Shown here one piece after another: positions 1-64,000 of a DNA stretch of 64,000 bases. Both the position numbers and the translations under genes were made by a program. This DNA comes from Chara braunii (Eukaryota; Plantae; Charophyceae): the NCBI GenBank assembly GCA_003427395.1, contig BFEA01000025.1:5118435-5182434 (forward strand), given 5' to 3'. The first letter of the stretch is position 1, and each line of letters begins with the position of its first letter. The notes below the pieces were generated by a model, which was not told the origin of the DNA, made no database searches, and saw only the letters and a program-made list of their open reading frames with translations.

Positions 1-1298
1 ATGCAACGACGACTCTCAGAGTGCTCACGGAAGGCATGTTAACATTTCCCGAGGGTAAAGGTGCAACGACAGTAATCTGGTAATTTAATTTACGTGGTCA
101 AACACGATGTCCAGATGCAGAACCAAATGTGTGATTTTCTCGCATGGAGTGTAATAACATGTGGCACAACGGCAAGAAAACATTCGCGGCGACCCTCCTC
201 TTAACAGGAAGAGAGAAGCAAAAATGAGGGAAACCCATTAACGTACCCTCCCTCGGCCGCAAACCACGCATGACTCCTCTCACGGCGGACAGTTGCTCGA
301 ACCCCTTTAAAGGTGCTGTAAGCCCTTTTGAGGGAGGGAGCTCTTCAACTGCACTCCGTGCCAAACAAACACCTACTGCAGACCCAACGCACACATCCTA
401 GAGTGTCGTAGCGCTAGCATCGTATCGTAATCCTCTAATTTCGCCATATCCCTATCTGCTAATCACCGAAACCCCAAAACGGCGAAATCCACAACTCGAC
501 TACTGCATTGTGGTTGACCAAAAGAGGAAACTCTTCTGGTCTACCAGCTTCTCATACAGGAAAAGAGAAGCCCACAGTAGAGGTAGAGATCACTCCAAAC
601 TCGCTGCCATCCACTGAAAGAACAAACCGTCAACACAGCCAACATTTCGCGAATTACGTAATTACGGGAAGTCGAGGGAACAATAGCAACACACTCACCA
701 TGCCAACAGCAAAAGAAGAGGCTGCCGCCTCACAGAACAGCATGCATGACCAATGACCATGTCCTTCTGCGACATGAGCTAAGACGGGGAAGGCCAGCAG
801 GTGACAGACAAATCGAAAGGAACTCGCCGGCAGAATGAGAAAGCATTCACTGTTTTCATTGTGGATTGACTGAGTAAGATGGATGTATACACATCTCCAG
901 GAAGAAAAGGGTAGGGCACCCTCCCTTTCTAACAAAAGTAACTCTACAAGGGGAAGGGGAAAAACATTGTGTGCAACTGGGGGGGGGGGNGGGGGGCGGC
1001 AAGTGGCTCACTCACAGGGAAAAAGAGTGTATGGAACATGGTAGGATATATTACCCATATTTGACACAGGAAAAAATTGCCCTGACTCTGCGCGAACATA
1101 CAAATGGCCCTATCTCCACTCCTTGAGATCGAACAGCGAGCGGAGGCCACTGTGCTTCACACACCCGACATACCGAATGCCAGGGTCAGCAATGTCACAC
1201 ACACAAACACACAAACCAGCGAGGCGAGGATGCGGAGCTAACCACCAAAATCTTTCTACCAACTATAACTCGCAAACCCTCGTTGTATGGCACAACAA

Positions 1299-1436
1299 TC
1301 ACCCGGCGTAGTCCGCTCTCGAGAACTTGTCTTCTGGGTAGAAGGTAGCAATAACCGTGTTCCCACCAAACTTCCGCCCATGAAGGGACGCCTTCGCCTT
1401 CATCGCAGCCCCCGTGTCAGAATACTCCACGAATAC
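1299..1436 (-). CDS. U2AF65: U2AF65 exon 19 (VFVEYSDTGAAMKAKASLHGRKFGGNTVIATFYPEDKFSRADYAG*)
   Basis: UHM RxF motif (GRKF); TGA stop at 1301-1299. Confidence 0.98.
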   Translation of the reverse strand, partial: VFVEYSDTGAAMKAKASLHGRKFGGNTVIATFYPEDKFSRADYAG

Positions 1437-2234
1437 CTGCATGCGAATTTATAAAACAAAGTACAACAACAGCCAATCAGCACATTAGAGCGTGTCCATC
1501 ACACCCCATTCCCCGTGCGACAATGCGGGGTTATTTACATCTGCATCCGGAATTATTTTTATGCCAAATGCCACACACAGATGTAACCACCTGGTACCAT
1601 ATCAAGTAGAAGAACAGAGGTATGCGCCGCATTTGGGTAAACATCAAGGTCAAGTGGAATAGCGGCAGGGGAGAGTACGGCATTGGAGAGACCACTGTGC
1701 CTGTATGTCATGCTGCTGCATAGTGGAATGACTCGTCCTTCGCGGCCTCTGAAATCGGTTGCACTCCGGAGGCAGTGCGTTCTAGCAAATTTTGGGCCCA
1801 GGACAGCTCACATTGCAAGAGCACCGCGCCCTGAGGTAGTGTGGGGCCGTGCCAAGCATCGAAAAAGAGCTACCATGGACCGTCTTGGTGAAAGATTCAT
1901 CACTTCGCCGTCCAATCAGTCATTCACCGTGCCTTCGTTGCTGCCAAAGAGATGGAAGCCCAAGGTACCACTCTGCTGCCGATCTTTTTTTTTTCCCCCG
2001 ATGCTTCAGCACAGATTTGAACCATTATCGGCACTTTTATAGCGTGCAGGATTGCCTCATAACACTCTTCGCACAACCATTGAATCGCAGAAAAGGACAA
2101 AAAATGGCAGGCTGTGGGAGGAGCCAATATTATATAACTGCAAAATTATAGATTTCGCGAAGTTGTCCTCCTGGGAAGTGGAAGACGATACGAGGAACAG
2201 ACGCATAAAGGTATAAAACAGAGAGAGCATTATA

Positions 2235-2500
2235 CTATGCACGTGTACATAGTACATACCACATAGACATGGCCAGGTGCATAAATTCAAAGCCAGCTCT
2301 ATCACAGGATGCACCTGTACATAGTACATAGGACATAGACATGGCCAGCTGCACATGTACATGGTACATACGACATAGACATGGCCAGGTGCACGTGTAC
2401 ATGGTGCATACTACATAGACATGGCCAGGTGCACGTACACACAGTACATAGTCCATAGTTTATAGACATGGCCAGGTGCATAACCTGCACCTGCACATGA
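2235..2500. repeat. Minisatellite, ~38-bp unit (catagacatggccaggtgcacgtgtacatagta)
   Basis: About five diverged tandem copies. Confidence 0.85.
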
Positions 2501-3161
2501 CTTTTGAAAGCAAAGCACTGGACAGGAAACCCTGGAAAAGGCGAAAAAAACAGCTTCCGGTTCCTCTTGCTGTCTGCTCTGCTCACGTTCCATAGTTCAT
2601 TTGTTTTGCAAAATGCAATCTTCAGGAACGTTGATAGCCATGTGACTATGTATAACGGAAGCTGACTATATATATAACTTCAGGGCGGAATGCGAGTGCC
2701 ACATTACCTCCCTCTTGGATCTCTTTAGATCTCCTTCGCTGTATGTAAAACAAGGTCTGAAGGATGGAGCGCAAGCGCTAGATTCCTTCCCTCTTGAATA
2801 TCTTGAAAGTGCTACATTACTACGCTCTTTGATATCTTGAGAGATTTTGATTTTCCCTTTGTCGTAAAACTAGGTGTAAATGAACGGAAGTAGGCAGAGA
2901 AAAGATTGGCACATTGACTTCACTGATTGTTTAATTCCAAGCGTACTTTTAACAAATGTTTCCACTCATGTTTCCACTCTGATCTAGTGAAACATCGCAT
3001 AGAACTTGCACCGATCCATGGATTCCCTCATCAGGAAATTGCAACGAAGTCCTTAGCGAACTGAAACATCCGATAGACGTCACGGAGTTCAGCGACTTGC
3101 ACAATTAGCACAGACAAAAGAGATGCATGAAGAAGGGTGTAATAGATCACAAGTTCATTAC

Positions 3162-3229
3162 CTTCCCGACACCCGGCAGGTCTTCGCCCGTTGCCTTCGG
3201 ACGCGGTATTACAAGATTTGTCAGCGTTC
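3162..3229 (-). CDS. U2AF65: U2AF65 exon 18 (GTLTNLVIPRPKATGEDLPGVGK)
   Basis: VIPRP...PGVGK motif; donor AAG|GTAATG; phase 1 to 0. Confidence 0.97.
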
Positions 3230-3239
3230 CTGCGCAGAG

Positions 3240-3490
3240 TTTCACAGCAAAGACGTTCAGCATTTTGGATACAGCGGCTCGTTGTGAGATCTTGAGTCAG
3301 AGAGAACAGGCACCACACTGTGGGACACTGGGACCAAACATTGGGACCTCAACGAAAAGGGAAGCGCACCACTTCCACAGCGAAGACGTTCAGCATTTTG
3401 GATGCACTGGCTCATTGTGAGATCTTGAGTCGGACAGAAGGGGGCACCACATTGGGGGACACAGAGACCAAACATTGTGACCTCAAAAAA
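3240..3490. repeat. ~133-bp tandem duplication next to the exon 18 acceptor
   Basis: agacgttcagcattttggat...tgtgagatcttgagtc...gaccaaacatt occurs twice. Confidence 0.85.
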
Positions 3491-5025
3491 AATGAAGTGC
3501 GCCCACTGTTGTCCTTTACTAATTATTCTGCTAACCATAGGGCGTCGCTCCACTACTCCGGAAATGCACAAAAGACAAATCATGGCGATGTATCTTTCCT
3601 TGTTCTAGCGGAAGATTCACTCTCGTTTTGCACATTTCGAGAGTGGTGGAGCGAGGCCCATAGTGACCTCAACAAAAATGAGGGATACATGATTCAATCC
3701 ACACAGCGCAACAAACCATCCCATACAACGCCCAATCACCCGGATCTTTCCTGAAACTCCTGCTACCTCATTCGTATGCCTTCTCCTCCATGCACTGACA
3801 GCCATTTCTCCAAAAATAGGTTGCTAGCAGAAAACGAGGAGAAGACGGTCCATGCAAGCTCAATCCGACACTAAAGGTTAATAAGTGGTGTCATTTTCGG
3901 CGAATTTTTCACCGAAACTCTCCCATATTTCCCTGAATTTTCGCTTTCTTTTTTTTTTTTTCCCGTGTGAGTAATATGTAAGTGCTTTAGGGTATACCTC
4001 TATTCAGTTTGAAAATGTTGTCAAAAACACACCGACTTCGGAGAAAAATTAGGCGGACTCCAGAAACTACTCCAAATAGGGTTTCGTAATAGGGTTCCCG
4101 GGGCGCCCCGCCCGAGTAGGTACCTCGCCCGGGATACCCCGGGCATGAAAAAAATCCACCGAATTTTTTATTTATTTTTTTCGTCTGCAGGGCCAGAGTG
4201 CTGCCCAAATCCGGTCTCATTTTTTATTTTCGGGCATATTGTTTTTTGGGTGCTGGGGGGGGAGGGGGGGGGGAAGGACTATGGCGGGACGAAGGGGGGG
4301 GGAGGGAGGGGGTCTGCCGGCAGGGAGGAGAGAGGCGGTCTGCCGGGAGGGAGGAGGGAGGCAGTCTGCCCGGAGGGAGGAGGGAGCACTATGGCAGGAG
4401 GTACGAGGAGGTAGGAGCAGAACTCTTCCGAAGACGGAGGGGCAGAACTCTAACAAAGAAGAAAAAAGAAAGAAAGAAGAAGAAGAAGACTAAGAAGACC
4501 TGTAGAGAATAAGAAGAGGAGGAAGAAGATGATGGAGAGGGACAGAAGGAAACAGCACGAAGACAAGGAAGAGGAAGATGAAGAAGAAAGAAAGGAGGAG
4601 GGAGGAAGCCTATGGAAGGAGGGGGAAGGAGACTGATGGAGGGAGGGAGGAGGACAGCCCGGCTGGAGGTAGTCGATATGAAGAAGACGAAGATGAAGAT
4701 ACAAAGAGAAAGAAGAAAAAGAAAAACCTTACCTGAGTTGGCGATGGCAGCACAGGCAGTCTTCGTTGGGAGTGAGGATGGCGCGGCCGGAAGGCAGCAA
4801 GGTGACTACAACGACAGCTCAGCAGGGAGACGATGACGATGGCGCAGACGACCACGGCAGGGCAACAACCATGGCACGGTCCATAACAGCGGGGGAACGA
4901 CGAACTGGCGAGAGGGGGCAGGGCGGAGGGAGGGGCCAGGCGGTAATTCCCAAGATTCAAATTCAAAATCTTGGGACTTCCGCACCGTCGATCAGACCTC
5001 CAGCCCGCGCGCAAATTTTCGTTTC

Positions 5026-5150
5026 CTAGCGGTTTCAGTGGTGGCACTGTGGGGGCCCAGGTGCCTGGCCGGAGGGCTCACACGGCCGAGCACCCCAAGC
5101 GCCCTTCGGGGCGACCTGGGGTGGCCCGGGCGCGAGGGCTGAAAAGCTAG
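5026..5150. mobile_element. Small MITE-like element with CTAG termini
   Basis: ctagcggtttcag...ctgaaaagctag imperfect TIR, flanked by gtttc on both sides. Confidence 0.55.
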
Positions 5151-5504
5151 GTTTCATAGAGGTTTTGAGATTTCTTTTTTCTTTTTTTGTTTTGCCTTTT
5201 TTTTTTTCACTTTTGTATTATGAGCCTGCATTGTTTTTTCGTGAAATTTTCAACGACATTGCTTGTGACGATTCAGCAAACAAACCCGAATTTTGGGCCT
5301 TCCATTAACCATCTCTCACACTAACACATATCAACACACCATCCAATACACAAAGCACAGCCCTTTTCTCCCTGCTGTATCCTGAAACTCCTGCTACCTG
5401 TCTTCCTACTCTTCCTCATAATTCACCGCTGCCTCCAAGGACCGACAGTCATTCCTCCACAAACAGTTGGTTAGCAGACAAAGAAGGGCAGACAGCCGCC
5501 ATAC

Positions 5505-5586
5505 CGTATTTTCCACATTCTTCCCTCATGTCTTCCATGATATCTTCGTACTCCTCGTCATCTTTCAGTTCATCCGGTGAGACAAC
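5505..5586 (-). CDS. U2AF65: U2AF65 exon 17 (VVSPDELKDDEEYEDIMEDMREECGKY), UHM acidic helix
   Basis: Diagnostic motif; phase 0 to 1. Confidence 0.98.
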
Positions 5587-5799
5587 CTGCCAACGCAAGT
5601 ACATGTGGACAATAACTTAGCATCTGGTCAGACTGGCAGCATCAATACATATACCGACAATCCATGCCACATACCCTGCAAAGGACAGGCGACCAGATAC
5701 GGAACAAACTGAGTGAGACCATCACCTCTTCGTGCAAAATATTTAAGAACAAATTGTTAAGACGAGTCCTAGATCCACCATCGGATTGCGTATGGAGGG

Positions 5800-6255
5800 G
5801 GCCCTAGGCTCGCCTACCAGTCGGCCCTCTGAATCAGGGTTGACAGACCACCCATGGCCGATGCCAACCGTTGGCCCTAGGCTCGCCTACCGTCTATGAA
5901 TCCCCCTCGGCGGTGGACAGGTGCGGCCAAGTTCACGGCCACGGCCGAGTCCGCGACCCCGCAGACGCGTCCGCGCGGACGCGCGTCTTCGCGGACAGGT
6001 CTTCGCGGACGCGTGGCGGCCGCTGGGGAAGGGGGTTTGGGAAACGGGAAGCGCCACGTGGCGGCGCAACCCCAGCCCCACCCATTCAGGCGAAAAAAAA
6101 CGAAAAAAATCTAATTTTCGGTTGGGGGGGTAAGGGCGAAATCGAAGAAAATAGGGAAACAAAACGCGTTTTTTTTTTTTTTTTTTTTTTTTTTTCCGTT
6201 GATTGATTGATTGATTGATTCATTGATTGGTTGGGGCGGGGTCGCCCCGCGCCCC

Positions 6256-6294
<39 letters not shown>

Positions 6295-6340
6295 CGCGGG
6301 GGATGGGTCGCCCCACCCCCGTGACCACGGGCGCACACGC

Positions 6341-6382
<42 letters not shown>

Positions 6383-8095
6383 GCGCGGCACACACGCGCG
6401 GCACACACGGCGCGCAAACACACCCGCACACACACACACACACACAGAGAGANNNNNNNNNNNNNNNNNNNNNNNNNNNNNNNNNNNNNNNNNNNNNNNN
6501 NNNNNNNNNNNNNNNNNNNNNNNNNNNNNNNNNNNNNNNNNNNNNNNNNNNNNNNNNNNNNNNNNNNNNNNNNNNNNNNNNNNNNNNNNNNNNNNNNNNN
6601 NNNNNNNNNNNNNNNNNNNNNNNNNNNNNNNNNNNNNNNNNNNNNNNNNNNNNNNNNNNNNNNNNNNNNNNNNNNNNNNNNNNNNNNNNNNNNNNNNNNN
6701 NNNNNNNNNNNNNNNNNNNNNNNNNNNNNNNNNNNNNNNNNNNNNNNNNNNNNNNNNNNNNNNNNNNNNNNNNNNNNNNNNNNNNNNNNNNNNNNNNNNN
6801 NNNNAAAACACCTCACACTTCTGCAAAAAACATGAATTCATTTCTAAAAAAATACAGGTAAACACACGGACCATATATCTCATGATAAAAAATGACCAAA
6901 AACATTCCTGCTTTTCTTTATATATATATTTTTTAATTTTCTTTAAATCCAATTTGGTTTTTGATTTTTTTTAAATCCTAAATAAAGTCGGATTCAAAAA
7001 AAAAAAATGGGGTTGTAGTGCTCAAAATTCCCTACAACCCCATATATATTTATTTTTTTTCACCTATCATTTAATTCAGGAAACTTCGTGTAAAATCGGG
7101 TCCGCGGTGCAGACCAGGTAGGCCGCGGATGCGGACCCATTTGGGTCCGCGATCCGAGCTCGACCCTGCGGACGCGTCCGCGGGTGTTTCCCTGCCTACC
7201 GTCAGGCCGACATGAAGGTCGTCTGCCAACCGGTCGGCACACTGCCTGACTATGTGGCTGCTCTGCGCTTCAGCCGAACAGCCAAAATCTGCAATAAAAT
7301 TTGTGTTCCGGGGGCATGGGGGGTGTTGGGGGGGAAGGGGGTTGCAGGGGCGTGGTGTGGGGAAGGTTCCGGGGGTAACCGGGGGTGTTCGGGGGTTGGT
7401 CTGTCGGTGGTTCAGGTGTGGTGGCTGCCAGGTGCTTGTGTGTTTTTGTGGGGTATTCGGGGGCTGATTCCAGGGGAGGTGTTGGGGGGTTGTACGGGTC
7501 CGCTGAGGAGGATTTGGGGGGTAGTCGGGGGCTGTTTCAGGGGGAGATGTTTGGGGGTCATAGGGGTGCGCTGTGGGGGAGTTCAGCGTGTGTTTGGGGG
7601 GTGTCCGAGGTGGCCTGTGGGTGCTTCAGGTACAGTGGTTGGCAGGTGTTTACATGTTCGTTGTGGGTTATGCAGGGGCTGTTTCAGGGGGGGGTGTTGG
7701 TGGGTAATCTGCGGTGTTTGGGGCGTGATTGGAGGTGACTGCAGGGTTCGGGAAAAACAGAAGAATAAGAACAGTTCAGAAGAATAAGAAAAAAAAAAAA
7801 ACAATCTCTTTCAAGAACAACACATAGGGTTTTGGGTAGTGGAAGGGGTAAAATTTGGATCCCTCTGCAGGGGCTACTATAAAGAGGTAGTGAGAGTTGT
7901 TGTTCAGCTCTCACTTTTTGTGGAGCCTGGGCTTCTTCCCGGAACCCGGCCTGCCAAAAAAGTCGGTTCTTGAGGCCAGGCTCCACGGGCCCGGTAGGAC
8001 CCCGCCATGATTTTTTGTCGCACTGCGGGGTCCCTACCGGTCGCCTACCCATCAGCAGCCAACGGTTTTGGGGCCGCCGACGGTCGGCCACACTA
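5800..8095. mobile_element. Nest of GC-rich non-autonomous DNA-transposon-like sequences spanning assembly gap 6453-6804
   Basis: Repeated gccctaggctcgcctacc, cgcggacgcgtccgcgg motifs and hAT-like ends (cggtcggcacactg, cggtcggccacta); boundaries uncertain. Confidence 0.4.
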
Positions 8096-8732
8096 ATGTA
8101 CTCTGCATTCACCAACCCTCTAGCTGTCCACATTCCCAGCCCACTACTAGCTACCTATCTTCACCTGAATAGACAATACGATCATTTGCACTGCATCGAG
8201 ACTGGAAGTTGGGCCAAATACAGCTATAATGACCATACATCCGGGGAAAGACGAGGCTTCCCAAGTTCCCAAACCATCGCCGTTCCGCAGATGCCACACA
8301 CCCTGCATTGTCATCGGAACACCCTGTGCGCACTTAATTCCCCCTCTCTGCATGAATCCCTCAACTCCATCGAGTTGGCAAATGCCAGCTCCATGTGTCA
8401 TGATGGCCATGGTACTATTTTTAACTCTGGTTCCAGATGAAATTACCAACAGGCAGTGGGCTGTCAATCGTATACTCCACAGTCATAGTCAGTTCTCTGG
8501 TTTCCACAGTATGTGGACGAACGAGTTGGCGAACGCACCACAGAACTGAAATTGCTCCACTACAGTGGAATGAACATACTCAGCTGAGACACATGAGCAT
8601 AGTAGTGACCTTGCCAGATTGTGCACCCACCAGAAGAGAGCATATAACCACAGCACATGGACTGTAAACAAACAAAATCAGGTACAGGTGTGAAAGGGCA
8701 GGCAGGTTCTAAGTCAGCACACAGACTGTTAC

Positions 8733-8945
8733 CTGAACTAAGCAGACAACCCTGGTGGGAACATCCTGCGGCACACTTGGTTGCGCCACTTGCGCTGCAG
8801 GCATGGCGGCACTCATTGCATGCATTGTCGTGGGGATACTGACCATGCCTCCAGGAATGAGGCCCTGCATTCCCGACAGAAATGCTGGCATGCCTCCCAT
8901 CGCCACAGAGTTCGCACCTGTTGCTCCCGTGGTCATTGCAAACCG
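8733..8945 (-). CDS. U2AF65: U2AF65 exon 16 (RFAMTTGATG...QDVPTRVVCLVQ), linker plus start of UHM
   Basis: 213 nt open frame ending in PTRVVCL motif; donor CAG|GTAACA. Confidence 0.92.
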
Positions 8946-9275
8946 CTGTACGAGGAAATATTTTGCATTTGCAACAAAAAAACGAGACGTCATCAGAAAA
9001 GCTTGCAACTTGAGACATTCAATTGAACGAGGTATGCGAAGCTTCTCAAAACAAAATACAGACTTTGATTCAAGCGCGTAAAACAGAATTATCGTACTTC
9101 TCTGCCCCTCGTCACCACAGAGTTTCTCGCCCGTTAGTTTTGCTGCAAATTCTGCATCCATACAAGAAACCATGTCTAGTCTGAAGAACAGATGGCCAAC
9201 CGTGCAAACAAACCGACACTGTTCTTCTCAGAAAAAAACATACACGCCCGACTACTTTGACCAGTTAGGGAGTTC

Positions 9276-9450
9276 TACCGTCTTCACCCGAATACGGTTG
9301 TCATCGCAGTATCTGGACTGAAAGTTGCCAAAAATACAGATTTAAACCACTACCCGAATAGAACGCCCGGTCATTATAGCTGTATTTGGGACAACTTTCC
9401 GCCCAGATACAGTGATAATTACCGGGCATTTTATTCGGGTGAAGACGGTC
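9276..9450. mobile_element. CCGT-terminal MITE family, nested or partial copies
   Basis: taccgtcttcacccgaata...tattcgggtgaagacgg. Confidence 0.7.
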
Positions 9451-11944
9451 ATGCCTTTGTCGTATCGGAAAAGGGCCGGCCTCCGACCGTTCAGGAGGTC
9501 GAAATGAAACGTCGGCCGCCGATTAGATTTATCGGATGGCAGCCGTCGTCGGGCCCGGCCTCCAAATTCTTCGGGAACAGGCGTTTTCCCTCGTTTCTGA
9601 AGCGGGAAAGGTCCTACTTTTGGTTTAATGACCGGGCATTCTATTTGGGAGAACACGGTAGAATTCCAGGTGATAACCTTCTGGGCCTGGCCACTTGGTC
9701 GGAAAACGCACTCTAGAATTCCACCAATCCTTGTTATTATTATTATTTTTTTTTATGGAAACATTTCTTTTGTTCTTTTAACTGGAAACAATAATGGCTA
9801 TTCATAAGGCAGCAATCCACTTTTTTGTAAATGGATTTAATGGAAGCAATTTTTTTATTCTTTCAACTGGAAACAATAATGGCCATTCATAAGGCAACAA
9901 TCCACAAATAAAAGACAAAGGCAAAGACCGTTCGCTTGGTCAGGGCACGACAAAAAAATGTCTGGATCCAAGGAGTTCATTCTCCTGGGAAGCGTTGTTA
10001 TTACTTGTTAACAATGATGGAAATAAAATTTCCAATAAATTTAGGATTACAGGCTTCCGGATCCTATGGTTGGCCAGAAGAGAACGTAGATTCAAATGTA
10101 AGCTATGGCCGCAGTATGGCATCCGCAATAATTTTAAATATGCTATTCAGTGTATTCAGTCTTTCGGGAGCTGAGGGGAATAAGCTCAAAAGGGTCCCAT
10201 CCACTCGCAGGGGCGGTGCGCAAGGAAATGGAAGCAAGATGGTGTAAGAGTCGGTAAGACATATCAATGGGCAAACTTGTCAGAAAAAGGACCACTGTTC
10301 ATTTCTGGGCACTTGTGGGATGAACAGGTAGACTTCGAGTTAGAAAAAGGACGCCTGTTCCATCACTCTGTATTTAGGGCATCTTGTTTGGTAGCTTTCT
10401 GTAGTCCAGCTTCATTGCTTTATTTACACGAGTCATTGAGTTCTATATATATTGTCACATAACTATGAACTAAAAGAACGCATTTTGCGAAACAAAAGGC
10501 AAAACTAACAAATTAAAAAACAAGACAAACATGAAGGGCACACTGAAACCATTCATTTTTCTCATTCTTCTTTTAACTCCCCCTTCACCGTGCCTCTCAC
10601 GTACAAGGCTCACCACGCTGATGAAGTTGAGCGCGAGCTGCCCCCATCCCCGTGTGCCATAACAGCCCACTTGTACGCTGTGAGAAAGAGGCAGAGTGAA
10701 GGGGGCGGGGATAAACACAGGGAGGAGCGACGGAGAGCAGACAAACAAACAACGATAAAGGGAAAGCAAGGGAAAGTATGGAGTGTGGAGTGTGGAGTGA
10801 AGATGAAGGCAAAAGAGGATAAGAAAAGCACAAGAACGAGTCTGTCCTTGACGACAGAGAGGCCATGCATTGTAAGGATGACGTGGATGAACACATGGAA
10901 GACCTAGCTGAGCATTCTCAGTGCAACAATTGCCACGACAGCTGGCATTCAGCATGCCCAACATACAGCCCCAACAAATGGCATGTCGATTGCAGGCCAA
11001 AATGAAGGAAGAACGGTATATATATATGGACAGCCGGACCGGGTTTCCAGCATCAGCCGTAGCTGGGTAATGACCGCACAACTTCCGGGTTGCTATGTGG
11101 AGGGATTCCCAGCCTCCGTTGCTGTGGTTGTTGCTTAATGAAAGTGAACTCTTTGTCCCCCCCGCCCCCCCCCCCAAAAAAAAAGAAAGTTTGGACTCTG
11201 GAGTTGTATACATATATACATTATACACAAACTGAGCCTCGATATCCTAGGCATCTGGGAAGTGCACTAGAATCACAGTGTTGTTAAATCTGTTCCAGCA
11301 ATTTTCAAGGGCTTCAAAGGCTCCCCCAACCACATTTTTCCTACTTTAGGTTACCAAATTCCACAGACAAAGAAGATCAGGGCCATCGGGCCGCCACCAA
11401 TTATCGACCCGCACACTGGTCGAGGGCCTTGCAAATTTCTATATGGCTAACAAGACTAGTTTCACCGCCAATCATTAAAGAGCTATCGCTTGAATGGGTG
11501 TGTTAGTCCGGAGGAGGACAAACACCAGGAGAAAAGTGTTTTGGTCCCATAATCGTGTCATCCCTCCTTGTCAAGGGTAGAAGAACCAAAATATAATCCA
11601 CCCTCCCTCCTTCCCTCCCTCCCTCTCTCCATCTCTCCCTCGCCCCCTTCCTCCCCTCCCCCTCCGTGCCCCCTTCCCCCCTCCCTCTCTCTCTCTCTCC
11701 CTCAGGAGATTGTAAGAACCAAAATATTATCCACCCTCCCTCCCTCTGTCCCACAGCCCTTCACAAGGACCCTCCACGTACAAAATAGTTGGCTTCTCTT
11801 CGGGACCAAAACAAGGCGGCATCCGTCGTGCAGAACAGAAACCTCGTGGAGCTGGTTCAGTGTGACGGCCAAAGATAAGATGAAAAAAGAGAAGCAGACA
11901 GCGAATAATGCATAATCACTTAGGATTGACCAAGTATTCCATAC

Positions 11945-12008
11945 CTGAAGTGCTATCTGATGTTGAGCTTGCTGCAGAACATTTGCCTGATCAGGTTTTG
12001 GTTGGCCG
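11945..12008 (-). CDS. U2AF65: U2AF65 exon 15 (SGQPKPDQANVLQQAQHQIALQ)
   Basis: Plant U2AF65 linker motif; CTTGCAG acceptor, donor CAG|GTATGG. Confidence 0.95.
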
Positions 12009-12139
12009 CTGCAAGGGAGGACAAAGCAGTGACAGGAAATGATGGCACAATTCAGTTGGTGGCCAAAACTACCAACGCCTCAGTAGCTGTTGTTGCCCAC
12101 TATCAGCTGTTTAGATCAAGCCACAAAAGGAACACGTAC

Positions 12140-12492
12140 ATTGCAATGAAGCAATGTGCGCACACAAGCACTCTGTGTAAAGATCTCACGCACAAGGACT
12201 GTGTAAAGATTTCACGCATAAGGACTCTGTGTAAAGATCTCACGCACAAGGACTCTGTGTAAAGATCTCGGTGCATCTGACATCGTGCGGCACCCGCCGG
12301 TTTCCAGATGTGGCACCCACCGGTTTCCCCCAACTAGAATATATGCAATGAAGCAATGTGCGCGCACAAGCACTCTGTGTAAAGATCTCACGCACAAGGA
12401 CTCTGTGTAACGATCTCGGTGCATCTGACATCGTGCGGCACCCACCGGTTTCCAGATGTGGCACCCACCGGTTTCCCCCAACTAGAATATAT
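12140..12492. repeat. Tandem duplication with internal ~30-bp subrepeats
   Basis: ctctgtgtaaagatctcacgcacaagga repeated; gtgcatctgacatcgtgcggcacc...caactagaatatatg occurs twice. Confidence 0.9.
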
Positions 12493-13138
12493 GGATATTA
12501 TGCCTGTATTCGGGGCAACTTTCACTCTAGATACAGAGACAATGACCATAAGTGCGTTCTATTCTGGGGAAGACAGTAGTGAGAAAAAAAGTGAAACAAT
12601 GAAGCGGGTCACTCGGCACAGATAGTACACATGAGCCTCTACGAAGCCCACATCATATCCCTTCCCTCGTCCCCGTTGTGGTTGCCCTCCTACAAGTCGC
12701 ATGTCCCATGATTGTCTGCCCTCCTCACCTCCGTCCTTTCCTGCTCATGCTCTCCCTTCACCACATAATTCATCAAATGCCTGCTGATGTGCGGACATGG
12801 CATAAAAATCCCATGTGGCATCATTATTATTTGTTCCCCCCCAGCAACATCACATAATTCATCAAATGCCTGCTGATGATGATGATTGATTTCATCATCA
12901 TCATGTTCCTTCCTCAGCATAATGATGCTGAATCATGATGCTAATCTTTTTTAGCCAACCCAAGCATCAGCATTCCTGTGCAGTTCGAGTTCCTGTACTA
13001 ATCCATAAGCAGGCAATGGGTGCATGAACCCCTGAAACCAAAACCTCCGGAGGTGTGCAAAGATAGATGATAATGCAGAAGAAAAGGGGGATAAGAGAAC
13101 AGCTCTTCATTTTCCAAATAGTGGGGCCAAGGGCATAC

Positions 13139-13227
13139 CTGGCAGTAGCACGCCGTACTGTCAGCGTCTTGTCACCCATTTTCATCCCATTCAACGCAGC
13201 ACAGACAACATCCACAACTGAAGGATC
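13139..13227 (-). CDS. U2AF65: U2AF65 exon 14 (DPSVVDVVCAALNGMKMGDKTLTVRRATA)
   Basis: End of RRM2; donor CAG|GTATGC; phase 0 to 2. Confidence 0.97.
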
Positions 13228-13420
13228 CTGCACAACAAACATTTCCAATCAGACCACTGAAAAACGGAGGGAGGTAGCACCATAAACGGAAAGCGGGGAT
13301 AGTCGTTGTATCCAACAAGCCAACTTCACAGCTTTCGCCTTGGCTAACATTTTGGTCTCACAGTGTGCGATCCCTTTGTCGAAGTTTGTCCCCATGACGG
13401 CACCCTCGACACACACACGA

Positions 13421-13479
<59 letters not shown>

Positions 13480-14008
13480 TTGTCTAACCATTCCATATTC
13501 TTTGCTTTGTGGATGGTTTGTGAATGTTTCATGGATGGAAGCAGGAGAAAGTTCAGGGTTCTTTGTCCACACACACACAAACACCCACCTACCCCCCCGC
13601 CGCCAACACCCACGCCCCCATGCCCCCACACCCAAACCGCTCTTTTACCATCGATACGCAGCTTCACACCATCTTTGCATTTAGATTAGCCCTTGCTTGT
13701 CATAACAGGCTGTGTGCCACGCACATGTGCACAGATCACCCGTTTCTTCGCATTTCATTTGGCCAAGCGACTCCACACATACATTTTCTCGAGTCCGAAG
13801 ATGATGTGACTGGTGTGCCTCTACACTTATCTCGTTCTTTTACCACAAGTACACACACTTCCGCATTCTTTCACAAGCTTGACCATTCAAGTGGACACAG
13901 AGAACACTGGGATACTCCTCTTATGTCACCGGAAAAACTACGATTCTGAAATTAAATTTAATTAATACAAAATAGCTGTGCCAACATCTCGAAGCAATCA
14001 TTACTCAC

Positions 14009-14084
14009 CTGATATACACAAAAACCATAACCCTTTGAATTGCCTGTGTCACGATCTTTCACCAAATCAAATGCTCGAAGCGGC
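14009..14084 (-). CDS. U2AF65: U2AF65 exon 13 (GPLRAFDLVKDRDTGNSKGYGFCVYQ), RRM2 RNP1
   Basis: Diagnostic motif; donor CAG|GTGAGT; phase 2 to 0. Confidence 0.98.
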
Positions 14085-14308
14085 CTGCACAATTGCACAG
14101 TACGATGGCAGTGTCACTAAGTCAACCTAACCTGTTGAGCGGTTCACCATCATCAAAGGAACCTGATTCAGCAAAACAGGATCTCTTCACAATGCGAAAG
14201 ACTCCAGCATGGGGGATAAGCACAGAAGCTCACAGAGATGCACTTCTACCATACACACACGACTCACAAAGTTGCCTGACTGAGGCCAATCAAGGGCAAG
14301 AGACTCAC

Positions 14309-14407
14309 CCAAATGCTGACAGTAGCTCCTTGATCTGTGTCTCTGTCAAATAATATGGCAACCCCCCGATAAATATTCGATCTGGTCCATCGGCTCCACC
14401 TTGAGCA
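14309..14407 (-). CDS. U2AF65: U2AF65 exon 12 (GAQGGADGPDRIFIGGLPYYLTETQIKELLSAF), RRM2 RNP2
   Basis: Diagnostic motif; donor TGG|GTGAGT; phase 2 to 2. Confidence 0.97.
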
Positions 14408-14460
14408 CTGCCACAACAATACACATAGCCTATCCTAAGTATAGAAGAAGCAGCCAAACA

Positions 14461-14518
<58 letters not shown>

Positions 14519-14707
14519 CAACCTCCTGATGAGTTGGTGAAAGTCCGACAAAAGAGTCTAGTACAATCAGCTTTTTCTGTTGAGCTGTGTATAGTAAACA
14601 GTCTGGCACAGTCAGCTTTTTCTGTTGAGTTTGTAATATAATGAACACCTTGAGCACTGCCACAACAATACACAGCCTATCCTAAGTATACAAGAAGCAG
14701 CCAAACA

Positions 14708-14748
<41 letters not shown>

Positions 14749-14892
14749 AACCTCCTGATGAGTTGGTGAAAGTCCGACAAAAGAGTCTCATACAATCAGC
14801 TTTTTCTGTTGAGCTGTGTATAGTAAAACAGTCTGGCACAGTCAGCTTTTTCTGTTGAGTTTGTAATATAATGAACACAACCCTCCCCCCCC

Positions 14893-14987
<95 letters not shown>

Positions 14988-15120
14988 AACCTCCTCATGA
15001 GTTGGTTAAAGTCTGACAAAACACCCGTACAATCAGCGTTTTCTGTCGAGTTGGGTATAGTAAAACAGTCTGGAGCAGTCAGCTTTTTCCGTGGAGTCCG
15101 TGTAAAGTAAACACAACCCC
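14397..15120. repeat. ~250-bp tandem triplication with CT/CA microsatellites; includes a copy of the exon 12 acceptor
   Basis: caacctcctgatgagttggtgaaagtccgacaaaa appears three times. Confidence 0.9.
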
Positions 15121-17103
15121 CCCCCAAAAAAAAGAAAAAAAACAATTCTCCCTAACCCAGTTTGTTTGAGAAGCACATGGGTGGCATCTCCAATGTCTTC
15201 GTTCTCCAACAAAAAGGGAAATGCAAGGAAAATGAGCAATAGTGAGATGACAATGTCCAGCATGCACAATCACATTGAAGGCCAGATAGTATCACAGTGT
15301 CCAGAAAGCAGAAATGCACCAATATAACACCAATGGAGAATCGTAACACTGAAAACCAATGTAAATGAGAGCTTGCTCTCGCCACCACCAACATGAGTGT
15401 CCAGGCCCCATCTCCCTACTTGGCGCTCGGCGCCCAGCCTACTTCCTACACAGCTACAGTCTGCCTGCTAACTGACAATGCAACTGTTGACGTCAGCAGC
15501 CCACGAAGTACTTGAAGATGTCACCCATAGCAAACCATCGCCAATACCAGGTATGTGCCCTCACATCATCATCATCATCCTTCTCTCTCTCCCTCTTCTT
15601 CACCCACGTCTTCCCTCTGTACACCCGAAGACCACCCCTGCCCCTCACTGTACTCCAAGCCCATCCAGCTATGGAGGCTGGGCTATGGCGCTGCCCTCAG
15701 CAGCGCCCTGCTCCCTGCACGACCGCACGCGCTAGCACCTTGCCTCTCAGCGCCAGCAGCAGCCCACGAGTGTCCGCTCCAGCAGCGCTGCCGCCAGCAT
15801 GCAAGTGCTGAATGAGGCTCCAGGCAGCGAGCTCTTTCCTATATAGAAAGAGCCTGCCTGCCTTCGCAGCCTGGATAAGCACGCTGGCCTGGGCCTGGGC
15901 CCAGAAGCTTCCGGTAGGCCCCAGGATGCTGCGCCTCTGGTGCAGCAACTGGGCCTCATTCGGTTGGGCCTCCCAACTGTCTGTGTATGAGGCTGCGAAT
16001 CTCGCCCAGGGCCTGCGTTTTCGGAAAAGACTCGAAGGCTGTGGAATTTCCTCGCTGCTTGGCCTGTGTTTTCCTTCAACCAACTGGCGCGCCGAAACTG
16101 CCTGGACCCCAAACACGAAATTGACAGCCGAGGGCCTCTCGTGATTTATCAGGCCCGCCTTCACTTACGGAGGGCGCATATGCAACAGGGGCCCCTTAGG
16201 CCTGCCGAGGACCCAGATCCTCGGAGAAACGAGCAGTTACAATATGGAATGAGAATGATCGGATTATATTTCACGAAACAATTCCCCACTGCCATGCACG
16301 GTTGCTCACAAATTCCCTAAGACCCAGAAGCGTTCGGCATTCTTCATTCATGTTTCTTTTCTTTCCTATTCTTCTTGATACTCATGTACTCCACAAAACA
16401 AACAGGGCTCTGGATTCCAGGGAACAATTGGCCGGTGTCACATCCAAGTTGCTTGCACAAACTTTTCCTGAAGCAAAGAGGGCTCTGCATTCTTCATCCA
16501 TTCATATTTCTTCTTTTCCATCCTTTTCTTTCTTTCCTTTTCTTTTCTTTTCTTCTCTTTTCTCTAGTTGGGCAAATCCTCATTTCACAAAACAAGTAGC
16601 CTGTGTCACACATAGGCTGCTCTCACATAAACCTTTCTCTTAAAGGCCCACAAAAAGAGAGCTCTGCGTTCTTCATCCACATTTCTTTCTTTGGCTTTCT
16701 TTCTTGTGTTTACTTTTTCACTTTACAACTTACAACTTCACATCATATTCCAGTCATAAACCACACCAATGCTCCCAAACACCCAATCACCCTCAAGATA
16801 TTTCAAACTGATGCAACTGAGCAAGAACAACCAATCACTGAGACAGCTGCATCGCCACACTCCCAACATTCTAAACTTCATGAACACCAAATCAGGCAAC
16901 ATATTCAACACTGACTCAGGGAAACACCTCGCTGAGCCCGCTGCACAGCACCGATGCTTTGACTAAAACAGCAACGTAAAACTGCAGTGCAACTTCTCGA
17001 GCCCAAAATCCGCTCGTCAAGATATACTATTATTCGCTCCAAGTGCTCATCAGTCAGAACTTGACATCGAGGAAAAGATCAAATAGGCAGGCGTAGTACG
17101 TAC

Positions 17104-17219
17104 CCTGGTGTCAGACCAACATTCGCCAGATTCAATAGTGGACTGGGTTGACTTGGGCCAAGAGTTGCAGCCATTGATGGGTTGTAGTCGCTAGGCCTTC
17201 GAACTCTAACAGATACGCC
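17104..17219 (-). CDS. U2AF65: U2AF65 exon 11 (GVSVRVRRPSDYNPSMAATLGPSQPSPLLNLANVGLTP)
   Basis: RRPSDYNP motif; phase 0 to 2. Confidence 0.97.
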
Positions 17220-18954
17220 CTGCGAGCCCAACCACATAGATGACCACAGAGGCACAGTGACAGTTGAAGCGATGGCAGAAGAATTCACAAATAGGAACAC
17301 CGCATTCGGAAATAATTACTCTGGACAGCCACTGTCTTCACCGATCCGGAACATACGATCATTATAATCGTATTCCGGGCAACTTTCAGTCCAGATGCGG
17401 CAAAGACCACCATGCGTTCTGTTCAGGGGGATACTGTAAGAACCCGATCACAATGAACCGTGGTCCTTGTATGATACAGAAGCATTGCTTGAACCGTGGT
17501 CCTTGTGTGCTATAGAAGTATTAGCCCATTGTCACGATGTGGCTGGATTTCTAACCTCTGTTAGAAAACACAACATTTGCTGGCATGCTCAGGATTCCCA
17601 CCGGAAATTTTTCCTTCTCAGCACCAAAATTGGGCCTTGTATCATATTTACAAAGTGGTGATAGGAAATACCAAAATCAATAAAGGGAGGGCGATAAGGG
17701 ATCCCGCAGAACCGTGATGGGACAAGCATTCTACATTCAGCACCTCTATTGTGGATGATAAAAAATATGGTGAGCTAAGTAAAAGGATTTCACTATTATC
17801 CACTCTAGTTCCAGTTCCAGTCCCAGACCCGGTCCCATGTCCTACAGTCCACTGTCCCTAAGTCAGAGCTAAGTAGAACAACAGGCGTTGTAGGCAGATT
17901 CCGGTAGCTACCAGCAGGCATAGGGAAAAGCTGATAGAAGTGGGTAGGGCCCTCTGAGTGTCACTCACTCCAGTCAGCAGCAAAGCCCCAGGAATGTCAG
18001 GGAATTTCCAAAAGCAACAAACCTTGGCCGAGGGACGTGCCCATAACTGCTCGAGAGAGTCCAATATAAAAAGTCCAGTTATTCAAGTCGTAAAAAAACA
18101 CATATTCACTTGTGTGACTAAGGGGGAAGTGCCGCTGTGCTATTTTAGGATGCAATGTTGGTCAATGCTGTAGGTAGTAGTCTACCGCACATGCTCATAG
18201 CTAGGTCAAGTGAGAGAGAGAGAGAGAGGGAGTGACATTGACAGGCATTCACAGCAAGCGTGAGGCAGAGAGAGAGAGACGGAGAGAGAGAGAGGGGGGG
18301 GGAGATAGAGAGAGAGAGAGAGACCATGCCTGAGTGCTGAGGCAGAGAGAGAGAGACGGAGAGAGAGAGAGAGGGGGGGGGAGAGAGAGAGAGACCATGA
18401 ATGAGTGCTGAGGCAGAGAGAGAGACGGAGAGAGAGAGAGAGAGAGAGAGAGACCATGCCTGAGTGCTGAGCACTGGCTCACAGCGACAGCCTCCCAGCA
18501 TGTACAAAGACAATTTTGTGTAATTGAGATGATTGGCAGAGACTATCTTCGAGTTCACGTCTGACGCGAGTGTGTGCAAATTTCTCTGAGAGTCGTGTGG
18601 ATGGTGTGGTGTCGCATATGGCTGGGCTCACAGCATAAGCATGTGGTGATACCCGTGCTTACTGAACCCAAATACAGCACAACGCGAGGGAAAATGAGCG
18701 TCAATGCATCCACAATAGATTCATCAAAACGCAAGACCAATCAGCCGGTCAACCCAAACCAGAGTCTTCACAAGCTCAACGTTCAGCTCCTTCATGCTAG
18801 CTGTACCCTATGTCCTGCTGGGCTACGCCGGTGACCAGACAACAACAAGAACATGGACGAATAGAAGGCAAAACATGCAGATCCAATTGGGCAAGAACTG
18901 AACATCAAGCTGTGAACCCGAGCAAAGAGGAAACCCAACGGCGAAGATCGGTAC

Positions 18955-19067
18955 CTCATAGTTAATGCCATCCAATGCCATGGCATTGCTGGCCTCCTCA
19001 ACAGTTCTGAATTCTACGAACGCGAATTTCTTCTCCTGGTTGATATACACATTAACAACAGCATCAC
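18955..19067 (-). CDS. U2AF65: U2AF65 exon 10 (GDAVVNVYINQEKKFAFVEFRTVEEASNAMALDGINYE), RRM1 RNP1
   Basis: Diagnostic motif; phase 1 to 0; donor GAG|GTACCG. Confidence 0.98.
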
Positions 19068-19233
19068 CTACAGAACATAAGATTGACACATGGGAACTAT
19101 CAGTACAACATCCAATGAGGTCATAGCATATGTTGGAACAAAAGCAAAATAGCAGTTACAAAAGATTTCAAAAATCGCGAGGCAAGTGATCACCATGCAA
19201 AATCGCATGGGCTCTGCACAAGGATGACACACA

Positions 19234-19365
19234 TAAATCGAGAACTGGTGCAAATATTTCTACCCCTGGCGTGTTGCCTACATTTCAGAAAACATGGCAT
19301 GCATAAATCGAGAACTGGTGCAAATATTTCTACCCCTGGCGTGTTGCCTACATTTCAGAAAACCA
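19234..19365. repeat. ~70-bp near-perfect tandem duplication
   Basis: ataaatcgagaactggtgcaaatatttctacccctggcgtgttgcctacatttcagaaaac occurs twice. Confidence 0.9.
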
Positions 19366-22300
19366 AAGAAAGAGACAGATTTATCTTTTCGTCATTACTC
19401 TATCGCCATGCAACCTATGTTACCAGAGCGCCCCAGGACAACTTGCCCAGCCGTGCCAAAAATGAGTAAAAATATAAAAAACCCAACGACATCTCGGACA
19501 CGCCGATGCAATGCTAAAGACCTATCCTCAAGGTCGAACACCATGGAGAAAATGCAGAGGGCTACTTGAGACATCTTTCATGATTTTTTTTATTATTATT
19601 TTTTTGGGGGGGAGGGGGGTTCCCTCCTATAGACACCTTTTCCTCTCAGTGCTTTGAAATTATGGTACTTGATAGATACCAAGAGTCAAAACCATCCCTT
19701 ACGGAGGGTAACGAAGTGCTAAACCAGGTACCACTCCCTGGACATATCACAACATTCAGAAATCAAACCTTTCAGAAGTTGCTGAATACAGGTAGGGGCC
19801 CAGTCAGAGTGTTGCCAGAAGGAGATGATCTCTGCAAACATTGCAGGCACAAACACTGCGCCGGGAATCAGAAAGCTTGTCTCATACTCTGCAAGAGAGA
19901 CGCACAAAGCTAAGAGGAGCCCCTGTGCAGGTAGAGAGAGTTGTGATGACCCGTCCGAACAAGGACTGAAACACACAGCTAATTTCTGAGTTTTGCCCAT
20001 AGACTGAATGCCTGACTGAGTTTCCCGCTTTCTGCTAAGTCTGTGTATGCGTGCTTGCTGGACTGCATGTCTGTCTGAGTGCTGGATGGCGTGAGTGTGT
20101 GTGCCCGTGCCTGTCTGAGTGCTGGTTGGCTTGAGTGTGTGTGTGACCGTGCTTGTCTGTGTGCCGGTTGCTTGAATGTGGCCCGTAAGGGCACCTGTTC
20201 GTTCGCTGGGCCCTCAGGGCCGATACTTACCTGTGGCCTTGGCATCGGGGGATTGCAGCGGGAAAACACTCAAGTAGCGGGAGGCCGGTACCGCACTACG
20301 AAGGNGTAGATGTGCGGGTACTGGAGGCCGAGCAGANNAAGACAAAAGTTGCANTTTTAGAGGCCCAGTAGTTGTAGGCTAGGTCTAGGCAGGTACCAGT
20401 CTAACCAGTCGGAGTCTAGGGCCTGTACGGGCAATATCAGAGTCTGCAATGATGTTTCCCTCCGAAACGGAGGAGGTACCGGTTGCTGGAGAGGCCGAGC
20501 GGCCTGGAAGTCACCGCCCAGGGAGGCAAGCAGGCCGCTATATCTTCAGACCGGGCGAAGAGCCCGNCCTCATTCTCAGTGTGCAAGTTTGGCGACACGC
20601 TGGTGGAGCGCTAGGTGGAGCAGCGCTGGGTTGGAGTAGCGCTGCTGGGGGAGGAAGAAGAAGGACAGGAGGAAGAAGAAGAAGGAAGGAGGAAGAAGAA
20701 GGAGGAAGAGGGAGGAGCGCCAGGGGTACTTACCTGGCTATGGTGGCAGCCATCTTCATCACCTTGGTGGGCGCTGCAGCAAGAAGACCCCAGCAAGGGG
20801 AGAGCGGCACCAAGAAGCTTCGAGGCAGAGTGGGGCATGGCGACCTGAGTGGTGGCAGCCATAGCTGCTTTGAGTTGTCCTCTGCACAGCAGAGCCTGGG
20901 CAGCCATAGCTGCTTTGCGTTGTCCGTTGCATATCAGGGCCAGGCCGTAGTAGTCCACCATAGCCTCGGCCTTCAAGGTGGAAGGAGGGTAGAGGCAGCC
21001 ATGGCTATGGTGGACCTCAAGTGTTACATGCAGTAGAAGTGGGACTCGGACATTGATTCTGGTTCAGCCTTTCGACATTGTATTATTATTTCTTGTATGA
21101 ATAAGAGAGGGGGAGATAACAGGGAGGAGGTTGTCGGGCGAAGAAGAAGAGCCTTGACATTTGCTTTTGCAGGTGTAGATCATCTTCTTCTTCTTTCTTA
21201 CTTCTCCTCCTTCTTCTTACCTTCTCTCTCCTCTCAAGTTCATTCATTTCCTTTTGCAGTTGGACGGCATTGTGCTTTTGATGGATGTGTATCTCGCAAT
21301 TGGCCAGGGTCATAACAGAGTAAAAGTCGTGCTCAGTTGCATTCGATGCTGCGAGAGGGGCAGCAATCAAACCTCTCATAGCACCCCACTTTTCAGTAAT
21401 TAATAGGAGCCCCAAGGTAGAGAGGGTGAAAGCCGTGTTCACTTTGTTTCAATGCTGAAAAAGGGGCAGCGATTAAACCTCACATATGCAGGGATTGCCG
21501 GATTCAAACCTGCCACCTGCCCAAGTATTTGCGGGATTTCAGCCTGGATACCGCTGGATAACAAACGAGGAAAACGGTTGTTCTGTTTTGAAGATGGCGA
21601 GGTTTGAACCTGAGCCCTGTGTGTGCAGTCTCAGTTTGCCAAGCATAGTGTGTACAGTGTCTATTTTTGCCTACAGCACTGGTGGGACCTCTGATGGCTG
21701 CTGGTAATTTCGGCTTCTGTATTGGGAGACAGACCCCCGTAGGCCCCGTGGAGTAGCAGCTCATCAAAAGCAACGAGTTCGAGCAAAGCTCTCGTTTAGA
21801 AATCACTCATCACGTCTTTGCTGCTTGATGAGACTGGAAGTGCACACTACTTTCAACACGAATAGAGGAGAGAGAGGGCACAGTCATAGCTGGTGAGAAC
21901 TTGCTTTTCACTGGGACCGTCTCTTGAGCCAATTGCTGAACGTCGCTCGGGGAGGCAGGGCGGCCACTTCTACATCAGCTTTTTTCGGTTTCTTAAACTA
22001 TTTTTGGATGTGATTGTTCAATTCCAACGTTCGATGGAGTTGCAAACAAGAGTGATCTCATCTCAATTAAGTGTGTAAGTGAGATGACGGATAGAAGTAA
22101 ACACCCCACTTCTCCCTTCTGGTTGCTCATTGCATCAAAACCAATGATTGCCTCTTCCACGAGACCTTCCGACCTGCATACAACCCCTCCTACCTACCCC
22201 ATCCATTCATGGGCAGCCATATCGCTCAGCCCCCACCCAGCATCACCCAGCATCAAACCGGACAAACCTCTCCATCATCCGTTCACCACTAACAACCAAC

Positions 22301-22725
22301 CTTGCGGAGCGCATGCGGACTTGTCCCCGCTTGTCTGCTTCCCTCCCTCATTTTTGGCATGGCTTATTAGAGAGGGGCACAGTATGGCAGCAAAACCGCC
22401 CAATACATTTCCTTTTGTAAACCCTCTAATCGTCATTGAATCACCCAGGGATTGTATTCTCATTCCCTGGTATCCCCTTCACAATGCGTAGAGGGGTTCT
22501 GAAGTTCTCTATCCATCACCACCATTCCATTTGGACAAATTAGTACCACAATAATAATGAATTCAATCCCACTCCACTTGCTGATTGGGGCCTGTTGTGA
22601 ATCTACCATGCAGTGCCAAGGGACCCAGCTAATGAAATGACCGAGAGAGACCATTCTGCAAAAAAAAGGGACAAAGGAAAGGGAGATACCTTGCAGTGCC
22701 AGGGAACCCAGCTAATGAAATGACC

Positions 22726-22775
<50 letters not shown>

Positions 22776-22905
22776 CCCATTCCGCGAAACAAAAAAGGGA
22801 CAAAGGAAAGGGAGATAGTAGAAAAAGACTGAAAGGGGTCGCATCAGGTTGTAGCCTTTGGTAATAACGAGGGATAACAGGAGACAAAGTGGGCAAGTTA
22901 TTTAC

Positions 22906-22966
22906 CTGGACCGGCAGTGTTTCCTCCTACGGCAGCCATAGCAGTGCTGAAGAATGTTGCGACACT
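22906..22966 (-). CDS. U2AF65: U2AF65 exon 9 (SVATFFSTAMAAVGGNTAGP)
   Basis: Plant U2AF65 motif GGNTAGPG; donor CAG|GTAAAT, phase 0 to 1. Confidence 0.97.
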
Positions 22967-23380
22967 CTAGCAGAACAACAAAACAGCACATGCACTCATT
23001 GTCAGCAGGTTGTGAGAAGCTTCTATAGCAACAAGATCTATAGCACAAATCGTGCTAAGAACAGCAAACGCCATTCAGGCCTAGCATGGACAATCTGCCT
23101 CCAGGCACTTCTGCTGCTTAAAGAAGATCAACATGGACTCCAGACCGTTCACGGGATTCATAAAATGCTAACGATGTTGTTTTCACAGACCCAGACAGTG
23201 GGCCAATCTGGACACAACCCCTGGGTTGGAAGCACTACTGTCCCTTAATTTAGTTTGACCCAACCTGGACACCAAAACAGTTTCAAAGGCGCTATGAACT
23301 GATGGAATCCAGACAACATCGTATTGTAACTGGTCTCCCCAACTACCGCATCTCAACAGCAAACCCCGAAGCCAGCAGAC

Positions 23381-23475
23381 TACCGTCTTCACCCGAATAG
23401 AACATTATGGCTGCATCTGGATTGAAAGTTGCCCCAAATGCGGCTATAAAGCGTTCTATCCAGGTGAAGACGGTA
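23381..23475. mobile_element. CCGT-terminal MITE (Tc1/mariner-pogo type) with TA target duplication
   Basis: TA-ccgtcttcacccgaatagaac...gttctatccaggtgaagacgg-TA. Confidence 0.8.
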
Positions 23476-24267
23476 GTACATCAAACCTGGGCCTACCTTA
23501 CGGCCACAAATGGATCCAAACATCACCTTCTGATGCATTGCGAACACCAAATCCAGCACTCGTCACAATCCTCTATCCAGCATGATCATTTTTTTTAAAA
23601 CAATTCATTTTATTTCAAAACAGTTAGGCCGGGGTCCTCACAGTTCTATGTGGGGAAACAGGACTGGAAGCATCATCCAGCTTAGCTTACAGGCTTTTTT
23701 CTCCGAACTTGTGTGAAGTCTAAACCGCTACTAATTGCTCCCCGCGAGCGGCTTCGCTCACTTCAACAACTTCCTCTTTCCTGACTGGGCACCCATGCTT
23801 GGCCTAACTCAACGGTCCAAACTTTACCCTCGACCCTAGCCATCATGTCTATCCTCTCCCTTCCGTTTGTTCGCCACCCAGCAACACAGGCAACAGTGCA
23901 CAATCAACTGTCGCAATAAATCACAACCGATTGTCGAACATAAAGTACTCAGAAATCCCTGCAAACTGCAAATCCTCCAATTGCTGCTCATCATAATCCT
24001 CTATCAGGCATTATGTTTGTCCTCTCTTCCGTTTGTTACGTCAAACCATCTTGCTTCAACAATGCAGTTTGTGATAGTCGTAATAAAAACGCAACCACCA
24101 CAACAACTGGAATAACTGAGCGAGACATGGAAACAAGATCATTGCCAATTCTCTTCCTCGATACTTAACAACAGGGTCCTAACTCTATGTATCTCCTATT
24201 GACTTGCTGGGGGAAAGGAAACAGACTGTTGCTCCCTAGAGAAAAAAAAAAAAAAAAAAAAAAAACC

Positions 24268-24330
24268 GGGTCCTAACTCAGTTGCTACGCTCATGAACTG
24301 TTGAATACAGGCCGAAATTCGAATCCACAT
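24268..24330 (+). mobile_element. Degenerate tRNA-derived SINE head
   Basis: cctaactcagttg (A box-like)...catgaactgttgaa...attcgaatcc (B box-like); similar to copies at 26604 and 28645. Confidence 0.5.
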
Positions 24331-25192
24331 GCAATCAGATAAACAGAAGAAGAAAAGGAGAAAATGATCAATTCCATAAGACCGCATAGCCTAAACAGCC
24401 AAATAAAGAGGGCAATGATGGCAGGCTGGCAGCGACACCTCTTCCACCTAGCCATCTTCCCCTAAATTCCCTATTAATTCTCCCCACCTCCTGCTCCTCT
24501 TCTCATAATCCTCCTCCTCATGTAAGAGCCGAGGCAGTCAGATCAAGCTCAGCAAATGCAGGCATGATCTCCCATCGTACTCGCTGCATCTGGATGACGA
24601 TCCCTATCGAACTTCCTGTGGAGTCTTAGTTCTCCACGTCGAAACTTTCCCGTCTCATATGCTTAGCTCAGACGCTTTCAGGAAGGGCTTACATTTGTTC
24701 GAAAGTCGCACCTAACAATTCCTTCATGTCATTGCATGTCACTGCCCAGCAGCAGCAAAAGGATGAGCCATGACAAGCTGACTACTTAGATTCAACTCGG
24801 TCACACCCAGCCAGCATCCATAGCTACACCTTTCGGTACCCTATCTCCCGCCCGGGTAACTCCCTGGCCAGCAACAAGATGACGATACCAGCAGTGCTGT
24901 TTCCAGTACATCGTCACGCACATATCAACTAAACGAGAGCACGTAAGTGACACAAACAAGGAAAAAAAGAGCAGACAGCACGACGCACACGGAATCTGTG
25001 ATTTTCATATTTTTCTCCGTTGCTCATACTCTTGGTAGTCATCGATCTATAGAACCCCAGTGTACGAGGGTGATAACCTGATCAGCGAGCAATGGCAATG
25101 AGAACAGGATTCGCTTCGTCAAAACCCTCTTTTCCCCTCAACCCTTTGAAGGTATCATCGTAGTGTAAGATGATCAAACATCAATATTGTAC

Positions 25193-25252
25193 CTGTTCGT
25201 TTGCAAGGGGTGGCAGGCCTCCAACATACACTCGCCTCGCATGCCGAGTTGC
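25193..25252 (-). CDS. U2AF65: U2AF65 exon 8 (ATRHARRVYVGGLPPLANEQ), RRM1 RNP2
   Basis: Diagnostic motif; TAG acceptor, donor CAG|GTACAA. Confidence 0.97.
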
Positions 25253-26603
25253 CTACATACAACAATCAATTGGATCAATGCACAAGAACACAAACCACTT
25301 CTCTATGTCAAATAGCAAAGGAAACTCGGTTCGCTCTTCTCAAATCTCTTGAGCGACCAAAAGGACGATGAAGGCAACAGCAACAGCAGGACACTCTTGT
25401 GGGGTGTGAACAACGATATCATGCATGCAGGAAACATAGAGTCCTCAGGCTGGTTAAAGACCCTTGATAACAATTACCATTGACTGCAAATGTAAACCCA
25501 TTCACCACAGTAATACCCACAACAATGACGCACCCGCCACGACATGAATACGCACACACAGAATGACAACACACCCCACCCCAAGCACAGAAACACAGAA
25601 AGCACAAACAACAAGGGATTACAGAGAGAAAAAGGTCATTCATAGGAAGCAAAAGGCCTTACGTGCTGTGCGCATGATGTCAGAACAGAGTTACCAGCAA
25701 AGGTCGGGCAGTTTGCGATACGATGACGTTGGAGAAACCAGCAATATGGCGTGCAGACATGCACACAAGACAGATCACCAAGAAGTATGCACAGCAGGGG
25801 TCATTTATTCATGCATGTAACATTGCACATGCACCTCAAGTTCTCAACCCTTTTCCTTGCCCTTGCCCTTCCCCTACCCTTGGCCGTGCCCTTCTTCTAC
25901 CCTTTTAGCCCTTCTTTGCATCATAAAAGCCATATTCAGCAGGGGATCCTCCGTTTACAATTGAAAACTCAACCCGAAAGGACAGGATTAATTGAATATA
26001 TGCCTCTCCACTTTTGCCTTCTAATTGCACAAATGCCTGCATCAGAATTCATCTGAACCACACAACAGATATTGGACATGGCTATCATCATGGCAAGTTG
26101 TACTCTCGCATCGAGATTCGTGCAAATTGAGCACTGTATAAAGGCCTCCATTAAGCCTCCTCTCCCTCCCTCCCCCTCCCCCCCCCAACAACCCAAAAGA
26201 CAATTTACGAGAGCAGGACCAGCCAACATACTTGCTTCAGTCGAAGACATTCCCGCAGTGCTAACAAGTCGGGAAGGAAAGAGGGACTCGTGACCATGAC
26301 TACAACCCAGAGGCACAGAGTGCATCCAGTTGTTGCTCAGGGGTACCTTGGCATGCAGAACAAACAATGCTCACAGAAAATGCAATGTCACCCCCCAGCT
26401 AGAAAATACAGTCAGTATGACGCACTCCAACAACGTTCCCGTCAGACGCAGTCACATTTAGAAAGGCCCCACATTGGTAGCTGCAGTCTGGTCATATGAG
26501 GAGACTGCTCCAGTAATTGCGCTATGCCAAACCATGACAACACACCTCAAACAAAAGAAAACATGGTTGGTTTTTCATCTGCTCCCCTAACGACAATACC
26601 AAT

Positions 26604-26732
26604 GCCCCTAGCTCAGTTCGTGCACACATGAACTGTCGAAAGATAGACCGCAGTTTGAGTCCCTACATGAATAGAGCCAAATAATTGTGAATTTCGAGAA
26701 CCCCTTTCCTTTAAAAAAAAATAAAAAAGAAA
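26604..26732 (+). mobile_element. tRNA-derived SINE
   Basis: cctagctcagtt A box, gtttgagtcc B box, A-rich tail. Confidence 0.65.
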
Positions 26733-27944
26733 TCCTTAATGGCTGGGAGGATCTGGCTTCTCAGAAATTCAGAATGCTATTCAAGCTGGCTCGCATGAGC
26801 ATTCCCCATTTCCACATGCATGTTCTATCCTGATTTCCGAAACAGGACAACCACGTATACATAGTGTACAAGGCTACACTGAAGTCAGATTTCCTACATA
26901 ACATAACATACAAAAGTGCACTCAACATACTTGGCTTATGAAAAAAGGTTATAGTGCTTATGGTACCTGATACACCAATGATATAAGGCTGATAGTACTT
27001 TATACACATGCAATACGGGCCTTAACTTCACTTTACATGCTATCGTAATTTCAGGAAAGACTGATCACTTCGCAAGCAACGGAAAAGCGTTGCCCACAGT
27101 CCTCTTCTAGCTTCTCTTCCGGAGCTCTGTAAGCACTCGTGGTTGTGACAACGTGTGAAGCCCCTCCCCTGGCTGACTATGTGCAAACTCCATTCCACTG
27201 TGTGCACTTAAACCTCAACAGTACAGTTTGAATTTTGAAATCATTCCACGAACTTCTCCTCGACACACTCCATTTCGTACCCCCATGAAACAAAACGAAA
27301 CGCTCCCTTTCCCACAAACGAGAAACTTGCTGCACAGGGTAGGTAGCCTATGGTGAGTGTGTAGACGGGCACACCTAGTCTAAACGAGTCCGAGTAAACA
27401 GAATGACACAGGCCCGAATCACAATGTTCTTACCCTGTATACTGGTAACAGCACTACTTACGTTCGTGTAAAGGGGTGGTTGAATCCACTGCTACCTCCG
27501 AGGGCTCATTTTGCTGAGGTGGAAAAGAACTGTGTGCCAAGCTTTGCCAAAGCCCCAGCACGACTTCTTTTTTCGGGGAGGGGCGGGGGGTGCCAGGGTG
27601 GGGGCTGACACCACAAGACATTTTAGTATGGTAGCACTGTTCACCCAAAGAATGCGGTTTAGGGTCATCTGTGTGTTTCGTGTTTGCCTCTGAAAGGTAG
27701 TGGTGATTTTTTAAGGTAAAAAACACAACTGCGATGATGTACCCTATTGCTAGATCTATTGCCAGAGCGGTAGACTCCTGAGCCGAATGTATCACCACTC
27801 CTGAATTGAATCAGATGACTGGCAGCTCCATCAAATCAAATGATCCGACCATGACAATTCAATTGAATTCATTCAAATGACAGTGACAAACAAACCCCGC
27901 GGCAGGGTTGTAACGTAATGAATGAAAAGAATATATTCACCCAC

Positions 27945-27989
27945 CTGTTGCGTCATCGCTTGTGGAGGCATAGCTGGGAGACCTGGAAA
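27945..27989 (-). CDS. U2AF65: U2AF65 exon 7 (FPGLPAMPPQAMTQQ)
   Basis: Conserved QAMTQQ before RRM1; TTGCAG acceptor, donor CAG|GTGGGT. Confidence 0.93.
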
Positions 27990-28435
27990 CTGCAACCAAA
28001 GAAAAAGATGGACGGGAGTCAATCGGGGCATCACTCTGCAGAGTTTTGTCGTGAAACAAAGGTACCCAAATCCAATCTACTGCTCACTTATCAACACACA
28101 TACACACAGCCATAAAAAAAAAACATCATATATGCTCTCGATGCACCGAGACAGATCACATTACAAGCGTTTCCATCCTCCTGAATCTCAAAAATGGGCT
28201 TAACCCAAACATCAAAAAAGTTGGAAGCTCTGAGATGGGGAGAAGGAGCATAGCTGTAGCGTTCCACAGTAGCACTCTTGGATTTCATGTACTTTACTCA
28301 TATTATCAGGAGTTTCTAGAACACCTGAAAATAGACGGAACTGATAAAAGAGGGGGGGGGGGGGGAGGAAGGAAGGGGGAAAACAGAATTAGGGGGCTCA
28401 GAAAAGTCCCAAAACAACGATGGAGGAACACACAC

Positions 28436-28500
28436 CTGTGGAAATGAGAATGGACTTGGGAAAAGAGGCATTGTCGGCATCCCTGCGGATGGCAGCGAAC
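28436..28500 (-). CDS. U2AF65: U2AF65 exon 6 (GSLPSAGMPTMPLFPSPFSFPQ)
   Basis: TTTGCAG acceptor, donor CAG|GTGTGT, phase 1 to 0. Confidence 0.85.
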
Positions 28501-28644
28501 CTGCAAATGAGAAGAAAACGGTCTTTAGAAAGCCAGCGGAATTGAAATAACCATGTTCAAGACGCCATCATAATAAGATAAACGTATGATTAATGCATGT
28601 ATCAAAATTTCACAAAAGGTGAATAAGAGTTCAATAGACCAACT

Positions 28645-28808
28645 GGCCTAGTTCAGTTGGTACACACATGACGTGAGTTTGAATCCCTTGATGAACAGAA
28701 CCAAATAAAATAATTTCTGAAATACAGACCTGAGGCCAGTCAGATCGGTGGAAATATCTCAAGATCGTAGCCCTTTTTCAACAAAAAAACAAAACAAAAA
28801 ACAAAAGA
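28645..28808 (+). mobile_element. tRNA-derived SINE, same family
   Basis: cctagttcagttgg A box, gtttgaatcc B box, shared atgaa-aga-ccaaataa body, A-rich tail. Confidence 0.65.
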
Positions 28809-29499
28809 AGGTGAGTTACATAATTCTATGAAACACGCGCAAAATAAAGTGGAGCCAAGACCAGCAGTGCCGGTCATTTCATGAAAAGCCCAAACCTTGC
28901 TAAATGAGCCCAGCTTCGCACTGCACTATATCCACCAAGAATCAACTAGAGAGGAGTCAAACACCAAATGCAGTGAATAAGAAACAACCGTCAAAGAGTT
29001 GAGCATCCATCAATAAGCATGATCTTCTGTTCTCCTCTCCATGAAGAGTGTCCATCATATCAAACAACGACGCAAGTTCATCCTTGGACTGCCAGCAAAT
29101 GCAAATGCAAATTCTGTCATACGGGTGGTGTTGCATGGGGGTGTCTTAGTTGGAGTAGTGAATTTGTCTGGTTAATGTCATATACTCCCTGCACAGAGTT
29201 GAGCAGGACTTGAACCCATAACCCATAGGACGTAAATTTGTCTGGTTGTTCGCCGATGAAATAAGTCCTCCCCATCGTGAGGGCACCAATTTGGGTGTCT
29301 CCAACCAAGCGGTTGGATAAATAAAATAAGTATCATCCATACAGTTGTATTGCTGTTGGGTTCCAACAATTGGAGAGGTAGCTAGAGTGAGGTGGAATTG
29401 AGAGAAGAAAATAGCATAGCTAAAACTACAGCTCTCCCCCATACACGAGGGGAAGACGGTTGTATTTATAAAAAAAAAACAAGCAAATTCTCTCGGGCC

Positions 29500-29791
29500 C
29501 TAGGCTACCAGAGTGGCCCGGGGTCACTTGCCCCGACGGGCCAAAAAAAAAAAAAAAAAAACATTAAATAAATAAAATAAAAATATTTTTTTCATTTTTT
29601 ATTTTAAATTTCGTAAAGAATTTCGATGCGACCCCGAGGCAAAAATTGTTCAGTTTATTTTTCTGCATAACATTTATTTTTTCGGATTTTTTTGATTTTT
29701 TTTTGTTTTTTGCTACGACCTTCCCTGGTCCTTGCACGGCCGGGCCGTCCGGGAAAATAGGGTGACCCGGGCGGCCCGGCTGGTAGCCTAG
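29500..29791. mobile_element. MITE with 12-bp TIR and 8-bp TSD (hAT-like)
   Basis: ctaggctaccag...ctggtagcctag flanked by ctcgggcc on both sides. Confidence 0.85.
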
Positions 29792-30639
29792 CTCGGGCCT
29801 GTATATACCACTGTCAACATTTTTTTTTTCTGGCACGGGAGTGAACAGCATCATACGCCGCCGCTGCACGATCAACCTAACAAGCACTGAATGCTCTTGT
29901 TAGCTGTCCGCTGTTTCGCAAGCCACTACAACTCCAACAACGAACAAGGCCCATATGTGCCTTCCAGACAAGATTGCAAATTCAATCGAAAACTTGTGGG
30001 TGCCGGTAAGGACCAGTCCTTCATAGGAAAAAGGGAGAAGGACGATTGGATCGTAATAAAATTAAATAAATCTTTCACCCACTACCACCAAACTAATACC
30101 AAATCCAATCCCTATGCCTTAGAATTAAGCCACCATACCACTCTTCGTGAGTTCACTATCATCGTAACGCACCAAACCCTGGCAAAGGGTCAGGCGGCCT
30201 GCTTCCAAAGAAATCAGCAGCAGACTCGTGTGGGTCAGTACGCCGAACCTCTTGCTGCACCTTGAGTACATCATACTACCACAGTTCTCGGAATCCAAAA
30301 AAGAAGAGAGGTGATTTGATGCCCTTAGATCTCCATCCTCGATTGCCTCAAACATGTATCCCAGGTACAGACTGGCCCCTAGCGACTGACAATAACATCT
30401 CCGGATGAAATGGGGTCCAGCCAGTACCCACTTCATCTGGATTTGGCTCAACAAGTCTGAACCACAGAAAACAAGAAACGACAAAACAAAGGTAACAAGA
30501 AACAAAAAAAAAATGAAGTATCCGGAAGCCAGGCAGGCACAACAGACAAAAGGTGGGGAGAAGAGCAGAGGCTGCCACACATCAACAAGCCAGAGCTGTG
30601 GAAACTCGAAACGATGAGAAGCAAAGTAAGATTACTCAC

Positions 30640-30714
30640 CCAGAGGTGGAAGGCTGTTCGGAGTAGAGACTTGAGTCGAAGGAGGCAGAATCGCAGCTGG
30701 TGAATTTACAATAC
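30640..30714 (-). CDS. U2AF65: U2AF65 exon 5 (GIVNSPAAILPPSTQVSTPNSLPPL)
   Basis: TTTAG acceptor, donor TGG|GTGAGT, 75 nt, phase 1 to 1, Pro-rich linker; frame-neutral so could be skipped. Confidence 0.75.
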
Positions 30715-33700
30715 CTAAATTGGAAAACGTCAGCCTCAACAATCACCGATCAACAACACTGTACACACTGCAACAATATCAAAGTGTACAGAGTGCTGCG
30801 AACATAGGATGGAGGGGAGCAAAACAGAGTGATGCAAAGCGAAGCTACGTTCGACAGACGAACGAGCCCATAAAGTGGCGTGACATAAACCAGACAGACA
30901 ACCGTGTTTACCGTCAAAAAAACACCCAAGTCTAACGCATGGATGAGACCTACGTACGATTCCTGTCAAAGAAAGACCTGCCCTCATCTTTTGCCTTGCT
31001 GCCAGCTCTGGCTGCTTCATCCAATGACTTACAAAGACCGAGTGGACTCTGATAAAAGGAGATGGAGATAGAGTCGAAGAGGAAGGGAAACGCCAAAAAG
31101 GACAAAGACATTCTTCGTAGAACAAAGGACAAGAAGAAGCCAGCCACCTCGTTCCAGGAATCATTGGCAAGAAGCAGAATGGCCAGATTTGAAGTTCGAG
31201 ATGAGGGAGTTGGGTGAAGATGATCAGGGATGCACCAAACGGAGACAATCCTCTCCCTCGCTGTAATTACAGGGGCCTTCGAAGACAGGTTCGTAGACAG
31301 GCAAGGACAGATATGTGGCTGATGATGCCTTCCGCATCCACAAAACAACAGAGCAAAAAAGACATCACAAACGACAAACAAATCCCACAACAAACGACAA
31401 ACGACATGCGAACGAATGAACAGTGTCCCTCAGTCACCATTTGTGGCGTGCTTCTTCTTCTTCTTCTTCTTCTTCTTCTTCTTCTTCTTCAGGTAGATAT
31501 GACCACAGACCCAATAATTATATAATACTTAATATCATGATGAATATAATTATTGCCTGCCTGTCAAGAAAAAGCTCATTTCACTTAGTTGCCATCCAGC
31601 AGTGTCCTTATCAATGGCATCGTAAAATCAACCCTTCAGGTTGGAAAATTGTCAATATTCCATGCTCAACACAGTGCCTGCTCCACTACACAGCACTCCA
31701 CATGTATTTGGAGGCTTCTCTTTTCTCTGGACAAGGTGCGTTTGTTCGGACGAGTCCAACATTTTGAACGTATCTGGTCCTCAAAAGATCCAAATGCATG
31801 TAGATTAATGTGTATAGGAGCGAGGTCCACAGTTCCACCTATTGATTGATGTGAGTGTAATTCTGAAATCAATGAAGACTAGATTCTAAAACACAAATGT
31901 GCCTCTGAAAAAAACAACTCCGCAAAAATCTCGCAAGTGCACCACCAACAAGCATCCCTTGTCCCCTTGTATGAGTTAACAGCAAAGAGCTCAGAGAGGA
32001 TAAAAGCCCCCCAAAAAGCACAAAAGCCCGTAAAGGGGGGGACTGCGGGGGGGAATGCCAAACACACAATTAACGAGTGAATAAATTGTCTTATTGCACA
32101 ACACTTGGGGTGCACACAAAAGAAGAAGACTTTGTCAGGGTGCCCCTGTGAGGCTACCACCACCAGCACCTTACTTCAAATGAGGACAACCTCAAGAGAG
32201 AGGGCACAGTGATAGTCCCAGAAGGGACTTGCAATCTTGAGGCAGTGTGCCAGCCTGACGAATTGTGACATAAGAAGTGTGTGGGCAGAGTCGTCAAGCT
32301 TCCGTTCCACTGTGACCGTCTTGCCTTTTTCCGTGTTTTTCAGCTGGTCGTCGGTCGAGGGAAAAGAGAACAAACAGATAACACTTCCTGGAGAGCACAC
32401 ACTTTCTGCAGAGTACGAGATGCAAAAGCACTAACAAGTCCTGAGAGCGGAAAAGGAGAAAAATGGCATGCCGGAAACGCAAATTATTATAATGTAATAA
32501 CACACCCAACGACGGGTCATTTGTCAGAACGTTCAGCACAAAGAAGTGCCACGAGGATGGCAGAACAAGGGCACAGTAAGCAGCACAGCAACCTGTGTCC
32601 AACTACCCGGGCCCGACATCATTAAAGGGGGGGCACAAATACCCCCCAACAACGCTGATTTCATTTGTACGGAAGCCAAGGAATCAAACACGAGAGGCTT
32701 ACAGCCAGATCATGCCCCAGCAATTGCTGAGGGAATCAGATTTGCATCACTTGCTAACTACCAGTAGGCTTGCGATATAAAAAAAAAAAAAAAAAAAAAA
32801 AAACTTCTCTTACAAGTTACAACTGAACTTCTCTTTGGTCAGGACGGAGAGCGAGTTACAATCGGTGATACCAACGTTTGGGAAGTGATGGTGGCACGTC
32901 GAGGTGGTGGGTCACGTTCAGGAAATGACAAAACATGCAGGAAGCGAGAAGAGGAAGGTTGAGGTGGTTGGTCATGCTCAGGAAACAACGAAGTGTCTCC
33001 CAATTGCTCCGCGTCTGTGGAGCATGTCACCAACAGAGATATGACGTTTTTGCGACACCAACAAGAGGTATGATAGGGATGATAATAATAGCAGACGTGT
33101 CCTAACTTCGAGCAAAACCGATGCAGAGGAGTGTTGCACAAAGGGATCGGCAAAACATTCGCAGACGGGTGGAACGAGGACCTTAGACAGATAAAGGCAC
33201 TGACAAAGCTGCGTGAAATGTTGCTGGCACATCGTTCTTCACAGATGATATATGTCTGACTAGTACTGTTGATACCATCCTGCTGTACATAACAAGGCCA
33301 GAAAAACATCGGTTGCCGGGGGGGGGGGAAGAGAGAGCAGGAGGGAAACACTCGGGCAGTGCTAAGAACAACGAACTCGGGAAAACGTCACTTGGTTGAT
33401 GGAAGCTGCTCAGGGAGATGCTGATGACCAGGCTCTGCTCCACAAGAGAGAGGAGAGAGGGGAGGGGGGGCGGGGGGGCAGGGGGGGGGAGGGGTGGAGA
33501 GAGAGATTGCTACCAAGGAAAGCAAAAGCTGCTAGAAGCATGCAAAGCAAGGATAGCAGCCATTGCAGGAGGCAACAGAGATTATATTGAAAACTTGACA
33601 AACTAGTGGTGGTTGAAGGAGATGGAGAAGATAACATTTTTGTACGAAAACTGCATCAAAAAGGAAAATACAGATAGAACTGCGTACGGACGTAACAGTG

Positions 33701-34062
33701 AAAAACAACCGCAGGAACGAGCTGACATATTGATACAGGCTTTTGCAGTACCCAAACATGGAAAACAGAAACAGAATGGCAGGACAAAAGAGACAGAAAC
33801 AAGGTGACAGGACAGTAGACAAAGGAGATTCAACCAGCTAGCTGAGAACAAATAGACCGCAAAAGGAGGACATGCAATGCATATAATAATATGCCCAGAC
33901 TATCAGAATGAGCACTTTACACAAAAGAAAAGAAAAAAAACAAAGAAAACAAAGACAACACCGCCAGAGTACACGATGGAAAAGAGAAGCAACCCAAATG
34001 GGACAGATAAGGTCCAAATGGGACAGACAGATGAGGCAAATCCCACTCCCTGTGGTACACAC

Positions 34063-34136
34063 CTGCAGGTTGTACAGGAGCTGGTGTGATGGTAGGCGCC
34101 CCTATATCAAACCCACTTGGCCTCTTGTTGCCGCCA
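34063..34136 (-). CDS. U2AF65: U2AF65 exon 4 (SGGNKRPSGFDIGAPTITPAPVQPA)
   Basis: Plant-type KRxSGFD motif; CAG acceptor, donor CAG|GTGTGT, phase 2 to 1. Confidence 0.92.
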
Positions 34137-34727
34137 CTGCTCAAAACACGCACACAACCATAATGGTCCAACAAAGACAGTCAGAACTAGAACTTCCAAA
34201 CAAAAAGAATGCGCATTTCATCAGAGTAACCGCCAGTAATTCACGACAACCTGGCATTCCCAAAATACGCACCTGGCTTGGTGCATGTCCAGTGACAGGG
34301 AGAATTCTAGTCGCTAAAAGCGCCAATGGACCCTTCACATAAGTTTCCCAAAAATGACATGTCAGGGATTACATCCCTTTCTTTCCTTAAAGAAACAGCA
34401 TTTCTGCGAATTCTCCTCAGCTCAAATGAAGAACATGATCCGCTCTGTTAAATATTAGGAACTTTGTTATTTCATTCTAGAACACCACACGCAAACATTT
34501 GAGCCCCTACAATGCATTTGGGGGAGGAGGACTGAAACTTTGCCCAGCAACATTTCCCATCACAAGTTCACAGCAGAAGCATCACAAGACAATTTTCCTA
34601 ATATTTTCGGCCAAACAACCTTTGCAGGTGGACAATCCCATCGGCAAAAAGTATGTTTCTCCAAAAACAAAGGCACCCCGCACTCAAGAGTAAACTCTCT
34701 GAGATTGGCAAACACACGTTCAGATTC

Positions 34728-34786
<59 letters not shown>

Positions 34787-34827
34787 CCCAACACACACAC
34801 ATTTTTTGAGTGTATAGCAAATGTGAC

Positions 34828-34871
<44 letters not shown>

Positions 34872-34991
34872 AACACACTGACATACACACACACTGTGGA
34901 ACAGTAATCTAGAAGGCCCATCCCTCACTTTACACAGAAACCTTCAAAAGGCAGCAGGCACACAGTACTGCTGTCTGATAGCAAATGTGAC

Positions 34992-35030
<39 letters not shown>

Positions 35031-36041
35031 NNNNNNNNNNNNNNNNNNNNNNNNNNNNNNNNNNNNNNNNNNNNNNNNNNNNNNNNNNNNNNNNNNNNNN
35101 NNNNNNACTCTGACACTGTGGAACAGTAATCTAGAAGGTTCATCACTCACTTTACACTGAAACCTTCAAAAGGCAGCAGGCACACAGTACTGCTGTCTGA
35201 TCGCAAAAGGAAGTGGCAGGCCCATTGCTAGCAAAAAAGCACGCTTGTGTCACTTTGAACAGGTCCCTAATGGCCTGGCATAACCTGCCCTAGAAAACAC
35301 AGAGGGGTTCCAAAGGCTAGATTCAAATGCATTGGCGGTTCAAAACGAAGGGGGAGGGATGCAGGGGAACGGAGGCAATTAAAAAAAAAAAAAAAAAAAA
35401 AAAAAGAGCTGTCGAAATCGCATCTCCACATGACATTTGGATGGCATAGTTTGACAGCTTCACCACATTCCAAGCATCAGATACCGGCCCCGCTAAAAAT
35501 ATCCATGAAGAGAACTTCAAAACGATAAAAAGGGTAAGGAAGGAATTTCCTCTGAATAACAACTTGGAAAGGGGTCGAAACTTCTCAAAACGGGTTTGAT
35601 TTGGCTCAAGTTTCCTATCTCACGTCGTCTACCTTCAAATTAATTAGTACGGAATTCTGAAGTGATCCTCTGCCCAAAAGCTGTTTACAACTTTGCATTT
35701 ACAGAACCTTTTGATGTTTTCCGTTGGTTTTTTTTTTTTTTTTTTGCAGGAGGGGGAGGGAGGGGGAGCTCAACGAAGTGGGTGGCGGGGGGCAAGACCT
35801 TCCAACAGCACAAAGAAAGACGTCCATACACACACACACAACAATGGAGACAAGGAGAAGAAAAAGTTTGAAGAACATACCTCTTCCTGCCTTCCTTTGA
35901 CTCCGACAGTCCCCCCCCTCCCTTCCACCCCCTTCCAACAACCCCTTCCACCCCCTTCCAACAACCCCTTCCATAGCACACGCAGACAAGAAGGAAGAGA
36001 AGAAGAAGAAGAAGAAGAAGAAGAAACATTGAAGAACATAC

Positions 36042-36185
36042 CTCTTCCTGGCTTCCTTTGACTTCGACGGTGACCTCGATGCAGAGCGAGACCGCGAGCG
36101 GTTGCTGGATCGCCCCCTTGACAGAGATCGTGACCGATGGCGAGAAGTTCTCCTTTCCCTATCTCGGTCATATTCTCTGCTCCGT
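36042..36185 (-). CDS. U2AF65: U2AF65 exon 3, RS domain (RSREYDRDRERRTSRHRSRSLSRGRSSNRSRSRSASRSPSKSKEARK)
   Basis: TAGCAG acceptor (alternative start 36188), donor GAG|GTATGT, phase 2 to 2. Confidence 0.92.
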
Positions 36186-36367
36186 CTGCTAAATACGTCA
36201 AGAGGGCAACAATGTCAAACATAGTCACAAAAGTCTTTTTCCTATTCACATAGTTCCATGTGCAACCCAAACTCCGGTCTGCATCTCAACACAGTGCACA
36301 GGTGTACCAACCGAACTAGCACCGCCGGTAAAACAAAGTCAGACACATTCTCTTTTTTGTTTTCTTG

Positions 36368-36460
36368 TCGTTATTCCCAATGGACAACAGATCAGATATT
36401 AAACCTATCAGACAACCGATACCACACTTAATCTATTTTTAGCCGAAAGGCCAAAAAAGT
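36368..36460 (-). pseudogene. U2: 3'-truncated U2 snRNA copy in intron 2
   Basis: Minus strand reads ggcctttcggctaa-aaat-agattaagtgtggtatcggttgtctgataggtttaatatctgat, colinear with U2 GGCCUUUUGGCUAAGAUCAAGUGUAGUAUCUGUUCUUAUCAGUUUAAUAUCUGAU; no Sm site; A-rich 3' flank. Confidence 0.85.
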
Positions 36461-37138
36461 TGAAAAAACTTCATCTATTTTTAGAAAAGTACATAATACT
36501 ATTACATGCACACATGCTCACAACACACAAAAGGGCAAACTTCACTGCCACCCACAAAGTTTCCACACAAATGATGACAGGAACCCAAAAAAAAAAAAAA
36601 CCGAACCAATAGTGAGTGCTGAGAGTGTAAGTGCCTTTTTCTTATTATGTAGTTAGGTAGAAGAAAAATCTCAGGCAGAGACGGCGGCGATTAACCCAGT
36701 TCTCAAGAGTAGTAATGCATTTATTTGAAATTATTTCTTCTTTCTTTTTTAATTTGGACCATTTATTGATTTATGCGTGCGTGTCGTCCTTGCGCAGACA
36801 GGGCCCATGCTAGTCTTCTCCGTATAGCTCCAATTTGTAAAGGATGTCTCCAAGGATGGAAGGTCATTTTTTAAAGTTCTCTTCGTGACGATTCCGGACT
36901 TACCAAAACACAATCGAACCAAGCAGGCAGTTTTGAATTGGCAAACCCAGGCAGGCACGTCATGTCTGTACTTTTCCAACTAAATTTCCATTAACAAAGA
37001 AAAAAGGAAAACACATTTCCTCCCCCCAACTTCCCCAATCTGCTCCTCGTGAAAATGATTGGAACAGAAATGACATTTGCCACGTTCGGAAATCAACCAA
37101 CAGAACAGAGAAGCAACAGGCAAAAATCTCTCACCCTC

Positions 37139-37178
<40 letters not shown>

Positions 37179-37429
37179 TTAGTGCCATGCCAGAAAGAAG
37201 TCAAACCATACAGTGAACTTTTTCCTCTTTTTTTTTTTTTTTGAGAGAGAAGACGCAATTATATTTCAAAAAGCAAGATGAGGCGAGGGATCCTCGCAAA
37301 CAACCCGGAAAGACACTTACTGGGGCCATTACCCAGCTTTGGGTTGGCTGGAAACCGGGTCCAGCATCCCATCCGAACAAAGCCTCCAGTGTCCATCTGA
37401 GCAGAGCCTTCTCGAGATAGAAGAACCAA

Positions 37430-38195
37430 CAGGCAATCAGACAGACGGGCAATCAGACAGACGGGCAATCAGGCGGGCATCAGAATGGCAAACAGACACA
37501 GGCAGTCCGACAGGTAACAAGACAGAGAAAACTGACACAGGCAATCAGAGACCCAATCACAGAGAGAATCAGACAGGCAACCAGGTCGTCAATCAGACAG
37601 GCAATCAGAATGGCAAACAAACACAAGCAATGAGACAGGCAAACAGAAAGAGAAAATTGGCACATGCAATCAGACAGACAATCAGAGACACAATCAGACA
37701 GGCAATCGGAGACACAGTCAGACAGGCAATCAGAGACACAGTCAGACAGGCAATCAGTGGCACAATCAGACAGGCAATGAGAGACACAATCAGACAACCA
37801 ATCGGAGACACAGTCAGACAATCAGAGACACAATCAGACAACCAATCGGAGACACAGTCAGACAGGCAATCAGAGACACAATCAGACAGCCAATCGGAGA
37901 CACAGTCAGACAGCCAATCGGAGACACAGTCAGACAGGCAATCAGAGACACAATCAGACAGGCAATCAGAGACAAAATCAGACAGGCAATCAGACAGGAA
38001 ATCAGAATGGCAAACAGACTCAGGCAGTCGGAGGCAAACAGACAAAGAAAACTGACACAGGCAATCAGAGACGCAATCAGAGAGTCAGTCGGAGGCAATC
38101 ATGCCACGCAATCAGACAGGCAACCAGACAAGCAATCAGCGAGTCAATCAGAGAGGCCATCATGCCAGGCAATCACACAGGCAATCGGACAGGAT
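37430..38195. repeat. Minisatellite, 24-bp unit (cagacaggcaatcagagacacaat)
   Basis: More than 12 clean copies at 37670-38000 with diverged flanks. Confidence 0.95.
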
Positions 38196-38333
38196 TAAGA
38201 GAGGCATAGGGAGCCGCAATGCACAAAAAGGAGCACAGAAACTGAAGTCGTGCCGAGGAGCCGACGCATGAGAAAACAAAAAGGAAGACGGATGGAAAAA
38301 AGACATCAAATTAGGGGAGAGTAGATTTTTTAC

Positions 38334-38515
38334 CTGTCGCGGTTATGATAATCACGCTCCCTATTATCTCTGTCATCCCGGTGCCGTCGATCTCTATCCA
38401 TCCGATGGTCCCGATGTCTGTCTCGTTCATCCGGATACCCACGATCTCGATATCTGCCACCATCCCGATCCCGTTCCCTTCCTCGATCTCTTCCATCCTC
38501 TCGGGAAGAACGCTG
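38334..38515 (-). CDS. U2AF65: U2AF65 exon 2, RD/RE-rich (QRSSREDGRDRGRERDRD...YHNRD)
   Basis: CAGCAG acceptor (alternative start 38512), donor CAG|GTAAAA, phase 0 to 2. Confidence 0.9.
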
Positions 38516-38961
38516 CTGCACAGCAAATGGAATCAAACAGTTGTTCTTTTTTCGGTTGTTTTGGAAATCAAACAATTTGTATTATTGTCACAGAGGGAAA
38601 TCCTGTAGAACAAAAACCAACCAAACTAGTAGCGCATTTGAGCGAAAGAGAGAGGGCAACAAGAACAGGGATATATGTTGTTTCCCCTCCCTAACCTCTT
38701 CTCCTCTTCCCCCCTCCTCCTCCCTTCTTTTCCTCTCTTTCTCTCTCTTAATCCAAGTAAATTTCACCTCTGACTATGGAATCCACCCACAACCTGTTGA
38801 AATATAGACCTGTGTTCGAATCCCGATCTAAATTTCACCTCTGGGACGTCATGCCAAACTAACATAGAATAATACAGCGCTAATAACCGTGTGTTCTATT
38901 CGGCGAAACCCGATCTCGTTTGCTTCCACTTACTACGCTCTTCTCCCTCCGTTCTGTCGCC

Positions 38962-39071
38962 TACCGTCTTCACCCGGCTAGAACGCCCAGTCATTACAGC
39001 TGTATCTAGACTGAAAGTCGACCCAAATACAGCTAAAATGACCGGACGTGGTATTCGGGTCTAAGACGGTA
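38962..39071. mobile_element. CCGT-terminal MITE with TA target duplication
   Basis: TA-ccgtcttcacccggctagaacg...tattcgggtctaagacgg-TA. Confidence 0.8.
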
Positions 39072-40378
39072 GCAATTGAGTTAACTACCGTCTTCCCAGA
39101 TCAGGGGTGTGTGCAAGCTATCTTTCCAGTCTGAAGGAAGGTAGGTTTACCTCTTCCTCTAGTACACTTACAAATTACTAGCAGTTATATAGCTGTATCT
39201 AGACTGAAAGTCGACCCAAATACAGCTAGAGGGAAGGTAGGTTTACCTCTTCCTCTAGCACACTTACAAATTACTACCTATACCGCAATAATAAAATAAT
39301 AATACCCCAAACTTGTCCTTCCGGACACCCCTTAAAATTGGAACCATACGGAGACATAAGATTATTATTTCCACCCGCTAATATTATTTCCGGCCCTGCG
39401 CAAGGAAGGATGACCCGCATACATCGAGAAATGGTCTGAATTATTTTATTTGGAAAAAACAAAAAAATCCACAAAATTCAACGGGGGGCTGACGGACTAC
39501 CGGTCGGCGGAGCCTCCGCCTACCGGTAGCAGTAGGAGTCAACTACCAGTAGGTAGGTTCTCATTTTCCTTTCGAGGCGCTATTCCCTCAAAGACGAGTT
39601 CGCGGTCAGAGTTTCAGATACAAACTGCCAAACTAATAATTAACAAGATTGTTGGGGGAGGGGAGGGGAGGAGGAGGAGGGGGGGANNNNNNNNNNNNNN
39701 NNNNNNNNNNNNNNNNNNNNNNNNNNNNNNNNNNNNNNNNNNNNNNNNNNNNNNNNNNNNNNNNNNNNNNNNNNNNNNGGGAGCGAGGTCGAATTGGACA
39801 AGCCGATTTCAAGAACGTATATCGTTGCAAAAATATTTTTCATCTCTTTTGACTTTTTAATAGCTTTTATCCTTTTGCACACGAATACCATATTTTCACG
39901 ATCCAAAAAATAAATTTATTTTACTTTATTTTCAAGTGAACTCTGAACCTGAACCGAACCTAATATCCGCACCAGATTCTTGAATTTTCAGAACTGGAGC
40001 ACGTAATTTGTCTGTAGGTGGTATTATTGGCCTTTTATCTTTTTCTAGAAAATTCCTCAGTTGTAAATAATGATTATATTCCAATATTACCAACAGAATT
40101 GAGTACAACAGTATTTCAATGGACTGTTCATGCTTCAAAAATAGGGATTCATGTTTTGTAAACTTTTTTTAATATATATTCGGTGGTTTACTAGAGACAT
40201 TTTGCACTTTTTCAGAGGTATATTTCAGACATTTTTCCAGCAATGAAGTTAAAAAAAAAATCTATTATTTGTTTTAATCGTTAGATCAAGATTTAACCTG
40301 CTCCCCTCCCCTCCCTCTCCCTCTCCCCTTCCCCACCCAGGGCGAGGACAACGCGCACATGTTGACATAATTGGCCCC

Positions 40379-40511
40379 GCTCCACTACACAACATTTCAA
40401 GTGCATTTGGATCTGGCGGTGGTCCAAATACATCCATTTTTGCTGGATCGGTCTGAAAACATATGGATCAGAAGGTAGTCCAGATACATTAACAATGATG
40501 TGTAGCGGAGC
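40379..40511. mobile_element. Small foldback/MITE-like element
   Basis: gctccactacaca...tgtgtagcggagc inverted ends. Confidence 0.45.
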
Positions 40512-41030
40512 ACGACGCCCAGAGCTCCAAATTATTCCCAACCTAACTACAGAAGTATGCCGCCTCGGCTGCTACCGTTCGATGCTATGTCTTTTTCCAA
40601 TTATTAAAAACAAAAAACAAGGAGAAAAATCCTGTCCTACAACATGAACGTATATAGACGGATAAGAGAACAAGGGGGGCCTCGTCAAGCTTTCCCGCCA
40701 GAACAGACATGTAGGAGGACAAATCTTGGGGGGGGAAATAAAAATAAAAATAAAAAATAAAAGAGGAAAAAAAAAAAAAAGGATCCGCGGCGGAGGAACG
40801 TAAACAACACCCGTTTGCCGAGACCCTACAGTCTTTCCCCGAGCGCAACAGACTCTCAAAATGAATGAATACAACCTATATTTCCGGCCACATACAGTCA
40901 TGACGAGCGCACGTTGTCGTGTCCGGGCAAAGACGGTAGGCAAGTCGTTACTGCATGCACTGAAATAAAACGGGGGGCGGCGAGGGGGGGGGGGGGGGGC
41001 GTGTGTGTGTGTGTGTGTGTGTGGGGGGGG

Positions 41031-41065
<35 letters not shown>

Positions 41066-41184
41066 GGACGGGGGAGGGGAGGGACGCGCGGGAAAGATGG
41101 AGGGGCAGGGGGGGAGGGAGGGGGGGGGAGGGGAGAGGCAAAACAAACGAAAACCAGAGAGAGATTCCTATAGGAACTTTATGA

Positions 41185-41278
41185 ATCAGCTTTGGACGTA
41201 ATTACACAGTCAGATACATCTGGCAGCAATTGCACCAGGACCTGAATGTATCTGACCGTAATTACGTCCAAAGCTGAT
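41185..41278. repeat. Long inverted repeat (hairpin)
   Basis: Perfect 21-bp arms atcagctttggacgtaattac / gtaattacgtccaaagctgat plus inner arms gtcagatacat / atgtatctgac. Confidence 0.9.
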
Positions 41279-41602
41279 CCAAAAGGTCCTCGTGTGAGTA
41301 AACCCTAAAAGGCAAGAAATCGATTAACGAATGGCTGGCGAGCGAACAACTTCCGATAGTGAACGAATAATGTTTTCTGGGATAAACCATTTTTTTATTC
41401 GGATGAAGTGCGGAAGCATACAAGCGAAATCCGTCGTTTGCAAGTCCATTGCGTTCGAGGGCACATGTGCAAGTCCATTGCGTTCGAGGGCACATTTGCA
41501 AGTCCACTGCGTCAAGATGGTAATCAGTACATGGGGACGAGCGATAGAGTGGAACTTAAAGAGGTACCCAGGTGGGGGAATAAGCACCCAACACTACAAC
41601 AG

Positions 41603-41648
<46 letters not shown>

Positions 41649-41823
41649 GTTTGCAAGCCTATCAATTCGCCCCTCTCCCCCTGTCCAACCATTTCCGGTT
41701 CCCGGCTTGCTTCACCCGAGCTCTCTCGCCACCTCTCTACGATACCCGACAGTCGTCCATGCTCCTCCCTCAACTCTATTTATTTACCCAGTCGTCCATG
41801 CTCCTCCCTCAACTCTATTTATT

Positions 41824-41890
<67 letters not shown>

Positions 41891-42000
41891 AATTTGCAAA
41901 CCTATCAATTCTCCCCTCCCCTGTCCAGGCATTCCCGGTTTCCGCCTTGCTTTACCCGAACTATCTCCCACCCGTCCACGATACCCGACACTCGTTCCTG

Positions 42001-42043
<43 letters not shown>

Positions 42044-42396
42044 GACACACACACACACACACACACAACGCAGGCCGCTCTGTAATCCCATTCCCTTCCC
42101 ACGCCTGATAGACCTCCCCACTTTCACACTCTATATCGCTTTAACCCCTCCTCCTCTTTAAGCACACACCCGTCCTTAAGCATCACCACGCCTTCCTTCT
42201 CCCATCCTACCTCACTCAGTCTTCCCCTCAATCCTACTTCTCACTAGATCTCCCTTCCCCCCCACGAACCTTAACGGAAACCTGTCACCGCGGTCTGCCT
42301 TATTGTCTTCCCTGAGGAGAACGCACTGACTCTGTCGTCTACCTTGAATGCGCCCCGCCCCCTCTCCCCCCCATCTTCCCCCCCCCTGCCCCCTCT

Positions 42397-42415
42397 AGAT
42401 GTGTATAAGAGACAG
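42397..42415 (+). other. Tn5 mosaic end (Nextera adapter), technical contaminant
   Basis: Exact AGATGTGTATAAGAGACAG. Confidence 0.97.
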
Positions 42416-43262
42416 GCCCCTACCTTGCCATCATTTTAGGCATTCAAAAATTTATCTATTGTTGTTGTGATTTTATACCACCAGTAGTTGGCCCAGCTAT
42501 AGGCTGTGGGAAAAAAATAGAGTAGAAACGTTTCTAGTCCGATGAATTTGGGCGCTCCTGTAGTGGCCCGTACATTTCCTAAAATCGTGTGGCTTGAAGT
42601 ACTTGTGGTTTAAAGGGACAAACACATACACATCCTATCTACCTACCGGCCCCCCCCCGCCCCGGCTCCCTCACCCAGCACGTGTACTTCGGCGGAAGGA
42701 GAAGTAAACTCAAAAGGCGCAAGAGGGGGGGGAAAGGGGGGAGGATTTGGGGGTCGGGGCAATCTACCTCGTCATGATGAATAACCAAAGATGAACGAGA
42801 GTGAAGTATGGAGCTTCCTTTTTCCCGCCCTTGATTTTTCATATTAGAGTATTTTAGTAATGTCCGTTTTATAGATTTTGCATGAATCTAGACATAATAG
42901 AAGCCAAGTTCATTAACTTCAAGCCATCGAATATTCCAGAACTCGTATCCCTTATGGCAGGTAGAAAGACACACTTACAGCAGAGCAAGGACTCGTTGCG
43001 GACGTAATGTGAGCGCAGTTTTGCACGAATCTTGCCGCAAAGAGAGCCACGTTCATACTCAGCAAACGAAAAATACCGCCCCAATCTTACCACTATGAAA
43101 GATTCGTAATTCGTATTGACTTCAACTGCTACTATTCGTAATGACTATTCAGCACCTCTGAATCCCGCGGACTATTCAGCCCCTCTGAATTTTGCCCATA
43201 ATTATTTGCCGTGATTGGTCATCGTTAATTACTAATGACTTCAGATTTCTTAATTAGCAAAC

Positions 43263-43503
43263 AAATCACGTTTCCCGCCAAAAACAAATCACGTTTCCCG
43301 CCAAAAGTACCTCCCGCCGATTCAGCACTTCACTAATATGAGCAAATCACGTTTCCCGCCAAAAGTAACTCCCGCCGATTCAGCACTCGACTAATATGAG
43401 TAAATCACGTTTCCCGCCAAAAGTAACTGATGATTGATCATTAACTACAGAGTTCGAACTTGTTAAACAGCAAAAAAAAAAAAAAAACACGTTTCCCGCC
43501 AAA
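43263..43503 (+). repeat. Repeat array with five E2F-consensus sites
   Basis: cacgTTTCCCGCCaaa with TTT at 43271, 43294, 43352, 43410, 43492. Confidence 0.85.
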
Positions 43504-43914
43504 TAATCACGCTCACAAACCCCTTTAAAAGGAGAGAGGAAGAGAACAAGCCCCAGAGAAAGACCGCCTCCTCGAAACAGAACACTTCTATTCCCAATCA
43601 GGAAAAGACCGCAAGCACTCTATCCTTCCTAAAGACTACCGTAAAAGGTAATTCCCCCCCCCCAAAAAAAAAATCTGGCCCGCAACTCTCTAGCCCAGAA
43701 CTCCGGAAAAAAAAAAAAAAAATCATGAACAGTTTCCAAATCCTTACCTGATTATAANTATACAGCACTAATAATTCATAAGCGTCAAGGAATCACAAGA
43801 AAGGCCAATGGAAGAGCCTCAACTTTAAACCCCAACATTGCTTGCACCCTCCACTGAAACTTCGTTATTGATGACAGAGTCCACACTGTCCACACAAGAA
43901 ACCCATCAGGGAGA

Positions 43915-44640
43915 GAAAGGATAGGGGTAGCAAGGGTAGGAGGAGGGATAGGGGTAGTAGGAGAGGTACCAGGAGATGTCCGAGGAGGGGTAGGAGGAGC
44001 GGTAGGACGAGTAGGATTACTTCACTGATACTTGGTACGAGGGGTAGGAGGGGTAGAGTGGTAGGAGGGGTAGGAGGGGTAGAAGGGGTAGAAGGGGTAG
44101 GAGGAGTAGGAGGAGAGATAGAAGTACTTCACTGAAACTTGGTAAGAGGGGTAGGAGGGGTAGTAGAAGGGGTGTTAGGAGGGGTAGCACGAGGCGTAGG
44201 ATTATTTCACTGATACTTGGTACGAGGAGGGATAGCAGGGGAAGGAGGGGTAGGAGGGGTAGGAGGGGTAGGAGGTGAAGGAGGGGTAGGAGGAGAGAGA
44301 GAAGTACTTCACTGAAACTTGGTAAGAGGGGTAGGAGGGGTAGGAGGGGTAGTAGAAGGGGTGTTAGGAGGGGTAGCACGAGGCGTAGGATTATTTCACT
44401 GATACTTGGTACGAGGAGGGGTAGGAGGGGTAGGAGGGGAAGGAGGGGTAGGAGGGGTAGGAGGGGAAATAGAAGTACTTCACTGAAACTTGGTAAGAGG
44501 AGTAGGAGGGGTAGTAGAAGGGGTGTTGGGAAGGGTAGCACGAGCCGTAGGAGGGGTGGGAGGAGAGGTAGGAGGAGGGGTAGGAGGAGGGGTAAGAGGA
44601 GGGGTAGGAGGAGGGGTACGTACTGCACTGAACTTGGTCA
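43915..44640. repeat. G-rich higher-order minisatellite (aggaggggt 9-mers within ~185-bp units)
   Basis: Alternating ttcactgatacttggtacgagg and ttcactgaaacttggtaagagg anchors, three each. Confidence 0.9.
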
Positions 44641-45984
44641 TTCTAATGGAGAGCAGTGTACAGAAAAGAAACCCAAAAAAAAAGAAAGACAAAAAAACAA
44701 AAGCAGCCCATCAAAGAGAGAAAGGAGGGGTAGAAAGGGTGGGAGCGGAAAACTGGCCAGCGAAAAAGGGGCTTGCTCTACCGTTCCTTCCTTGCCAGCA
44801 AACAAGCAGCTGCCAAAAACACGACTTACGCTATGCACTGAGACAAGGAACAATGTACTTGACCGCAATTACCGCCAAGATACACGGCAAGAACGCACAG
44901 ACTATGACAAGCTGGTAATCACTGAGCGAAAAATATATATACTACTAGTAAACGTGAATACATATATACTGATCAATTGTATGACCGATAGCATAATTAT
45001 CAGAAATTCCAATTTAAAAAAAAAAAAAACAGACCGATGCCATACTCAGACTAGGGACTTTATCAACTTATATCTGTGGACGTAATTGCGGCCAAGGTGC
45101 ATCCCGCCTGGCCGCAAAAGCGGTCACATACATGCTCGCTAATAGTCGTGTGGGTATTATACCCTCACACTAGGGGAGTAAACCACTGAATTCGCCCGTC
45201 ACGTACAGTCAGACTGATGACATAGTCAAATACATTTATCATCGATTTTTATCTTCAATAAAAATCCAAAAAAAAAACTCTAAAGGACAAAAATACCAAT
45301 AAAATCGCTGGTGCCAGTCCGTACTTTCACTTCAATCAAAAAAAAAAAAAAAAAAAAAGAGAGAGAAGCAGGGAGTTGAAGAACGCCGGAACTGTTATAA
45401 CTCGAATCATGAAGCGCATGAGCCTACCGGTAGTGTTAATTAATCTCTCATCGACTCTATCGATGTCTAGAGACTGAAAACTCGAATAGAACGCCCGGTC
45501 CTTATCGATGTATATAGACGGAAAATTTACCAAATACAGACATAATGACTGGGCGTTCTATTCGGGTGCAGACGGGTCACCACCACATTTACCCAAATAG
45601 AACTCATGGGCACTAAACCTTCATCTCTTCCGCCCGCCACATTACAGCACAGCTTACCCGAATAGAACGCATGGGAAAGACACAGTTTACCCGAATAGAG
45701 CGCATGGGAAAGACACAGTTTACCCCCAATAAAGCGCATGGGAAAGACACAGTTTACCCCCAATAAAGCGCACAGCCACATAGTGTTTGTTGCACATCGA
45801 AGTCGCCCGCATTGCAGCGCACGGTGCCTCTGTTCAATTGCTTAATTCGTTAATAGTTCGATCAATGGAATAGCAGGTCGATTGGCTGATTGATTGGCTG
45901 ATTGATTAGATGATTGATTAGATGATTGGATGATACTTTACGAGGTTACAAGCTGATTGATTGCAAAATTGAACGATTGATTAC

Positions 45985-46170
45985 CTCTCTCCTTCTGTCG
46001 CCGTTTTCCCTGTCGTCTCTGAAATTCGATGACGGAGATCTCTCTCGCGCACCTCCATCGCCATCGCCGCTGTGCGGCGGCGACCTCGACCGGGGTCCCG
46101 GTGAGTCATTCTCCCCACTCCCCCGTCCATCTTCATCCTCTCCTCTCGCCATCTCTCTAAATCCCGTCAT
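45985..46170 (-). CDS. U2AF65: U2AF65 exon 1 (MTGFREMARGEDEDGRGSGENDSPGPRSRSPPH...DRRRE); alternative ATG at 46152
   Basis: R/S/D/E-rich ORF after a GA-repeat leader; donor GAG|GTAATC in phase 0 matches exon 2. Start codon ambiguous; a gap and an adapter lie in intron 1. Confidence 0.75.
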
Positions 46171-46171
46171 G

Positions 46172-46235
<64 letters not shown>

Positions 46236-46236
46236 N

Positions 46237-46323
<87 letters not shown>

Positions 46324-46330
46324 CGTGTGT
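46171..46330 (-). repeat. CA/GA microsatellite immediately upstream of the U2AF65 ATG (probable 5' UTR)
   Basis: Direct observation; UTR status inferred. Confidence 0.8.
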
Positions 46331-46489
46331 GACAAACCACGTCGTCCCCTGCCGCACGCACTACCGACAACGCTTGCAACCAATGGCGGCAGAGGCCGCT
46401 GCTGTCGCCGTCAAAGAGTGCTTCAACACCATACACCTACCGCTTCCCTACCCTTCCTTGTCGTTGATTGGTGCTAACTTCTAAGCCGT

Positions 46490-46548
46490 CCGTTTAGAAC
46501 CGTTTAGTTCCGTTTAGAACCGTTTAGTTCCGTTTAGAACCGTTTAGA
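46490..46548. promoter_or_regulatory. Six AACGG (MSA-core-like) motifs at 10-bp period upstream of U2AF65
   Basis: ccgttt at 46490, 46500, 46510, 46520, 46530, 46540; function unproven. Confidence 0.35.
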
Positions 46549-47609
46549 TGCGCCGGAAGAGCGCCGTTTTCAACCGCGACGCGCCGACCGACCGACCGAC
46601 CGACCGCATGACTTGACTGTTATACCACCGGAAGATCGATCAACGGTCAGCTTCATGAGCGATGGCGATGGTGAACACTCGTCGCTCATCTCTTCGGGAA
46701 CTCCGCAAGATGATCCTGCCGCTCTCCTCCGCTTCCCTCCACTTTCCACTGCTCATCACCCCTCCCCGCCTTCTGACCCTTGCACTGGGCCCCGTCAAAG
46801 AGCGGCTCCCTGTTCCAATCAGTGTTGTCATCGGTAAGTCACAATCACAGGGTTCGTATGCGCAGCCGTACGGGCTGCAGAAGTGTAAGGTGAACACACA
46901 GCCTGTAAGACTGCCTAAGTGACCAATGAACAAGCCCGTGAGTAATGTAATGAGCATAAACGAGCCCGTAACAAGGCTGCGTAAGTTTGTCGGTTTGCGT
47001 CGTTGTCTCCCTTGGTCGCTGGGAGCGGACCGGTCTGCGGCAGAAAGTTTTCGGTCCAGAGAGGGGAGAGGGAGGACGGGGCTAGAGCGGTCAGCGGAAG
47101 GTATGCTCGGGCGAACCGGTGGGCGCCGTCCGGATTGGTAGATATAGAATTGAATGGGCACGAATGATAAAAGCAGACGACCGGTCGGCAGGGCGCGAAG
47201 GTCCGTAGATAGATGGGAAAGAGGGTTCTCAATCCAAAGGGTCTTTTTTTCCGGTTTCCCTCGTCGGCTTAGATGACAACGATCAGCATAGCATGGCCAT
47301 GGGCTTACAGTGTTTGCAACCCCTGGTCTTTCTTGCATTTATACACCTGAGTCATTTTCAACGATTCAACGGCCTTTGGAAAAGGCCCAATGTGGTCTTT
47401 TGAAAGGGTGGCAGGGCGTTTTAGGGGGCGGGGCGGGGCAGTTGCTGAAGGCGAAGGACCAGCAGCTGTGCGTGGTCCCAGAAAATTTTGAAACAGCGAG
47501 GGGCCCAAGTCGAGACGGTGTGGGCAGCCCAGGCCTAGCGTCCTTAGGGGGGCCCTTCTTTGACAATTGTTGGGTTTTTTGCTACAGTACGTTGGATTTG
47601 GTGAAGCAA

Positions 47610-48125
47610 GTCGCAGTATGGATCTTGACAGATGGACGTGTCGTACGGCATTTCTCGGGTGAGAAGAAATGGGCTCGAGACATGGTCTTTTGAATGGTGA
47701 TTCGGGTTGTTATTTAATGAGTGCATTACGGGTGTTATCAATTGAAGGTGGCCTGGTTCGAACTGGTAACTTGTGGATGTTTTGTAGTTATAGTTGGTGT
47801 TGAGGAATTTAACTTGGTTTTTCTGTTGGGCACGGCTGCGGGGGACGGGCTACCGGTTATGGCCTATAGCATCATGATTTCACGGGTTTCAAACGTCGGA
47901 TTTAGCAGGAGATAGTTGCAGTATGAATTTTGACGAATGTATGTGAATTTCGGTGAGAAGAGGCGGGCTCGAACTGTGGTCTGTTGAATTGCGTTTCGGG
48001 TTGTTAAGTTAGTGTGAACATGACCTGGTTCGAACTAGTGACTTGTGGTAGTATTAGTTGATTTTTGGGAAAATTTACCTGGTTTTTGTGTTGGGCGCGG
48101 CTGCGTGGAAGGTCTACCGGTTAGG
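47610..48125. repeat. Diverged ~300-bp tandem duplication
   Basis: gcagtatg...ggtgagaag...ttcgggttgtta...cctggttcgaact...ctaccggtta occurs twice. Confidence 0.8.
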
Positions 48126-48197
48126 ACAATTGATGAACCCTTATTCCAATAGTATATAAGTTTCATAGTCATTGTGTTCGTCAGCCGACTTGTCATA

Positions 48198-48243
48198 GAC
48201 CCTTGATGAGCCTAGTGGGTGGCTAGGCCAAACCGGTCGGGTC
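48198..48243 (+). ncRNA. Degenerate minimal type I hammerhead ribozyme
   Basis: gaccc-TTGATGA-gcctag(tgggtgg)ctaggc-CAAA-ccgg-TC-gggtc: stems I and II intact, palindromic stem III, two core substitutions. Confidence 0.75.
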
Positions 48244-48529
48244 ATACACCATGCGGGAGTGTTTTATTTCCGCTATGTTGTGCCTTCACGATGATTTTTT
48301 ATCTAAGTCGCGTTCGAGGACACCTCTCTTTCTTTGTGCCTTTTCTTATTTCTCTTTTCTGCTCTCTCCTTTTTCTCCTCTTCCTTCTCTCTTCTCTTAT
48401 GTGTGGGTGCATAAGAATTGGAGTTCCTTGCTATCACTGTTTTGCTTATGCGTGATATACATACTTTGTTTAACAAAGGAACCGACATAGGAGTCATACT
48501 ACAGTTGAGTGACTTCGTATAATATAACG

Positions 48530-49965
48530 ATGGCGTCGAATGTTAATTCCAATGTGCCTTTTGTAGGTAACTACTACAATTGTGGTCAGCTTGGCCACAT
48601 CTCTTGGTATTGTCCCTTTCCTGATCGGAGACTCAATGGTGGTCAACAGTCTAGCACTGCGATTGTCCCAGGTCAACCCTTATTAACCTATCCTTCTACA
48701 TCTAATGTCAGTACATATACTCCGTATTACTCGGGTCAGTATAATGGTGGAGGAGGGGGAAGTGGGTTGGGGAGACGTGTTAGTACGTTGGACGAAATCG
48801 TTGGACGGATCAACAGCAAACATGAAGCAGATGCGGCGAGAAAGAAAGCCAAGCAGGAAGAAAACGATAGAAGGAAACGGGAACTGGAAGAAGAAGAACG
48901 GCTTCAATGGGAAAAAAAGGATCGGGAGGAGTTTCAATTATCCATACGCCAATAATTGTCAACGAAACTGGATGTCGTCCGTGAGGTGGTCAATGAGAAA
49001 AAAAACAGTGATGCTGAGGAGATTGCTAAGCTGAGTTGTGCCGAAGAAGGAACCGGCTATGGAAAAGAAGAACGCAGAGAGTGATGAAGTGCGAAAGCTG
49101 AAGGCTCGGGCCGATGAGTTGCAAAGGTCTCGAGGTATTGTCAGTACGTCGGCAACTGTCACACAGAACGTTGACGATGCCGAGGAGATAACTCGGTTAC
49201 GGAAGGAACAGATTGATGCGAAAATGACTATTGATAAACGACTCACAACGTTGGAAAAATGTCATTTTCGCTCTTTAGGAACAGTGTGAGGTTGTCGAAC
49301 CAAACGCGGAAGCTTGGAAGAATGAAGCATTGCGTCCTGACAACAAGTGTGGTCCGATGACGATTGGTCAGACTCCAGTGACAGAAGTGAGGGTTCGACC
49401 TCGGGTTACTCCGATGGCATCACAATGTGCGACGGGACATGTCAATCCTTAGATCAAGGCTATAGCGGAACGTCATCAACAAGAGGTGAAATTGTTGAAA
49501 GAGATACATTTACGTGAGGTCAACGCAGTAAAATAATATGAAGAAGAAGTCGAGAGATTAAAATAATCATTGGCGAAGCTTGAAACAGAAAGAAAGCGTG
49601 GAGGAACGAATTTGAAATCGAAGTTGGATGAGGTAGCAGGCTTGTCTACGAGGAAGGAGAAGGGGAAGTTGACGGTAACTTCAATTTTCCTCGTTAGTCA
49701 ACACGAAGCAACATTGAGGGATGAACGAAAGAAGCTTCAGAATCTCAAGAAGGACGATGTGATTGCAATTTGCGAAAAGGATGGGGTGGCCTATACGAAG
49801 CTCGAGCATACTAAGGAATTGATTGCACAGGCCCGTGCCAACAAGGCGATTGAAAAAGAGGAGTCGAGCAAAGAAATTGGGAAGACCGATTCAGTGGTTA
49901 AAGTGACCAATGATGGGGATGGCGACAACAACAAAGGTGAGGGGCGTGACTCTGCTTCGTCTTAG
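48530..49965 (+). pseudogene. Retroelement ORF1: gag-like zinc knuckle plus coiled coil, interrupted by stops and frameshifts
   Basis: YYNCGQLGHISWYC (CCHC with first Cys lost), then E/K/R-rich helical segments across three ORF fragments. Confidence 0.8.
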
Positions 49966-50099
49966 GGTCATGCCCTGACACGACTAACGTATTGTTGAAT
50001 ATTGTACTGTGTGGGCTGATTCTTCTCGGTGAGATTCCTTGGTGCGGTAAGTTGATTGAATGTTTTTTTGTTTGTGTTTCCTCCTCGCGTGGTCAAGGT

Positions 50100-50279
50100 A
50101 TTAACGAATGTAGTGGTCTCATTGTGTATGCATTGGTTTCACCTTAGTTACGTCATATTTATGCTGGAAGCATAAGTCATGATCTTCATTGTAGATGGAG
50201 GGAGCATGTTTACAGGATATGTCAGCAGAAGGTTGTGGATGGAGGTAGGAGGAACAAAAAGTTTTATCAGTGGTTGCGG
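50100..50279 (+). pseudogene. GIY-YIG endonuclease, 5' half of ORF2 (Penelope-like)
   Basis: IVYALVSP*LRHIYAGSISHDLHCRWREH...KFYQWLR. Confidence 0.7.
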
Positions 50280-51909
50280 TGTCGAGCGCATCGGTCCCAC
50301 GCCGCGCATGGCGGGACCCTCCCAGCCACGTCACGCAAGAGGTGGTCTAATCCTCGTCACGATACACATGGCGCTTCCTTAAGCCGCTCCGCCCGAGTGC
50401 GCCAACCATACCTCTCGCGAACCCCTACGACAGGATCGGGCCAACGCGAGGCACGACTTACCTTCACCTGCGGGAGCTATCACCTCCCTTCGGTGGGCTT
50501 ATCCCCACTGAGCTACCAGTCCACAGTATGAAAGCTAATCAATTGCAGTCACAAAGGTGGACCAGCCGAGGGCGTTTCTCGTTCGCTGTAGCATAAGGGT
50601 TACGCGCGGTCTTACTCCTCTATCGAACTCGCACGAGATTCAACGCACTGAGGGCTGAAGTCCCAAGCATGATTCGCCATCGGTCGACTAGGATGCACCC
50701 CACATACTACGCGTACACTACATCACCCACACTTATAGAACGACACAAAACAAACAATACAACAACATTCCTAGTCCCTTTTGTATCCAACCCATAACTT
50801 TCCGACGCGGAAAATCGGATACGCAACGCACGCGAAACTTAATAGAAAACCACGCGGGCGCAAAGTCTTCCCATATCGACTAGCAATGCATGAATACGCA
50901 TGCAGTCGCAGTGATTGTGTACTATGTAGTGCCCATAATCAACCAGTCCCTTCGTGAATCCGAATGTCGCTTATGACACTCAAGTGTCAGTCTTGAAGTA
51001 TCGTGAGGGTCGACCAGTCGTTCGGCCCCCGTGACACCTTCGACCCTTAGGCTGAGTGTCCTGGTGGGCAAGGCAGATAGGCTTTGCGTGGGGGGTGATC
51101 CCTTCCACGCAGAGTCTTGGACCTGAGATGTCCTGGACAAGGACCTCGAATCCAGGCCCAGGACCAACGTCCGACTACTGAGAAACTTTTAAGAAACAAA
51201 ATGGTAAAAGAAGGGATTATCCTTTCCTTTCTCAATCTCAACCCCAATATGTGACGATCACTTCTCACAATCACAGTGAGACTCCTCTCAGCCATATATA
51301 TGTATGTGATCGCAGGCAGTCAATTCCAAAATTCGAATCACAAAACATACATGCAATCACATCAAAGAATCAAGCAAACGTCCACACACTACACGGGGTC
51401 AACTTCAACCATTCTCTATATTCAGACCCCTTGCTTTAGTCATGCAAACCCCAACCTTTGTGCAACCTTCCAAAATAAATATTCAATAGCTTTGTTAAAT
51501 GACCATTAAATAAAAATCCGGGCGAAAAACTTAATAAAACAATAAAAATCATCAGGGTTAAAACCTTTTAGGTTGGTTAATAAGAATGAACTGGAGTTGA
51601 GTCGTAGACCGATGAATCGGCAACCGAATTGTTATTAGTGATAACAGAAGATGATCCTATAAGGATCATATGCTGAAACTAGCCTAAAACCTGTAACACA
51701 AGACAGACCAATCCCCAAGCTAAATCTATAAGTCCATGGAGAGTAATATTCATATCACGATCTCACTCAAAATCGTCACAGTTAACCAAGCCATAGTCTA
51801 TATCTAAATAAGTACCCAAAGAAAGGTAAATCCTGGTAAAATTTCCTCTATATAGAGTGGATCGGCAGAATCGCCACCTGTCAAAATAAAATATATCTCC
51901 TTTAAACTA

Positions 51910-52440
51910 AAAAAAATCTCAGCAGCGCTTCCCGTAGGAAAAATATTTTTTCATAATTTATACTACCTCAAATATGAAAAACTTTCAACTCTAGAAAATC
52001 AAATTTTGTTGAACTCCCCGAATCAGCATAAATTTTGGCAGCACTCCCTTTTGAATAGGAAACTTTCTACATTTTTACTAAGTCAGATATGAACTCAAAC
52101 ATAAGACTTGAGTTCTATTAGACAAAATTTATTAATTCCTTAGATTTTTAAAAATTTCGGCAGCGCTTTCCGTAGGGAAATTAACTTTTCAAAATTTATA
52201 TAAAGCTAATTCCAAAATCTAAAAATAACTTCCCAAAGTCCAATTTTTGTCTAACTCTCTGAATTAGCAAAAATTTGGGCAGCATTCCTTTTAGAAAAAA
52301 AAAAACTTCCCAGATTTTGATTAAGCCATATATAAAATTTAGACAAGCCGAACTTTGAAAAAGTTAAGATTTGATTAACTCTCTGGTTTCGTAGAAATTT
52401 CGGTAGCGCTTCCCGTAGAGAAACTGACTTGCCAAAATTT
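51910..52440. repeat. ~120-bp tandem units inside the insertion
   Basis: aaatttcggcagcgcttcccgtag-like anchor five times at ~120-bp spacing. Confidence 0.8.
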
Positions 52441-55400
52441 ATACAAGACCAAGTATAATAAAGGATCCAAAAAAATACAGAAATTGACCTAAGTAAAATA
52501 AACTTAGCTAAAAAAATCCGAAAATTGAAACTAACTACTATAGCTCTAGCACGTGGCAAACATCTAAAACAACTACCTATCAAACTGAAACTCATACTAA
52601 GTAGTGATCTCACTTAGCCACATGCAGGCCAAACCACAAAGGTAAGTACTCTCACCAACCCAATGTCAACTTGATCAATAATAGTTCGTAATCTTTCAAT
52701 GATTTATCTCTTATACCCAACTCACATAAGACGTAAAGTTAGACCACCCAATCTTATGAGAACCTGTCTAGCTCAGGCATAAAGTATACACAAACACAGG
52801 GCACTACAACTTTTTTCTTCTTTAGGCATACGACTAGGCTATCCATCTTAGTCGCCCTGAACTGTTTAAGTATCCAAGTTATATATAATTGTCTGCACTT
52901 AATCTTTTAAGGTAACGTATGACTGAATCGATCATATTAGATCAAGGTTCAACTTGTCCCTTCTTACCTCAAGTTTATTCTTAATTTATACTCTCTTCAA
53001 TTAACGATAAGCTATAGTCAGACCATCCAATCTTATGGAAAAATGTATGACTAGCTTGTTCATAGTTAAAATAGTATAGAAACATAAACAAGTTTACCCC
53101 TTTGGTTCCAGCATGTGTGTGGCTCCAGACTAGACTACCCAATCTTATAGGAACCTATCCAGTCCTTTGCTTGAATTCCCCCTCATAATAAAACAAGAGA
53201 GAGTCAAGGACATCCAATCTTATGGAACATGCCCAACTCTCTTTCAGAAACTAATAAAACATTAAAAAAAAAAAAAAAGGCAACCAAGCTATCCAATCTT
53301 ATAGAAAAATGCTTGGTCCCTGAAAGTCAAACATAGGCAGCCCTCACAAGTCAAAGCAACCAGACCACCCAATCTTATGGGAACCTGACTGATCCGTCAG
53401 ATAATCGAAAATAAACATAGCACTAGGCCCTCCAATCTTATGGAGACTCTCCCAGCCTTTGGTTGACCCAGTCAGACATAAGCAATACAACCTTCCTCCC
53501 ACCTTTCCCCCAGATGCAACCCCCTTTTCACAATATGCTTTCAGTAAAAAAACAAAACTGAAACTGAACTTGCACAAATATTATATTTTATTAAGTCTGT
53601 TTTGTCTTGAAAGTCAAACATAAAGTCAAAGTAGGGATGCATGCAATATACTCAGTCAAACATAGCAAGAAATATAGATAAGGGTGATAACTGGGTTTAT
53701 AGAGGGAAAACAATAGTTACCTTTCAGTTCCCTGCCTCCAAAAATCCTCCTGAGTTTTGACAGAGCTTCCGCAATCGGTGGGTGGACACCCCACAGAGTC
53801 TTGATATGGTCCTACGGGTTGTAATCCCGCCTGTCGCCTTCCTCTCGTAACTATGATTAAACTTAGATTAAGAAAAATAGAATGAGAGGTTTCAAATGCT
53901 CGAGATACAAGAGAGGGATTAACTCTACTCTCAGGAGAGGGTCTCGATACCATCACTCGCATAAGGGTCCCGCAATGATGGTAAAAAATGCACAACAACT
54001 CTATCAAACCAATGTCAATCTTCAACAGTCAACTCCTTGACGACTGCCTCAATCTCAGCAACAATCCACCTCTCTCAAAATTTCAGATTATCATGCAAAA
54101 GTTTGAGGTATGTCCTGCCACGGCCATAACTCAAGTCATGGGGCTAATGGCACAAAATACAGCCTCTCCCTCCTTCGTAGTAAATCCACTGTGTGGTGAG
54201 GCTAGCTACGTAAGTGTAGTATGTCAACCGAGGGGCAAACTTGTACTCCACACCTACCCTTCGGCTGCTCCGGCTAGTGGGATGGGTGACCCATAGTCTG
54301 GCAGATAGGATCTGCAACCTCCCAGCTCACTCTTCACTTCTTTGATTTGGCGAGATGGGCACGGCCTCGGCCAGCTAAGCATACAGCCAGTAGTTCCCTT
54401 CCTTGTTGCTTAAAACGGTGAATGGGTCAGCGTAGCGGCCCACAAACAACAGTTTTTTTTCCGGCCAGATCGATAGAACCCCTTTTCCTGTGGTCCACTT
54501 GTTGCTGCCGTCTTTGCCCAAACAGTTGTGTGTTTGACAGATAGGCGAGCTCACTTTCTCACTCTATCGACTGCAAACAACCAAACTTTTGTTCAGACGG
54601 CCGCAAACAGTCTGTCCCCCATGAATACCAAGTTACAAATAAACCTTTTGCAACAACCGAAGAGATACATCCTCGAGCCAACTCATAGTGAACCTCCGCC
54701 GACTTACAGCCAGGTGCATCTTATAGGATGTGGTACGCACTTTGGCCAACAGGTAAGGTCTCCAACCTCACGGCCCCTCACTCGCTGCCTCACCCGACAG
54801 GGCATACTCTATCCGAGTGGATCTTCCGCCAGAACATGGGGATGTTCACTGTCGACTCGATATTGCGTACGGCTTCAGTTGGTCAGGTAAGCCTGACCTT
54901 CCATCCTCACCTCTCATAGCTCTCTCTCATTCGCTTTCCCCCTCTCTCTCTGTGTGACATTCAAGCCCGCCCGTCTGCTCATTGCCTGCCCGGTATTGCC
55001 TTGGTCGAACCTTTCGGTAGAATATGGCCAGGTGCATCCTTCCTGAATGAATCTGACCATCCACAAAGCGGAGGGCGGTATAAGGACAACAAGACAGTTA
55101 GCTACGAGCGGGAAGAAAAACTCACGATGGCATACTAAAAGAGAAAATCGCCCCGCCCCATCACGTATTACTCAAACAAAAATGAATCTTCCCCTACACC
55201 GTGGGAAAATACATTTACAAATCCACAAAAATACCTTGAAGGGTTTCCTTCCCAACGCAACGCTCGCTGTACGTAGCAAAAACAAAACCGCCCATTAGTT
55301 TTAATATCCGAGCTCGACATCCCTTTCGGCGCTACGTCAACATCCCGAGACGAGCCTTCACTCGCTTGCTTCCATCCAGGAACGAGCAAGCTATTCGATC

Positions 55401-55764
55401 TTCATCCTCTCCATCCCCGCTTCTTCCCGACACTTACCGTGCAGCTCCACCTCCATAGCCACTGAACTAACAATATATTGTGACAACTGACCTTACCAAT
55501 CGACTCGCCATAACTGAGAGCCTCGGATTCGAGTCCTCCCATGCCCAAATCTAACGAAGAATGAGTGAGACCCGAGCGTTCTACCTCTCCCTCCCTTCTT
55601 CTTCGCCTTAACTTAGCGCACAACCTTTTCTTTCTATCTCCGTCCCTACAAATTCCTTACTAAAAACTAATTTCAGATTTGGCCTCACCCTCCTCGAATA
55701 CCCCGGCCTCAACTCTTACCTCGTTTGATTCCATCAAGAACTCCGCCTTGAGCTGCGCATTGTC

Positions 55765-56098
55765 TCAAGCACCACAGAGAGGAACTCGACCGGTATAGAC
55801 AGCAGCGTAAAGGCTACGGAGGGCGCAGTCCGCCCGGGAACTTGAACATATAACAACTCAATTGCGGGTCCTATCAGCCCAAGAAAAAGGAAGGATGACA
55901 CTCCTGCGCACTACCTATACTCGGCGGTCGTGGCTATCCCAACGCAAGCGACGAGTAGGAGGGCGCAGGCCTACTGCGGGACCTGCTACATAAGCCCAAA
56001 CGGGCCAGGTTCCGGAGCAGATCTTGGTGATAGTAGGCAAATACCCACACGAGAACCTTGAAGACCGACGCGGGGAAGGGACCCACGTAAACAGCCTT
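55765..56098 (+). pseudogene. Diverged LSU (25S/28S) rRNA fragment
   Basis: Colinear anchors agacagcag, taacaactca, acctatac, acgagtaggagggcgc, gcagatcttggtg, gagaaccttgaagaccga. Confidence 0.75.
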
Positions 56099-56240
56099 GC
56101 CCCCCGCCCTGGTTCCCTCCTAGTCCTCTGTAACAGGATACGGTTCACTATCTTCCGGCTCCCAATGGGCATGCTCACACTCAGGCTGTGGCACCGAGTG
56201 CGCGGGCCTGCTTCGTGAACTAGGTGAAGCGGTCTCCTCG

Positions 56241-56311
56241 CCCTTCTCGGCAGTAGCAACTATTATTCAAGCGAGAACTTTGAAGGTCGAAGTGGAGAAG
56301 GGTTCCATGTG
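56241..56311 (+). pseudogene. Second, less diverged LSU rRNA fragment from the same rRNA region
   Basis: agtagcaa...tattcaagcgagaactttgaaggtcgaagtggagaagggttccatgtga. Confidence 0.8.
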
Positions 56312-57383
56312 ATAATCCGTAGTCTGAGGTCTCCCACAGTACCTCTGGTCGCGCCCTACTTAGGCATAATTCCCCATTTTTCAGGCCCCAGCGGGCATCC
56401 TCACACTATATTCCCTCACAACAAATTGTAGCTGGCGGACAGTGCACTCGCAGAGGGTTTCCACCATTCAGGTTTATTTCACCTTATGGGCTCGGTCCAT
56501 AATTCCCGACGGGTGAGATAGAGAAGCTTTGCCAACATCTCGAGCACGCAGGAGTCCGAACGGGCCCGCCAACAAAAAGAGACGCATGCTCTCGGTCCTT
56601 GGCCGCCGTGTCGACCCTGAAGAGGTCAAAAATCTTATGCCACCCGACTAGCTCTACGGCCTGGTCAACGACTTCTAAGTCCGATGCTGCATTCGCTCAA
56701 GGAACGCCGAAGCATAAAAAAAAAATAATAACTTCAGTAAATAATAAAATATTTGGGAAATTTTAAACGTCGATAAATGACAGGCGGAACTACAAAACCA
56801 CCAGCACCGCCCCTTCCTTCTAATGACAAAACCAAGGGGGATGGCCCCGCCGGACCTTCAACCCCTCGGTTTCTTCATACCGCTCCAATACCCCTGCGCT
56901 GCCGCCGACTGGCTTCGATCCCTGAATCCCTCAGTTGAAAGTCACATACCGTAACCAATAGTGCTAGACCCAGCCTGGGTCTAGCGCTAACGGACACCTA
57001 AATAATCGAATATTGCGCGACTCGCGGGTCTACCAAAGCATTTTCAAAATTTTCATCGTTATCGATGTCGTTCTCCATACGTACGCACAAGTTAAAGGCA
57101 AACCCATCAATCAATCGAGACATAATCTTTTTAATCATAGTTTAATCAGAAATAAAAATTTGGCCCGCAATTACTCCGACCTCACCATCATCAGTAAGCA
57201 GCGAGATCACAGATGCCTTAAACCTGCGCGCTCACACACTCTCTACTCTAGTCAACCATTCAGTCAAATGTAAACCACAGACGCAGTCGCCTCGCGCGGT
57301 ATACTCAAACTTCAAACCAAATTTATTTTCTGTCGCTTACAAAAACCAAGGCGGATGCCCTTGTAAGGGTATTCGCACCGACA

Positions 57384-58195
57384 TCGGCGTTGTGGATTGT
57401 TTACTTATGCGATCATTCCGTTTTGTCGTTGTAACAAGGAGGACGTATTGGAGATTGAAAAATTCTTTATTTGTTTGTCGTGTCCTGCTCTGAATACTAG
57501 AGATAAGCCCATACATTCGAGGAGGTGTATACTTGGGCTCCGAGAAAGGATCCGGAGAAGGAAGGGATGTGGTGTTGAGACTGTTGATTCGTTAGGTTCC
57601 TCAGTTGGTGAGTATGGCTTTGCGTGTACGTTTAACGGTGAGAATGGTGAAAACTCCATGAGTCTTGTCCGGATTTTGAAGGGTTGTGTTGATAAGAAAG
57701 TTCGTTGCTTAACTATAAAGTATGCGGGTAGTAACAAATTGGTTGACGGATGGAAAGTCTTGAAGCGTTCGTTTGGAGTGAGTATGGTATATTCTATTTT
57801 TGGAGTGAGGGAGTTGCGTTATGTGGTGCACGAGAATGACTTAGGGGAGGTTTAACTTTGAGATTTGACCCTTTTATTCCATTTATGAGTCGATCTGTGA
57901 CTTTGAAAGTTCCATTGGTTGGCTTCTTGAAGAACCCTGGTAGTAAAGTAGATCTGAGATCTTGGGATTTTGATGGCTTGATTGCTGCCTTCACCGTTGT
58001 TCGCACTTTCAGCGAGAAACGCTCACGTTGTCGATTACGTTGTCTGTTGTCCAACTGTATTCTTGCGAGATTTTACATTCATGTTCTGAAAAGAATTGTA
58101 ATTCGTCTTGTGACGTCTGATGCGCGTCGCTACATACACTAAGGGAAGAAAGAGAGTTCTTTACGTAAAGAGAGAGAAATCGTGATGGAATACCA
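57384..58195 (+). pseudogene. 3' half of GIY-YIG and continuation of ORF2, truncated before any recognisable RT
   Basis: CGLFTYAIIPF...LEIEKFFICLSCPALNT (E...I...PxLN motif). Confidence 0.7.
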
Positions 58196-59029
58196 ACAAA
58201 AAAATTGTGGCAAATTTTATGACAGGATTATCACATGTGGGCCCCATTTATAAACCGTTGGAACTGTGTTAATAAACTGTTTGGCGGGGGAGGTNNNNNN
58301 NNNNNNNNNNNNNNNNNNNNNNNNNNNNNNNNNNNNNNNNNNNNNNNNNNNNNNNNNNNNNNNNNNNNNNNNNNNNNNNNNNNNNNNNNNNNNNNNNNNN
58401 NNNNNNNNNNNNNNNNNNNNNNNNNNNNNNNNNNNNNNNNNNNNNNNNNNNNNNNNNNNACACAAAAATTGTGGCAAATTTTATGACAGGATTATCACAT
58501 GTGGGCCCCATTTATAAACCGTTGGAACTGTGTTAATAAACTGTTTGGCGGGGGGGGTGTCATGTGGTCCACCAGAAGTGAAGGAATTCAACGTTGATCA
58601 CAGATGTCGTAAACAGAATATAGTGTTGAAAAGTTGTTGGAAATTTATTGACCAATTATTGAACATTGCACTTCTTGTTGGGGAAAAAAATCGAAATTGT
58701 TGTTCGTGTCGTACATTTGTGTGGTTTCTTCTCATCTGAGTGTCTGTGTGTGTTTGTGGCTGATGAGAGTGTGACAAAACAATGCACATCATTATGGCAA
58801 TACGAGGATCCGACTGGTCCGTTGTCATTATGGCAGGTCAAGGCACGTAAGGTTGTTGTACTTGTGGGGAGGTATGATAGAAACCCGACCTTGTCCTTAG
58901 AGATCGTGACCTTGCCATCAGAGGGAGGCAACAACGCAGTACATAAATTACAGAACCTTGGTCAACTTCTCCACTTTTTTGTCCAAGAGAAAGTTAACAA
59001 CACTACAGTCGTATTTTTCATCACCACTT

Positions 59030-59420
59030 CAAGACACCTTTCACCACTTCAGGATGCAGCCTGCCGAAACAAGTGGTTTTCGGGGTCTTCGGACCTTTCA
59101 CCACTTCATGACGATTCAGGTCTGAAAATCCTGAATGGTCCTGAAGTGGTTAAAGTTCCGAAGACCCTGAAAACCACATGTTTAGGCAGACTGCATCCTC
59201 GAGTGGTGAAGGGTGGTTTTCATGGTCTTCGGACCTTTCACCACTTCAAGACCATTCAGGATTTTCAGACTGCCAAAAACTCTCACTTGACCACTTCAGA
59301 ACACCCTTCAACACTTCAGGATGCAGCCTGCCTGAACAGGTGGTTTTCAGGGTCTTCGGACCTTTTACCACTTCAGAACTATTCAGGATTTTCAGACTGC
59401 CCCAAACTCTCACTTCAGAA
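59030..59420. repeat. Mixed inverted and direct repeat cluster; 59040-59210 folds into a long hairpin
   Basis: ttcaccacttcaggatgcagcctgcc...attcagg versus cctgaat...ggcagactgcatcctcgagtggtgaa, plus further direct copies. Confidence 0.85.
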
Positions 59421-60388
59421 TTTTCATTCCTGAATTTTCAGCTACCCGATAACTGCTTGTGTTTTCTCCTACTGCACGATACACTATGCTCTTTTACATT
59501 TGTCGATCTTTGAGTCTTCGTGTACTCCTGAGATGCAATAGATACTGAATGCGAGAGAGAATGTTTTGTTGACGATGGTCGAAGGGGGGGGGGGGGGGGG
59601 GGGGGGAGCAAGAGAGATAGAGGCGAGAGACAGGAAGAAGAAGGAAAAAATGTGGCATGTGCGGTTTGCTTTTGGTGGAAATGAACCAAATTTATGAAGT
59701 GGCACGCAGTAGCCAACGTTTCTTTTTTTCTCTTCTGGCTTGCGATAATTTATTCTACGGATGGACGCATGCGGAAGCCTCAAGAATATGGTTCGCTGCC
59801 CTGCTACAAGCAAGGTTCACTACTGCGTGACACAATTTCACAAACATGTCAGTCCAGAGAGAGAGAGAGTGACACGCAGTAGCCAACCTTTCTTCTTTCC
59901 TCTTCGGACTTGCGGCAATTCATTCTACGGAGAAACGCATGCCAGAGCCTGAAGAATATGGTTCACTGCCCTGCTACAAGCAGGGTTCACGACTGCGTGA
60001 CACAATTTCTCCAACGTATCAGTCCAAGAGAGAGAGTGACGCGCAGTAACCAACCTTGCACCGACGACAACCAATAAGATTTGCAGGCTGTGGGTGATGT
60101 TTGTCAACCAGATCTTTTCATGTTTTTGGTGTGCGTAGTTCTCTTTACGGTCACTGCGGCGAAGTTGTTGTAATGATCCTTATCTTTTCTTTGACGAACT
60201 ATTTCCATGTGCAAACTGTGAGGTCTTTATATATCATGGTGTTAACACATTACATAGTCGCCCACTCTTAAATAAGACAATGATTTGTACACAACGGATT
60301 GTACAATATTGTATTATAAATAACACAGCATATGCTGTACAATCATTGTTTGAGTATCGTACTTCACAGTCATTATCTCCGTTTGTAC

Positions 60389-60423
<35 letters not shown>

Positions 60424-61669
60424 CAACATGCAATGACAGTGACCTCATGCAACTCTTGCTGGCATATTTCGTTGTGAAGCTTCTGATTCACACCAGTGTC
60501 TCGCCCTCCCCTCCCCCGCCCACTGTTCAAGGTCTGGCACACAAACTTTCTCTATCCCTCTCCCCGTCTCTGCCCCTCTCACGGATTGGCGCAATGAACT
60601 CCAAGTCGAAATCGTCATCTGTTATCGTTATGTTATTTGACCCACTCCTCTGGACAAGAGAGACGGTTAACGGGGGCCCAAATATTTGTCGTTTTCGTTG
60701 GCAATTGCGGTGCAAATTTCATCGAAATTTTTAAAAACAAACGATATGAGACCATAGTGCAAACATAAAAAAAGGAAACAGGCAAAAAAAAACGAAAAAA
60801 AAAATTAAAAAATACTATGAAACCCTAACACAAAGACACTGTCCGAGTCAAAATGAAGCGTCCAACGAAGTCAACAAAATACCAACTTTTTCATTATTGA
60901 TCCAAACATGTCAAAACTGCACACATGACGTACCCTAAAGCACATATGTATCACACAAAAAGAAAAACAAGAAAAAAAGCAAAAAATCAGCACAATATGA
61001 TAATTTTAGTGCAATTCGGTGCAAAATTCGTCGAAAATAACACCCTTGGTTAACCACGTGTGCTGGACAGAAGGCATGCCAACTCGAAATAATGCAACGA
61101 CCTTATCAGAAGCAGATGCAGCGCGGTCCAGCTTGAAGATCGAAAAACTCATGACTGTGTCGCGGTTCCGGACAGATGAAGTGATATCCTGCTTTATACA
61201 TGTTAATTTTTGTATTTGGTCTGTCGCTCTACTGGTCTTTGCTGTCTGCTCGACTTCACATTTGAGAACCATTTCTGCAAAATTCAGTTGCTGCAGCGTC
61301 ACGCCAAGGTTCGTGCCGTCCCTTCTCATCTGAAAAACCTTTGTGAGTGTCGTCTTGAATGAAGGTGTGCCCCGAGTATCGTTACTGCTCCGTCTCTATG
61401 TTTTATCATCCTTCATTTGTGCTTGCATCTTGTTGTGAGTAGGGAGTTTGTGATCCATTTGTTGCGATCGGACAAGCTGGAGACCGTTTTCTGTCCAAAA
61501 CCAATGCTTTCGTTGCCATGTTATTTCTCCACGCACTATTGTCATCATCCTGTTGCACTGGAAGTAATCTGGGCAAATTGAGCATTGTTTCTAAGCTGAA
61601 TGGCTCAGTGCCCTGCCCATATTTTTATTTCTTTTGAAAACAAAGTCAGAAATGATTAAACTTTGAACA

Positions 61670-64000
61670 TTAAACATGTCAGGGCGACTAGACATTGTTT
61701 CTAAGCTGAATGGTCTAGTCATATGCCCAAAGAAGAGAAAGTTGTTGTGCCCTTTGTTTGTGTATACTCAATGGCTGAGGTAGACATGTTCCATAAGTTT
61801 GGGTGGTCTAGCTTTATGTCTTATTTAAGCTGGGTATAAAATAAAAAATCATTGAAATACTATGAACTATTGGTTTACAAGGTTGACTTTGGGTTAGTGA
61901 GAGTACTTACCTTTGTGGTTTGACCTTGGATGTGGCTGAGTGAGATCACTACTTAGTCTGAGTTTCAGTTTGGACAAGTAGTTGCTTTAGGTGCTCGCCA
62001 CGTGCTAGAGCGATAGGAGTTAGTTCAATTTTCGCATTTTCTAAGCTAATTTTATTTTACTAAGGTCAATTATCGCATTTTCTGGGATCATTTTTTATAC
62101 TTGGCTTCGTATAAATCTTGGTAAGCTACTTTCTCTATGGGGAGCGCTGCCGAAATTTATGTAAATCCAAGGAGTTAGTTAGCAGTTACTGAGTAACGTG
62201 TATTTTAGAACATCAGGCCCCGCCGTGCACGCACGGCCTCGAACCGGCACCCTCAGCCTCACGAACGAAGTCTCGTAACCACTACAACCCTTGGAGGTGT
62301 TATAAAAACTGGATTCATTCCGGTCGTGATATACAACCCACCTCCAGGGCTGTAGCATCCTTGAACTCACACCACACACACACAACACCACACCATGGAC
62401 ACGACAATCAACACACTCCGCTCGGACAACACACAGCCCCACCACCGCTACTTAACCTGGTCACTCTAAGGCGGGCCAACTGCCCGCGGCTTCCACAGGC
62501 GTCTTCACAGTAGTTACTGAACAACGTGTATTTTAGGGCATCAGGCCCCGCCGTGCACGCACGGCCTCGAACCGGCACCTTCAGCCTCACGAACGAAGTC
62601 TCGTAACCACTACATCCCTTAGTCAAATTTTGACTTTTCAAAAGTTCAGTTTGTCTAAATTTTACATATAGCTTAGTAAAAATTTGGAAAGACTTCTTTT
62701 CTAAAGGGAATGTTGCCCAAATTTTTACTAATTCCAGAAGTTAGACAAAATTGAATCTTGAGAAGTCAAAGTTATTTTAGGTTCTGAACTTAACTTTGTA
62801 TGAATCTGTGAAGTTTCCTTTTCTAAAGGGACCGCTGCCCAAATTTTTACAGATCTAAGGAGTTAGTTAAATTTTGTCTTAAGTTAAACTCGAGTTTTTT
62901 TTTGAGTTCACATCTGACTATGTCTTAAGTTAAACTCGAGTTTTGTTTTGAGTTTGCATCTGACTTAGTATAAATTTGAGAAGTCTCCGTTTCTAAAGGG
63001 AGCGCTGCCCAAATTTTTACTAATTCAGAGAGTTAAACAAAATTTGACTTTCCAATAATTAGATAATATTTCAATTTTTATATTCGAGCTTAGTATAAAT
63101 TCTGGAAAAAAACATTTTTCCTACGGGAAGCGCTGCCGAAGTTTTCCTAGTTTAAATGAGATAGGTTATATTTTAACAGAGAGCGATTCTAGCGATTCAC
63201 TCTGTATAGAGGAGATTTTGCCAAAAATCTACCTTTTCTTGGGCGCTTGCTTAGAGGTAGGCTTAGGCTTAGTTAAGTAGAATGATTTTGACAAAAACCG
63301 TGATATCGGGGATTATTCTCCATAGACTTATAGAGTTAGCTTAGGGATTGACCTGTCTTGTGTCACGGATCCTCTTGCTTGATTGATTTAGAATTTGGGT
63401 TAGATTCAATCTGATCCTACAAAGATCATCATCTTTTATCACAAATAACAGGTCGGTTGCCGATTCGTCGGTCTACGACTCAACTCAAATTCATTCTCAA
63501 TACTCAACCTAAACAGCTTCAGTCCTGGTGGTTTCTATTGTTTTGTTGAGGTTTTCACCCGAATTTTTATTGAATGACCATTTAACGAACGTGTTCAGTA
63601 TTTATTTCTGGAAGGTTGGACAAAAGTTGAGGATTGCATGGCTAAAGCAAGGGGTATAAGTATAGAGAGTGGTTGAAGTTGATCATGTGTAGTGCGTGGA
63701 CTTTTGTTGACTCTTTGATATGATTGCATGTATGTTTTGTGGTGCGGATTTTGAATTTGATTGTCTGCGATCACATACATATATATGGTTGAGAGGAGTC
63801 CCACATTGATTGTGATAAGTGATCGTCACATATTTATTCTCATATACATACATATGTACATACCTAAGTTTGGGTGTTCGCATGGCCTAAGGAGTCAACG
63901 CTTAAGGGTTTAATTGGGGTAGAGATTGAGAAAGAAAATGAGATTTCCTTTCTTTACAGTTTTGCTTCTTAAAAAGTTTCTTAGTCGGACGTTGGTCCTG
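61670..64000 (-). mobile_element. Inverted diverged copy of 51159-52870 (same family as the 7.1-kb insertion), runs off the window end
   Basis: Reverse complement matches caggaccaacgtccgact, ccatatatatgtatgtgatcgcag, ctaagtagtgatctcact, tagtcgccctga. Confidence 0.9.
62180..62618 (-). mobile_element. 439-bp element bounded by ~107-bp tRNA-like direct repeats, TSD ttagt
   Basis: Repeats at 62185-62290 and 62512-62618; absent from the paralogous site near 52375. Confidence 0.8.

What the first reader, a model, noticed from the sequence alone, without database searches (positions are those of the whole stretch)
30715..34062. Intron 4 is a bank of decoy-like 3' splice sites: candidate U2AF65 autoregulatory sensor
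Unlike most introns here, it has no repeat element I can recognise, and it is pyrimidine-rich on the sense strand. Py-tract plus YAG sites end at about 33842, 33529, 33283/33280, 32441, 32406, 32388, 32344, 31905, 31261 and 31049. These are the substrate of U2AF65 itself, placed between the RS/ULM exons and the RRMs. AS-NMD autoregulation of splicing factors is established; that this intron titrates U2AF65 is inference.
Basis: partly seen in the sequence, partly recalled or inferred. Interest (0 to 1): 0.75.

Follow-up and report, generated by a model that had tools for sequence, protein, structure and literature searches.

The report
Ancient off-switch inside U2AF65 intron
Intron 4 of this alga's U2AF65 splicing-factor gene is not a bank of decoy splice sites but holds one weak splice entry site that RNA reads show is used and that leads to an early stop codon, and a site of like layout sits in the same intron of moss-like and flowering-plant genes, so it is likely an ancient switch by which surplus U2AF65 would turn down its own production.

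Summary
The window encodes Chara braunii U2AF65 (CBR_g28575). The intron boundaries and all 11 listed YAGs are real. The 'bank' is not: 4.78 versus 4.02 sites/kb in the other 17 introns (p=0.29), and below shuffles. No listed site appears among the read joints shown. It takes 6 of 15 exon-4 junction reads in two RNA runs and appears in a second organism. It adds 614 nt with a stop after 216 aa. The block is 254/255 identical in a third organism whose flanking exons carry 11 substitutions in 147 nt. The same layout lies in the orthologous intron of 22 of 22 land-plant loci, including Arabidopsis U2AF65B, and nowhere else in 1.4 Mb. Retention of that Arabidopsis intron is published; I found no account of the element. 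NMD and control by U2AF65 itself are inferred, not shown.

The parts
34063..34136 (-). Exon 4 of U2AF65 (after the RS region); its donor at 34062 is joined either to exon 5 or to the internal acceptor
30715..34062 (-). Intron 4, 3348 nt, phase 1
   Evidence: joint skipping 3348 nt
31429..31434 (-). Branch-point-like motif (predicted branch A at 31430), about 100 nt upstream of the internal acceptor; A-C-T and the predicted branch A are invariant in 9 of 9 aligned sequences
   Evidence: lariat not mapped
31331..31428 (-). 98-nt AG-free zone, about 52% U and 29% G; predicted U2AF65 loading tract
31329..31331 (-). Internal weak acceptor AAG|GC, used in RNA
   Evidence: joint skipping 2734 nt, 3+3 reads in X21/X22, and one contig in X17 (organism B)
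30715..31328 (-). 614-nt extension of exon 5 made by the internal acceptor (frameshifting, length mod 3 = 2)
   Evidence: depth 2.7-4.6 in X21, 0.3-6.3 in X22, and a 681-nt X17 contig
31267..31269 (-). Premature stop codon after 216 aa, before all three RRM/UHM domains; 627 nt upstream of the next junction, 14 junctions downstream
31236..31328 (-). Predicted 93-nt poison/decoy cassette if the weak donor at 31235 is used; a TG|GT lies 83-98 nt behind the acceptor in 7 of 8 sequences listed
   Evidence: no read joint seen for it
31186..31440 (-). Ultraconserved block: 1 difference in 255 nt in organism C, against 11 substitutions in 147 nt of exons 4 and 5 in the same run (Fisher p=1e-4)
30640..30714 (-). 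Exon 5, 75 nt, phase 1-1

Best explanation
Intron 4 holds one deeply conserved, weak 3' splice site that is used in RNA and makes a stop-containing transcript, and it likely works as a feedback switch by which surplus U2AF65 would divert its own pre-mRNA to decay or retention. Shown: the site, its use, the early stop and its conservation. Inferred steps: (1) the predicted distant branch point and the roughly 100-nt single-stranded U/G tract form a long landing pad for U2AF65, while the AAG (not YAG) is a poor acceptor, so use of the site would depend on how much U2AF65 loads the tract; (2) the site lies 614 nt ahead of the normal acceptor and competes for the exon-4 donor; (3) when it wins, the product is an extended exon 5 (seen here), a short poison cassette (in public gene models of relatives), or a stalled, retained intron (moss-like contigs, Arabidopsis U2AF65B); (4) all of these stop before the RNA-binding domains and would be removed by NMD or held in the nucleus. 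The paralog CBR_g28571 keeps the same site, so cross-regulation between the two copies is likely.
For: Use: 6 of 15 listed exon-4 junction reads (95% CI 16-68%) in two stranded oligo-dT runs of one study, plus a contig in organism B. Stop; in 8 land-plant introns tested the AAG|GC site gives a stop after 10-19 codons. Conservation in close relatives. Paralog: P0007 matches 31330-31242; same-strand variant reads at 31282-31323 and two contigs ending at 31330; four of the listed base differences explain P0007's residue changes (my reading). Land plants: relaxed layout (branch motif plus AG-free U/G tract) in 22 of 22 loci that span the intron, about 9 distinct genes or alleles, and 0 elsewhere in 1,397,148 bases; strict AAG|GC version in 14 of the 22. 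A profile built without Chara finds 31434-31208 at E=7e-10, next hit E=0.46. L001 equals L002 plus only this intron, and L008 also keeps it while its downstream exons are joined. L078 is 100% identical over 100 aa to Arabidopsis U2AF65B and the element lies in its fourth intron, which is reported as alternatively spliced or retained (PMC4419537, PMC6899666, passages). Public protein models carry peptides from behind the site, e.g. P0165 joined directly after exon 4, and P0189, P0201, P0130, P0034, P0007.
Against: No NMD block, overexpression, knockdown or CLIP data were available, so neither decay nor control by U2AF65 is shown. Read counts are small and from one study. The layout pattern was defined after seeing these sequences, so 22 of 22 is partly circular; only the 0 off-target count is a fair test. 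The link to flowering plants is weak at sequence level: the angiosperm-only profile hits the Chara site at E=4.5, rank 5, and cross hits run from E=0.014 to 4.5. It rests on position and layout. L008 lacks the AAG at the aligned place and six allelic loci have a 2-nt loss there. PMC10145705 reports no U2AF65b splicing change in atu2af65a-4 or atsf1-2 (passage; region assayed not seen). A 40% share in steady-state poly(A) RNA is high for an efficient NMD target. U/G tracts also bind other proteins (recalled).
Confidence: 0.62

Rival explanations
1. The same conserved unproductive site is an input for other regulators (SF1, UBP1/RBP45/TIA-type or CELF-type U/G binders, SR proteins, light or temperature signals) that set U2AF65 levels, not a sensor of U2AF65 itself.
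For: The tract is U/G-rich rather than U/C-rich. U2AF65B is named among spliceosomal targets with altered splicing in sf1-4 (PMC12746065 passage; event not specified, supplements unreadable). The other regulated U2AF65A intron (11) answers to temperature, CDKG1 and light. A Riccia U2AF65 transcript shows habitat-specific retention.
Against: The element is precisely a 3' splice-site substrate in the gene of the protein that reads such sites, and no similar layout occurs in neighbouring genes or other introns (0 in 1.4 Mb). Loss of U2AF65b shifts U2AF65a splicing toward the functional form at its known event, so feedback within this family exists.
Confidence: 0.25
2. The site acts mainly as a decoy that stalls splicing and keeps intron 4 in nuclear RNA as a reserve; the junction reads are leakage.
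For: L001 and L008 retain the whole intron. Organism C has a contig running unspliced across the acceptor at depth 17.5 versus 63.7 for the spliced form and no joint to it. Arabidopsis U2AF65B retains intron 4. The model fits SF3B1 intron 4 (PMC6097662).
Against: In the window's species the upstream 2.7 kb is nearly empty (depth 0-1.6 outside repeats) while the acceptor is spliced in 6 of 15 reads. This rival is compatible with the best explanation as a lineage-specific outcome.
Confidence: 0.2
3. The truncated 216-aa RS/ULM-only protein is made and acts as a dominant-negative or scaffold.
For: The stop falls after the RS region and before the RRMs in every lineage tested, after 10-20 extra codons. 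The isoform is abundant in poly(A) RNA.
Against: The added peptides differ between Chara, moss-like and flowering-plant genes. The stop has 14 junctions and 1.9 kb downstream, a typical NMD layout (established knowledge).
Confidence: 0.07
4. One reading: many dispersed decoy acceptors across the intron together titrate U2AF65.
For: Pyrimidine content is second of 18. The site at 32441 has a 150-nt AG-free zone. 32399-32469 is held at 93% in organism C and a few reads lie at 32278-32404.
Against: Density equals background and is below shuffles; no joint shown at any of the 11 sites; conservation to land plants only at 31434-31208.
Confidence: 0.05

Closest known systems
Arabidopsis U2AF65B (At1g60900) fourth-intron alternative splicing/retention (PMC4419537, PMC6899666; passages seen)
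   Same: Orthologous intron; the element lies inside it
   Different: The passages seen report the event only: no acceptor, branch point, tract, mechanism or conservation outside Arabidopsis
Decoy exons of SF3B1 intron 4, OGT and ARGLU1 (PMC6097662; abstract and passages seen)
   Same: Conserved cryptic splice site in a large intron of a 3' splice-site factor gene; stop-containing; leaky junctions; retention in relatives
   Different: One site, not six; AAG with a predicted distant branch point; in Chara the seen product is an extended exon, not retention; no minigene or CLIP test
AS-NMD autoregulation of U2AF1, RBM39 and a low-confidence poison exon in human U2AF2 (PMC6547761; passages seen)
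   Same: U2AF-family gene with a stop-introducing event proposed as feedback
   Different: Different event type and position; homology to the animal events not tested
Arabidopsis U2AF65A intron 11 event (PMC6032924, PMC10145705; abstract and passages seen)
   Same: Alternative 3' site or retention in a U2AF65 gene; shifts on loss of U2AF65b and SF1
   Different: Last intron, alters the UHM; not the intron studied here
Plant DEAD and 45ABC intron elements (PMC12218528, bioRxiv 10.64898/2026.01.23.701338; passages seen)
   Same: Land-plant-wide intron elements overlapping an unproductive splice site in an RNA-processing gene
   Different: Those are hairpin structures; here no conserved fold, no Rfam hit, and U2AF is not mentioned in their main texts
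C. elegans uaf-1 exon with repeated 3' splice-site motifs (recalled; not returned)
   Different: No excess of repeated acceptor motifs here

Membership tests
Conserved AS-NMD feedback event of a splicing-factor gene | Host gene encodes a splicing factor | tested here: met
Conserved AS-NMD feedback event of a splicing-factor gene | Alternative event occurs in RNA | tested here: met
   6 of 15 junction reads, plus one contig in organism B
Conserved AS-NMD feedback event of a splicing-factor gene | Event introduces a stop well upstream of later junctions | tested here: met
   627 nt to the next junction, 14 junctions downstream
Conserved AS-NMD feedback event of a splicing-factor gene | Non-coding sequence around the site is conserved | tested here: met
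   weak at sequence level between algae/moss-like and flowering plants
Conserved AS-NMD feedback event of a splicing-factor gene | Isoform rises when NMD is blocked | not testable with these tools
   no such data set could be laid
Conserved AS-NMD feedback event of a splicing-factor gene | Event responds to and is bound by the host protein | not testable with these tools
   no perturbation or CLIP data
Decoy exon (SF3B1 intron 4 type) | Conserved cryptic splice site in a large (>1 kb) intron with junctions to a flanking exon | tested here: met
   3348-nt intron, upstream junction seen; land-plant introns are 433-1254 nt
Decoy exon (SF3B1 intron 4 type) | Cryptic donor used (complete cassette) | tested here: inconclusive
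   candidate at 31235; no joint shown; present in gene models of relatives
Decoy exon (SF3B1 intron 4 type) | Whole intron retained in otherwise spliced RNA | tested here: inconclusive
   not in the window's species; yes in L001 and L008 and in Arabidopsis U2AF65B
Decoy exon (SF3B1 intron 4 type) | Decoy sites required for retention in a reporter | not testable with these tools
   needs a minigene
Distant-branch-point acceptor | Long AG-free zone with first AG used | tested here: met
   98 nt; 2 of the 18 normal acceptors are as long (97 and 102 nt); first AG is the one joined
Distant-branch-point acceptor | Lariat maps to the distant A | not testable with these tools
   motif only
Bank of multiple decoy acceptors | Acceptor density above background | tested here: not met
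Structured plant intron elements (DEAD, 45ABC) | Conserved secondary structure with covariation | tested here: not met
   consensus energy -1.43 kcal/mol, 5 pairs; z=0.03; 0 Rfam hits

The most novel reading that the evidence does not exclude
This is a direct U2AF65 dose sensor kept from the common ancestor of charophyte algae and land plants (over 500 million years, recalled) and through gene duplications. It is built purely from 3' splice-site parts: a distant branch point, an oversized U/G tract and a crippled AAG. It would be among the oldest cis-regulatory splicing elements known in plants, and a natural reporter for the open question of how plant U2AF65 reads U-rich introns that lack a strict polypyrimidine tract.
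Probability: 0.4. Interest if true: 0.8.

Novelty: new member of a known kind. Interest (0 to 1): 0.6.

Why it matters
It supplies the cis-element behind an Arabidopsis event that was seen but not explained, and extends it to a charophyte alga and both of its U2AF65 copies. If U2AF65 controls it, it is the homeostat of the main 3' splice-site factor across streptophytes, relevant to flowering, temperature and light responses tied to U2AF65a/b. It is directly testable in Arabidopsis or moss with one short minigene. The class (poison or decoy events in splicing-factor genes) is well known, which caps the surprise.

Tried and rejected
Acceptor bank: three pyrimidine cut-offs, shuffles and a gene-trained matrix, none significant. 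Strong internal donors: none at the matrix cut-off (in-sample, so strict). Conserved RNA structure: none; a local hairpin with the AAG in its loop folds in Chara and L001 only, kept as a hint. Rfam: 0 hits. My recalled idea that the CDKG-regulated U2AF65A event is in intron 4 was wrong: it is intron 11. Profile of the part behind the AAG alone: top hit at the right place but E=1.7. The flowering-plant upstream mini-cassette has no detectable Chara counterpart. The pile at 33459-33494 (thousands of reads) is a poly-G artefact. Summed tblastn scores could not place loci taxonomically, so only L078 is named by identity; the others are called moss-like or flowering-plant-like. No RNA holder was listed as on record; X17 and X18 are 'RNA?' guesses, though both show exon-exon joints. 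No whole genome was held, so the paralog's DNA was not read. Introns 5-8 have no read control; only 4 of 24 listed runs were laid. Literature searches that found no description of the element. [quoted passage not shown] Supplements of PMC12746065 could not be read, and those of bioRxiv 120469 were not seen; either may list the event.

Full report
Gene. A minus-strand piece hits U2AF65 structures. Among 1396 homologs (120 listed), P0006, Chara braunii CBR_g28575, maps in 19 blocks. One GT-AG solution reproduces the protein exactly: 19 exons, 18 introns, intron 4 = 34062-30715. A paralog, CBR_g28571 (P0007), is 72% identical.

The observation. All 11 listed sites are YAG at the stated places, but 5 have 10 or fewer pyrimidines in 16. 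Density is 4.78/kb against 4.02/kb in the other 17 introns (p=0.29, rank 6 of 18), and 16 against a shuffle mean of 25.4. Stricter cut-offs give p=0.18 and 0.10; a matrix trained on the gene's acceptors gives p=0.10 and 0.38. The intron is pyrimidine-rich (0.590, second of 18), which accounts for the sites. It has little repeat (5.6% tandem, no self-match), but a segment near 31680-31830 draws divergent reads of both orientations. The bank is not there.

What RNA shows. I laid 4 of 24 listed runs on 30500-34300: two raw stranded oligo-dT runs with the same species label (X21, X22, one study; 6% and 12% of each read) and contigs of organisms B (X17) and C (X18). The exon-4 donor joins exon 5 in 5+4 reads and a new acceptor, AG at 31330-31329, in 3+3 reads: 6 of 15, CI 16-68%. 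Depth is 11-12 on exon 5 and 2.7-4.6 (X21) or 0.3-6.3 (X22) over the 614 nt behind the new site. Upstream of it depth is 0-1.6 outside repeat and poly-G piles. Organism B has the same joint on a 681-nt contig running to exon 5. The isoform stops at 31269-31267 after 216 aa, 627 nt before the next junction, with 14 junctions downstream.

Anatomy. The acceptor is AAG, whereas all 18 normal acceptors are YAG. It follows a 98-nt AG-free zone, about 52% U and 29% G, headed by a branch-point-like motif at 31434-31429. A weak donor candidate at 31235 would make a 93-nt cassette that still holds the stop; no read shows it. No conserved fold and no Rfam family were found.

Conservation. In organism C a contig matches 31186-31440 with 1 difference in 255 nt, while exons 4 and 5 in the same run carry 11 substitutions in 147 nt plus 2 gaps (p=1e-4). 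Only one record in that run is 99% or more alike, which argues against carry-over from the window's species. The paralog's public model contains a peptide matching 31330-31242, and same-strand variant reads and contigs end at 31330; I infer that the paralog uses the same site. A metagenome scan gave 80 loci (best 80 of 189). 22 span the intron after the exon-4 homolog, about 9 distinct genes or alleles. All 22 carry branch motif plus AG-free U/G tract there, and 14 fit the strict AAG|GC pattern. There is no hit elsewhere in 1,397,148 bases; the window has the one site plus one off-target at 61010 under the relaxed pattern. The pattern was drawn from these sequences, so the specificity is the fair test. 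Independently, a profile from 8 land-plant sequences finds 31434-31208 at E=7e-10, and the two moss-like ones alone at 1.5e-14. The six flowering-plant ones alone do not (E=4.5, rank 5), and cross hits are weak (E 0.014-4.5). So Chara to moss-like is homology by sequence; the step to flowering plants rests on position and layout. L001 is L002 plus only this intron, and L008 keeps it too. L078 is Arabidopsis U2AF65B (100% over 100 aa) and the element is in its fourth intron. Of 240 stored proteins, several public models carry peptides from behind the site: P0165 directly after exon 4, and P0189, P0190, P0192, P0196, P0201, P0188, P0180, P0130, P0034. Their RNA support is unknown to me.

Mechanism. 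Shown: a conserved weak acceptor, its use, the early stop. Inferred: the long tract loads U2AF65 and the poor AAG makes use of the site dose-dependent, so surplus protein shifts the exon-4 donor to the dead-end site or stalls the intron, and NMD or nuclear retention removes the product (0.62). Rivals: control by other factors (0.25), retention decoy as the main mode (0.2, compatible with the first), truncated protein (0.07), dispersed bank (0.05). Against the best reading: no perturbation data; few reads from one study; a high steady-state share for an NMD target; and one report of no U2AF65b splicing change in u2af65a and sf1 mutants (PMC10145705, passage).

What is known. Alternative splicing or retention of Arabidopsis U2AF65B intron 4 is reported without mechanism (PMC4419537, PMC6899666; passages). 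The studied plant event is U2AF65A intron 11 (PMC6032924 abstract and passages; PMC10145705 passages and supplement search; PMC545797 and PMC6746916 passages). Decoy exons: PMC6097662 (abstract and passages). Human U2AF1/U2AF2/RBM39 feedback: PMC6547761 (passages). Plant structured elements do not mention U2AF in their main texts. Further passages gave no account of the element. Eight searches found none, but Burgess and Freeling 2014 was not held and some supplements were unseen, so the flowering-plant part may be catalogued. The uaf-1 comparison and the divergence age are recalled. The scan's own notes hold nothing on this element.

Verdict. Observation partly confirmed, interpretation partly supported. 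The real feature is a single, ancient, unproductive 3' splice site: a new member of a known kind, interest 0.6.

Noticed in passing
window 30640-30714 and 27945-27989 (exons 5 and 7): Both are frame-preserving (75 and 45 nt). Exon-5-like peptides occur in some bryophyte proteins (P0094, P0105, P0034, P0040, P0107), which lack the exon-7 peptide; the other class has the reverse, and Chara has both. Possibly old cassette exons split between paralogs.
   Followed up: partly
L016:9230-9274, L028:3018-3058, L075:2299-2335, L078:1620-1657, L070:7899-7936: A second conserved 37-45 nt mini-cassette upstream of the element in flowering-plant introns, included in several public protein models; no Chara counterpart found.
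   Followed up: partly
Could be a minor second cryptic exon.
   Followed up: partly
window 31451-31490: A 13-copy GAA run on the sense strand sits just upstream of the predicted branch point; not seen in the land-plant introns.
   Followed up: no
window 31680-31830: Divergent reads of both orientations and several contigs pile here: likely a multi-copy element.
   Followed up: no
window 1437-3161 and 17220-18954 (introns 18 and 10): Their acceptors have 102- and 97-nt AG-free zones. Intron 18 is the last intron, the position of the regulated Arabidopsis U2AF65A intron 11.
   Followed up: no
window 3230-5504 (intron 17): Highest density of strong pyrimidine-YAG sites in the gene (12 versus shuffle mean 3.0 at >=13 of 16), probably from simple repeats.
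   Followed up: no
window 33144-33206: Two short organism-B contigs match with 1 difference; meaning unknown.
   Followed up: no
P0006 and P0007: The two Chara U2AF65 genes have neighbouring locus numbers and the same longest-contig length, suggesting they lie close together.
   Followed up: no
window about 56500-59500: Several long stop-free frames that by eye look like retroelement remains; not tested.
   Followed up: no
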